Shown here: one piece after another, positions 1-64,000 of the stretch
Position numbering within the stretch: the stretch's first letter is position 1
How the letters are laid out: every line of letters begins with the position of its first letter
Assembly: GCF_006345805.1 (NCBI RefSeq)
Contig: NC_043016.1
Span: 7,006,001-7,070,000, forward strand
Reading direction: 5' to 3'
Length of the DNA stretch: 64,000 nt
From: Octopus sinensis
Taxonomy: Eukaryota
Position numbers and translations under genes: made by a program
The notes under the pieces: generated by a model
The model's input: the letters and a program-made list of their open reading frames with translations, nothing else
Databases searched by the model: none
What the model was told of the DNA's origin: nothing

Positions 1-337
1 TATCAATGCAGTAAGGCTGAGGCTGCCAGCCGATGCATGAGGTATTATACGCCTCGATCGTGCAGGAACAAAAGTGTGGCATGCTGGCACGTTGTAAGGG
101 ACAAACAACTTTCTCTATGTATGCGTCACCGACCTAGGGTCTTACAGAGATGCGTTGTGTGTACAAGGGCGCATTGAGCATGAAAAACAAGCGAGAAAGG
201 CATGTGTGGTGCATAAATGAGACAGAGTTAGCATGTGTTTGTGTAACAATGTGTGCTGATGCGTGCGCATGGCCGGGCGCTGAGGAAAGGTGCATGCGTG
301 TGCATATGCACAACATACATTCTTCGAGAGAGAACGA

Positions 338-437
338 NNNNNNNNNNNNNNNNNNNNNNNNNNNNNNNNNNNNNNNNNNNNNNNNNNNNNNNNNNNNNNN
401 NNNNNNNNNNNNNNNNNNNNNNNNNNNNNNNNNNNNN
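338..437. other. Assembly gap (100 N)
   Basis: Run of exactly 100 N. Confidence 1.
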
Positions 438-438
438 G

Positions 439-643
439 CTCTAGGTACAAGGCCTGAAATTTGGTGGGGAGGGGGCCAGTCAATTAGATCGATCCCCGTA
501 CACAGCTGGTACTTAATTTATTGACTCTGAAAGGATGAAAGGCTAAGTCAACTTTGGCAGAATTTGAACTCAGAATGCAAAGACAGATGAAATACTAACC
601 ACTGTGTATTTCGCTTAGCATGCTAATGTTTCTGCCAGCTCGC
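439..643 (-). mobile_element. SINE-A copy (tRNA-like head, tail variant 2)
   Basis: Reverse complement of the gcgagctggcagaaac...gagttcaaattc...cctttcatcctttc...aagtaccag repeat found many times in the window. Confidence 0.8.
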
Positions 644-814
644 TTCCTGTTTACGTCCAGCATGCTTGACAACTGATGTTGCTTTGTTTACCAACTGAGC
701 AGTTTGGCAAAAGAGACTGACAAAATAAGCATGAATCATAAAATAAATAAGTACTGGCATTGATATTTGTTTGGCTAAATCCTACAATGCAGTGCCCCTG
801 CTTGATCACAAGAG

Positions 815-1625
815 AGTGGAGCTGTGTGGTAAGAAGTTTGCTTCCCAACCACATGGTTCTGGGTTCTGTCCCACTACGTGACACCTCGCGTGTCTTCTGC
901 AATAGACGCTGGCTGGCCAAAGCTTTATGAGTGGATTTGGTACATGGAAACTGAAAGAAGCCCATTGTATATATATATATATATATATAATCAAAAAGGG
1001 TAATAACGTAGGTTATTATTACCAGTGGCCTGGCACAAAGACGAATTAGTCATTAGACAAAATATTATTCATATAGAAAAATATTATTCATATAGAAATA
1101 TAATAAAAGGCTCCCAAATAAGGAAGCTAAGTGCTATATATATATATGTTGCTGGTGGCACGTAAAAAGCACCAACTGATCGTGGCCACTGCCAGCCTCC
1201 CTTGGCACCTGTACCGGTGACACGTAAAAAGCATCCACTACACTCACGGAGTGGTTGGTGTTAGGAAGGGCATCCAGCTGTAGAAGCACTGCCAGATCAG
1301 CCTGGTGCAGCCTCCTGGCTTCCCAGACCCCGGTCGAACCGTCCAACCCATGCTAGCATGGAAAACGGACATTAAACGATGATGATGTGTGTGTTTGCGT
1401 GTGTCTTTGAGTCCATGTTTTTTCCCCCACCATCGCCTAACAACCAATGTTGATGTATTTATGTCCCCGTAGCTTAGCAGTTCAACAAAATAGACCGATA
1501 GAGTAAGTACTAGGCTTACAAAGAATAAGTCCTGGGGTTGATTTCTTCGACTAAAACTCTTTAGTCAGTGCTCCAGCATGGGTGCATTCAAATGACTGAT
1601 ACAAGTAAAAAAATGAAAGAATATA
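815..1625 (+). mobile_element. SINE-B copy, split by insertions including an RTE 3' end (~1150-1388)
   Basis: Head gctgtgtggtaag...gggttc...cccact at ~820-975 and tail ...tgctccagcatgg...acaagtaaaa at ~1390-1620 match other SINE-B copies. Confidence 0.7.
1150..1388 (+). mobile_element. RTE-clade LINE 3'UTR fragment with (GAT)n tail
   Basis: ttaggaagggcatccagctgtagaa...ccatgctagcatggaaaacggacattaaacgatgatgatg. The same 3'UTR follows the RTE ORF at 5033-6205 and 13670-14229. Confidence 0.8.
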
Positions 1626-2019
1626 TATATCTGGGTAAAACCTGCATTTATGTATTTTTATATCTACACACACACGTATATATATATATATATATATATC
1701 ATAATAAATCTATTGTTTGCATGGGTCTAATTGATTTTCTACAGTTGGATGCCCTTCCAGTCACTGACCCTCACCTGATAATATTTTCCCATGGTCAGAC
1801 ATGAAGGATTGGAATTGAGCAACTTTATTTACATGACTGGTACTCACTCAAGCATCACAGGATGTCAGGACAAGTGTAACACGCATACCATACGTTGTAC
1901 ATATGTACACACGAACAAAACAGGAAGTGACATTCCTTTACTAGACTGTCATGCTTGTACCTGCTGTCTGGTGACACTCAACCTGTGACTACATAGTTGA
2001 CAAGTAAGGTTCTGAACCA

Positions 2020-2240
2020 CGCAGCCAAATGTGACCTCGTGTGTACCATTGACGATTTTTTTTTTCCCCTCTGTCTTCTCTTCTCTGGATCTTTCCTTCT
2101 CCTATGTTTCCGACGAAGAGCTCCGCTCGAAACGTTAAACTCTCCTTCTTCCCTTCCTTCCTGAGCATCCAATAATACTATACTTGTTCCACGACCTTGC
2201 GTTGTGTTTTTTTTGTGCTTTCTTGTTTGGATTAACTTTA
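2020..2240 (+). mobile_element. Penelope-like element 3' end carrying a hammerhead-like motif
   Basis: Similar to 36385-36595, ends at (TA)n, and contains gttt-ccgacga-a-gagc-tcc-gctc-gaaac-gtt-aaac. Confidence 0.6.
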
Positions 2241-2720
2241 TATATATATATTTATTGTATAATATATATATTTATTGTATATATATATGTATGTATTTCT
2301 CTCTCTCTTTTAACTTTTCTTTTTTCAAAAAAAGGAATGTTTCTCCCAGCGTTCAATGTTTTCCTCTCGTTCTGTTCTAACGACCCTCCATGTTTGTTTA
2401 CGTTCAGCTTCCTTGCATGTCTCCACTGTAATTTTTTTTGTTCCCAACCATGACCCTCCATAAATCCTAAATTTTATTTTAGAATTTATGGGGATCAACT
2501 ATCTTTGTAGACTCATATTGTTGTTAAATGCTTGAAATGAGGATTAGACAGACAGCTAACAACTGATGAAGGGTCCTTTCTCTATGTTAACTCATCCTGT
2601 TTTCCATTTTTTCTCGTTGTTTACGTATTCCACTCATTTTCCCCTCATTTGTTTACATATCTCATGTTATTTGCACCATTGGTGATGTCCTGTAACCATA
2701 TAAGCATACATCATCATCAT

Positions 2721-2874
2721 CATACCAAATGACTGGTGTAGCAGCACTATAGTCAACTGCTACAAAGGAAAAGGTGATACAAATAATTACAGAGGTATCA
2801 AGCTCTTGGATCAGGTAATGAAGGTCACAGAGAGGGTCAAAGCCCAACTAATTAGGGAAAGAGTCAGTTTGGAT
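2721..2874 (+). pseudogene. RTE LINE reverse transcriptase fragment
   Basis: Translates as IPNDWCSSTIVNCYKGKGD..NYRGIKLLDQVMKVTERVKAQLIRERVSLD, paralogous to ~62120-62285. Confidence 0.85.
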
Positions 2875-2925
2875 ATATATATATATATATATTATTATTA
2901 TTTAATAAATTTATATATATATAAT

Positions 2926-3170
2926 CATCATCCATCATCATTTACGTCCGCTTCCATGCTAGCATGGGTTGGACGGTTCAAACCTGGGGTCTGGGGAGCC
3001 CGAAGGCTGCACCAGGCCAGTCAGATCTGGCAGTGTTCTACAGCTGGATGCCCTTCCTAACGCCAACCACTCCGAGAGTGTAGTGGGTGATTTTATGTGC
3101 TACCGACACAGGTGCCAGACGAGGCTGGCGAACGGCCACGCTCGGATGTTGTTTTTATGTGCCACCGACA
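2926..3170 (-). mobile_element. RTE LINE 3'UTR fragment
   Basis: (CAT)n tail followed by ccatgctagcatgggttggacgg...gctggatgcccttcctaacgccaaccactcc. Confidence 0.8.
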
Positions 3171-3171
3171 G

Positions 3172-3203
<32 letters not shown>

Positions 3204-3394
3204 GGATGTATACATATCTCTCTCTCATACACACACACACATCTATGTATCTGTATAGGTGCGGGCATGACTGTGTGGTGATGGAGTTTCCCTTGCAACC
3301 TATGGTACAGTACTCTGGGTAGATGAAGGCCAGAAGTGAGCAATATACTGAAGCAAATTTTGTAGATGGAAAGGAGTTTTTATATGTGTGTATA

Positions 3395-3433
<39 letters not shown>

Positions 3434-3469
3434 ATGTGTGATATATATTATATGTATGTGTATATATTA

Positions 3470-3505
<36 letters not shown>

Positions 3506-3545
3506 TATATATATATAATATATATATATATATACACGTATGTGT

Positions 3546-4060
3546 CATCATCATCTCATCGTTTAACGTCCGTTCTCCATGCTAGCATTGGTTGGCGGTT
3601 CGACTGGGGTCTGGGAAGCCAGGAAGCTGCACCAGGCTCCAATCTGATCTGGCAGCGTTTCTACAGCTGGATGCCCTTCCTACCGCCAACCACTCCGTGA
3701 GTGTAGTGGATGCTTTTTACATTCCATCGGCACAGGTGCCAGGGGAGGCTGGCAACGGCCATGATCGGTTAGCAGCGCTAGCATCGGCCACGTGCAGATG
3801 GTGCTTTTTACATGCCAGTCAAGGCGATGCTGGCATCGGCCACGTTCAGATGGGGCTCTTTACGTGCCACCGGCACAGGTATCACAACTACAATTTCCAT
3901 TTGATGTATTTGATTCAATAGGTCTCCTCAAGCACAGCAGGCCATCCTGCGATCCAAGGTACTTTGGATGGGCTGGGGCTTCTGAGTGAAGCTGGTGCAG
4001 GAAACAGCCATGAACTCACATTATTTGTTGGGTCTTCGTAGTCACAGCATATCTCCAGAG
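3546..4060 (-). mobile_element. RTE LINE 3' fragment (ORF end + 3'UTR)
   Basis: Collinear with ~5033-5590. Confidence 0.8.
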
Positions 4061-4064
4061 GTCT

Positions 4065-4308
4065 CGATTCCCAGACTGATCGTTGTGAGTGTTTATTGAG
4101 TGAAAACACCTAAAAAGCTCCACGCGGCTCTGGCAGGGGATGGTGGCGATCTCTGCTGTACTCTTTCACTACAACTTTCACTCTTTCTTCTGTTAGCCTG
4201 CTCGCTTAACTAGCTGGGTGGTGTCATTTGAAGGCTAAAACAATGTGAAGTGCATTGTGACCAGTGATGTGCAGTAACATCTGATAGCCTGGTCGGTCAC
4301 GGTGATCA
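4065..4308 (+). mobile_element. SINE-D-related fragment
   Basis: cgttgtgagtgtttattgagtgaaaacacctaaaaagctccac, shared with 14539-14820 and 23185-23583. Confidence 0.6.
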
Positions 4309-4503
4309 CATATATACATACACACATACATATATATATATATGTGTATGTATAGGCCTGGTACCGTAGCTCTTTGAGAGATCAGACATTACCAGAAATC
4401 CACTGAACTTCTTCTTCCCTTCTTTCCTGAGCGTTCCATAATACTTTATTTGTTCCACATCCTTGCGTTGTTGTCTTTTTGTTTTCTTGTTTGGATAACT
4501 TTA

Positions 4504-4553
<50 letters not shown>

Positions 4554-4857
4554 AATAAATGCATCAGGCCATGGAAACCATACCGAAACAGACATTGAAG
4601 CATGATGCAGTCTTCTGCTCAGCAGCTCCTGTCAAACCATCCAACCCATGGCAGCATAGAAAGTGAACTTTAAATGATGATGATCATGACACACACACAT
4701 ACATACGTGCATCATCATCATCATTTAACATCTACTTTCCATGCTGGCATGGATTGGACGGTTTTGAATGCCCTCTATTTAATTTTTGTTCCATTTCTAT
4801 ATATATATATATATATACACATACATACATATATATATATGTGTGTATGTATGTATG

Positions 4858-4893
<36 letters not shown>

Positions 4894-4938
4894 ATATATA
4901 CATACACATACATACATTATATATGTGTGTGTATGTAT

Positions 4939-4993
<55 letters not shown>

Positions 4994-5032
4994 TATATGT
5001 AGATATATATATATTATATATATATGTATATA

Positions 5033-6205
5033 TCATCATCATCATTTAATGTCTGTTTTTCACATGCTAATGGGGTTAGACGGTTCAACGGGGTCTGGTA
5101 AGCCATGGAGGCTGCACCAGGCTCCAATCTTGGTCTGGCAGAGTTTCTACAGCTGGATGCCCTTCCTAACGCCAACCACTCCGAGAGTATAGTGGGTGCT
5201 TTTTACGTGCCCCTGGCACAAGTGCCAGGGGAGGCTGGCACTGGCCACGATTGGTTGGTGCTTTATATGTGCCACCGGCACTGAAACCTGTCAAAGAGGT
5301 GCTGGCATCGGCCACGTTCGGATAGTGCTTTTTACGTGCCACTGGCACAGGTATCACAACTACAATTTCCATTTGATTTTTATTTTGATGTTGATGTACT
5401 TGACTCAATAGGTCTCCTCAAGCACAGCAGGTCACCCTACGATCCAAGGTAAGCACAGCAGGTCGTTCTGCGATCCAAGGTACTTTGGATGGGCTGGGGC
5501 TATGCGAAACTGGTGCAGGAAACAGCCATAAACTCACGTGATTTGTCGGGTCTTTGTAGTCACAGCATATCTCCAGAGATCTCGGTCTTTCCTCATTGCC
5601 TCTGTGAGGCCCAACTTTTGAAGGTCATGCTTGACCACCTCATCCCAATTCTTCACACATCTCTCCTCACCCATCCATAGTACATGACCATACCAGCGCA
5701 GACGTATCTCTTGCATGCCACATTCAATGCTTCTTATGTCCAACATTTCTCTCAGGGCACTTACATTCTGTCGTGTGTGCACACTGACATTACACAACCA
5801 GCAGATCATGCTAGCTTCATTTCTTTCAAGCCTACGCATGTCCTCTGCAGTCACAGCCCATGTTTCACTACTGTGAAGCATGGCATTTCACACACATGCA
5901 TCATACAATCTATCTTTCACTCTGAGTGAGAGACCCTTTGTCACCAGTAGGGATAGAAGCTTTCTAAACTTTGCCCAGGCTATTCGTATTCCTAGTGGTG
6001 ACACTCTCTGAGCATCCACCTCCACTACTAACTTGGTCACCTAGGTAGCGAAAGCTATCAACTACTTCTAGTTTCTCCTCCAGTAGTGTGATGGAATCTG
6101 TTTTCTGAGCATCTGTGGTGTCTATTGCCCCTGTGCATCTGCCGCATACGAAAGCTATCTTCTTGGTAAATTTTCCTTTGATGTTGCTGCACCTCTTATG
6201 CGTCT
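5033..6205 (-). mobile_element. 5'-truncated RTE-clade LINE (RT C-terminus + 3'UTR + (GAT)n tail)
   Basis: ORF pieces EVVDSFRYLGDQVSSGGGCSE and MLHSSETWAVTAEDMRRLERNEASM..RLRWYGHVL..DRDLWR are typical RTE motifs; frameshifted. Confidence 0.9.
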
Positions 6206-6287
6206 GCACAATACACATATATATTTGTTTATACTTGTATATGTATGCACATATATATGTGTGTGTGTGTATTTATATATATATGTA

Positions 6288-6666
6288 TCTTTTACTTGTT
6301 TTGGTCATTAGACTGTGCCCATGCTGGGATACCACTGTAAATTTTTAGTTAAATGAATAAACCCCAATACTTATTCTGTCGGACTCTTTAGCCAAATCAC
6401 CAAGTTATGGGGGATGTAAACACACCAACACTGGTTATAAAGTGGTGGTGGTGGGGGACAAACACAGACACAAAGATACACACACACACACTCATGTATA
6501 TATACGATGGGCTTCTTTCAGTTTCTGTCTACCAAATTCACTCACAAGGCTTTGATTAGCTTAAGGCTGTAGTAGAAGACACTTGCCCAAAGTGCCATGC
6601 AGTGGGACTGAACCCAGAACCATGAGGCTGGGAAACAAGTTTATTACCACACAGCCATACCTGTGC
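6288..6666 (-). mobile_element. SINE-B copy
   Basis: Reverse complement of SINE-B with internal (CA)/(TA) tract. Confidence 0.8.
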
Positions 6667-7020
6667 CTATACACACACACACCAAACATACAAACTTGTA
6701 CATATACGCATGTATACTTACACAAATATCCGTATGTATATATCTGTGTGTGTGTGCCCAAACTTGCTTCATGGCTATAGAAACTGGCACATGTCCAAGT
6801 TGCAATGCAGTTGGAAGAAACCCAGATCTCATGAGTGCAAACAAACTTCCTAGCCATTTGGCCATATTGTGTCTGTCTGTCTCTCTCTGCCTACCTCTCT
6901 ATATATGTGTATAAATACATATGTTCATATATATTTGCCTCTGTGTGTATTTGCTACCCTTTTTTTTACATATGTTACCTTGCTCCATCTACAGATTCAG
7001 TCTTTCTAGTGTTATCAACA

Positions 7021-7404
7021 GTGGTAAGTAGCTTGCTTACCAACCACATGGTTCCGGGTTCAGTCCCACTGTGTGGCACGTTGGGCAAGTGTCTTCTACT
7101 ATAGCCTCGGGCCGACCAAAGCCTTCTGAGTGGATTTGGTAGATGGAAACTGAAAGAAGCCCGTCGTATATATGTATATATATGTGTGTGTGTGTTTGTG
7201 TGTCCCCCCCCAACATCGCTTGACAACCGATGCTGGTGTGTTTACGTCCCCGTCACTTAGTGGTTCGACAAAAGAGACCAATAAAATAACTACTAGGCTT
7301 ACAAAGAATAAGTCTTGGGGTCGATTTGCTCGACTAAGGGTGGTGCCCCAGCATGGCTGCAGTCAAAATGATTGAAGCAAGTAAAAGAGTGAAGAGTAAA
7401 AGAG
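7021..7404 (+). mobile_element. SINE-B copy
   Basis: Box A/B-like head, central microsatellite, tail ggtggtgccccagcatggctgcag...(gtaaaaga)n. Confidence 0.85.
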
Positions 7405-7591
7405 TTTGTCATGTACACAACCCCTACCCCAGCACCTGTTATCTTCCGTTTTATAAATTTCCATTTCCTCCCCTTCTCTCCCCTCGATTGTGCCAACCAG
7501 TATTTTTCTAAACCTCTCTTAGAGGAATCATTCAGCTTCCATCAGTTCCTTATCGGAATTGTCTTCTGGACGTGTTGGTATTATACTGTTA

Positions 7592-7830
7592 TGGCGATGA
7601 GCTGGCCGAATTGTTAGCATGCCGGGCGAAATGCTTAGTGGTATTTCGTTTGCCATTACGTTCTGAGTTCAAATTCTGCCGGGGTCGACTTTGCCTTTCA
7701 TCCTTTCGGAGTCGATTAAATAAGTACCAGTTACACACTGGGGTCGACGTAATCGACTTAATCCGTGTGTCTGTTCTTGTTTGTCCTCTCTGTGTTTAGC
7801 CCCTTGTGGGTAGTAAAGAAATAGGTATTT
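7592..7830 (+). mobile_element. SINE-A copy (tail variant 1)
   Basis: ggcgatgagctggccgaattgttagc...gtgggtagtaaagaaataggtattt. Confidence 0.85.
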
Positions 7831-8071
7831 TCCTGATATCACTGGTCACTAGTTTATGTTCTGTGGAACATTCTTACTTCTTCCTTTCTTTCTACTGTAG
7901 GGACAAAGAGACAATTACATTAACCCCAGTACATAACTGATATTTATTTTATTGCTCCCAAAAGGATGAAAGGTGAAGTTGACCTTAGTGACATAAATCT
8001 GGAAGAAGTGTCACTGAGCATTTTGTCTGATGCAGTAATGATTCTGCTAGATCACAGCAGCAGAAGTTACC

Positions 8072-8318
8072 TCAAGGTACTTTGGATGGGCTAGCGCTGC
8101 TCTGTGAAACTGGTGCAGGAAACAGCCATGAACTCACGCTATTTGTCAGGTTTTTGCAGTCACAGCATGTCTCCAGAGATCTCGGTCTTTCGTCATTGCC
8201 TCTGTGAGGCCCAACGTTCGAAGGTCATGCTTGACCACCTCATCCCATGTCTTCCTGGGTCTACCTATACCCAGGATTCCTTCAACTGTTTGGGAGTGGC
8301 ACTTCTTTTCACATTCTT
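8072..8318 (-). mobile_element. RTE LINE ORF C-terminal fragment
   Basis: GRPRKTWDEVVKHDLRTLGLTEAMTKDRDLWR in ORF 8146-8496. Confidence 0.85.
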
Positions 8319-8490
8319 CAGGAGGGGTGAGCCCTGGAAGGGGCAGTATTACTTGGGAACAAGCTATGGGCTCGATCAACCCCCCCCACCTGGGTCTCTG
8401 GGTGAGAGCATCTGTTGAAAAACCTGAAACACTTGATGACTCAAAGATGCAATGATGAAATGATGTGCCCTGCTGTATCACAGGATGACG
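8319..8490 (+). mobile_element. Possible HERO-like (RLE-type) retrotransposon 3' end
   Basis: RRGEPW followed by gatcaacccc...ctgggt...gggtgag...gaaacac...gatgtgccc resembles HERO 3' ends as I recall them; not verified. Confidence 0.35.
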
Positions 8491-8580
8491 TATCATAAAA
8501 CACAGCTTTACCTTGTCTGAGTTATAAAACTGAAAATGAATTATTTCAGGTCTCTTGAAGCTTCTTTTTTTTTTCTTTTC

Positions 8581-8773
8581 TTTTTACTTGTTTCAGTCAT
8601 TTGACTGCGGTCATGCTGGAGCACCGCCTTTAGTCGAGCAAATCGGCCCTGAGACTTATTCTTTGTAAGCCTAGTACTTATTCTATCGGTCACTTTTGCC
8701 AAACTGCTAAGTTACGGGGACATAAACACGCCAGCATCGGTTGTCAAGCAATGCTAGGGGGACAGACACACAA

Positions 8774-8804
<31 letters not shown>

Positions 8805-8963
8805 CATATATATGATGGGCTTCTTTCAGTCTCTGTCTACCAAATTCACTCACAGGGCTTTGGTCGGCCCGAGGCTAAAGTAGAAGACACTTGCCCAAGG
8901 TGCAACACAGTGGGACTGAACCCAGAACCATGTGGTTGGTAAGCAAGCTACTTACCACACAGC
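8581..8963 (-). mobile_element. SINE-B copy
   Basis: Reverse-complement match to SINE-B. Confidence 0.85.
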
Positions 8964-9127
8964 CTCTCAATTTTTAAGATGTATACCAGTGCTACTGAAA
9001 GTGGTGGTCTGCGAGCCATCAGCTGCCAGTACGCTGTGAGTTTCCAGAAAAGAAAGAAACATTAGAAAATGCTTATAAAATGCTTATGTAATGTTGTGTT
9101 ATTTGTTTACAGAATAAATATAAGATA

Positions 9128-9222
9128 CGGCGATACATATTCTAAAATTGGAACGATGCAGAGAAGATTAGCATAGCCCCTGCGCAAAGATGACACAAAT
9201 TCGAGAAGTGTTCCATGTTTTT
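9128..9222 (+). pseudogene. U6: U6 snRNA retro-pseudogene (about 10 nt 5'-truncated), fused to SINE-A
   Basis: cggcgatacatattctaaaattggaacgatgcagagaagattagcatagcccctgcgcaaagatgacacaaattcgagaagtgttccatgttttt aligns to canonical U6 from CGGC to the 3' oligo-T. The ACAGAGA box is mutated to GCAGAGA. Confidence 0.95.
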
Positions 9223-9226
9223 AAAA

Positions 9227-9457
9227 GGCGGCGAGCTGGCAGAAACGTTAGCATGCCGGGCGAAATGCTTAGCAGTATTTTGTCTGCCTCTACGTTCTGA
9301 GTTCAAATTCTGCCGAGGTCGACTTTGCCTTTCATCCTTTCGGGGTCGATTAAATAAGTACCAGTTACACACTGGGGTCGATATAATTGACTTTATCTGT
9401 TTGTCTGTCCTTGTTTGTCCCTTTTGTGTTTAGCCCCTTGTGGGTAGTTAAGAAATA
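9227..9457 (+). mobile_element. Full-length SINE-A (3' half of the U6-SINE chimera)
   Basis: ggcggcgagctggcagaaacgttagc...aagaaata. A 17-bp TSD agaataaatataagata at 9111-9127 and 9458-9474 brackets U6+SINE together. Confidence 0.9.
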
Positions 9458-10959
9458 AGAATAAATATAAGATAGAAAAGATAAACTTGTCAACTTTTAT
9501 TATATTCATTATATATATTGTTTGCTGTATAAATTAATATTACTAAGAAATATTACCGGTCCCTGGCACAGTGGAAAAAAAACTACCGGTATGCCACATC
9601 AGATAGTTTGAGAAGCACTGATGTATACAACACACACACACACACACACATCTGCATATACACTGTTTATAGGCTAGTTACAGTATTATTTATCCTTAAT
9701 GTATATACACTGTTTATAGGCTAGTTACAGTGTTACTCATCCTGACATAACATTTCTTATGGACTTGCTGCATTAAAAACACAATAAATGAAGGGGGAAG
9801 GCAAAAATTATTCTAACAGCAGCAGCAGCCTGTGAGATTTGCAAATTTCATTAAAGGTTTCCATGGGACTTTTCAATGTTGTGTACTCACAACCAGCCAC
9901 GGAAACAGTAAATAAAACACCCCACAGGTGTTGTAAATGGCAGTCTGGGTGAAAGAAAATCCAGTAAATGCAAATGAGGCAGCGTTATATTAAAATAGCC
10001 GAGTATGTATCATAGATAAGGATTTGGCCCAGCGTGCCAACAACAATTTTCATCTCACTCTGTTGTTTATTGTTTTAAAACAGCACATCTATAAGAGATG
10101 TTATCTCTGCACAAACACTTCAGTAACTTGGCCTATCAACAGGCCTCGACTGTTTTTCACGCTGAAGGAGAGGCCCTTAGTTTCCAACAGAGTTAGAAGC
10201 TCTCTGAACTTTGCCCAGCATGTTTTATGAATAGTTGTCTTTACTGAAGTGATAATTAATTAAAAGTGGAAGGAATGCTCTGAAAATATAATGAGCAAAA
10301 TGATAACACAGATACACATGTACACACACAGCATCATTATTATCATCGTTATATGAGCCAAGCAAAATGACAATTTGTCTAATTTTATGTTCTGGTTTCA
10401 AATTCCATGGAAGTCACCTTTGCCTTTCACTCTTGTGGGGTCAATAAATACCAGTTACATACTAGGGATCAAGGTAATTAACTAGTCCCCTCCCACAAAA
10501 TTTCAGGCCTTGTACCTTTAGTAGAAAGGATTTTATGAACACCTCTGTGCTGACATGGGTGGGATGGGTTGACACATTCTGTGTTAGTTCTTATTTGGCA
10601 TTACTACTCTCTTAGGGGTGGGGTCAATCAATCATGAATATAATTGCAGAAAAGCATAACTGGTGTAAGGTGAGTTTGAGGTGCGAATGACAGGCAACGG
10701 CAGGGTGTTAGTATCATAGTAAGAGTGACAGATGGCAAGAACAGGGTCTCTGGGGACAAGTAAATAATAATGACAGGTCACAGGAGTGTTAGGATTGTAT
10801 GTATTGATTACATACATGCCCTATGTGACCCCTTATACATGGGCATTGTCACAGGCCAGGGTAAAGTGTTAAAAGATGGTGTTAGTATAGGCTGAATAAG
10901 GGTAGATCCAGTATTACAGGGGCCACATGGGTGGTACGGAAATGAGTGGTGCCTGATCC

Positions 10960-11393
10960 TTAAGCATTCAAATCACTCAATCAAATGTAATGCTTATTTA
11001 TTCACATTGTTTTGAATTTATCCTGCATTGTCCAGTAGCCTTGAAATCTCCCCGATGTGATTGTTGATGTTCAAATTGACGTTGTGGGGTAGATGCCAGA
11101 CACCAAGTCTACCCGGTTTGAACATAAAGCAAGCAGAATATTTAGGCAGGATATGGCCCGATTAAGTGCTAAAGGGTTAAACCAGCCATATTCAGCCCCC
11201 AATTTTTTCTACCTGTTTTATGTTCAAACCAGCCAGATCTGGCTTCTCACACCTACCCTACAATGTCATTCTAAAAAATAAATGATCACATCATCAAAAT
11301 CTTAATGCTACAAGATCAGGCATGATCAGTTCAAAACAATGTAAAGAAAAAGGTATCATATTTGATGGAATAATCTGAATGTTAAAGAGTTGA
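10960..11393. mobile_element. Two head-to-head piggyBac-type MITE family 2 copies
   Basis: gctaaagggttaa end at 11168-11180. The internal sequence matches 34969-35510 and 49685-50575 in opposite orientations. Confidence 0.65.
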
Positions 11394-11458
11394 GGGACAG
11401 GGTTGCAGATGTGTATTTGGGAGCAGACATGCCATCAGCCTCCAATATTATCACCTTT

Positions 11459-11490
11459 GGGTTCGAATCCCACTTCTGACAAGTATCTTT
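11459..11490 (+). pseudogene. 3' fragment of tRNA-Leu(CAA-type) with apparent pre-tRNA trailer, fused to SINE-A
   Basis: gggttcgaatcccacttctgaca matches the T-arm/acceptor 3' end of metazoan tRNA-Leu(CAA) as recalled. No CCA; followed by agtatcttt. Confidence 0.7.
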
Positions 11491-11638
11491 CGCGGTCGAC
11501 TTTGCCTTTCATCCTTTCGGGGTCGATAAATAAAGTACCAGTTTCGCACTGGGGTTGATGTAATCGACTTAATCCCTTTGTCTGTCCTTGTTTGTCCCCT
11601 CTCTGTTTAGCCCCCTGTGGGTAATAAAGAAATAGATA
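11491..11638 (+). mobile_element. 5'-truncated SINE-A (3' half of the tRNA-SINE chimera)
   Basis: cgcggtcgactttgcctttcatcctttcggggtcgataaa...aagaaata. 15-bp TSD aatattatcaccttt at 11444-11458 and 11639-11653. Confidence 0.85.
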
Positions 11639-12148
11639 AATATTATCACCTTTATGTAAGTATCATTTGAATTTGCCATGCCTTCATGAGGAAGGTGAGG
11701 TCCAGTCTTCTGTACTGCCAATTGCCAGTCAACATAATCCATTTTTTTAAATCTATGTCATAAAATGCAACATCATAGAATTAAACCTTCATCACTTGAT
11801 CTGAAGTTGTTCTCTGCCTCTTTCTAAACCCTCTGTCATGTATTTTGGATATATTCTACAAAGACACTCTGGCACATGTATGTGCCTATCCAAAATATGA
11901 AGTATATGCAGAGATAAATATTCAAGGCTAGTCCAAACTTGAATATACTTCAAATAGTTTCCCCTCTTATCTATCCATTTTTCTGCTAAGAATATATCTA
12001 TTCCATTCCATCCGTGCTACTGTCTTGATGGTAGCAGAGATGGGATAGTTGGTAGGATGTCTGGCTGAGGGACATCAGACTTTCCTCTCCTTACTTCTTG
12101 CACACAGCACTCATCTATTCACCTTGATTCCAGTGTGCCATGGCTTAC

Positions 12149-12247
12149 CATTCATTGGGATAACATTGTTGGTAATCATCTTGAAGTTGATGACAAGAAA
12201 TGAATTTCTTTGAAGGTAATTCCTCTAGTTGGCATCTATCTTCTACA
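12149..12247 (-). CDS. Candidate internal coding exon (99 nt, symmetric) of an unidentified minus-strand gene
   Basis: Acceptor tttctttctgctttccAG and donor atg|GTAAGC. Only one frame is open: VEDRCQLEELPSKKFISCHQLQDDYQQCYPNE. Confidence 0.45.
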
Positions 12248-12364
12248 CTGGAAAGCAGAAAGAAAGTTTGTGCAATTTACTTCACTGTGCTCGGAGAGTT
12301 CTCCCACAGGATTAAATGCTTCTGTCTTCAGTTTTGTTATTATTTTTATTATTTAATATTATTA

Positions 12365-12594
12365 TTAACCCTTTCATTACCATATTTCTGTTGAGATACT
12401 CTGTGTTTCTTTCAATTAATTTTAGATATAACAAAGAATTTAGTAAAACAACTTAGTTGTCATTAAGCTAGTGTTAGGAATATAAAATGTGACTAAGGTT
12501 TGGTGGAAGATTTTAATACTGATTTTTTGAGAACAAGACATTTGTATTACAGAGCCAGAGGCGGTTTCAGGCGGTTTGGTATCAAAAGGGTTAA
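12365..12594 (-). mobile_element. piggyBac-type MITE family 1
   Basis: TTAA-CCCTTT...AAAGGG-TTAA ends, ~225 bp, many copies in the window. Confidence 0.85.
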
Positions 12595-13480
12595 GGCAGA
12601 ATTTGTGGCATGCTGGGCAAAATGCTTAGTGACATTTTGCCTGTCTTTATATTCTGAGTTCAAATTCTGCCAAGGTTGATAAAATAAGTACCAGTTGGAC
12701 ACAGGGGTCAATTTAATTAGCATGGCACCTCCCACAAAATTTGAAACCAATGTTATTAAGGCAATGAAGTGGCAGAATTGTTAACACACCAAGCAAAATG
12801 CTTAGCAGTTTTATTTTGCCTGTCTTTACGTTCTGAGTTCAAATTCTTTTGAAGTCAACTTTGCCTTTCATCCTCTTGGGGTCGATAAATTAAGTATCAG
12901 TTTCGCACTGGGGTTGATGTAATCGACTGCCCCCCCTCCCCACAAATTTCAGGCCTTGCGACTATAGTGAAAAGGATTATTATTATTAAGACGATGAGCT
13001 GGTAGAATTGTTAACATGCCAGGCAAAATGCTTAACAGTATTTTGAGCTGGCAGAACCTTTAGCACACAGGGCAAAATGCGTAGCCGTATTTCGCCTGCC
13101 GTTACGTTGTGTGTTCAAATTCTGCCAAGGTTGACTTTGCCTTTCATCCTTTCGGGGTCGATAAATTAAGTACCAGTTACACACTGGGGTCGATGTAATC
13201 GACTTAATTCCTTTGTCTGTCCTACTAGTCCCCTCTGTGTTTAGCCCCTTGTGGGTAGTAAAGAAATATATACTGTGTATAATATTCCGATCGTCCTTGT
13301 TTGTCCCCTCTATGTTTAGCCCCTTGTGTGTAATAAAGAAACAAGTATTTCGTCTGTCTTTGCTTTTCATCCTTTCAGGGTTGATAAATTAAGTACCAGT
13401 GAAGTACTGGGGTTGATGTGATTGACTACCCCCACTTCCTATAAATTCCAGGCCTTGCACCTATAGTAGAAAGGATTATT
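12595..13480 (+). mobile_element. Cluster of tandem/nested SINE-A copies
   Basis: At least four repeats of ctgagttcaaattc...cctttcatcc...aagtaccag with both tail variants. Confidence 0.8.
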
Positions 13481-13669
13481 ATTATAATTAATAATAATAA
13501 TAAATATAGTCTCTAGTAGCCCTAGTCAAAAAGTAGACTTTGATTCTAACTGTTGTTAGCACTGGCATAATGCATATGTCGATATATTCTTATTGACATA
13601 CTCATCAGAGTCTACTCTTTATGGTGTGTATTGGCTAGGATTATCCAAAATACCACTTGTATGTCTCAC

Positions 13670-14229
13670 TTTAGGTCTCACTGAGGAAATGACTAGAGAC
13701 CGAGACCTATGGAAGTATGCTGTGTGTGAGAAGACCCGGCAGGACTAGTGAGACCATAACCCGTGGCCTCTACCTTGGATGTAGCCATTCCACTTATGCA
13801 TACCTTTCCTTCTTGGGACACAAAACCCTACATGTGAAGACCTGTTGAGGCAAGTAAGAATCAGAATCAAAATCGAAATCGATCAACATCAATGGAAATT
13901 GTAGCTGTGATACCAGTGCCAGGGGCATGTAAGAGAACCATCTGAACATGGCTGTTGCCAGCGCCGCCCCGACTGGCCTCCGTGCCGGTGGCACGTAGAA
14001 AGCACCATCCGACAGTGGCCGTTGCCAGCCTCCCCTGGCACCTGTGCCGGTGGCACGTAAAAAGCACCCACTACACTCACGGAGTGGTTGGTGTTAGGAA
14101 GGGCATCCAGCTGTAGAAACACTGCCAGAACAGACTGGGCCTGGTGCAGCCTTCTGGCTTCCCAGACCCCAGTTGAACCGTCCAACCCGTTCTAGCATGG
14201 AAAGCGGATGCTAAATGATAATGATGATG
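13670..14229 (+). mobile_element. RTE LINE 3' fragment (ORF end + 3'UTR)
   Basis: GLTEEMTRDRDLWKYAV, then a 3'UTR ending gataatgatgatg. Confidence 0.85.
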
Positions 14230-14279
14230 TATTTATGGGGATAGGAAACTTCTGAAGGTAGTAGTTGCCGAAGGAGCCC

Positions 14280-15232
14280 AAATTAAAACTCATTAGGCCT
14301 GAGAGGAACTTAATACTGGAAGAGTGCTTGCAGAATGGTTTTTGTCCCTTTGCACACATATTGGACAGGTTTGGCTGACAGTGTTTCTGTTTCTATAGAG
14401 TTTATCTTGAACTGGCATATTCTCTGGTAGTAATGCCAGCCGAGGGATTGCTAGAATTTATCCATGGATCCTGGTGTGGAAGTCCTCTGGGACAGTCAGG
14501 CCAGTTAATTTTCATTGACAACTAGTGTTCAGTCACCAAATGGGCCAGTGGTTAGGGCAGCGGACTCGTGGTCGGAGGATTGTGGTTTCGATTTCCAGAG
14601 TGGGCGTTGTGTGTGTTTATTGAGCGAAAGCACCTAAAAACTCCACAGAGCTCCGAAAGGGGGTGGTGGCGATCCCTGTTGTACTCTTTCACCACATCTT
14701 TCTCTCTTCCTGTTTCTTGAGTAACGCTGCGATGGACTGGCGTCCCGTCCAGCTGGGGGGAATATGTACGCCACGGAAACCGGGCCCATGACCCTGGCTA
14801 GGTTTGAAAAGGGCGAAGAAAGAGATAACAGCGGTGCATCAGCATGGCCGCAGCTCTGAGCTGAAACTTTAAATAAAAAAAAAAGTGTCGGCAAGAAACT
14901 TCTGCATTGCCCAACTTGTCGAGGATTGCGAGTGCTTGACGACATTCCAGCTGCCAAGCACCCTGTCTCAGCCTTTGTCTAAACCCAGTTAAAGTGACAA
15001 ACAGGGTTGGTGTGGGGGAAGCCCATCTGATAGACAACAGCCATGCCTTTTCATTGTCAAGGAAATGCTGAAGATGACGCAGCCTCTGCATGTGCTTGCA
15101 CTTCATCAGCCACATTGTATCCAGCACCACACACACAGTGGATGTCAGTGACTCAGATGGATCGGCAGCAGTGGAATGTCTCTTCCAGAAAAAAAGCAGT
15201 GAGACAAGACGCTCCAGTTTGGTTAGACGCGT
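14280..15232 (-). pseudogene. Degraded L1/Tx1-like LINE ORF2 C-terminal region, interrupted by SINE-D
   Basis: Minus-strand translation gives LTKLERL..FWK...WLMKCKHMQRLRHLQHFLD...WQLECRQAL. After the SINE it gives MPVQDKLYRNRNTVSQTCPIC..TILQALFQ, like a zf-RVT CCHC remnant. Confidence 0.6.
14539..14884 (+). mobile_element. SINE-D (tRNA-like head) plus LINE-like 3' stem-loop and poly-A
   Basis: ccagtggttagggcagcggactcgtggtc...tttcgatttcc (box A/B-like); tail gcggtgcatcagcatggccgcagctctgagctgaaac...An. Confidence 0.75.
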
Positions 15233-15620
15233 GCTGCAATTAGAAACGATAATAAATGAATAAATACATAAATAAACAAATAAATAAATATCAGCAATAC
15301 AAATAATTGTAGGTCTCAGCGTCTAATTTTATCATTATTAATTAGTCTGAAGATTGTATCTATTCAGATTATTATATATTTTCCCCCGTCCACATCGAAC
15401 GTGAATACACAAAAATATACATATTTTTCTATTATTAGTACAATAGCAATGGATTGTTCCAGAGCTGCAGAAAGAAGGATGATGATGATGACGACGAAGA
15501 TAAAGAAGGAAGCAGTGCTGACGGTGTTGTTGGTCATTCGGTGTGTAATGACCGATCAGACAAATAAAGATAGATTCTGTTTCATAAAGTCTAGAATTGT
15601 AGCTATTAATTAGGCATACA

Positions 15621-16337
15621 GGAATCTTTTCGGTTTGAATGGCAGTTTTTTCTAGCGGTGTCATATGAAGTTGTCACCCATAATTATGACCCTAGAATCG
15701 ATCTATTGCATTTCAATCTCTTTTAGGATTAGGGTTATGGGTGGGGTGGGGGGAAGGGTGTCTTTTTTTTCTTCACAAATGTAAATAAACCCAATCTGTT
15801 TCTTAAATGAGGGACGTATTCATACCGCACAGAATATTTTTTACCTCAATAGACTTCATTGATTGGTTGAAATTGCAGAAATTGAAGAGAAAAAAACCCA
15901 ACAAATATCTTACAAACTATAGAATTTTCTGAATAAAGCCAAGAGAAAAAGATGTTTTATAAACACATTCTACCAGTATACGAAGTTTAAAATTTTTTAG
16001 TTACCTAGAAATTATGTTAAAAACTGCCGTTCAAACCGAAAAGACCCAAATATCTTACAAACTATAGAATTTTCTGAATAAAGCCAAGAGAAAAAGATGT
16101 TTTATAAACACATTCTACCAGTATACGAAGTTTAAAATTTTTTAGTTACCTAGAAATTATGTTAAAAACTGCCGTTCAAACCGAAAAGACCCAAATATCT
16201 TACAAACTATAGAATTTTCTGAATAAAGCCAAGAGAAAAAGATGTTTTATAAACACATTCTACCAGTATACGAAGTTTAAAATTTTTTAGTTACCTAGAA
16301 ATTATGTTAAAAACTGCCGTTCAAACCGAAAAGATCC
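15621..16337 (+). mobile_element. MITE with ~30-bp TIRs and triplicated 145-bp right end
   Basis: Left gaatcttttcggtttgaatggcagttttt; right aaaactgccgttcaaaccgaaaagatcc. Repeat units start at 15902, 16047 and 16192. Confidence 0.85.
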
Positions 16338-16706
16338 AGCATCCGGTCTGCCTTGATTGACAAAACATATTCCAGCAGTTTCTACTTCGGTTTTCCATTC
16401 TTCCTTTATTATCTTTTTTTCATCGAGGTATTGTAAAACTTTTACAATATCCCAAGTTTAATTTGAGAAGAAAAGGTGGTATGGTATGTGGTTTTAGCAA
16501 AAATTTGGCTGCTATTTCGTGACGCAACCGGTGGAAAGGCTTCCGCTCAACCCACCCCCATTTTCTCTCAAATTTGTTTATTTTTGAAATTTTTTTTTTG
16601 GCAAAATCCCCTGTTTTCGGATATGGAGGGTCTGGAAAATTGCCAAAAATTGGCATCGTGACCCCCACCCCCCCAACTTCTTCAATTTTGACTTTTTTCT
16701 CCAACA

Positions 16707-16771
16707 CTAACCCTAAAACTCCAACCCTAACCCTAAAGCCCTAACCCCTAACTCTAAAACCGTAACCCTAA
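16707..16771 (+). repeat. Degenerate interstitial telomere-like (CCCTAA)n tract
   Basis: ctaaccctaaaactccaaccctaaccctaaagccctaacccctaactctaaaaccgtaaccctaa. Confidence 0.7.
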
Positions 16772-17084
16772 GTACAGAATGTTTCGAAATTTTTGTACGA
16801 ATCATAAAGTTCGTATTTTTTTTGCATATTTAGAAAACAAAAAGATTCTGAAAAAAATGAAGGAAGGTGGGGTGGGTGATAATTTAGAAATGCCGATTTT
16901 TGTCAATTTTTTTGCAGATTCGTCTTCCCCATAACTGAAAATTGGGGGGTGGTTGTGTCGGGGAAAAAAAAAAAAGAAATTTTTTTTTAAAAAGGGTGGT
17001 TTTTTTGTAGGGGACGGGCGGAAGTCTTGCCCAACCAGTTGTTGTTGGGAGTGACGTTGCTTCTAAGTTGGATGCAGGGTGTAG

Positions 17085-17190
17085 GGGAAGGAGCGTGCGT
17101 ATATGAATGCGCACGCGTGTTTTTGTGTGTTGATAAAACATGCTCTCCGTTTTATAGACGTGTGTCATGTGGCGGGAAGTAAATTTCAAT
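17085..17190. promoter_or_regulatory. Candidate CpG-rich promoter segment
   Basis: Local CpG cluster with tgcgcacgcg (NRF1-like) and ggcgggaa (E2F-like) motifs in a CpG-poor context; no transcript evidence. Confidence 0.3.
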
Positions 17191-17274
17191 TTCTATCACT
17201 ATAATAGTTCTTTCTTTTGTTAAAATAAAAAACACGTTTTCACTATACCTTTCATTTGTGTTTATCCACTAGTT

Positions 17275-17308
<34 letters not shown>

Positions 17309-17466
17309 CTGTCATGCCTGCCAAATTTGGTTCTGGTGTTCGCTGAATTTTTCCTCTAGAGAACTTTCTTTGTAGTTTGATTGTTGATTATCTATTTCTA
17401 GCATACGGCCGACTACCTAGCAGTCTTGCCCTGTCAATATATACACACACACACACATATACATAC

Positions 17467-17536
<70 letters not shown>

Positions 17537-18202
17537 ATATATAATACAAAATAAGAAAATGGAGAAATACATCTAAATCAAATATCAATTACCAGATAAT
17601 ACTCAATCACATACTTTATTAAATCACCACATACATTATCTGGTAATTGATATTTGATTTCGATGTATTTCTCTGTTTTCTTATCTTGTATTATTAATTT
17701 GTGGTAAAACATTTTACCTTTGCCCATATAATACAGTAAATGAATTGATTGCATCGTAATCCTTAACATTTATGTATTAACTTTGTTGGGTACTTCACTA
17801 GCAGTATATTGGATATATGTTATCCCATAGAGGGTTGCATTTACAACCCCTATCTCAATTTGTATATATATATATATATTTGTGTGTGTGTATTATACAT
17901 ACATACCGGCTGAAAAGACTGCAGCTAATATTTACAAACAGTACCATTTTGTAAAGAATCTTAGGATAAGCTAAATGACAAAAATAACTTTGCCGAAACT
18001 AAATTATCTCTGATGCTTCCACAGCGCATTCTTGATTAGCAGCGGCAGTTTGGCAAATAAACTGACTTAATCTACTTGGTGTTATGTGTGTGGGTATGAG
18101 TTTGTGTGTGTGCGTATATATACACACACACACACACAAACTCATGTGTGTGTGTATATATACGCACACACACTCTTTTATGTATGTGTATATACTGTAT
18201 AT

Positions 18203-18453
18203 ACTCTTTACTCTCTTTTACTCTTTTACTTGTTTCAGTCATTTGACTGCGGCCATGCTGGAGCACCGCCTTTAATCGAGCAACTCGACCCCGGGACTTA
18301 TTCTTTTGTAAGCCTAGTACTTATTCTATCGGTCGGTTTTGCTGAACTGCTAAGTAACGGGGACATAAACACGCCAGCATCGGTTGTCAAGCAATGCTGG
18401 GTGGACAAACACACACACGCATATATATACATATATACAACGGGCTTCTTTCA
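18203..18453 (-). mobile_element. SINE-B 3' half
   Basis: (tcttttac)n tail and gactgcggccatgctggagcaccgcc. Confidence 0.8.
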
Positions 18454-19013
18454 GTATATTTAACATATATATATATATATATATGTTAAATTGGCAGAGG
18501 TTCTTGTTATGGTGCTCTTTTTCGAACGTGAAACTTTCAGCCATCGAATCACCACTTTGTAAGCTGTGATAAGTTTGCTTCCCATCCACATGGCTCCTGG
18601 TTCGCTCCTACTGTGAGGCATCTTGGGCAAGTACATGTCTCCCACTATGGTCTCAGGCCGTTCAAACACTTGTGAGTACGCTTGATTGATGGAAACTGAT
18701 AGAAGCCCTCGTACACACACACACATTTATACACATACGTGTATATGTGTACGAATATGTATGTTCATGTGGGTATAAAAGTGAGTAGTTAGAGACGAAT
18801 GGTCTTTGTTTAATCCTGTACAAGTCAATTCTGGATGGTAATAACGTTATATTTAGAAAACGGGCGGCATTTCTATCGAGTCATTTCATTATAGTTACTA
18901 TCCTCATAATCATAAACATCATCGTTATTATTCTAGCAAGTATAATAATAACTAGCTGGACCCTTGAAAAATTCACAGAAAACATAAAAAATATAAGCAT
19001 CTGTAAACAGTGT

Positions 19014-19420
19014 GATCTTTTTGGTTTGACCGGCAGTTTTTTAAAATAATTTCCACGTAACTAAAAAATTTCAAACTTCGTATACTGGTAGAATGTGTTT
19101 ATAAAACATCTTTTTCTCTTGGCTTTATTGAGAAAATTCTATAGTTTGTAAGATATTTGTTGCTTTTTTTCTTCAATTTCTGCAATTTCAACCAATCAAT
19201 GACATCTATTGAGGTGAAAACATTCTGTGCTGTATGAATATGTCCCTCGTTTAAGAAACAGATTGGGTTTATTTACGTTTGTGAAGTAAAAAAGATACCC
19301 TTCCCCCACCCTAATCCTAAAACAGATTGAAATGCAATAGATCGATACTAGGGTCATAATTATGGGTGACAATTTCATATGACACCGCTAGAAAAACTGC
19401 CGTTCAAACCGAAAAGATCC
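19014..19420 (-). mobile_element. Second copy of the 15621 MITE, with 8-9 bp TSD
   Basis: TIRs gatctttttggtttgaccggcagtttt and aaaactgccgttcaaaccgaaaagatcc; aaacagtgt repeated at 19005-19013 and 19421-19429. Confidence 0.85.
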
Positions 19421-20004
19421 AAACAGTGTACTGGTGCAGGAGAAATGTTTACATATTATGACCGTCTGTCATTATATTCTGAGTTCAAATTCTGCCGAGG
19501 TCGACTTTACCTTTCATCCTTTTGGGATCGATAAATTAAGTACCAGTTGTGTACTAGTGTCGATCTAATCAACTGCCCCCTACCCACAAAAATTTCAGGC
19601 CTAGAAAAGTATATTGTTGACAGTTAGAGATTATAGAAAGAAGTGTGAAACTGATAACTATATAATCCAACCAAAATATCTCAGTTACGAAAACGTAAAC
19701 AGAATTACTATTTAACCTTAGAATACATCGTACATATTCAGAGAAACTTCTTGGTTTAAGGGCACGAAATGTTCTTCTGGGATTCTTTTATTCTTTTACT
19801 TGTTTCAGTCATTTGACGATGGCCATGCTGGAGCACCGCATTTTAGTCGAAGAAATCGACCCCTGGACTTATTCCCTGTAAGCCTGGTGCTAATTCTTCT
19901 GCTGAACAGCTAAGTTATAGGGACGCAAACACACCAACATCAGTTGTCAAGCAGTGGTGGTGGTGGTGGTGGGACAAACTCACACACACACATACATACA
20001 TTTT

Positions 20005-20481
20005 TTTTTTTTTGGCCCACAGGGGTCTAAACACAGAGGGGACAAACAAGGAGAGACAAAGGGATTAAATTGATTACATCAACCCCAGTGCGTAACTGGT
20101 ACTTATTTAATCAACCCCGAAAGGATGAAAGGCCAAGTCGACCTCGGTGGAATTTGAACTCAGAACATAGCAGCAAATGAAATACCACTAAGCATTTTGC
20201 CCGCAGTGCTAATGATTCTGTCTGCTCGCTACCATTACATACATATATATGTTTCTTTACTACCCACAAAGGGGCTAAACACAGAGGGGACAAACAAGGA
20301 CAGACAAACGGATTAAGTCGATTACATCGACCCCAGTGCGTAACTGGTACTTAATTTATCGACCCCGAAAGGATGAAAGGCAAAGTCGACCTCGGCGGAA
20401 TTTGAACTCAGAACGCAACGACAGACGCAATACCGCTAAGCATTTCGCCCAGTGTGCTAACGTTTCTGCCAGCTCGCCGCC
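20005..20481 (-). mobile_element. Two tandem SINE-A copies
   Basis: Reverse complements of SINE-A at ~20005-20233 and ~20252-20481. Confidence 0.85.
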
Positions 20482-20774
20482 ATACATATATATATGACAG
20501 GCTTGGTGGTGGTGGTGATGCTGGCTGGTGCAATTTTGTGGTTTGCTGGTATGCCGAGAGATATCTAGTGGGCCCCTAACTGTTTTCCCGATCTTAAAGG
20601 TGTAATGTGGATGTGTAATGATGGAGCAGCTGGTGTGGTGGTGATGCTAGCTGGTGCAGTGGTCTTCCTCACAGTACTTTATGGTAGACAATATTTTGTG
20701 TGCATCACACCACGTTTTTAGCCTTGTCTCTTATCTCAGCTGAGTGTCATAACTCTTACTTTGATATTGTTCAT

Positions 20775-21305
20775 GGCTCATGCTCTTGAAAATGCAACAT
20801 ATAATTGGCCATGAGAAAATACCGGTTAAGGCAAATGTATTCCGGATTTTTCAAATGTTTGCCCTGAAGCCTTTGAAGCGGAAACTGAAGTCTGTTTCGT
20901 GTGAATGCAATACTTGCATCACTTGGGCTAAGTTTTTATTCTGGGAATTAGAACTGTGCGAGCTCTGTTGGAACCAGTTAACAATGATGCCTCTACACAA
21001 TGTTCATGAAGTCTTTGCACTTTCATGCGAGTTCCATTACATAATCCTTGACTGATTGAAAGATTTCTTAGCAGCATTACAATAGTCCCTACTTTTTTGA
21101 GGTGATGAGGAGGCATACCGGATGGAGTGAGTGAGTTTATGAATTCAAATGGATAGCTCTGAACCTCCTCTTCATTATTGCAGGACACTGAATCCATGCT
21201 TATGTACGTTTTAAGGGCCTCTGGTATAATATTAAGAAGTTTTTCATTTATTGCAAGACAGAATTTTTAGGAGATAGAATTATTCGTTCTTCTATTTCTT
21301 CTGGC
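20775..21305 (-). pseudogene. Helitron RepHel PIF1-type helicase relic
   Basis: ERIILSPKN..INEKLL; YPFEFINSLTPSGMPPHHL..VMLLRNLSISQGLCNGTRM; VLIPRI; RLQFPL; GQTFEKSGIHLP*PVFSHGQLYVAFSR are PIF1/Helitron helicase motifs, with stops and frameshifts. Confidence 0.92.
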
Positions 21306-21611
21306 ATGCTGTTGTTGAGAGTTTCTGGGTACAAATGTACAAATTGAAATGCAAAAGAACTAAATAATAAATGGATTTATGAATGAAAGTTTGGTAATTG
21401 TGTTTTCCACCACACGACACTTATTATTGCAAACATGTTTTAACTAACCTAAACTATACACACGCACAAATACATTCATATATATATATATGTCTCAAGT
21501 TGTAGCTGTAATTCAAAGGGGCCAGCCTTGTTATATTCTGTGTGAAGCTGAATCTCCCTAAGAACTACATTAATGTTATGCATGTCTGTGGAGTACTCAG
21601 CCATTTGTGAG

Positions 21612-22210
21612 TTAACCCTTTCGTTACCAACCCGGCTGAAACCGCCTCTGGCCTTGTAGTACAAATGTCTTGTTTTCATCAGTTTTGAATTAAAATCTTC
21701 AACCAAACCTTAGTCGCAATTTATGTTCCTAACACTTGCTTAATGATAACCAAGTTATTTTACTAAATTCTTTGTTATATTTAAAGTAATTGAAACAAAC
21801 AGATCATCATCATCATTGTTTGACCGTGGTCGAGACAATGGAATTTACCATGTTGCGCCAGACTTCACGGTCCATCATAGCATTACGGAGGTCCTGTTGC
21901 TGGATGCCTGTATCCCTGGAGATTACATCAGGGTAGGAGAGTGTGCGCCCTCTGGTGTTGCGAGTAGATGGCTTCCAGAGGAGAAGAGTAGAAATTACTT
22001 CTTTTTCAGCTCTACAACAATGTCCAGCAAACTGGACTCTCCTACCTTTCACAAGAGATGACACAAGTGGTAATTTCCCATATATTTGCATTTTAGTTGG
22101 ATGGCGCCTCCACGAGAGATTTTGAGCTCTCATAAGGCGGCGAGTGTAGGTTCCATCCAACCGAACAAACACAGAGCATCTCAAAATAAATACAGTAACG
22201 AAAGGGTTAA
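21612..22210 (+). mobile_element. piggyBac-type MITE family 1 interrupted by a LINE
   Basis: TTAA-CCCTTTCGTTACC ... AAAGGG-TTAA. Confidence 0.85.
21802..22163 (-). mobile_element. 5'-truncated RTE-clade LINE of a second family; stop codon runs into (TGA)n tail
   Basis: RLDGTYTR..NLSWRRHPT..IYGKLP..FAGHC..LLLWKP..MMDREVWR; TSD aacaaaca at 21794-21801 and 22164-22171. Confidence 0.85.
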
Positions 22211-23184
22211 TTTTATCCTCGTGTGGTAATGAAAAGTGAAACTGACAGCCAATATTTGTTGTGTCTATGTATCTATGGACTTACCTTTGGGTTTATATAT
22301 CTGCTGTCTCTCTTTCTCTTTCACATCCTTTGTGTTTCCACTTCTCTTCTGCTTTTGATTTAACACTGTGTACTTGTAACTATGTATCTACTTCTCTTAC
22401 GATGTGATAAACATTTAAAATCACAAAACTCACTGTCTCTTTCACTCTCTTTCACTCTCACTCTCTTGCTTACCTCATCTCTGTCCTCTTTTCTCTCGCT
22501 TTGCCACTTTGAAGTAAGTGACACACGCAACAGGTACATACAAAAACAAAAAGTTTGCATATTAATATTGATGATGATGATGATAATAATGGTTTCAGGT
22601 TTTGTTACAAGGGCAGCAATTTTAGGGGAAGGGGATGAGTTGATTACCTTACCTTATGATAATAAGGATAGTGGTGGTGGTGGTGCTGGTGGCGGTAGTA
22701 GTAGCAGTAAAAAAATATTCTGGAAATAAATAAATTCCAGCTTCTGTCATATACATCATAAAACAATTTCTGTTTATCTCACTGAATAATTTATTTCATG
22801 TTCTCACTTTTTCCCCAATAAACGGAAATGAAGATTCACGTGTATAAAATCTTGTGGTCGTCTCCTCCTCCTCCTCTACTCCCTCGTGTCTTAACACAAA
22901 AATCTAAGTCCCTGCTACTTAATATATAATCTCTATTTATTTGCCAACTACTTTTCAGCATGTCCTTGATACTGCATTTTATTATGGCATCAACACTGGA
23001 GACGTGTCTTCTCTGTTGCTTCCATTTATTCAAGACAATACGACTGGATCTATAAGCAGAAGAGAGAATGTCAGCATGATGTTGGGGGGCAGTACAAAAC
23101 AAGCAAAAATATTGCCAGGAGGAAGTAATGAATCATCATCATTATCATTTAACATCTATTGCCCATGCTGGCATGAGTTGGGTG

Positions 23185-23583
23185 GTTTGTTGAGTGAAGC
23201 AGTTTTCGTCCCAGAGCTTGCAAGATCGTGCATCAGGATTGTCTGTAGTGGGAGAAGTCCGAAACGTGGTCCTTTTGCTATTCGTAAGACCCGCAGAAGA
23301 GAAAGCAGGTCAACCCCCGGACACCGAGAGCATCGACGGATGGATGAATGCGCATCCAAGCTCAGCGGTTGCGTAGGAAGTCGGGGACAAGAAACAGGAA
23401 AAAAGAGGGAGAGAAAGTTGGGGCGAAAGAGTACAACAAGGGTCGCCACCACCACCTGCTGGAGACTCGTGGAGCTTTTAGGTGGTTTCGCTTAATAAAC
23501 ACACACAACGTCCACTCTGGGAATTGAAACTACAAACCTCTGACCGCGAGTCCGCTGCCCTAACCACTGGGCCATTGTGCCTC
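23185..23583 (-). mobile_element. SINE-D copy
   Basis: Minus-strand head ggaggcacaatggcccagtggttagggcagcggactcgcggtc, matching 14539. Confidence 0.75.
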
Positions 23584-24036
23584 CATGCCCATGCTGGCAT
23601 GAGTTGGGTGGTTTGACCAGAGCTGGCTTGCTGAAGGGCTGTACCAGACACCAGTCTGATTTGGCATGGTTTCTATGGCAGGATATATGGCAGAGTGTAC
23701 TGGGTGCATCTACGTGGCACTGTACAGGTGCATCTACATGGCACTGCGGGGGCACTTTTATATGACACCAGTGCAGGACTCTTGCAGGTTGATCCTCCCC
23801 ATCAGGGGGAACGGACTTAACACTTGTGCTGTGGAGTGTGTGTTTTCTTGAGTACAGCAAGGCACCAAGCACCTCAGTTCTTTGTTGTTTCACCTGAAAG
23901 GTTCAGTGTCCTGAGATCCTTTTTCAGTACTTTGTACTTCATGTCAGGATTAATGGAAGTGGGAGTCAGTATTGAGTTTAGTCATCAATCCCAGTAAAGA
24001 TCAACTTGAATGGAGATAATGTGTGTGTGTGTGTGT

Positions 24037-24263
24037 GGCGAGCTGACAGAAACATTAGCCTGCTGGGCGAAATGCTTAGCGGTATTTCGTCTGTTTCTAC
24101 GTTCTAAGTTCAAATTCCACCGAGGTCGACTTTGCCTTTCATCTTTTCGGTGTCGATAAATTAAGCACCAGATACGCACTAGGGTCAATGTAATCAACTT
24201 AATCCCTTTGTCTGTCCTTGTTTGTCTCCTCTGTGTTTAGCCCCTTGTGGGCAAAAAAAAAAA
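24037..24263 (+). mobile_element. SINE-A with TSD
   Basis: agataatgtgtgtgtg on both flanks. Confidence 0.85.
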
Positions 24264-25040
24264 AGATAATGTGTGTGTGAGAGAGAAAGAGTGAGAGGAG
24301 GTGATGGATTGCAGTAAAGATGAATAATGTGTGAGAGAGAGTTGTGTGTTTCACTTTAAGGGTGATATAAAGGAGAGAAAATGATAGTTAGTAGTAAAAA
24401 AAAGTTATTGAATATGAATGGTATACTTCCGATTACATCCCTCATTACACTGGTGGAATGATAGCGGAGCGGTAGGGTGATACAGGATAATGGAGGAGAT
24501 TGTACCATCTCTTGTTGCGTATGTGGTGTGCTGCAGTGACCAGGAGAGAGTGTGTGTAATAGATTAAGGGGTCAATAGATGGAAATGTAACAGGAATGTA
24601 GCATAAAGAGCGGGAGATCTAAATGTCGACACATCACATGTCACAACCTGTATCATATACTTGAATGACTGTTTTACCATATTTGCACAAGTACAGGTCT
24701 TCATGAAGACCATATGTCACAACTCATAGAGATTCTTTGTCATCTACTTCCTGCATGTTACACACAAATTAATATGGTACTACCATCTTTTTTATTTTCC
24801 GTTTTTGTATATATTCTCTAAATCTGAACGTCAGACTGTTACTTTCTGCAAAAGTCATGAATAAGAAATGGTAGCATGCATCAATTGATGCTTATAAAGA
24901 TTAGTTGTCTCCATAGCAAGTTTGATAACAACCTGTCCGAAAACGCCCTTAGTTCTATGAACCAATGATCCTGTTTTGAAATTTCTTATTAATTTATGTT
25001 CCAAACACTAGATGAATAATGGCAAAGTTATTTTACTTAA

Positions 25041-25316
25041 GAAACACACAAAAACCATTAGATTCACTTCAACATTTAAATTTAATTTGTCAAAATATTT
25101 TCCTCGCTTTCAGACCGCGACCTGTTCAACTTTGTGCAGGTCGCGGTCTGAAAGCGACGAAAATATTTTGACAAATTAAATTTAAATGTTGAAGTGAATG
25201 TCATGGTTTTTGTGTGTTTCTTAAATGGCTTATAAACACCTTCCACGCTGCAATTGTTTTCGTTCCAGCATATGATCTCAGATTAGGTCACTTGCTATGC
25301 AAGTACATCTGCGTAA
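25041..25316 (+). mobile_element. Penelope-like insertion with inverted 5' segment, inside a MITE
   Basis: Palindrome 25037-25224 with ~85-bp arms; 13-bp TSD ttattttacttaa at 25028-25040 and 25317-25329. Confidence 0.65.
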
Positions 25317-25494
25317 TTATTTTACTTAATTCTTCGTTATTTTTAGAATTGAAACAAAAGAAATGCATTCAAAAGAAATATGGTAACAAAAGGATTAGTG
25401 TGATCTAAATTAAAGCTTACCATTAAAATTTCATGTTAGCTTATGATCCGAACACTTGTCTAATAATGATGAAGTTATTTTACTAAATTCTTCA

Positions 25495-25905
25495 GGCATA
25501 CGAGTGGCTGTGTGGTAAATAGCTTTTTTACCAACTACATGGTTCCGGGTTCAGTCCCACTGTATGGCACCTTGGGCAAGTGTTTTCTACTATAGTCTTG
25601 GGTCGACCAAAGCCTTGTGAGTGGATTTGGTAGACAGAAACTGAAAGAAGCCCGTCGTATATATATATATATATGTGTGTGTATGTATGTTTGTGTGTCT
25701 GTGTTTTCCACACCAACATCGCTTGACGACTGATGCTGGTGTGTTTACGTCATTGTAACTTAGTGGTTTGGCAAAAGAGACCAATAGAATAAGTACTAGG
25801 CTTACAAAGAATAAGTCCTGGGGTCGATTTGCTCGACTAAAAGGCGGTGCTCCAGCATGGCCACAATCAAATGACTGAAACAAGTAAAAGAGTAAAAGAG
25901 AGAGA
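25495..25905 (+). mobile_element. SINE-B copy
   Basis: Full head to (gtaaaaga)n tail. Confidence 0.85.
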
Positions 25906-28080
25906 GAGAGTATATTCAAAATTAATTGAAACAATGACAGAGCATTTCAGCAGGAATATGGTAACGGAAAGTCTATTGCAAGAACAATGCAAAGATGTTC
26001 ATTTATTTCTTCTCTAAATGAAACAAGTGAAAGAAAATATATAAATAAAAATAGCTTCCAAATTCAAACTTCTTAAAACTTCAATATAGTAGTTATGAAC
26101 CCCACTCCTCTCCTCTCTGCCCCCCACCCACCCACCCACCAACATGCCAAATATTTTAGATCTTTAGAATGTAGTGACCCATAAGTAAGATCTGTTGCAC
26201 TTCAACCCAGTTTGGAATTTGGTAACAATTTTGAATGGTTGAATGTTGATAGACATAGTGAAATTTATATAATTAAAAAATTGTGCTTATTCAAAGACCA
26301 GATGTTGGCCAGATATCTCAAATGACAAGAATTTCTATATTTATACCAGCTTTTAGTTCAACTGATCTATACTGCTGCTTAAATATTTCTTTGGATAGAT
26401 TTTAAAACATTTAGTTTATCAGTCTCAAGAATTTCTTCTAAATTCTTCAAAGTCAAGAATTCTATTTTTCAGCTTGATGGCATGATAGTGGTGGCAGCAG
26501 ACTTATCCTTGCACCTGTAATTTGGCATGTTGTAAACCAGTATGTGTGTGTGTGTGTACTTTTATTATTTTACTTGTTTCAGTCATTAGACTGTGGCCTT
26601 GCTGGAGCACCACCCTGAAGGATTTTGTCAATCAAATCAACTGCAGTTCATGTTTTAATTCTGGTACTTATTTTGTCAGTTTCTAACTGCTAAGTCAATG
26701 AGTAGATTGATAGACCAACACTAGTTTATTTCCCAGTGTCATACACATGCACTTACATACATACCCACATATACACACACATGGGTAAAGCCTTGGATTA
26801 GTTGGAGCTTTTGCAGAAGACACTTGTTCAATGTCCAGCCGATGTATTTGTGAAATAAACTTTTCACCACATTGCTATGCTTGTATCTATTTGTTTGTCT
26901 TTAAATACACACACATCTGGGTGTTTTTTATGTGGCACTCATGTCTGTGTCATGTAAAATGCACCCATTCCACTCTGTAAAGTGGTTAGTGTTAGAAAGG
27001 GTATCAGGCTGTAGAAACAATGCCAATAAAGACAACTGGGGCTCCCCAGCTTGCTAGCTCCTTTCAAACTGTCCAACCCATGCCAGCATGGGAAACAGAC
27101 TTTAAATGATGATGATGATGATATATATTTGTATATATATCATTTATCAGTTTCCATCTACCAAATACACTTGCAAGCTTACAAAGCTTTGGTTGGTCTG
27201 GAACTACAGTTTAGACACTTGCCCAAGGTGCTGTGCCCAAGGTGCTGTGGTGTGGGACTGAACCCAAGACAATGTTTGCAAAGAAAGCTTCTCAATGACA
27301 CAGCCACGGCTATGCTTATACACACACGTGTGTGTCTGAGTATTTAAGTAGGAATATTTCATGGCTGTAAAATGATCAAGTGCAGTAGTATTCCTTACAT
27401 AGATGCCAATGTTTCATGGGATTCAGCTAAGCCTTCTCTTTGGATATTTTAAGACCTGGAACTTGTGGAAGAGGGAGAGCCAGGAAGACATGGGGATGAA
27501 GTATTGAAGGCTGATATCAAGATGAAGGAGATGAGAAAGGACCAAGATATGTGGTGCCCTGCTGTACTCAAGAAGGCTCATCCACCACAGCAGAGTTGAT
27601 ACTAGTGTTGGTATCACATAAAAAAGAAACAAAAAAAAAAAAAAACTCAGTACACTCAGCAGAGTGGTTGGCATTAGGGAGGGTATCCAACCATAGAAAC
27701 CATGCCGGCACAGACAATGGAGACTTGGGCTGCTCCCCGGCTTTACAAGCTTTGGTCACACTGTCCAGCCCATACCAGCTAGGAAAATAGGCATTAAATG
27801 ATGAAGATTTTCCCTGCTAAAGCAGGTGTTAGTGTTGTAAATCCCTTCAAAATTATTGTGCTGTATGAAACCCAGGACGTAACAAAAATAAAATACTTTG
27901 AGTTCGCATGTTCAATACAGATTTTTCTCTGTTTTAAAATCAATAATATAATTTTACTCTTAGAAATTATATTAATTGGAAATAATTTCTATATTATTTG
28001 ATATGTTTAATTAATTAACTAATTTAACTGAGCTTAACAAGCAAAATATTTGTTACTTTAAAATTTTTGTTGATAGATAG

Positions 28081-28472
28081 GCACAGGAGTGGCTGTATGG
28101 TAAGTAGCTTGCTTACCAACCACATGGTTAAAGGTTCAGTCCCATTGTGTGGCACCTTGGGCAAGTGTCTTCTACTATAGCCTTGGGCTGACCAAGACAG
28201 AAACTGAAAGAAGCCTGTCGTATATATGTATATGTGTGTGTGTGTGTGTGTGTTTGTGTGTCTGTGTTTGTCCCCCCAACATCGCTTGACAACTGATGCT
28301 GGTGTGTTTACATCCCTGTAACTTAGCGGTTTGGCAAAAGAGACCGATAGAATAAGTACTATGCTTACAAAGAATAAGTCCTGGGGTCGATTTGCTCGAC
28401 TAAAGGCGGTGCTCCAGCATGGCCACAGTCAAATGACTGAAACAAGTAAAAGAGTAAAAGGGAGAGTAAAGA
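28081..28472 (+). mobile_element. SINE-B copy
   Basis: ggcacaggagtggctgtatggtaagtagc ... gtaaaagagtaaaag. Confidence 0.85.
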
Positions 28473-29138
28473 GATGCATGGTACAGAAGCAGTTTGTTTG
28501 CATTTTCAATAACTTGTTAAGAGACTCCTTAAATGGGTGTGTGGGTTTACAAAGCTCACTTTGACACCACATAGTTTCAGGTTCAGTCCCACTGTGTGGT
28601 GTCTTCCACTACAGCCTCAGGGCCCTCTGAGTGAATTTAATAAATGCAAAACTGTGCAAAACATGTCTACATAAGTGTGTGCGTTTGTGTTTGGCCCTCC
28701 CAACACTTGACGACTGGTGTTGGTTTGTTTACATCCCATCACTTAGTGATTTGGCAAAAGAGCCTGATAGAATAAGTACCAAGTTAAAAAAACAAAAACA
28801 AAAGAACACATTACTGAGAGCAATCTGTTTTGACAAGACACTTCAATACAGTGCTCCAGCAAGGCCGTGGTTTCATGTCTGAAACAAGTAAAGGACAGAA
28901 AACCATAGGGAATGAGTGTATATAGATGAGCTAGTGTGTGTATAGACGAACTAGCCTGGAGAAATAGCAGTAACCAAAATGAATAATAGGGTTCTGCCAT
29001 TTATTGTTATTGATTCTTTTATAATCATGTTTCTGTTGAAAAGCACCACCTTTATTTTACTTTGAAAATAATAAAGAATTTTTCGTTTTTGGATTTGGTT
29101 TGCAAGATTCTTTATATGAGTTTGTGTGTTGAAGCATA

Positions 29139-29295
29139 TTTTATTGTGTCTGGGGAGAGTCATTTTCTTTTTGTGTCTTATTATGTAACACACTCACCAG
29201 TAAAATTTTAGGAAAATAAAAATAAGAAAACTTGGTGAGTGTGTTACATAATAAGGCACAAAAAGAAAATGACTCTCCCCAGACACAATAGAATG
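29139..29295. repeat. Inverted repeat (~60-bp arms) of a dispersed family
   Basis: ttgtgtctggggagagtcattttc...ctcacca pairs with tggtgagtgtg...ctctccccagacacaa; related palindrome at 56473-56650. Confidence 0.8.
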
Positions 29296-29542
29296 AAGAA
29301 TTTAATTACAAGTTAAGAATTTAACCAACAAGTTAAACAAATGATCGGTTAGTTAGTTGGATAGATATTTTTACCAACTGACGAGTAATAACAAAATAGT
29401 ATTGAACCAATGTGTTTGATAATATTAGCAAAATGACCCTTCCTAAACACAACGAAATAAAATAAAGTTTTCTATTATGAAACTGAAGTTTGGAAAGTAA
29501 ATTAGCATGGAATTATGTTGGAAAGTTTCAATTTAGATCACT

Positions 29543-29748
29543 TTAACCATTTTGTTACAACTCTGACTCTGTGTACAAATGTTTTGTTTTCACAAGTTTT
29601 GAATTAAAATCTTTCACCAAACTTTAATTTATGTTCCTAACACTAGCTGAATGATAACTAAGTTATTTTACTAAATTCTTTGTTATATTTAAAGTAATTG
29701 AAAGAAACACAGAGCATCTCAACAGAAATACAGTAATGAAAGGGTTAA
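29543..29748 (+). mobile_element. piggyBac-type MITE family 1
   Basis: TTAA...AAAGGG-TTAA; internal match to the family. Confidence 0.75.
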
Positions 29749-30199
29749 AACCAGAAGCTTGTCTCAAAATGCAGGGGTAGTCTCAGATACTTTGGCATCA
29801 AAAGTGTTAACATTTCTGCAAATGTGCTTGTGACATATAGAAATATTGTTATATTTGGGATGGTCACAACTGATAAAACCTGTAAACACATACACAGATT
29901 ATTAGTTGTCTTCTCTTCCCCACCCCCTAAACTGTTGATGTTTGTTTATGTTCCAAAAAATTAGTTTTCATGAAAAATATTCTTGGGGGAACATAGACTA
30001 GCATTCGCTATTTTTCACAAAGAAAGAGGAGTGAAATATAAACAAATAACAACTGGAGTGTATGTGTGTTTATAGGCTTTATTAATTGTGAGCCTTTGCA
30101 AATATAAAGAATTCAATCTAAATTCTTGCAAACAAATCCAAAATCAAAAGGCATATTTTGAAAGATTTTACTGAAAGTTGGTAGCCAAGATGCAGTAAA

Positions 30200-30600
30200 G
30201 GCGGCGAGCTGGCAGAAACGTTAGCACGCCGGGCGAAATGCATAGCCATATTTCGTCTGCCGTTATGTTCTGAGTTCAAATTCCGCCGAGATCGACTTTG
30301 CCTTTCATCCTTTAGGGGTCGATAAATTAAGTACTAGTTACACACTGGGGTCAATGTAATCGACTTAATCCCTTTGTCTGTCCTTCTTTGTCCCCTCTAT
30401 GTTTAGCCCCTTGTAGGTAGTAAAGAAATAGGTATTTCGTCTGCCGTTACGTTCTGAGTTCAAATTCTGCCGAGGTCGACTTTGCCTTTCATCCTTTAGG
30501 GGTCAATAAATTAAGTACCAGTTATGCACTGGGGTTGATGTAATCGATTTAATCCCTTTGTCCTCTCTGTGTTTAGCCCCTTGTGGGTAATAAAGAAATA
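30200..30600 (+). mobile_element. Dimeric SINE-A with TSD
   Basis: TSD aagatgcagtaaa at 30187-30199 and 30600-30612; internal period 184 bp. Confidence 0.9.
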
Positions 30601-31689
30601 AGATGCAGTAAAATGTCAAAGTTGAATGGCTGCATCCATCCTCTGTATATCCTGATTTCTCATTTTATACCAAACCTAAAAGAGTGCCAAGATGAAATAC
30701 TTCAAAGTCACTAATACATATCATTGTTATTTAAGCAACTAAGTTAAATATTCTCTTGTGTTTTATGGTGTAACATTGAAAATATAAATTTTAAACTTTT
30801 TTTTTGTTTTGCAAGAATTTTGAACTGAAATTATGTGTTGAAAACAATATTATTATATTTGGTAAGTCATAACTGATAAAGTCTATAATTATGATTTTTT
30901 TTCCCAATATATAACAAAATTCAAAATTATTTGTACAATAGTTTTGCTTAAAATATAGCATTAAAATTGAAATTATATACAATGGCAAAAAGAAAAATTC
31001 TGATTTGTTTTAATGAGGATGCTTACCATTCTAGTGTCTGTAATGCATTAGTAATAACCTGATTCATTCAACCGATTTTATTTATGAGACCAGAGTAATG
31101 ATTAAGGCCAATTAATATATGACAAATTTAATGCATTGAAATAGAGATACAGAATGGCAGATCTATTAATTAGCAGCTGACATATGGCAAAAAAAAAGTA
31201 AATCTGTCTTTTTGCTGTTGCTGTTTAATTTAATTTGTTTCATATAAAATATTTTTGGTCTCAGAGGTATTCCAACTATCAGATCAACCTTAAACATGCA
31301 GCCATTCTTAATAGTTGAAAGCAGTGTATAGAATCATAGTAATAAAGTTTGTGTATACTACAAGAATAATTGTATCAGAAATAGTGATGAAACATAAGCA
31401 GAATTGCTTCTACAGAATTTAGTATCTTGTGGGATCAACATGATCTCTATCTTGGATCTTTCAACTATTAAAAATGGCTGTGTGTTTGGTATTTCTTAAT
31501 AGTTGAAGGATCTGAATAGTACTATAATAACAGAGTATGTGTACAGTAGTGTTGTAATAGAGCAAGTATAAAGTACCTTAGAAACAGAGTATGTCTAGAA
31601 TCCCCGAACTGGAATTGGTAACTTGTAGGCATTTAACTTAGTCCCAATATTTCTGGGAGGGTTGTGGGGAAAGAGTCCTGATGCACCTC

Positions 31690-31970
31690 CTCCATAGGGT
31701 TCTATTAAAAGCAGCGATCATTAAACTTTACAGCTGGGTTCCCAAGTGTGACCAGCTGTGACAATGGATATTATCCAGCCACATCATTCTCGGTCCATTC
31801 CTCAATCTCCTGCCTGTTGACTCAGCTTGAAGAATCTGTCTTGTGATCCTTTCCTGCAACATTCTGTGAGCTATCATCAATGCAGAGAAGAAGTAGTTCA
31901 ATCTGAAAAGACTCCTCAATCTTCAGGCTTGTACCCTGTCAAATAGCAGCATTACCCCGAAAGATCCTTT
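31690..31970 (-). mobile_element. Old RTE-like LINE C-terminal relic
   Basis: RMLQERITRQILQAESTGRRLRNGPRMMWLDNI resembles RTE ORF ends. Confidence 0.5.
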
Positions 31971-32084
31971 TGAAGGAACCCCATTTTGGCAGCATATTTC
32001 ATCAGAAATATTGTAATTAAAGAATTAAAGTTTAATGGTTCTTAGAGTATTCCATATACTATAACCCCCCCCCCCTTCAGTGAT

Positions 32085-32402
32085 GAATGATTATGAGATT
32101 GCACATAGAAAGTTCCCCTCCAAGGCACAAATCCAGGCATGATTGTTTATGGAAGACCAGCAGGCACCCATGCATACCAGCCTCCTCTCTCCATGCCACT
32201 GATGTTATCCATGGGAAAGGCAAAGGGGCCGACACAGCTTGGCACCTGTGACGTTGCAACTCATTTCTACAGCTGAGTGAATTGGAGCAACACGAAATAA
32301 AGTGTCTTGCTCAAGAACACAACACACAGCCTGGTCTGAGAATTGAACTCACTACTACATGATTGTGAGCTTGATGCTCTAACCACTGAGCCACATGTCT
32401 TC
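32085..32402 (-). mobile_element. SINE-E copy (tRNA-like head)
   Basis: Minus strand gctcagtggttagagc...gagttcaattc...ttgagcaagacacttt; relatives at 34030-34505 and 57829-58145. Confidence 0.7.
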
Positions 32403-32527
32403 ACATATACTAGATCAATCTTAAACACCAAGAAGCTCATAAAAATTGAAGGTTTCAAAGCAGTTTGTGGAGAAGCTTTAAAACACTTGGCACATAATAT
32501 ACACAACTCTTGCTGTTAGGTCAGCAG

Positions 32528-32753
32528 CCCTTTCGTTACTCCATCTATTTTGAGATGCTCTGAGTTTCTTTCAATTGTTTTAAAATATAACAAAGAATTT
32601 AGTAAAATAACTTAGTTGTCAGTAAGCTAGTATTAGGAACGTAAATTGTGACTAAGGTTTGGTGGAAGATTTTAATTGAAAACTTATGAAAACAAGACAT
32701 TTGTACTACAAGGCCAGAGCCGGTTTCAGCCGGGTTGGTAACGAAAGGGTTAA
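32528..32753 (-). mobile_element. piggyBac-type MITE family 1
   Basis: CCCTTTCGTTAC ... GGTAACGAAAGGG-TTAA. Confidence 0.85.
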
Positions 32754-33610
32754 TCTGACAGTGTGTATGATGTCTTACATTGCTATTTTCTCTTTGTTGT
32801 GTCTGTGTCTTTCTTTATATTTTGCCTGGAGCTATGTTTCTTTTTTCAATCATTGCTAAAGCACTCGTTAAGGTAATAGGTTGTGTTTCTGCTCCTGTGC
32901 TGCAAATTATGGTTTTCCTATTTCTTGATCTTTAAACTTATTCCAATGCTCAAGTTTAACACCACCATCCTCCTCCTCCTCCGCCTCCTCCACCACCACA
33001 ACCACCACCACCAATACCCCCCCTCCTCCTCCAGCTTGTTACAAGCATCCAGGTCTCCAGTTTGAGGATACCTTCCTCTCTCTCCTTCCAATTGTGGAGG
33101 TCCAGAAAGGAGTCATGGACACAATGTTAATGCTTGTCTAAAAAAGGGGAAAAAAAAATAACAAAGGAAAGGGTCAGTGTTTCTATGAGAAATAAATTAT
33201 TTTCTGCCAGGATTAATTATAATTACCATTATTAAGGATTGCCACAAAGGCAGTGAGCTGCTGCAAACATCAGCATGCTGAACAAGATGCCTTACATCCA
33301 GAGCTCACATTCTACTGACGTTGACTTGGACTTTCATCCTTTTGGGATGAATAAAATAAGTACCAGTTGAGCTCTGGGATCAATGAAATCAATAAATCCC
33401 TTTTCCCTTAAAATACTTGGCCTTGTACCAAAATTTGGTACCATTATGAGAATTGGTATAATTGTTAGGGTATCAATCTTTTATTTAGTTATGGCAATTT
33501 ATGTTCTGAGTCCATAGTTCCATTGAGGCACGCTTTGTCCTTCAACCTTCTCAGGATAATGAAACAAGTACTTGTTAAAATATATATGTAAACACACACA
33601 CTCTTATGCA

Positions 33611-33980
33611 TCTCTCTATATATAAACGGCAAAATGTGCGTGTGTGTGTGTGTATCCTTTATACAAATCCACAATTTTTCAGTTAGAGGGCTCGCACTTT
33701 CTATGGTCATTCAAAACTATCCAAAGGTGGTCGTGCACATCTTTACATTTCCCCAGTCACCCTGCAAAGCCATTAAAAAATCAATAGAAGTGACTTTTTT
33801 GTGAATTTTCTACCCAAAACCCAATCAAAATGCCTGAAACTTGATACGCCAATTGAATGCCAGCTAGCTGTATGTGATTGGTCGGAGATTTGGACAGTAC
33901 TCGCGTGTATGTGTGCACACACACAGCTGTATATGCATGCTCTAGCACAATAACCTGGCGTTGCCAGGTCATAGTGCTAG
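33611..33980 (+). mobile_element. Complete non-autonomous Helitron
   Basis: A|TC start, subterminal hairpin acctggc-gtt-gccaggt (33953-33969), CTAG|T end, no TSD. Confidence 0.9.
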
Positions 33981-34029
33981 TTATACATAAATATATATAT
34001 ATATATATAAAGAGTAAAAACGTTTTTAG

Positions 34030-34505
34030 TCATGAGATGACCATGGGATTGCTCATAGAAAGTTTCTCTCTGAGGCATAAGTCAGGGCAAGCTTGTTTAT
34101 GAAAGACCAGCAGTCACCCATGCATACCAGCTGTCCCTCTCCATGCCACTGATCTTATCCAAGGGGAAGGCAAATGTTGATACAGCTTGGTACTGATGAC
34201 GTAAACTCATTTCTACAGCTGAGTCAGCTGGAGCAAGCTGAAATAAAGTGTCTTGCTCAAGAACACAATATGTGAAGGCACATGGCTTAGTGGTTAGGAT
34301 ATTGTACTCACAATTGAGAGATTGTGGTTTCAATTTCCAGATCAGGCATTGCATTGTGTTCTTGAGTAAAACACTTCATCTTATGTTGCCCTGCAATCTC
34401 TTCGTCACCTGACGTGTGATGTGCTGTACACCTGGACAGGTAATGTCAACTTGATGAAGGGAGTGAGCTTTGTATACACAAACATTTAATCACTATAAAC
34501 AAATT
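34030..34505. mobile_element. Two SINE-E-related copies in opposite orientation
   Basis: ~34030-34270 (-) matches 32085-32330; ~34274-34505 (+) has a tRNA-like head. Confidence 0.6.
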
Positions 34506-34509
34506 TATC

Positions 34510-34675
34510 TCCCTCTCTCTCTTTCTCTCCTTGTTTTTTCTGTGTCCCTTTCTGTCAAAGAGCGTAGGCTCGAAACATAAAAGACTTTTTCTATTCCTGA
34601 GCGTTATACTAATACATCTGTTTGTTTTGTACACCACCTGTCTTCGTCTTTTGTTTTTTTCGTAAAATCTACCTA
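34510..34675 (+). mobile_element. Penelope-like 3' end (family 2)
   Basis: Near-identical to ~56725-56875; gagc-gtag-gctc-gaaac motif; ends in (TA)n. Confidence 0.55.
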
Positions 34676-34968
34676 TATATATAATTATATATTTATCATT
34701 ATCATCATTTTATGTTTGTTTTCACATGCTGGCATGAGTTGGAGTGATAGTCATGATTTGATTCATGTTTAATTCAAATTTACTGCACTCATTGACATCT
34801 TAGATAACCGCATCTTAGTTGTATATTATATTTTGGCATAATCTCTATGGTTCAGGACCTCTTTCCTATGATCACCCACTTTACAGAATCTACCGGAAGC
34901 ATTTTGTCATGATGTCAGCTGAATTGTGGTAGTCTTGTAACCTGCAAGACCATTGTACATAGTTTTCA

Positions 34969-35510
34969 TTAATCCTTTAGCATTTAAACAGACCATAATC
35001 TGGCCCAAATATCCCACTTGTCTTATGCTCAAACTAGCCACATCTGGCCTTTCATATCCACCCTACAATGTTATTCTAAAATAGAACAAACACTTCACTG
35101 AAATCTGGAGCAATGAGATAAGGCATGATTAATTCAAAACCGAACGTGGTCTTTCACCATTCGAACGTGGCCGATGCCAGCGCCGCCTTGATTGGCTTCT
35201 GTGCCAGTGGAATGTAAAAAGCACCAACTGATTGTGGCCGTTGCCAGCCCTCCCTGGCACCTGTGCCAGTGGCACGTAAAAAGCACCCACTACACTCACG
35301 GAGTGGTTGGCGTTAGGAAGGGCATCCAGCTGTAGAAACATTGCCAGATAAAACTGGAGCCTGGTGCAGCCTTCTGGCTTCCCAGACCCCGGTCAAACCG
35401 TCCAACCAGTGCTAGCATGGAAAACGGACGTTAAATGATGATGATGATGATGATGATTGCAAATAAATAAACATTACATTCGATACAGCAATTTGAATGC
35501 TTAAGGATTA
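34969..35510 (+). mobile_element. piggyBac-type MITE family 2 with a nested RTE 3' end (~35140-35457)
   Basis: ttaatcctttagcatttaaac start; the MITE resumes after the (GAT)n tail. Confidence 0.7.
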
Positions 35511-35988
35511 CGACCAACATAATCTCTAAGAGAATGGCTAAAAGGTGAAATGCTTGTGAGCCTGAGATATCTTCTGAAAATACAGAATGGTTTCCAAGCA
35601 ACCATTGGGAAAGCATTGACCACCATTGGAAGAGCTTTATTACTATGATTAAAAGGTTAAAACATTTTAATATCAATCCATCTAAGACTGATTCCCCTGT
35701 TCTCTGATATAGAATTCTTTAAAATGATTTAAATTAAAACCTTTCATGAAAATCATTTCAAACTCCAGCTTCATAAAAGGCAAAAGTATTTTGTTAAATC
35801 TTATCATTTTCAGAAATACGGTGACAAAAAGGTTAAATAGTTCCTGCAGTTTCTTTCTGCATGGGGCAAAGCATCTGTTGTTTATTTCACCTACCTTACA
35901 CACATTCATATATATATATGTAGTAGAATTTATATACATATATATATATCTAGCTGTCCGGATATTTTGTGTTCTTGTCCCATTTTGC

Positions 35989-36019
<31 letters not shown>

Positions 36020-36167
36020 ATAAATAACAATAGGTTAATAAGAAATTATTATTACCAGTGGCCTGGCACAAAAACGAATTTGGTGGTTTTGAGTTTTCTA
36101 CTGCTCTTTCTAGCACAAGGCTTTCCTATTTGGAAGCCTCTTATTGTATTTATATATATATATATAT

Positions 36168-36593
36168 CATCATCATCATCATTTAGTGTCCGCTTTCCAT
36201 GCTAGCATGGGTTGGACGGTTCAACTGGGGTCTGTGAAGCCAGAAGGCTGCATCAGGCCCAGTCTGATCTGGCAGTGTTTCTACGGCTGGATGCCCTTCC
36301 TAACGCCAACCACTCCAAGAGTGTAGTGGGTGCTTTTTACGTGCCAACCGCACAGGTGCCAGACGGAGCTGGCAAACGGCCACAAATGTGACCGCGTGTG
36401 TACCGTTGGCGATTTTTTTCCTCCGTCTTCCCTTCTCTGGATCTTTCCTTTTCCTATGTTTCTGACGAAGAGCTCCACTTCAAACGTAGAACCCTCCTTC
36501 TTCCCGTCCTTCCTGAGCGTCCAATAATACTATATTTGTTCCACATCCTCGCGTTGTTGTGTTTTCTCTTTGTGTTTTCATGTTTGGATTAAC

Positions 36594-36595
<2 letters not shown>
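36168..36595. mobile_element. RTE 3'UTR (-, 36168-36384) abutting a Penelope-like 3' end (+, 36385-36595)
   Basis: Matches 2926-3170 and 2020-2240 respectively. Confidence 0.75.
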
Positions 36596-36625
<30 letters not shown>

Positions 36626-36677
36626 TACATACCTATCGGTCTGTATACCCAATTTTAGATATTGTTATATATATATG

Positions 36678-36721
<44 letters not shown>

Positions 36722-38118
36722 CATATACACATGCATGCACACATACAGTTATGTATAAACCTACAGTTTTATGTGTGTTTACGTGCACATTCACACACAC
36801 AGACACACAGAGCATTAATTATATTCAATGTTGTTCAACAAGTTGATAAAATATTTTCGTAAAAATCCCACGGCACAGTCTGCGCTCTTCAGTAACTGCA
36901 TCCCGGTTATACATATTTTCCCTTCAGCTTGTTAAACCACTGGCAACATTGTACATTTTTGGAGACAGCCATGTGACTGAATAACCGCTGTAATAAAAGG
37001 ACTAAAAGGACGTTTATTCAGATTGCTGTTGACAATATTATGATTAATGATGTTTTCAGTGCTAAAGTTTTGGTGTTGTGTGAAAACAAGCAGTCTCTGA
37101 GAAATGCTTATTGTGGTGAAATACTTATTAATCACACGCATATGTGTCACTCACTTTCTGTGTAATCAGAGAAGCCAAAAGTTAAAGTTATCATCTTGGC
37201 TAATATGAATATATTTAAATAACGAATGCCTGTATATCCTTTTTCAGCATGTAATAATTAGATAATCATTAAGGTTATTTACTTTATCGTCTGTGCCTTC
37301 TGTAAAAATTTACAATAGGTGACACTCAGCTAGAAATAACAAGTTAATCATAGCAATGATATATTAAGATATAATAAAAGCTAATTAGCTAAGGTAAGTA
37401 GATAAAATTATACTGTAAAAAAACATGATGCTAGCTTAAGGACTAAAAATGGTACTGGCATAATTGTGGTGTTTCTTAAACATTCATTGTTGGTCCTGGG
37501 TTTAATTTGCTCTGGAAAAGGATTTTTGGCAAGTGCCTTTATTATGTCACTGGATTGACCAAGTGTTTGTGAATGAGATGTGGGAGATAGAAGCAGTGTA
37601 GACTCGACTCAATAATGTGTGTGTGTGTGTGTGTGTGGATGCATGAATTTCCCTGTATATACAGAGTGCTAGGCTAAATTTGACAGTTTGCATAGAGGGT
37701 AAAAAAAACCCCACAATACCCCATTCCATAATAAAATTACTTTTGAAAATAAATAAAGAAAATATCAACCAGGTTATGGCTGGGAGGTATCAGTTTACTT
37801 GCTATAGCTACCTTCAGCTCCCCCTGTGGTCCATGGGAAGGTCTTTAAATTGGGCACAAGCTCAGTACATATATATATATATATATATATAATAATAATA
37901 ATAGGGTAAATGTTTTTAATTTTCCTTTGATTTCTGAATTACTACTATTTAGCGGTTTGAGTTTAGCTGCTTGTTTTAGTGAGTTGAATGGCCTATTAAG
38001 GCTATTCCTTAATATTATTGTTGAATGTGCATTATATAGTCTGTTGACTATTTTTTTTTTCACCAGACCACTGGTGGCGAAAAAATTTCTATTGGATTTT
38101 TTGCTACCCTTATATTGA

Positions 38119-38201
<83 letters not shown>

Positions 38202-38244
38202 TATGTATATATATATATATTATATATATATATATATACACATA

Positions 38245-38286
<42 letters not shown>

Positions 38287-38294
38287 TATATATG

Positions 38295-38326
<32 letters not shown>

Positions 38327-38720
38327 CTAGCAGTATCGCCCGGCGTTGCTCGGGTTGTAAGGGAAATAACTATATAAGCATTTTTAGAGAGTTATAGCCA
38401 AAAAATAGCAAAAAAATGCATTAAAAATTGAAAAACAATTAAGATAAATTTTTTTTTAAATCGTTGACACATCGTAGATATTTTTAGAGAGTTACTTCCC
38501 TTATATAAAAGCGAAAAAAATGCATTAAAATGGAAAAATATGATGGTAAATTTTTTTAAAATCGTAGATTCATCGTAGACGCGCGCTAATACCCAGAAGG
38601 GCTCGATATGAATCACGACTATAAGATACCCGCTTTTGGTTAAACTGCACCGCAAAATGTGGGAGTAGTTACGAATCTAAATCGAACGGGACAGACACAC
38701 AACTTCACTCTTATATAAAG
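38327..38720 (-). mobile_element. Non-autonomous Helitron
   Basis: CTAG at 38327-38330 next to hairpin cccggc-gtt-gctcggg. The other end acagacacac...ttatataaag is typical of such elements. Confidence 0.7.
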
Positions 38721-38724
38721 TTGC

Positions 38725-39048
38725 TTTTTTTTTTTCAGTCATAGAGTTAGATTTATGAAGGTCTTCAGTAGAAAATCTTTGAATTCTGACTCGCTGCTTG
38801 ATATAATGAAATTCGTATCCATTTTTGTCAGAATTACAAATTTTGAAAACACAATAGGAACAAATTTTGGAAAAAATCTCCCATAATTCACGGAATTAAA
38901 ATTACACTTCGATTTTTGTACAAAACTGTATTTGAAGTGTTTACGAAGTATAATACGTGTTTTCACGAATGTACTATAGAGATTTACTCTGATATTCTCA
39001 TTTAAATATGAATAGGTAAATTCGGGCGGTTTGGTAACGAAAGGTTTA
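38725..39048 (-). mobile_element. Possible piggyBac 5' fragment
   Basis: Minus-strand end aaacctttcgttaccaaaccgccc resembles the MITE-1 TIR; short acidic/Ser-rich ORF start MDTNFIISSSESEFKDF. Confidence 0.4.
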
Positions 39049-39555
39049 TATAAGTGTCGTCTGTTTATACATAAACACTGTTTCATACTGTCGCTAATTT
39101 ACTCTCTCCAAGAACATTTTCACTCACTCTTATCTGTTAGCTTCCCATACATTTTACTCATGTATCTATCAGCATGATAGAGAGAAACAAATATTACATC
39201 TAGTTTCACTTTATTCATTGCCCACTGTGTGTGTGTGCGTTGCGTGTGCTGTAAACCAGACTAGAAAAGCATTTGACACACACACCAGAATGTGAGTTTT
39301 CTGTAAATTTTGCTTATTGGAGTTTAAATTTTAAAAAACTGGACCTGGCATGACGCGATGCGTTGTACTTTAAAAATGCTAGGTAAATTGTAATTGAAGA
39401 AATCCTATATTGTAGATTTGTATAACTCCCAAAGGGAGGCAGATAAAATCTGCCTTTTATAATAAGAGATATATATACATATATATATATATAATAGAAA
39501 TATTAAAATAACTAAGCCTCTCTAAAAGAGAACAGCGGCAGCGTTCCCGGAAAAT

Positions 39556-39907
39556 AATAGTTATGGCCATACTAATATGGCATTCTTATAAAAATAAGGA
39601 AAAAGCTGTCCGCTTATTAGCTCCATGAGGCCATCGCCTAAGTTAGCTATTTGATACACAACTGTATCCATAAAACCTTCGAACAAGGAGGTCAGTCGCT
39701 CCACACTACTTGACCGGCAGCTACAGACGCGTTTCGGAGTATTGCGGTCAAGTAGTGTGGAGCGACTAACCTCCCTTGTTCGAAGGTTATATGGATACAG
39801 TTTGTGTATCAAATAGCTAACTTAGGCCATGGCCTCATGGAGCTAATAAGCGGACAGCTTTTTTCTTATTTTTATAAGAATGCCATATTAGTATGGCGAT
39901 AACTATT
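39556..39907. mobile_element. Foldback/MITE-like long palindrome
   Basis: ~160-bp near-perfect arms around a ~28-bp spacer (39717-39744). Confidence 0.8.
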
Positions 39908-42325
<2,418 letters not shown>

Positions 42326-42327
42326 TA

Positions 42328-44051
42328 TAGAATCAGAGGCGGCGACGATAAGTTACATCGAGATAAAGGAAGACGATGTAATAAAGGCTATAGATGAAAT
42401 GAAATAGACTCAGCTACTGGCCCGATGGATTCCCGGCAATCCTCCTAAAGTATGTAAGAGAGTCTTAGCAAGACCACTGCAGTCCCTCTTTCAGAGCTTC
42501 CTTGCAGCTGGCAAACTTCCAAGGGGACTGAAGGAAGGTAAAATATGCCCTATTCATAAAGGAGGTAGAGCAGAGCGGAGGCAAAGAACTACAGACCTAT
42601 CTCTCTGACCTCACACATTCAGCAAGGTCATGGAACGAATAGTCAGAAGGAAACTAATCACCTTCCTTGAAGAAAATGACTTGCTGCCTGACACCCAACA
42701 TGGTTTCCGACCAGGAAGAAGCTGCTTAACTCAGCTCCTGCAGCACTATGACTGGGTGCTGAAACAACTGCTCAACACTCAAATGTGGAAGTCATATATC
42801 TCGACTTCGCAAAGGCCTTCGATAAAGTCGATCACGGAATGATATGTCACAGGCTGCGTGATCTTGGCATAGTTGGAAAACTAGGAGAATGGCTTCACGA
42901 CTTTCTGAAGAATAGAAGTCAGGTGGTAGTAGCCAATGGGGCCACTTCCATTAACACGCAAATAATGAGTGGTGTTCCACAGGGCACTGTTTTGGGACCA
43001 CTACTGTTCATAATGGCCCTTTCAGACATGCCCTCAGCCACGCAGAGATCCACGATCACAAGTTATGCAGATGATACAAAGTTTCACAGGCAATACAGAA
43101 CCCTGAGGACACTAAAAACCTGCAATGTGAGCTGGACGAAATATACAAGTGGGCTGAAAAGAATAGCATGCAGTTCAATGCTGGAAAGTTTCAAGCTTTT
43201 ACTATCAGCATGCAAAATTGAATGCAATACCAATGAATACACTGGACCCGGAGGGATTGCAATCCCAGAGGCACAATCAGTGCGTGACCTGGGTATTCAC
43301 ATGAGTGATGACGCGACCTTTCATGTACATGTTGCTAAACTGACAGTGAAATGTAGACGGCTGGCTGGCTGGATTCTTAGAACCTTTAGAACAAGAGAAC
43401 AAGAAACCATGATGGTCCTCTGGAAGACACTTGTCCTAAGCCACTTTGACTATTGCTCTCAGCTATGGTCACCATCCAGTGTCAAGTTGATCACAGAACT
43501 TGAGGCGATCCAACGAAGCTACACAAAGAAGATAGCCTCTATGCAGATGTAAGCTACTGGGAAAGACTCAAGAGATTAAAATTATACTCCCTGGAGCGTA
43601 GGCGGGAAAGATATGCCATAATATACATCTGGAAGATCCTGGAGGAAGTGTCCTGAACTTTGGCATCGAGAGTTACACAAATGCCAGAACTGGGCGCCAC
43701 TGCGTGGTGCCTAGGACTCCAAACCTGCCATCAAGATGTAGGACAAGATTCTGTGATAGCTGGGCTTCCGAGGCCCACAGCTCTTCAATATCCTCCCGAA
43801 GAACCTGAGAGACCTGCATGGGGTGGATACAGATGTCTTTAAAATGAAGCTGGATCTCTTCCTGTCAGGTGTCCCAGATGAACCAACTTCACGGCAGGAG
43901 GGGCAGATGAGGGCAGCTGCATCGAACTCTCTCATGCACCAAATAGCAGTTGCTAGAAAGCCTCCATGAAGTAAAACCAAGTAGCAACACAAATGGCGGT
44001 GCCCCAGCATGGCCACAGCTCATAGGCTGGAACGGAATCAATCAATCAATC
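42328..44051 (+). mobile_element. 5'-truncated CR1-group LINE (RT domain, 3'UTR, (AATC)n tail)
   Basis: NYRPISLTS, QHGFRPGRSC, YLDFAKAFDKVDH, SGVPQGTVLGPLLF, YADDTK, VRDLGI, DYCSQLWSP; several frameshifts. Confidence 0.95.
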
Positions 44052-44107
44052 ATATATATATATATACATTATACATATATATATATATATATAATATATA
44101 TATATAC

Positions 44108-44148
<41 letters not shown>

Positions 44149-44248
44149 TATATAATATATATATACATATATATATATTATATATATATATTATATATAT
44201 TATATACATATATATATATATATATATAATATACAATATTATATATAT

Positions 44249-44342
<94 letters not shown>

Positions 44343-44454
44343 ATATATACATATATATATATATACATATATATATACATATATAATATATATATATATA
44401 TAACATATATATATACATATATATATTATATATACATTATATATTATATATACA

Positions 44455-44502
<48 letters not shown>

Positions 44503-44602
44503 TACATATATATATATATACATAGATATATATATAGACATATTATATATCTATACATATTTATATATATATACATATATATATACATATCTATATATAT
44601 CC

Positions 44603-44653
<51 letters not shown>

Positions 44654-44673
44654 CATACTAGATATATATTACA

Positions 44674-44706
<33 letters not shown>

Positions 44707-44908
44707 CATAGCTATATACTATTATAAATATACATATATATATATATTACATATAATATATATATACATATATATATACATATATATATATATACATATA
44801 TATATATACATAATATTATTATACATATATATATATAATATATATATTATATATATATATATATACATATATATATACATATACATATATATATATATAT
44901 ATATATAT
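44052..44908. repeat. Degenerate (TA)n array
   Basis: ~850-bp TA-rich tract. Confidence 0.95.
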
Positions 44909-45757
44909 CAAATCAAATCAAATCAAATCAATCAAAATAGACAACAATAGATGAACATCATGGAATTTGTATCTTGTGGTACCAGTGCCTGTGGCACACA
45001 AGAAATCCATCAGTGCTGTAGTCAGTGCGGTGGGCACATGACAACACCATCCGATCGTGGCCGTTCGCCAGCCTCATCTAGCACCTGTGTCGGTGGCACA
45101 TAAAAACACCATCCGAAGACCCGGCGAGACTAGTCAGGCCATACCCATGGCCCCTACCTGGGACGTAGTCAGTCCACCTGTGCATACCTTCCTTCTTGTG
45201 ACACTTGTGAAGACCTGTTGAGGCAAGTGAAAATCAAATCAAATCAAATCAAAACAAATCAAATAGATGAACATCAATGGAATTTGTATCTTGTGGTACC
45301 AGTGCCGGTGACACGTGGCACACAATAAAACTTCCGAACGTGGCCGTAGCCAGTACCGCATCGACTGGCCTCCGTGCTGTGGGCACGTACAAGCACCATC
45401 CGATCGTGGCCGTTTGCCAGCCTCATCTGGCACCTGTGTCGGTGGCACATAAAACACCATCCGAGCGTGGCCGTCTGCCAGCCTCGTCTGGCACCTGTGT
45501 CGGTGGCACATAAAAACACCATCCGAGCGTGGCCGTTTGCCAGCCTCGTCTGGCACCTGTGTCGGTGGCATATAAAATCACCCACTACACTCTCGGAGTG
45601 GTTGGCGTTAGGAAGGGCATCCAGCTGTAGAAACACTGCCAGATCTGACTGGACTGGTGCAGCTTTCGGGCTCCCCAGACCCCAGTTGAAACCGTCCAAC
45701 CCATGCTAGCATGGAAAGCGGACGTTACGTTAAATGATGATGATGATGATGATGATG

Positions 45758-45758
<1 letters not shown>
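44909..45758 (+). mobile_element. RTE 3'UTR with internal duplication and ~61-bp tandem repeats
   Basis: (caaat)n...gatgaacatca..tggaatttgtatcttgtggtaccagtgcc occurs twice; caccatccga.cgtggccg units; (GAT)n tail. Confidence 0.85.
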
Positions 45759-45788
<30 letters not shown>

Positions 45789-45809
45789 TATATTATATAT
45801 ATATATAAT

Positions 45810-45851
<42 letters not shown>

Positions 45852-46089
45852 GACAGACATTTAGTGATATGTAAAACCGAATCTCCAGTGAGCCTTTTTA
45901 TTATTTTTTTATTTATTTATGTACTGAAGACACCAAGAACAGGTCGAAAGGTGTGTCGTACTAAATAAGATATTTTTTTCCATGTATATTATTAAACTGT
46001 TATCTCAACCACTAATATGAAGCTCCTGCAATCCATGGATAATGACAGGTAATCGAAACTGTGCTGGTGCTTTACTCCCCATCCACTTA

Positions 46090-46640
46090 TACATTTCCCC
46101 AGTCCTCAGCCACCTCCTATTTATCGTAGTCCTCCAGGCAATAACAGAGGAATTCAAGACAGGATGCCCCTGAGAGCTCCTCTATGCTGACGACCTTGCT
46201 TTAATTGATGAGTCACTATGAGAACTAGAGGGGAAGTTTCAGGTGTGGAAGCAAGGATCAGAATCGAAGGGCCTTAGAGTCAACCTAGCTAAAACCAAAG
46301 TCCTAATAAGTAGGAACACAAACAAACCACAAATCCCTTCAGGTAGATGGCCCTGCTCGATATGTAGAAAAAAGGCGTAGGTAGAAACTCCATAAGATGT
46401 ACCTAGTGTAAGCTATGGACACATAAGAGGTGGAGCAATATCAAAGGAAGGCTAACTTGGAAGGTAGTTTTTGTATGTGGCAGATGCTCAGGAGCAATAA
46501 ACACTGAAAATGTGCAGAGAACAACTTCTGCCACATTCCAGGGAGAAATACTAGAAGTAGTTAAGAGCTTCCAATTCCTAGGTGACCAAGTCAGTAGCGG
46601 GGGCTGGTGTGCTGAAAGTGTAGCTGCTTGAATAAGAATA
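46090..46640 (+). pseudogene. RTE LINE RT fragment
   Basis: LLFIVVLQAITEEFKTGCP*ELLYADDLALI...; paralogous to ~62575-63120. Confidence 0.9.
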
Positions 46641-46981
46641 GTACATGATCATACCAATGCAAACGTCTCTCCCATTACCATATATGGTAACAAATGGGTT
46701 AAAGTTATCTCAGTTAAAACCTTCTTCCATCAAAATTTCATGTTAATTTCTGTTCCAAACACAAGCTTAATAACAAGAGTTATTTTACTAAATTCTTCAT
46801 TATTTTTGAAATTAATATTGAAGCACAGCAGTATATATATTTTAACAGAAAACTCAAAAGGGTTAAATATTTTGCTCTAAATATTTAATAATCTAAAACA
46901 AACAACAATTTTATTTATATTTTTCTTTTTTTCTTTTCAGTTAAATATATTTTTTCCATATTGGAAGAACAGAATTAAAAA

Positions 46982-47164
46982 ATGCGGAGACATCCGGTAA
47001 CGCTGTTGAAATATCTAATTGTTGGGTTTGTTTGTGTTGTTTTTGGACCGTTTGCACTTCGACTTCTTTTTGGGTCTGTTGAACAAACCACTAGAAATGA
47101 AATTCTTCCTGTTGAACGTGCTGTCGTACCAAATAAAGTCAATCGAGAGGATGTTAATAAAGGT
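46982..47164 (+). CDS. First coding exon of a type II membrane protein, probably a Golgi glycosyltransferase (resembles polypeptide GalNAc-transferase 10-like N-termini)
   Basis: Acceptor ttttcttttcAG at 46939-40 and 41-nt 5'UTR. ATG starts MRRHPVTLLKYLIVGFVCVVFGPFALRLLFG (basic tail + TM), then a stem region; phase-0 donor GTAAGT at 47165. Confidence 0.75.
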
Positions 47165-47284
47165 GTAAGTATTCCAACATTAATTTTGTAAATTGAATTA
47201 CAAGCCTTCATCATATATTGACTGAGGAAAAATAGTCTAATTTTGGGGCATATAAGCTTGAATAGCATTGATATCAAATGGCGT

Positions 47285-47410
47285 TCCTCCTCCTCCTCCT
47301 CTCCCCCTCTTTTTCCTCCTCCCCTCCTCCCCTCCTCCCCCTCTTCCTCCTCCTCCTCATCATCATCATCCTTCTCATCATCATCCTCATTCTCCTCATC
47401 ATCATCATCA
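47285..47410. repeat. (CCT)n/(CAT)n low-complexity tract merging into an RTE tail
   Basis: Visible trinucleotide repeats. Confidence 0.85.
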
Positions 47411-47647
47411 TTTAATGTCCATTTTCTGTGCTGGCATGACTTGGCAAACCAGAGAAATTGCACCAAGCTCCAATTATCTGTTTTGACATGATTTTTACAG
47501 CTGGATGCCCTTCCTAGTGCCAACCACTTTACAGAGTGTACTGGGTGTTATCCTTTTATGATTTTATATTTCCAATCTTTAGACTGAGGCCATGCTGGGG
47601 CACTGACTTGAAGAAAATTTAGTCAAATATATCAACCTCTGTACATA

Positions 47648-48790
47648 CACTGAACTGCAAGAAAAAACGCGATTTTTTCAAATGTCATTTTTATATCATA
47701 AATTCTGAAGATTTATTTTGGGGATGTAAGTGTAAATATTCCAAGATATGCTGGTTTATGGCTGAGACTCAAATTACAGGTAACCTTTCAACTTTCCCTG
47801 AAACGAGTCATCAAAACGCAGTTGCATTGAATGCCATTGGTGGCAGTTGCAAACAGTTGTAATGAAAACTGAAATGCACGTGCATCTGGTGGAGGATATG
47901 GGTATAAAAACCAACTTGAACCACATTCCTAGCATTTGTAATTTGAATGCATCAGGTATGACCCACCTGTCAGCAGTGCAGAGAGAACAAGCTATCGGCA
48001 AGCAAGGTAGCATACCCTGGTTGTTGCGAAAGCTTACAATGTCCATGTCAGCACCATCTATCACCTGCAACAGTAATACAACAATACCAACAACACTGCA
48101 GACAGTGCCCACTGAGGGTGCTTCCAGGTGACCACGCCCAGGCAGGACTATCTCATCCACCTGCAACACCTCTGTGTTCACTTCAGACTGGCCAGCATGA
48201 CAGCTTCCTAGACCATTGGTACTGGACAGCAACCCATCAGTGATGACATGGTATAATTTTACCTGGCTGCCAACAACCTGCGTTGCCATTGTCCTGCTCA
48301 AGGGCCCTTCGTCACCACCTGGCCACCATCAGACACAACTACAGTGGGCTACACAGCACTGACATTGGTGGCATCAACAATGCAGGTCAATAGTCTTCTA
48401 ACGAGAGCTGGTATTGCATTTCTACCTCGGATGGCAGAGTGAGGGTGTGGCGTAGGAAAGGTGAGCACTACAGAGACACATGTGTCTTGGAGAGAGATGT
48501 GTGGGGTGCTATGGATCTGAAGCAGAGAATAGGGTCCCATGTGTTCCAAAATGTTGGTTCAGGCAGAGTGCTATTGATCAGACCCTTAAAACCTCACATT
48601 ATGCAATTCTTCACATGTCACCATAGCCACGCATTCCAGTAGGACTGTGCTCCCTGCCATATGGCCAGAGTCACCATGAGCTTCATCACAACACCTGAAC
48701 CATGCTGTGGCTGGCTCTCAGCTCGGATTTGAACCCAATTGGACATCTGTGAGATGAAACCCAGAGACGGCTGAACCATGCCTGCACATA
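47648..48790 (+). mobile_element. Tc1/mariner (Tc1-like) transposon relic
   Basis: TA|CACTG start. Degenerate transposase from ATG 47958: VTTPRQD, SNESWYCISTSDGRVRVWRRKGEHY, VWGA, FQ*DCAPCH, SSDLNPIGHL*DE. Confidence 0.85.
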
Positions 48791-49119
48791 CATGGTCCTG
48801 TTCCTACCTGCATGTCACTAAGAAATTGGTTGTTGTTTAACTCCAGGTCGAACTCAATCTAGCAAACCTATGATCAGAAACAGTCCAGCCTTGACCACTC
48901 CATCATTTTTTTGTGTGCAGCTAACCCAGAATTACATTACCCAATGTGTTCTTTCTTTGTTGCTATTGTTAAACTCCAGGTCAATCTTGAACCTGTAAAC
49001 CTTTGATTAAAGATGTTCCAGGTGTGATCATCGTATTTTTTAAAATAGAGTTGGTGTATTTATGACTACATTATCTGATGTAGAGTATAATAATTAGTCT
49101 TAGTGGTTGTAGTTGCTGT

Positions 49120-49347
49120 TTCACCTTTTCGTTACCAACCTGGCTGAAACCGCCTCTGACTCTGAGTACAAATGTTTCGTTTTCAAATGTTTTGAATTAA
49201 AATCTTCCACCAAACCTTAGTCACAATTTATGTTCCTAACACTAGCTGAATGATAACTAAGTTATTTTACTAAATTCTTTGTTATATTTAAAGTAATTGA
49301 AAGAAACACAGAGCATCTAAAAATAAATACAGTAACGAAAGGGTTAA
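49120..49347 (+). mobile_element. piggyBac-type MITE family 1
   Basis: Internal match to the family; AAAGGG-TTAA end. Confidence 0.8.
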
Positions 49348-49684
49348 TATTAGGTCACTCCTGACCCAGCAGACCTATGATCAAAGATATTCTAGGTGTG
49401 ACCATTACATTTTACTTTTATTCAGACAGTGTACCTAAAACTACATTATCTAATGTATAATATAGTAATCAATATTAATGGCTATATAGGTCAGCAAGCT
49501 GGCAGAATCATTAGTACACTTGGCAAAATTCTAAGCCACATTTTGTCTATTTTTATGTCCTGAGTTCAAATTCTGCAGAGGTCAACGTTGCCTTTCATCT
49601 TGTCTGTTGAACACTGGGATTGAGGTAAATAGGCTTAACCCTTCCCTGAAATTGCTGGCCCTGTGCCAAAACTTGAAATCAATA

Positions 49685-50575
49685 TTAATCCTTTAGCATT
49701 TTGACCAGCCATATCCAGCTAAAGCATTCTACTTGTTTTATGTTCAAACTGTCCAGATCCGGCCTCTCACACCTACTCTACAATGTCATTCTAAAATTGA
49801 CAGTTATCTTATCCAAATATCAAAGCTACAACATAATGCACGAGTAATTCAAAACAATGTGAACAATTGGTGCTGGCATGGCTGCGTGGTGGTAAGACAC
49901 TTGCTTCCCAACAACATGGCTCTGATTTCAGTTCCACTACATGGAACCTTTGGGCAAGGGTCTTCTACTATAACCTCAGACAGATCAAAGCCTTGTGAGT
50001 GGATTTGGCAGAGGGAAACTTAAAGAAGCCCATCGTATATATACACACACTTTATTTAAAAGCAGCAAAAATATCACAAAAAACTGTTACTCAGAGTTTC
50101 CCGTTCCTGTTCATCAGACTGCTTTGTTTAGAAACAAAACTATCTGACGAACAGGAATGGGAAACTCTGAGTAACAGTTTTTGTGATATTTTTGCTGCTT
50201 TTTAATAAAGCATATTACTCTACCTCTGGTATTCGAGTACTATTTTTTCCACCTTATTTCACATTTATGTGCTTACTCTGGTAGATATATATATATATGT
50301 GTGTGTGTGTGTGTCTTTGTGTTTGTCCTTCCATCACCATTTGACAACCAGTGTCGGTGTGTTTACATCTCTGTAACCTACCTGTTCAGCAAAAGAGACC
50401 AATAGAACAAGTACTTGGCTCCCAAAGAATAAGTCCTGGAGTCAGTTTGTTCAGCTAAAACTCCTAAAGGCATTGCTCCAGTATGGTTGCAGTCAAATGA
50501 CTGAAACAAGTAAAAAAAAATAAAAGAATAAATAAACATTAATTTTGGCAGAACCCTGTGAATGCTAAAGGGTTA
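49685..50575 (+). mobile_element. Nested stack: MITE family 2 > SINE-B > Penelope-like insertion
   Basis: MITE ends at 49685 and ~50575; SINE-B ~49870-50530; palindromic insert 50050-50283. Confidence 0.7.
50136..50181 (+). ncRNA. Minimal type I hammerhead ribozyme-like motif (degenerate stem II)
   Basis: aaaactat-CTGACGA-acaggaatgg-GAAA-ctc-t-gag-TA-acagtttt. A mirror copy with CTGATGA lies on the minus strand at ~50080-50120. Confidence 0.6.
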
Positions 50576-50934
50576 TTGGCTGTAGTTTTTTTTTGTGGTT
50601 GTTTTTCTTTGGTGGAATATCATTTGAAGAACACTTGGCTGCTGTTTCTAGCAGCTTGAACAATCACCACGTAGAAAAATCCTACAGTATGTAGTATAAG
50701 AATAAGTGGACAGGCATGTGTGGGAAGGTCAGATTTGTGAACATGTTCAGTAAACACACCTGATAAGTCACCTGATAGATGGCCACTGTTTACTCTAGTC
50801 CTCCTTTCAAACAAAGCCATTATTCCATAGTTCTTACAGGGATTTCTTTATATTGTTTTATGGATTTTGCTTCAGATTTCTTGAATGTTTTTACATTCTA
50901 AAGTCATATGTTGACATTAACTACAACACTCTTG

Positions 50935-51104
50935 ATATGATTATGATGATGGTGGTGGTGATGGCTCTGACAATGACAATGATGATGATGATGATGACAG
51001 CAGTGATGGTGGTGGTGGTTATGGTAGTGCTGATGATGATAATGGTGCTGCTGCTGATGATGATGGTGCTGCTACTGGTGATGGTAATGATGATGATGAT
51101 GATG
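50935..51104. repeat. (GAT/GGT/GCT)n trinucleotide tract
   Basis: Visible directly. Confidence 0.9.
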
Positions 51105-51284
51105 TTCCATTCTTTTTCTTGAGGACTGCATGGTGGGATAGCTTAAATAACAACCTGTAAAATAAACTACATACTCTAACAAAAGCCAATGATGGAACAG
51201 CTTCACCACCTCCGACAGAAATAGCAGCTAAACCTTCCCCAAACCATTGGAAACAATTTATGCTTTCTAAAATTGCCGTTTTGT

Positions 51285-51475
51285 CGGCACTGTGCCAGTT
51301 GTGGTGACACATTAACTTCATAGCTCTGGTGGCACATTATGCAATGGCACGTCTACCTCATAGTTGTGGTGTTTCATTATACAGTGGCATATTAATTTCA
51401 TGATTCTGGCGGCACATTAACTTCATAGCTCTGGCGGCACATTATGCAGTGGCACATTAACTTCATAACCATGGC
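51285..51475. repeat. Degenerate minisatellite
   Basis: Recurring ggcacattaacttcatagctctgg and ggcacattatgca units. Confidence 0.7.
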
Positions 51476-52246
51476 AGAGTAATCACTTTGAGGCACATTA
51501 TCCTGACAGATATTGTTTACCCGAGGATGAAGAAATTTAAATTTTGTTACTATTATTGTTGCTTAGCTTAGGATGAGACCATTATTCCAAAAAACACATC
51601 CCATCCATGAGTACCTCACCAGTTTTTCTGGCATGGTGCACCAGAAGTTGCTTTGTTCATTATTTTGTCAACCACATGATTTCAGGCTGTCGTTCCACCA
51701 TGTGAAATCTTGGGCAAGTATCTTCTGCTTTTATCCTTGGACCAGTCAAAGCCTTATGTGTGATTTTGGTGGAGAGAAAGTAAAAGAATCTTGTGAGTGT
51801 GTGTGTGTACACCACACTCTGTTAAGTGGGTTGGTGTTGGGAAGAGCATCCAGCCAGTGAAACCATGTCACAATAGACTGTGGGAGCCTGGATAGCTCCC
51901 TGATAGCCAGCTCCATGTGAAACCATCCAACCCATGCCAGCATTGAAAGAGGATGCTAAGCAATGATGTATGTATGTATGTATGTATGTATATATGTATG
52001 TATGTATGTATATGTATATGTATATAGGAGAGGAAAAATTATAATAAGGCAGAATGCTAAAATTTGAAAGTAAATTTTAATAAAAATGGGTGTAGGGAAA
52101 ATAAAAAAGAAAAAATAATAATAAATCAAACTGGTTTATCATCTCAAGGCAAATTTTCAAGATTTGGAAGAGGAAAAGAAATATTATAATTTTTTCCCCT
52201 ATCATTTTTCCGCGTGCAGTCAACACAACCCCACCATTTACTGATT

Positions 52247-52321
<75 letters not shown>

Positions 52322-52954
52322 TGGTGATGATTATTGTGTGTATATATATATATCAGGTCATTTGTGAAGTTTCTCATGTGTGCTAACATGGAATCCAGTA
52401 CAACCTGTTGCCTGGTTGGGTCTTTGGTAACCAAACCTGCACCCTCACTAGGCTTGCCTGGTGAGAAGGGTTGCCAGAAACCTGGCAGGACTAGAGGCAA
52501 GTCCTGTCAAAAGGACAGATGAGCCTACTGTATGTCCAGTGACTATCCAGCTACATCACAGGCCCTCAAAAATTCCAGGCTGGTGACCGTAGTGCTGGCA
52601 GACCACTGGGAGTGAGGTACTCCTCAATTTCTCTAGGAGAAGGTCTCTAGGAGAAGGTCACTTTCATATAAAACCAGATATGCAAGGAACAGCATTGGAC
52701 ATTTTAGGGTGGACATAAAATTCTAGTTTGTGCAATGGCTGGTGAGATGTGTTTCCAATGCTGGTCAAGTAGGAGGGCACTAAAGTAAGCATAGAAGCCA
52801 CCTGGGTGGAGCTGGGTGGAGCTGATTGTGGCTGCAATAACCTCATGTACTTGCATTGTTGGCATTTTACATGGACATTGGTCAGTGATGGTCTTCACCA
52901 GTCATGATTGGACAGCCATCACACACACACACACACATTGATGCCAATGTCACA

Positions 52955-53553
52955 TCACTGGCACCCATGATGGTGGCATGTAAAAAGCACCCATTATATT
53001 CTTGGTGTAGCAGGCATTAGGAAGGGCATCCAGACAAAGAAGCCATGCCAAATCAGACTGGATCTTGGTGCAGTGTCTGTCTTACAAGTTTCAGTCAAAC
53101 CATCTAACCCATGCCAGCATGGAAAACAGACACTAAATGATGATGATGATGGCAGACACGTTAGCACGCCGGGCGAAATACTTAACAGTATTTCGTCCGT
53201 CGTTACATTCTGAGTTCAAATTCCACCGAGGTCGACTTTGCCTTTCATCCTTTCGGGGTCGATAAATAAAGTACCAGTTTCGCACTGGGGTCGATGTAAT
53301 CGACTTAATCCGTTTGTCTGTCCTTGTTTGTCCCCTCTGTGTTTAGCCCCTTGTGGGTAGTAAAGAAATATGTATTTCGTCTGCCGCTACGTTGTGAGTT
53401 CAAATTCCGCCGAGGTTGACTTTGCCTTTCATCCTTTCGGGGTCGATTAAATAAGTACCAGTTTCGCACTGGGGTCGGTGTAATCGACTTAATCCCTTTG
53501 TCTGTCCTTGTTTGTCCCCTCTGTGTTTAGCCCCTTGTGGTCAATAAAGAAAC
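52955..53553 (+). mobile_element. RTE 3'UTR followed directly by dimeric SINE-A
   Basis: (GAT)n tail at ~53138-53150, then SINE-A with a second unit 184 bp later. Confidence 0.85.
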
Positions 53554-54489
53554 ATATATATTTGTGTGTGTTGTGTCTTTGTGTTGACATTGGGCAATTG
53601 TTGTAAACAAGCATGATTTTTATATGAATAGAATTCTTTGTTTCTTCCACAAAAACATGTTCGGCCTTAGGGGAGTATTTCCTTACTTGGAAACAGGTGA
53701 GGATTGGTGACAGGAATGGTGTTCAGTCATAGAAAGCCTCCTTCAAACAAATTCTGTTAAGCTTTTGTTAGAATGATGATAACATTAATGATGATGATGA
53801 TGATGACGATGATGATTTGTGAGTGTACTTTTTTTTAGTAGCTGTTCTGCATGACAAACAGGGATATGTGGAGTTCTAGTGATCAGCCCTTAGAAAGATA
53901 AAAAAAAAAAAAGACTTCAACCAACAATACATTTGTTCACAAACTGTTTGTTAGATCAATAGATGTAACAAAATAAGAATTGATATTGATTTAAAAAAAA
54001 AAGAACACACACACATACACACACAACCACCACCACCACCACCACCACCACCAGTATTTATCAATATTGAGAATTAGTCTATATTTAATAAAATTTTTTA
54101 TCTTCTCTAATATTTACTATCCTTCTTTTTGTGTACTTTTGGGGTGTGTTACACACACACACACACACACACATCTGTCCACATGGTGTACAGGTGTACA
54201 GAATCCTCCTCACCCTGCTGTTACTGCTGACTTCCAGCTGTTGGGTTTAAAAATAGGATTGGCTTTATGGCTGATTGTGTCTCCCTCATTCTCACACACA
54301 AAACAAACTTCAAATTAAACAAACCAATAAAATCTATAAAGAGAGATAAATTTGATGATATTTCTCCATATGTGCTCGCTTCACCCCTCACTATTACCTC
54401 CAACTTACACATAAGCAATAGATAATTTGTTAAGATCTTGCTTAAAAAATTTTCTTTACAGGAGAGAAAATGAATGATATCAGATAGGG

Positions 54490-55265
54490 TTAACCCTTTC
54501 GTTTTACCAACCCGACTGAAACTGGCTCTGGTTCTGAGTACAAATGTCTTGTTTTCATAAGTTTTGAATTAAATTCTTCCACCAAACTTTAGTCACAATT
54601 TATGTTCCTAACACTAGCTTAATGATAACTAAGTTCTTTTACTAAATTCTTTGTTATAGTTAAAGTAATTGAAAGAAACACAGATTATCTCAAAATAAAT
54701 ACAGTAAGGAAAGGGTTCATCCCATCTTTTAAAATGAAGATAAACAAGGTTATGCTTCTAGTCTGGCCACCTAGTGCAGTGCCATTGTATTTTTTGTAGG
54801 ATGTTATGGTTTAGCACTTATGTGACTCTAACCCACCTAAAAGTGACCTTAACAGAAATATGGTAACAAAAGGGTTAAAGTGATCAAAATTAAGACTTTC
54901 TTCCATCAAAACTTTGTGTTAATTTATGTTCCAAACACCAGCTTAACCCTTTCGATACCAACCTGGCTAAAACCACCTCTGGCTCTGTAGTACTAAATGT
55001 CTTGTTTTCATAAGTTCTGAATTAAAATCTTCCACCAAACCTTAGTCACAATTTATGTTCCTAACACCAGCTTAATGGTAACTAAGTTATTTTACTAAAT
55101 TCTTTGTTATATTTTAAATTAATTGAAAGAAACACAGAGCATCTCAACAGAAATATGGTAACAAAAGGGTTAATTATGGCAAAGGTATTTTTCTAAATTC
55201 TTCATAAATATTGAAATTAATTAGAACAATGGTAGTATATTTCAGAAGAGATATGGAAACAAAAA
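54490..55265 (+). mobile_element. Cluster of piggyBac-type MITE family 1 (54490-54719; 54943-55173 nested in an older copy)
   Basis: TTAA-CCCTTT starts and AAAGGG-TTAA-like ends. Confidence 0.85.
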
Positions 55266-55725
55266 GCTTGACTCTCAGGAATATAAATCTCTCATTCTCC
55301 TCTCTCTAACCTCTAATCTCTGCTGCTAAAACTACATTCTTATCGTACAGCCATGCCTATGCCTTGGAAGCTTTTAATTTAGATCACTTCAACCCTTTTG
55401 TTACCATAATTCTGTTGAACTACACAGCCTTTCTTTTAATTAATTTTGGAAATAATTGAGAATTAAGTAGAATACCTTTGTCATTATTTAGCTGGTGTTT
55501 GGAACACAAATGAACAATTTTAGAATTTTAAGAACATTTATATGTCTTGCAAACAACTTGCACATGCAAGTGCTACCAGTCAAAAACTCCGCATACCAGA
55601 AGCCAGCAAGTGTATGGGGTCATCAGGAGAGAATGCATGCCGTTTCGGGGCCTACCTCTCGACGGCATCAGTGCGCACCTGATATGAGGCCCCACTTGCT
55701 AGATCAGCTGGTTATCAAATAAAGC

Positions 55726-55970
55726 TCAATATTCTTCTAGCCATCGTTCATCGTCTCTTTTTAACCAAATCCAGTGGCTAGCCTTCTCCGCTGTAGTTTG
55801 GATATCGGTCATGGTCGTTTGGCTTTACAATGAGTTAGGCCTGACGATAACAACAGTCATCTCACACCGTGTCCAACGAATCCTCTACATCCGACTTCGA
55901 TTGGAAAATGTTCTGCTTTCCAGCCTGTTTCTTCACATTCCTCGAGGAGGTTTACATAACGGTCTATCTT
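55726..55970 (-). pseudogene. RLE endonuclease C-terminus of an R2-group (HERO-like) retrotransposon
   Basis: RYVNLLEECEETGWKAEHFPIEVGCRGF...TTAEKASHWIWLKRDDERW*. Confidence 0.75.
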
Positions 55971-56472
55971 TCAAGTAAACACTAATTTTTATGTCATAGA
56001 ACCAGGGGAAGCTCCAGGTGGATTGGTAGTAAAAAGGGTTATTTTAGTAAAATCTTTTATTTAGTAAAAGATTCTGCAAATCCACTGAAGCATTTGTGGG
56101 CCCTCTAGACACAATGAATCAACTGCTTTAATTTTTGTCATATTTTTTTTATTTAGCAAAACATAGACCTGGTGTATTTTAATTTAGGAGAATCCAAGGA
56201 AGCTTGTAATGTTTCCTAGTCGCAAATAGTGATGTAAATAATTCAAATTTCAGAATGTGTTTTATGCTTTATTCTATGAAAAGAGAAATGATCTCTCTCC
56301 TCTCTCCTCCCCTCTCCCCATCTCACCCCTAATCCCCTCTCCCCCTCTCTTTCTGTAGGTACATAACTGCATGTGTGTGAGTAAGTCTGTATATTTATAT
56401 GTGCCACTTTAGACTTATATGCCCTTCTCTGCCCTTTGCTGATGATATCCATTTTGACCTCAGATTTTTTTC

Positions 56473-56650
56473 TTGTGTCTGGGGAGAGACATTCTGCTTT
56501 AATGCCTCATTAATTAACACACTCACTGGTTCAATTTTCACTCCTTTATTATTTATTTTCCATGTATTCCAAAAATAAATAAATAATGAGTGGAGATTGA
56601 ACCAGTGAGTGTGTTAGATATTAAGGCAGTATGACTCTCTCCAGACACAA
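56473..56650. repeat. Inverted repeat related to 29139-29295
   Basis: ttgtgtctggggagag...ctcactggttcaat pairs with attgaaccagtgag...ctctccagacacaa. Confidence 0.75.
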
Positions 56651-56664
56651 AATATATTTTAGGT

Positions 56665-56878
56665 GTGTGACCCTTCTGTCCGAGTTAGTCGCCATGATAG
56701 ATCATTAGCCACTACACACATTTTTTTCTCCCTTGTTTTTTCTGTGTCCCTTTCTGTAGAAGAGCATAGGCTCGAAACGTAAAAGACTTTTTCTATTCCT
56801 GAGCGTTATCTAATACATCTGTTTGTTTTGTACCCACCTGTCTTCGTCTTTTGTTTCTTTTTCGTAAACTCCCCTATA
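56665..56878 (+). mobile_element. Penelope-like 3' end (family 2) with hammerhead-like motif
   Basis: cttt-ctgtaga-a-gagc-atag-gctc-gaaac-gta-aaag; ends at (TA)n. Confidence 0.55.
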
Positions 56879-57489
56879 TGTATATATATATATGTTGTAT
56901 TCATGTACTGAAGCCTATTTCATTGGTCTGGAGAGAGTCGTTTAATGCTTTATTGCCTTATTTAATTAACAAACTCATCAGTTCGATTTCCATTCATTTA
57001 CTTATTTTTTTCTAAAGATTTTTCATTGCTTCTTGCAACCTCTTCACTGGTTTTTTGGCTCGTCCATTATGAGAGCTGTGTTCTTTTTGTTTGTCTGTGT
57101 GTGTGTATGTGGTTTAGTGTGCTATGTATATGTATATGTATGCGTGTGTGTTTGTATGTATGTATTCTATATGGTCATGTGTTTGTGTGTGTTTCTGTGT
57201 GTGAATTTGTGTATGTACCTCTGTCTCTTTGTGTGTGCGTGTTAGAGTGTGTCTATATGCATGAGTTTGCATGACTGTGCATCTGCTATGTATGAATGTG
57301 TGTCCCCATTTGTGTCCTTGTGTGTGTGTGTGAAGTGTGCATGTGTGTATATAATCATGTGTTCCAGTTTTTTTTGCATATGTATGTGTGTATGCGGGTG
57401 TTTGTTTGTCCATATTACCTACCTACATACTTATCTGTTTTTTTTACTTATATATCCATTTACCTAATTATGTATATATTTATATATAT

Positions 57490-57795
57490 CATCATCATCA
57501 TCATCGTTTAACGTCGACTTTCCATGCTAGCATGGGTTGGACGAATGACTGAGGACTGGTGAGCCAGATGGCTGCACCAGACCCCAATCTTGATCTGGCA
57601 GAGTTTCTACAGCTGGATGCCCTTCCTGATGCCAACCACTCCAAGAGTGTAGTGGGTGCTTTTTACATGCCAGTCAGGCGGTACTGGCAACGACCTCGCT
57701 CGGATCTTTTACACATGCCAGTAAGGCGATGCTGGTAACGATCACGCTCGAATGGTGTCTTTTACGTGCCGCCAGCACGGAGGCCAGATAGCTGC
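57490..57795 (-). mobile_element. RTE 3'UTR fragment
   Basis: (CAT)n tail + ccatgctagcatgggttggacg. Confidence 0.8.
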
Positions 57796-57828
57796 TATAT
57801 ATATATATATCTTATATCTGAGAAAATT

Positions 57829-58145
57829 ATGGCATGGCTTAATGGTTAGGATGTTCAGCTCACAATCATGAGGTTGTGAGTTTGATTCCTGGTGGGGTGT
57901 TGTGTTCTTGAAACTTTATTTCACATTGCTCTAGTCCACTCAGCTGGCAAAACTGAGTAGTACGTATATTTCAAAGGGCCACCCTTGTCACATTTCGTTT
58001 CATGCAGAATATCTCTGAGAACTGCATAAAGGGTACACGTGTCTGTGGAGTGCTCAGCCACTTGCATGTTAATTTTTCCTGAGCAGGCCGTTCCATTGAT
58101 CGGATCAACTGAAACACTTGTCACCATAACCAATGGAGCACCAGT
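57829..58145 (+). mobile_element. SINE-E-related copy
   Basis: tggcttaatggttagg...gagtttgattcc head. Confidence 0.6.
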
Positions 58146-58326
58146 ATATAGTCTCCACCTATGTACAAAGTAACAAAAACTTTTCAATAATTAAGTAATC
58201 GTTGCAGTAAAATTAAATTATATGCTGTGAATTCATTAATTATTTAATTATGCTTTAGTAGCAACATTTTTCATTGGTGCTGTAAAAACTGCAGCATAGA
58301 TAACAAGAGAGTTTGCATTTTTTTTC

Positions 58327-58327
<1 letters not shown>

Positions 58328-58397
<70 letters not shown>

Positions 58398-59357
58398 CAT
58401 TATTATCATATCATTATTATTTTTGTTATTATTTTATTGAGTGAGAGAGCAGTTCATGCCATCAAAGTGACACTGGGGGTAAAATATCTCGAAGCCCAAT
58501 ATACCCATCATGACTACCCGTCTGATAAAGGTACACCAGCACATGCATCACAACTTATTATTATTATTTTTTTATTAAGTAATATATCATTAATATTCTT
58601 CTTCTTCGTCTTATTATTATTATTATTATCATTATTATCATTATCATTATTATTTTTTTTTTTTTATTATTATTATTATTATTTTATTATTAATATTATC
58701 ATTATATTCTTCTTCTTCGTCTTATTATTATTATTATTATCATTATTATCATTATCATTATTATTTTTTTTTTTTATTATTATTATTATTGTTATTATTA
58801 TTAATATTATCATTAATATTCTTCTTCTTCGTCTTATTATTATTATTATTAGTATGATTATTATTATTATATTTATTATTATTTTTTTTTTCTTCTTTCA
58901 AATTTGCTTCATTTCTTGCCGAGTGTCTTCCCGACTCCTAGGGCAAAGAAACTCATAGTATCATTGGTAGGCCATTAAACCAAACTCAATAGTTCGTTCA
59001 TTTTTATTATTTTTTTTTTTTTAATTAAATTAAAATACCTGAGCAGCAACAGTTCTCACATCGACAATGCTCTTCTCAATACATGTGATGTACCAGTTAA
59101 GACAATCTTTTGGCACTTTTTGCAGGGATGGTAAGCCAGGGATCATTCTCATATAATTTTCGTTCCCTTCTTGATCATTCCTAGTGCTCCTACAATCACT
59201 GTATTGTAACCGCCGTGAGATGCCACATTTTCTCAATTTCAATGAGTAGGTCTTTATTTTTTCTGAGCTTGTCAAACCTCTTTCGCTGAGATATTATGAT
59301 CACCGGTCGATCAATAAGCAAACTTTATTGTTTTGGTCTTTCACAACATATCTCTGG

Positions 59358-59398
<41 letters not shown>

Positions 59399-59620
59399 CA
59401 TCATTATTATATTATTATCATTAACATTATTATTATTATCATTATTATTATATTACTATTATTATTATTATTACTAATTATTATTATTTTACTATTATTA
59501 TTTTATTATCATTATTATTATTATTATCATTAACATTATTATTATTATTATCATCATCATCATCATTGATATTATTATTTTTTTATTTTTATTATTATTA
59601 TTATCATTATTATTATTTTG
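58328..59620. repeat. (TTA)n microsatellite field containing insertions
   Basis: TTA tracts at 58328-58437, 58555-58882 and 59360-59620. Confidence 0.9.
58883..59359 (-). mobile_element. 5'-truncated R4/Dong-like RLE retrotransposon
   Basis: Frameshifted VVKDQNNKVCLLID..DHNISAKE..KDLLIEIEKMWHL..VIVGALG..KIVLTGTSHVLRRAL (PD-(D/E)xK RLE); 3'UTR ends in an A-tract running into (TAA)n. Confidence 0.8.
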
Positions 59621-60198
59621 TTTTATTTATTATTTCTTTTTTTTTTCTACCTAGAATGTACTTAGCTGCTCGTTTTGCCTTTCCATAATCGTCAATCCTT
59701 GGGTATTAAATGTAGGCAACAGAATCAGGACAAAAAAAAAAATCCACGCTGCATACATTGGCCAAGATATTTGGTTTTCTTTTAGTTCGTTAGTTCATTA
59801 ACATCCGGCTCTTGCATCAATTAACACACTATTGTGTCTTGTGTCTCGTTAATATATTCAGTTAATGAATTTCATTTACTCCTTCCTGATAATAGGGTTT
59901 TTTCAATAAGTTGATTACCAAAGAATTACAATCGACTTCAAATAGGATCAAATATACTTGGGAATTTTCGAGCATGCTTGCTAAGATATTTGCAAGTTTA
60001 CGCTATTGGTTGATACTGTCCGACCTATACCAGCATGGAAGACAGTCGTTAAATGATAATGATAACGATGATGATGATTATTGTGTTACTATTTATAGAC
60101 AGGCCTATACATACACATGCATAATACACGTGTGTGTATACATTATATATAAATTACTGTGTGTGCAAGAGTATATATCATCATTATCATCATCATCA

Positions 60199-60646
60199 GG
60201 CGCAGGAGTGGCTGTGTGGTAAGTAGCTTGCTAACCAACCACATGGTTCTGGGTTCAGTCCCACTGCGTGGCATCTTGGGCAAGTGTCTTCTTCTGCTAT
60301 AGCCCCGGGCCCACCCGACCATGCCTTGTGAGTGGATTTGGTAGACGGAAACTGAAAGAAGCCTGTCGTATATATGTATATATATATATATATATATATA
60401 GGTGTAGGAGTGGCTGTGTGGTAAGTAGCTTGCTAACCAACCACAATGGTTCGCTGGGTTCAGTCCCACTGCGTGGCATCTTGGGCAAGTGTCTTCTGCT
60501 ATAGCCCTGGGCCGACCAATGCCTTGTGAGTGATTGGTAGACAAAACTGAAAGAAGCCTGTCTATATATGTATATATATGTATGTATGTGTGTGTGTGTT
60601 TGTCCCCCCAACATAGCTTAACAACCGATGCTAGTGTGTTTACGTC
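60199..60646 (+). mobile_element. Two tandem SINE-B 5' halves
   Basis: ggcgcaggagtggctgtgtggtaag at 60199 and ggtgtaggagtggctgtgtggtaag at 60401. Confidence 0.85.
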
Positions 60647-61199
60647 CACGTGAAATAACCCATTCAGGAGCAATGGGTTATTTCACTTGGATGTTTAAAA
60701 ATAAAATATATTAGTAATATGTAGTAGATATAAGAATCCCTTCTGGGGCCCTATTATCAATTTTTTTTCAACAATCTAAGTATGTGACTAGTTTTCTTGA
60801 CATGAGTTCTACTTATGTGTCAAGTTTCATCAAAATCAATAGAACAATGTAGGAGGAGTTAGATAACAACACCACAAACAAACACACCCACACATATGTA
60901 GTAGATATGTATATGTACTTAGAATATATATATCAGTTGAATAAAGTTAAAACTGTCTGATTTTCACATTTTTTATTATGGTATTTAAAAAAAAATATTA
61001 ATATGTTTACAATGTTAAAGTGTGTTAAACATTAAAAAAGATATTTTGTAAAATTCATAAAGTTCAGTTAGTGCCTTCATACATTTGTAGCAATCATCAG
61101 ATTTCAAAATGTATTTAACTTGCAAGCATATATACCTCTGGTATTTGAGCACTTTTTTCCCCCTTGTTTTTCACATTTATGTGCTTGCTCTGGTATGTT

Positions 61200-64000
61200 C
61201 CGATCAGCCAACATACCAGCCAAATTGACTACATCCTTGCCAGGCAAAGGGAAGATGGCTACTTATAAATGCCAAAACCTTCCCAGGCGAAGAATGCACC
61301 CCACAACATAGACTGGTAGTTAGTGACTTTAGGATCAGGAGTAGGAGGACAACCAGAAGCCGACCAACATGGAGAAGAAGATCTGGAAGCTGGATCCTGT
61401 GAATGGACAGAGATTTAGAGACATGTTACTTGAAGCCTTTGACGAAGTAGAAGGGGATCGTGTATCACATTGGTATAGGACAACTGGACGTTTCTAAGGG
61501 ACAACCTGCTGAGAGCCACTGACCAGATCTGTGGCTGGTGCAAAGTCCCCTCTCGTCCCAAGGAACGTGGTGGTGGAACAGTGTCGTAGACAGGGCTATT
61601 AGAGAAAAGAGACAGACTTGGAAGCACTGGAAGAATGTTGGTAGCAGGGAATTGTATCAGACTGCTAAAAGGGAAGCTAGAACAGGTCTATCTAGCCAGA
61701 GGGGAAGCAGATAAGAAAAAATTTGCCAATGTTCTGCGCCGTGAGGACCAAAGACTGGGGTGTTTCGCGTTGCAAGACAGTGTGTGAGAGAGAATTGTGA
61801 TGTGGTGGGAGAGAAGTGTGTTCGCATGGAAGATGGTTCACTTGCGCTAAACGAGGATGCAAATAGAGAGGCTTGGAGATGCCACTATGAAGGGTTGCTG
61901 AATAAAGAAATGAATGGGATAAAGAGAGTCTGCCGAACGTTGACCCAACAGAGGGACCAGCTATCAGGGTTGATAGTTCCTTAGTAGCTAAGGCAATTAG
62001 AAGCATGAAGACAGGGAAAGCCCCAGGCCCATCAGGTATCACAGCAGAGATGCTCAAAATATCTGGTAGTGTCGGCTATAGCCTAGTCACCTGTATATTT
62101 AATCAGTGATACATGAAGGAGTCATACCAATGACTGGTGTAGCAGCATAATAGTCAACTGCTACAAAAGGTAAAGGTGATGCCCTAGATACATAATTACA
62201 GAGGTATCAAGCTGTTGGATCAGGTGATGAAGGTTGCCAGAGAGGGTCATAAGCCAACTAATTAGAGAGGAGAGTTAGTTTAGATGAGATGCAGTTTGGT
62301 TTCGTGCCAGGGAAAGGTACCACTGATGCTATATTCCTGTAAGGCAGCTTCAGGAGAAATACCTAGCCAAAGATAAGGCCCTGTCCTGGCTTTTGTTGAC
62401 ATGGAGAAAGCCTTCGACAGGGTCCCCCCGATCCCTCATATGGTGGTCAATGAGGAAACTAGTAATAGAAGAATGGTTAGTGATAGCTGTGCAACCATGT
62501 ACAGGGACGCTGTAGTAAGGTGAGGGTTGGAAATGAGTACAGTGAAGATTCCGGGTAGAGGTAGGGGTCCACCAAGGCTCAGTCCCCTCAGCCCCCTCCT
62601 ATTTATCATAGTCCTCCAGGCAATAACGGAGGAATTCAAGACAGGATGCCCCTGGGAGCTCCTCTATGCTGATGACCTTGCTCTAATTGCTGAGTCATTA
62701 TCAGAACTGGGAAGAAGTTTCAGGTGTGGAAGCATGGTTTATAATCGAAGGAAGCCTTAGAGTCAACCTAGCTAAAACCAAAGTCGTATAAGTAGGAAGG
62801 TAGACAATCACAAACGCCTTCAGGTAGATGCCCTGCTCGATCTGTAGAAAAGGTGTAGGTAGAAACTCTATAAGATGCACCAATTGTAAGCATGGACACA
62901 TAAGAGGTGCAGCAATGTCATAGGAAGGCTAACTATGAAGATGGTTTTTGTATGTGGCAGATGCTCGGGAGCATTAACCTCTGAAAATCTGCAGAAAACA
63001 ACTTCCGTCACTTTCCAGGGGAAAAACTAGAAGTAGTTGATAGCTTCCGTTATCTTGGTGACCAAGTCAGTAGTGGGGGTGGGTGTGCTGAAAGTGTAAC
63101 GGCTAGAGTAAGAATAGCCTGGGCAAAGTTTAGGGAGCTCTTACCTCTGTTGGTGACTAAAGGCCTCTCGCTCAGAGTAAAAGGCAGACTGTATGATGCA
63201 TGTGTACGAACAGCCATGCTACATGGCAGGAAAACATGGGCGTGACTGCTGAGGACATGCGTAAGCTCGCGAGAAATGAAGCTAGTATGCTCCGTTGATG
63301 TGTAATGTCAGTGTTCATAGTCCGACAGAGTGTAAGTACCTTGAGAGAAAAGTTGACCTAAGAGGAATCAGATGTTTGTGTGCAAGAGAGCGATTGCGCT
63401 GGTATGGTCATGTGTGAGAATGGATGAAGATAGGTGTGTGAAAAGTAGCCACACCCTGGCAGTTGAGGGGACCTGTGGAAGAGGTAGACCCAGGAAAACC
63501 TGGGTCGAGGTGTTGAAGCACGACCTTCGAACTCTAGGGTCACCAAGGAACTGACCAGAGACCGAGACCTATGGAAGTATGCTGTGCATGAGAAGACCCG
63601 GCAAGACCAGTGAGAACAATCAGAATCAAATCATATATCAGAAAGCAGGGGTTAAGTGACCCATCTGTTCGTGTCCTGTCAAGCCTCGTCTGGCACCCGT
63701 GCCGGTGATACGTAAAAGCACCTTCGCTCATGGCCGTTTTGCCAGCTCTCCTGCCCCCGTGTCGGTGGCACGTAAAAGCACCATCCGTTTCGTGTTCGTT
63801 GCCAGCCTCGCCTGGCCCCGTGCCGGTGACACTAAAAGCACCGTCCGTCTCGTGGCCGTTGGCCAGCTCTGTCTTGCACCGTGTCGGTGGCACGTAAAAG
63901 CACCATCCATTCGTGGCCGTTTGCCAGCTCTGTCTGGCCCCTTGTCGGTGGCAAAAACGCACCATCCGTCCGTGTCCGTTGCCAGCCTCGCTGGCCCCCG
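61200..64000 (+). mobile_element. Long RTE-clade LINE fragment (APE end, RT, 3'UTR), continuing beyond the window
   Basis: GEECTPQHRLVVSDF, KAPGPSGITAEMLK, NYRGIKLL, FVDMEKAFDRVP, LLYADDLAL, FRYLGD, GRGRPRKTW; many frameshifts; ORF ends ~63612. Confidence 0.95.
63660..64000 (+). repeat. ~60-bp tandem repeat in the RTE 3'UTR (about 6 units)
   Basis: Units of caccatccgt..cgtggccgtt.gccagc.tc...tggc.cc.gtg.cggtggcacgtaaaag. Confidence 0.9.

Follow-up and report, generated by a model that had tools for sequence, protein, structure and literature searches.

Chimeric retrocopies that join the 3' end of U6 snRNA to a SINE have been described in platypus, where the partner is the L2-driven Mon-1, and in Anolis, where six copies carry AnolisSINE2 (PMC4476161). 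According to the available text of that survey, which reached Xenopus and in which the word invertebrate does not occur, the tail-recognising LINEs of both animals yield chimeras exclusively, poly(A) copies being absent. The human counterpart is a variably 5'-truncated L1 joined precisely to the 4-8 T's of U6; U6/Alu chimeras are rare, and RtcB ligation has been shown (PMC6789731, PMC11838501, PMC4476161). Two models have been put forward for U6 chimeras, template switching by reverse transcriptase (RT) and RtcB ligation (PMC11838501), and both come into consideration for non-human genomes. In crocodilian SINEU, a U1 or U2 head sits on a retroposon body, template switching has been proposed for the origin of the head, and the copies derive from masters with shared derived features (PMC4494074).

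The window analyzed here is a stretch of 64,000 nucleotides from Octopus sinensis, and it contains a plus-strand unit of this kind. A U6 snRNA retrocopy (9126..9222, nt 9-107 of the tandem-array variant, with a T5 end) is followed by a 2-nt linker, AA (9223..9224), and by a full-length SINE-A of tRNA type (9225..9457) with an A box from 9237 and a B box from 9301. The whole unit is bracketed by a 17-bp target site duplication (TSD), also on the plus strand, whose 5' copy (9111..9127) and 3' copy (9458..9474) are identical at 17 of 17 positions. U6 thus occupies the 5' position with a complete 3' end and in the orientation of its SINE partner, while SINE-A terminates like solo copies, in its own retroelement tail. 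The Rfam U6 model matched positions 9118-9222 with 88.2 bits; its start extends into the TSD, and the true U6 alignment begins with nt 9 at 9126, where a TA is common to the end of the TSD and to U6 nt 9-10. The retrocopy has lost 2 nt by deletion and carries seven substitutions, of which one changes the ACAGAGA box, and among three types of U6 genes it is closest to the tandem-array variant (score 148 vs 128 and 136). The two halves are similarly decayed: the SINE half differs by 6.9% from a column-majority sequence built on 43 copies, and the U6 half is ~7% diverged. Neither ARAGORN nor Rfam gave a match for the tRNA identity of the SINE-A head, and its tRNA origin rests on the A and B boxes.

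The linker AA is absent both from the flanks of U6 genes and from the SINE start. Solo SINE-A copies begin with AAGGCGG, with A at -1 in 79% and at -2 in 87% (n=68), and because these A's are mostly present in solos, we place the SINE start at 9225 and limit the linker to AA. The original prediction had described a near-complete U6 ending in TTTTT, then AAAA, then SINE-A from its first base; the T5 end and the full-length SINE stand, but U6 is 5'-truncated to nt 9, and of the AAAA only the first two bases lie outside the SINE.

The unit is enclosed in an older, dispersed element (8987..9620, no strand assigned, ~287 bp minus the insert) with 14-bp terminal inverted repeats that differ by two mismatches. 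It is flanked by identical copies of an 8-bp host duplication (8979..8986 and 9621..9628, likewise unstranded), and from the CAG-type terminal repeats and the 8-bp duplication we take it to be a hAT-type MITE. Among 39 non-self matches of this MITE we examined nine paralogs. In seven, one copy of the 17-mer runs directly into the downstream flank, which represents the empty site; the remaining two have a deletion and a different insertion at this position, respectively. Since the paralogs show the empty site, the 347 bp constitute one insert. Both window copies of the TSD carry a G at a position where most paralogs carry an A, and because the paralogs have a single 17-mer and the window copies share the G, the duplication arose at insertion. 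The SINE has no TSD of its own (none at 9223-9226 / 9458), so the claim of one perfect duplication around a unit inserted as a whole was borne out on each point.

Among 64 census loci, the promoter motif common to the three U6 gene types was found upstream of a single one, the gene L001. Because this promoter is absent from the chimera and T5 would make Pol III terminate ahead of the SINE, we consider the unit a dead pseudogene; the missing promoter and the T5 between its parts argue against transcription of the whole unit, as far as sequence motifs predict it. The one other match of the motif in the loci compared lies ~500 bp downstream of the chimera; here 16 nt (9969-9984) correspond to the octamer-bearing motif that precedes the array genes, with no U6 or Rfam match behind them, and the correspondence may be due to chance. 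Taken alone, the single locus is an ordinary pseudogene.

We compared junctions across U6 loci in the whole genome. For a fusion of the U6 3' end with the SINE-A start, a pattern search gave 26 matches, and the respective U6/SINE-B pattern returned 98 rows, a few of which are duplicated or doubtful. Reversed-pattern controls gave 0 matches. A matched U2/SINE-B pattern, a control covering SINE-B-type starts only, gave a single match vs 98 for U6/SINE-B. This pattern replaced a control made of the best 20 U2 loci, which are genes with conserved flanks and were a weak choice since they are the best scorers. The sole U2 match (L257:1100-1680, minus strand) consists of a 5'-truncated U2, a short A-rich linker and a full-length SINE-B. 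The U6/SINE fusions are spread over most chromosomes, and their junctions are variable, which indicates recurrent formation; together with the one TSD and the paralogous empty sites, this agrees with the predicted single-event chimera and places it among many others in the genome.

An exact search with the U6 3' end pattern gave 384 matches in the genome, and a census was made of all 88 matches on two chromosomes (C1 and C2), 29 in a tandem array and 59 dispersed. Loci were classified by BLAST against pieces of loci and by eye, and the family letters are our own labels. Near all dispersed loci (54 of 59) are fused to a retroelement, with one gene and four unclassified loci making up the rest, and scaling of the census suggests ~300 U6 fusions genome-wide. 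Full-length tRNA-type SINEs account for 30 partners (9 A-type, 18 B, 2 C and 1 D), followed by 20 short 3' tails, three members of a fifth family and one non-coding element. In the last case (L118), U6 is joined, apparently at the element start, to a ~350-bp sequence whose 5' region we take to be RTE-like. All nine SINE-A-type and 18 SINE-B census partners with a body begin at the element 5' end, as judged by BLAST and by eye. Most SINE-A chimeras came from a pattern search in which the SINE start was required, and for this reason only the census of 59 loci is unbiased on truncation. Of the 54 census chimeras, 22 have a U6 that begins at nt 1-2 and 18 one that begins at nt 3-13; in the other 14 the start lies further downstream. 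No U6-poly(A) retrocopy, including solo U6 with poly(A) and a TSD, occurred among the 59 census loci.

Some census arrangements are more complex. At one locus (L121), a tRNA-like sequence leads into a 5'-truncated U6 and then into another 5' fragment of U6, a succession that may reflect serial jumps. Two others (L123 and L138) contain U6 3' fragments with a common non-SINE downstream flank, the former also with an inverted U6 piece upstream. Loci with U6, SINE-C and a tail were considered as triple jumps and rejected, since SINE-C with a T2 tail is a fixed subfamily (5/30 loci); for the same reason L127 is an ordinary two-part chimera.

The octopus chimeras share with those of platypus and Anolis the junction of the U6 3' end with a SINE of a tail-recognising LINE, a single TSD round the unit, frequent 5' truncation of U6 and the lack of U6-poly(A) copies (PMC4476161). 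They differ in the invertebrate host and in TSDs of 10-17 bp compared to 1-9 bp; the numbers of events, >100 here by exact patterns with no identity cut-off vs 40 and 6 under a strict identity filter, are not strictly comparable (PMC4476161). The partners here belong to at least four SINE families and are mostly full length, whereas section 10 of PMC4476161 does not state the partner length for Mon-1. With human U6/L1 and U6/Alu the octopus set has in common the intact U6 3' end, the orientation, the TSD and the strong preference for U6 among snRNAs (PMC6789731, PMC11838501, PMC4476161). Unlike in human, SINE partners dominate, begin at their first base and usually follow extra junction bases.

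We read the window locus as a U6/SINE retrocopy made in a single insertion, one of many independent ones, and likely a product of a LINE RT that jumped end to end between templates; we assign this reading a probability of about 0.65. A LINE protein would bind the SINE-A tail and prime at a nick, and the RT would copy the Pol III transcript of the SINE up to its first base. It would then add a few untemplated bases, or meet a short A tail on U6, whereupon the cDNA end could catch the single-stranded oligo(U) of U6 by A:U or G:U wobble pairing and copying would continue. On the second strand, synthesis may have started from a short stretch of the target that matched U6 within nt 1-10, with loss of the first 8 nt of U6. 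The R2 RT likewise runs off at the 5' end of its template, makes untemplated additions and captures the 3' end of a second RNA; its jumping, shown in vitro, requires untemplated addition, and pyrimidines are added poorly (PMC8857657, 10.1101/2021.04.30.442027). Here, jumping is deduced from genomic junctions, and since no LINE with a SINE-A tail was found in the searches described below, R2 biochemistry serves as an analogy.

In 30 of 32 SINE-A and 21 of 33 SINE-B chimeras, extra bases separate the SINE start from the U run. Past this run, the first base other than T is an A at 52 junctions, a C at 34 and a G at 2 (n=88, a tally that excludes the window locus, which failed a filter, and in which L091 is misfiled as B). 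By analogy with R2, this spectrum fits an enzyme that would add purines to the cDNA end and land on the U tail. The C is rare at solo SINE junctions (3 of 42 extra bases) and is unlinked to the array variant (10/34 vs 4/14, p=1.0), and its origin as read-through of the array gene flank was rejected on this count. It could instead belong to the U6 tail, a point on which the available text of PMC6240794 says nothing. A-rich linkers, such as the AA in the window, would require T additions, which are poor for the R2 RT and to that extent speak against jumping. Under jumping they need a second assumption, either that U6 carries oligo-A or that slippage takes place on the AA of the SINE. U6 ends appear shortened and A-tailed at several loci (e.g. 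L061, L071, L072 and L080), and USB1 is reported to trim A's from U6 ends (PMC10493513).

The main competitor, which we consider possible though clearly less probable, is that RtcB ligates U6, by its 2',3'-cyclic phosphate end, to the 5'-OH of RNA from a SINE or a LINE tail, and that retrotransposition of the joined RNA as a unit follows. This ligation was demonstrated for human U6/L1, where it requires the cyclic phosphate on U6 and the 5'-OH on the partner (PMC6789731). In octopus it would account for the selectivity for U6 (98 vs 1) and for the intact U6 3' ends, for the sharp start of the short-tail partners (20/54), possibly a cleavage site, and for the 12 of 33 SINE-B junctions without an extra base. 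The short-tail partners, along with four further loci that join U6 to internal SINE-B positions, suit cleavage and ligation equally well. Against RtcB, the partners mostly retain the first base of the SINE, like solos, and with a 5'-triphosphate acceptor RtcB gave 0/26 full-length products in vitro (PMC6789731). From the A and B boxes we infer that the SINE partners would carry such a 5'-triphosphate. In addition, true RtcB products had precise junctions, and untemplated bases at junctions were put down to RT artefacts (PMC6789731), whereas most junctions here, including the one in the window, have extra bases, and several U6 ends seem to be shortened and A-tailed. Template jumping fits better than RtcB because the SINE 5' ends are intact, with their presumed triphosphate, and because the junctions contain extra bases. 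The lone U2/SINE-B fusion also counts towards jumping, as U2 is an RNA for which no cyclic phosphate end is known.

Amplification of a U6-headed SINE family from a master chimera, in the manner of SINEU, was the other possibility raised by the original prediction and is very improbable. The 26 loci are alike in overall structure and two junction strings were seen twice, which is what such a family would offer. However, 31 of 33 junctions are distinct, both pairs with a repeated junction differ in their U6 5' ends, and three U6 variants occur among the chimeras. The window copy has no sibling: no other copy carries its U6 changes, and the next best is 91%. The SINE halves cover all SINE-A haplotypes of solo copies, and their distances are 11.0% between chimeras compared to 9.3% between chimeras and solos, the latter being young because they were chosen by an exact 34-mer. 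The nearest neighbor of the SINE half is a solo in 19 of 22 cases, a proportion that the choice of young solos favors. Solos exceed chimeras hundreds to one, which is the pattern of independent template switching in PMC4494074. Since the shared junction and derived changes that define a family in that paper (PMC4494074) are lacking, we reject a SINEU-like master; the octopus chimeras have neither master copies nor shared derived features.

Just as improbable is sequential insertion, in which a SINE would have joined an older U6 retrocopy at the 3' end and made no TSD in doing so. One 34-mer of SINE-A has 9810 exact copies, and this abundant element often inserts into other repeats, but solo copies make their own duplications, with a TSD of >=10 nt in 22 of 45 under slightly different settings, and none is found here. 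Around whole U6/SINE-A chimeras, TSDs of >=10 nt were present in 13 of 28 scorable cases, one of the 13 in (TA)n, and absent from 15; five further chimeras without a detectable tail were left unscored, and the chance rate was 2.1% of 756 mismatched flank pairs. The lack of solo U6 with poly(A) and a TSD in the census, the equal divergence of both halves and the recurrence of the fusion >100 times at one point of U6 are further objections. Least probable of all is an artefact of assembly or library, given the perfect TSD, the paralogous empty sites, the age-matched decay of the halves and the recurrence on most chromosomes.

Chimeras of this kind are already known in vertebrates and are apparently noted here for the first time in an invertebrate. 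U6-SINE chimeras were already described outside placental mammals (PMC4476161), which the original prediction did not take into account. It knew of no description in cephalopods, and no invertebrate or cephalopod report was found in searches of the open literature, including the available text of PMC4758252 and PMC11481361. The finding extends U6 chimeras to an invertebrate with tail-recognising LINEs and shows a step by which SINEs can acquire new heads. The two models make different demands on 5' end chemistry and junction bases, so a large set with full-length Pol III partners can tell them apart. The chimera population is therefore more informative than the locus, since it favors jumping, which we hold to be probable, over the considerably less likely RtcB ligation and makes the question testable. 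The chances seem about even for a broader statement: that the U6 fusions, a few hundred independent events whose partners are mostly intact Pol III SINE RNAs that RtcB could not ligate, form the clearest in vivo record of end-to-end jumping by an RT, that their junctions keep untemplated additions, with C far above G, and germline U6 3' states, and that the array variant is the main germline U6. For annotation, these data are a warning that most dispersed U6 matches (54/59 on two chromosomes) are dead fusions and not genes.

The tandem array (C1:141.83-141.96 Mb; L009-L028 and L041-L044) comprises at least 29 U6 genes, mostly spaced by 1.1-1.4 kb. Its U6 variant has four changes in the first 24 nt, with the 5' stem and the UNCG loop kept. 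Among the 54 census chimeras the array variant is the commonest source of U6, with 22 assigned to it, 16 to others and 16 unassignable, which suggests from sequence that this variant may be expressed in the germline.

No LINE with a SINE-A tail was found by a PF00078 search, at 20 chromosomal RT loci or in a tail scan of ~1.07 Mb, and the sole non-SINE match of the scan (L085) is a tail-only insertion. The best 30 RT-domain matches (L207-L236) all lie on small unplaced contigs, many with equal score, and come either from a young, distinct LINE family or from foreign DNA that entered the assembly. A Pfam search of 20 of the 105 long frames in the window detected one RT fragment only. At least 20 sequencing runs contain part of the stretch; because of its abundant repeats, their shares were left out of the evidence. 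The window contains a broken LINE (RVT_1) at 42400-44050 with a ~55-nt stem-loop tail, which we presume to belong to the CR1 group; of the families compared, the one with an (ATT)n tail is closer to it than those that are RTE-like. Among 30 loci with the stem-loop tail (L288-L317), 16 have a LINE body, five SINE-C, eight the tail only and one a U6 fusion. The tail-only copies begin within a few bases of one point, at which all U6 fusions seen to the tail also begin, and this point is a truncation or cleavage hot spot.

SINE-A often runs into a second copy from ~nt 49, for instance at 30200-30600 and 53150-53552 in the window and at six other loci (L065, L071, L080, L081, L084 and L086). Many SINE-A duplications start with GGTAT, TATAT or AGAA, which suggests that they may be primed by a short match to the 3' end of the SINE RNA.
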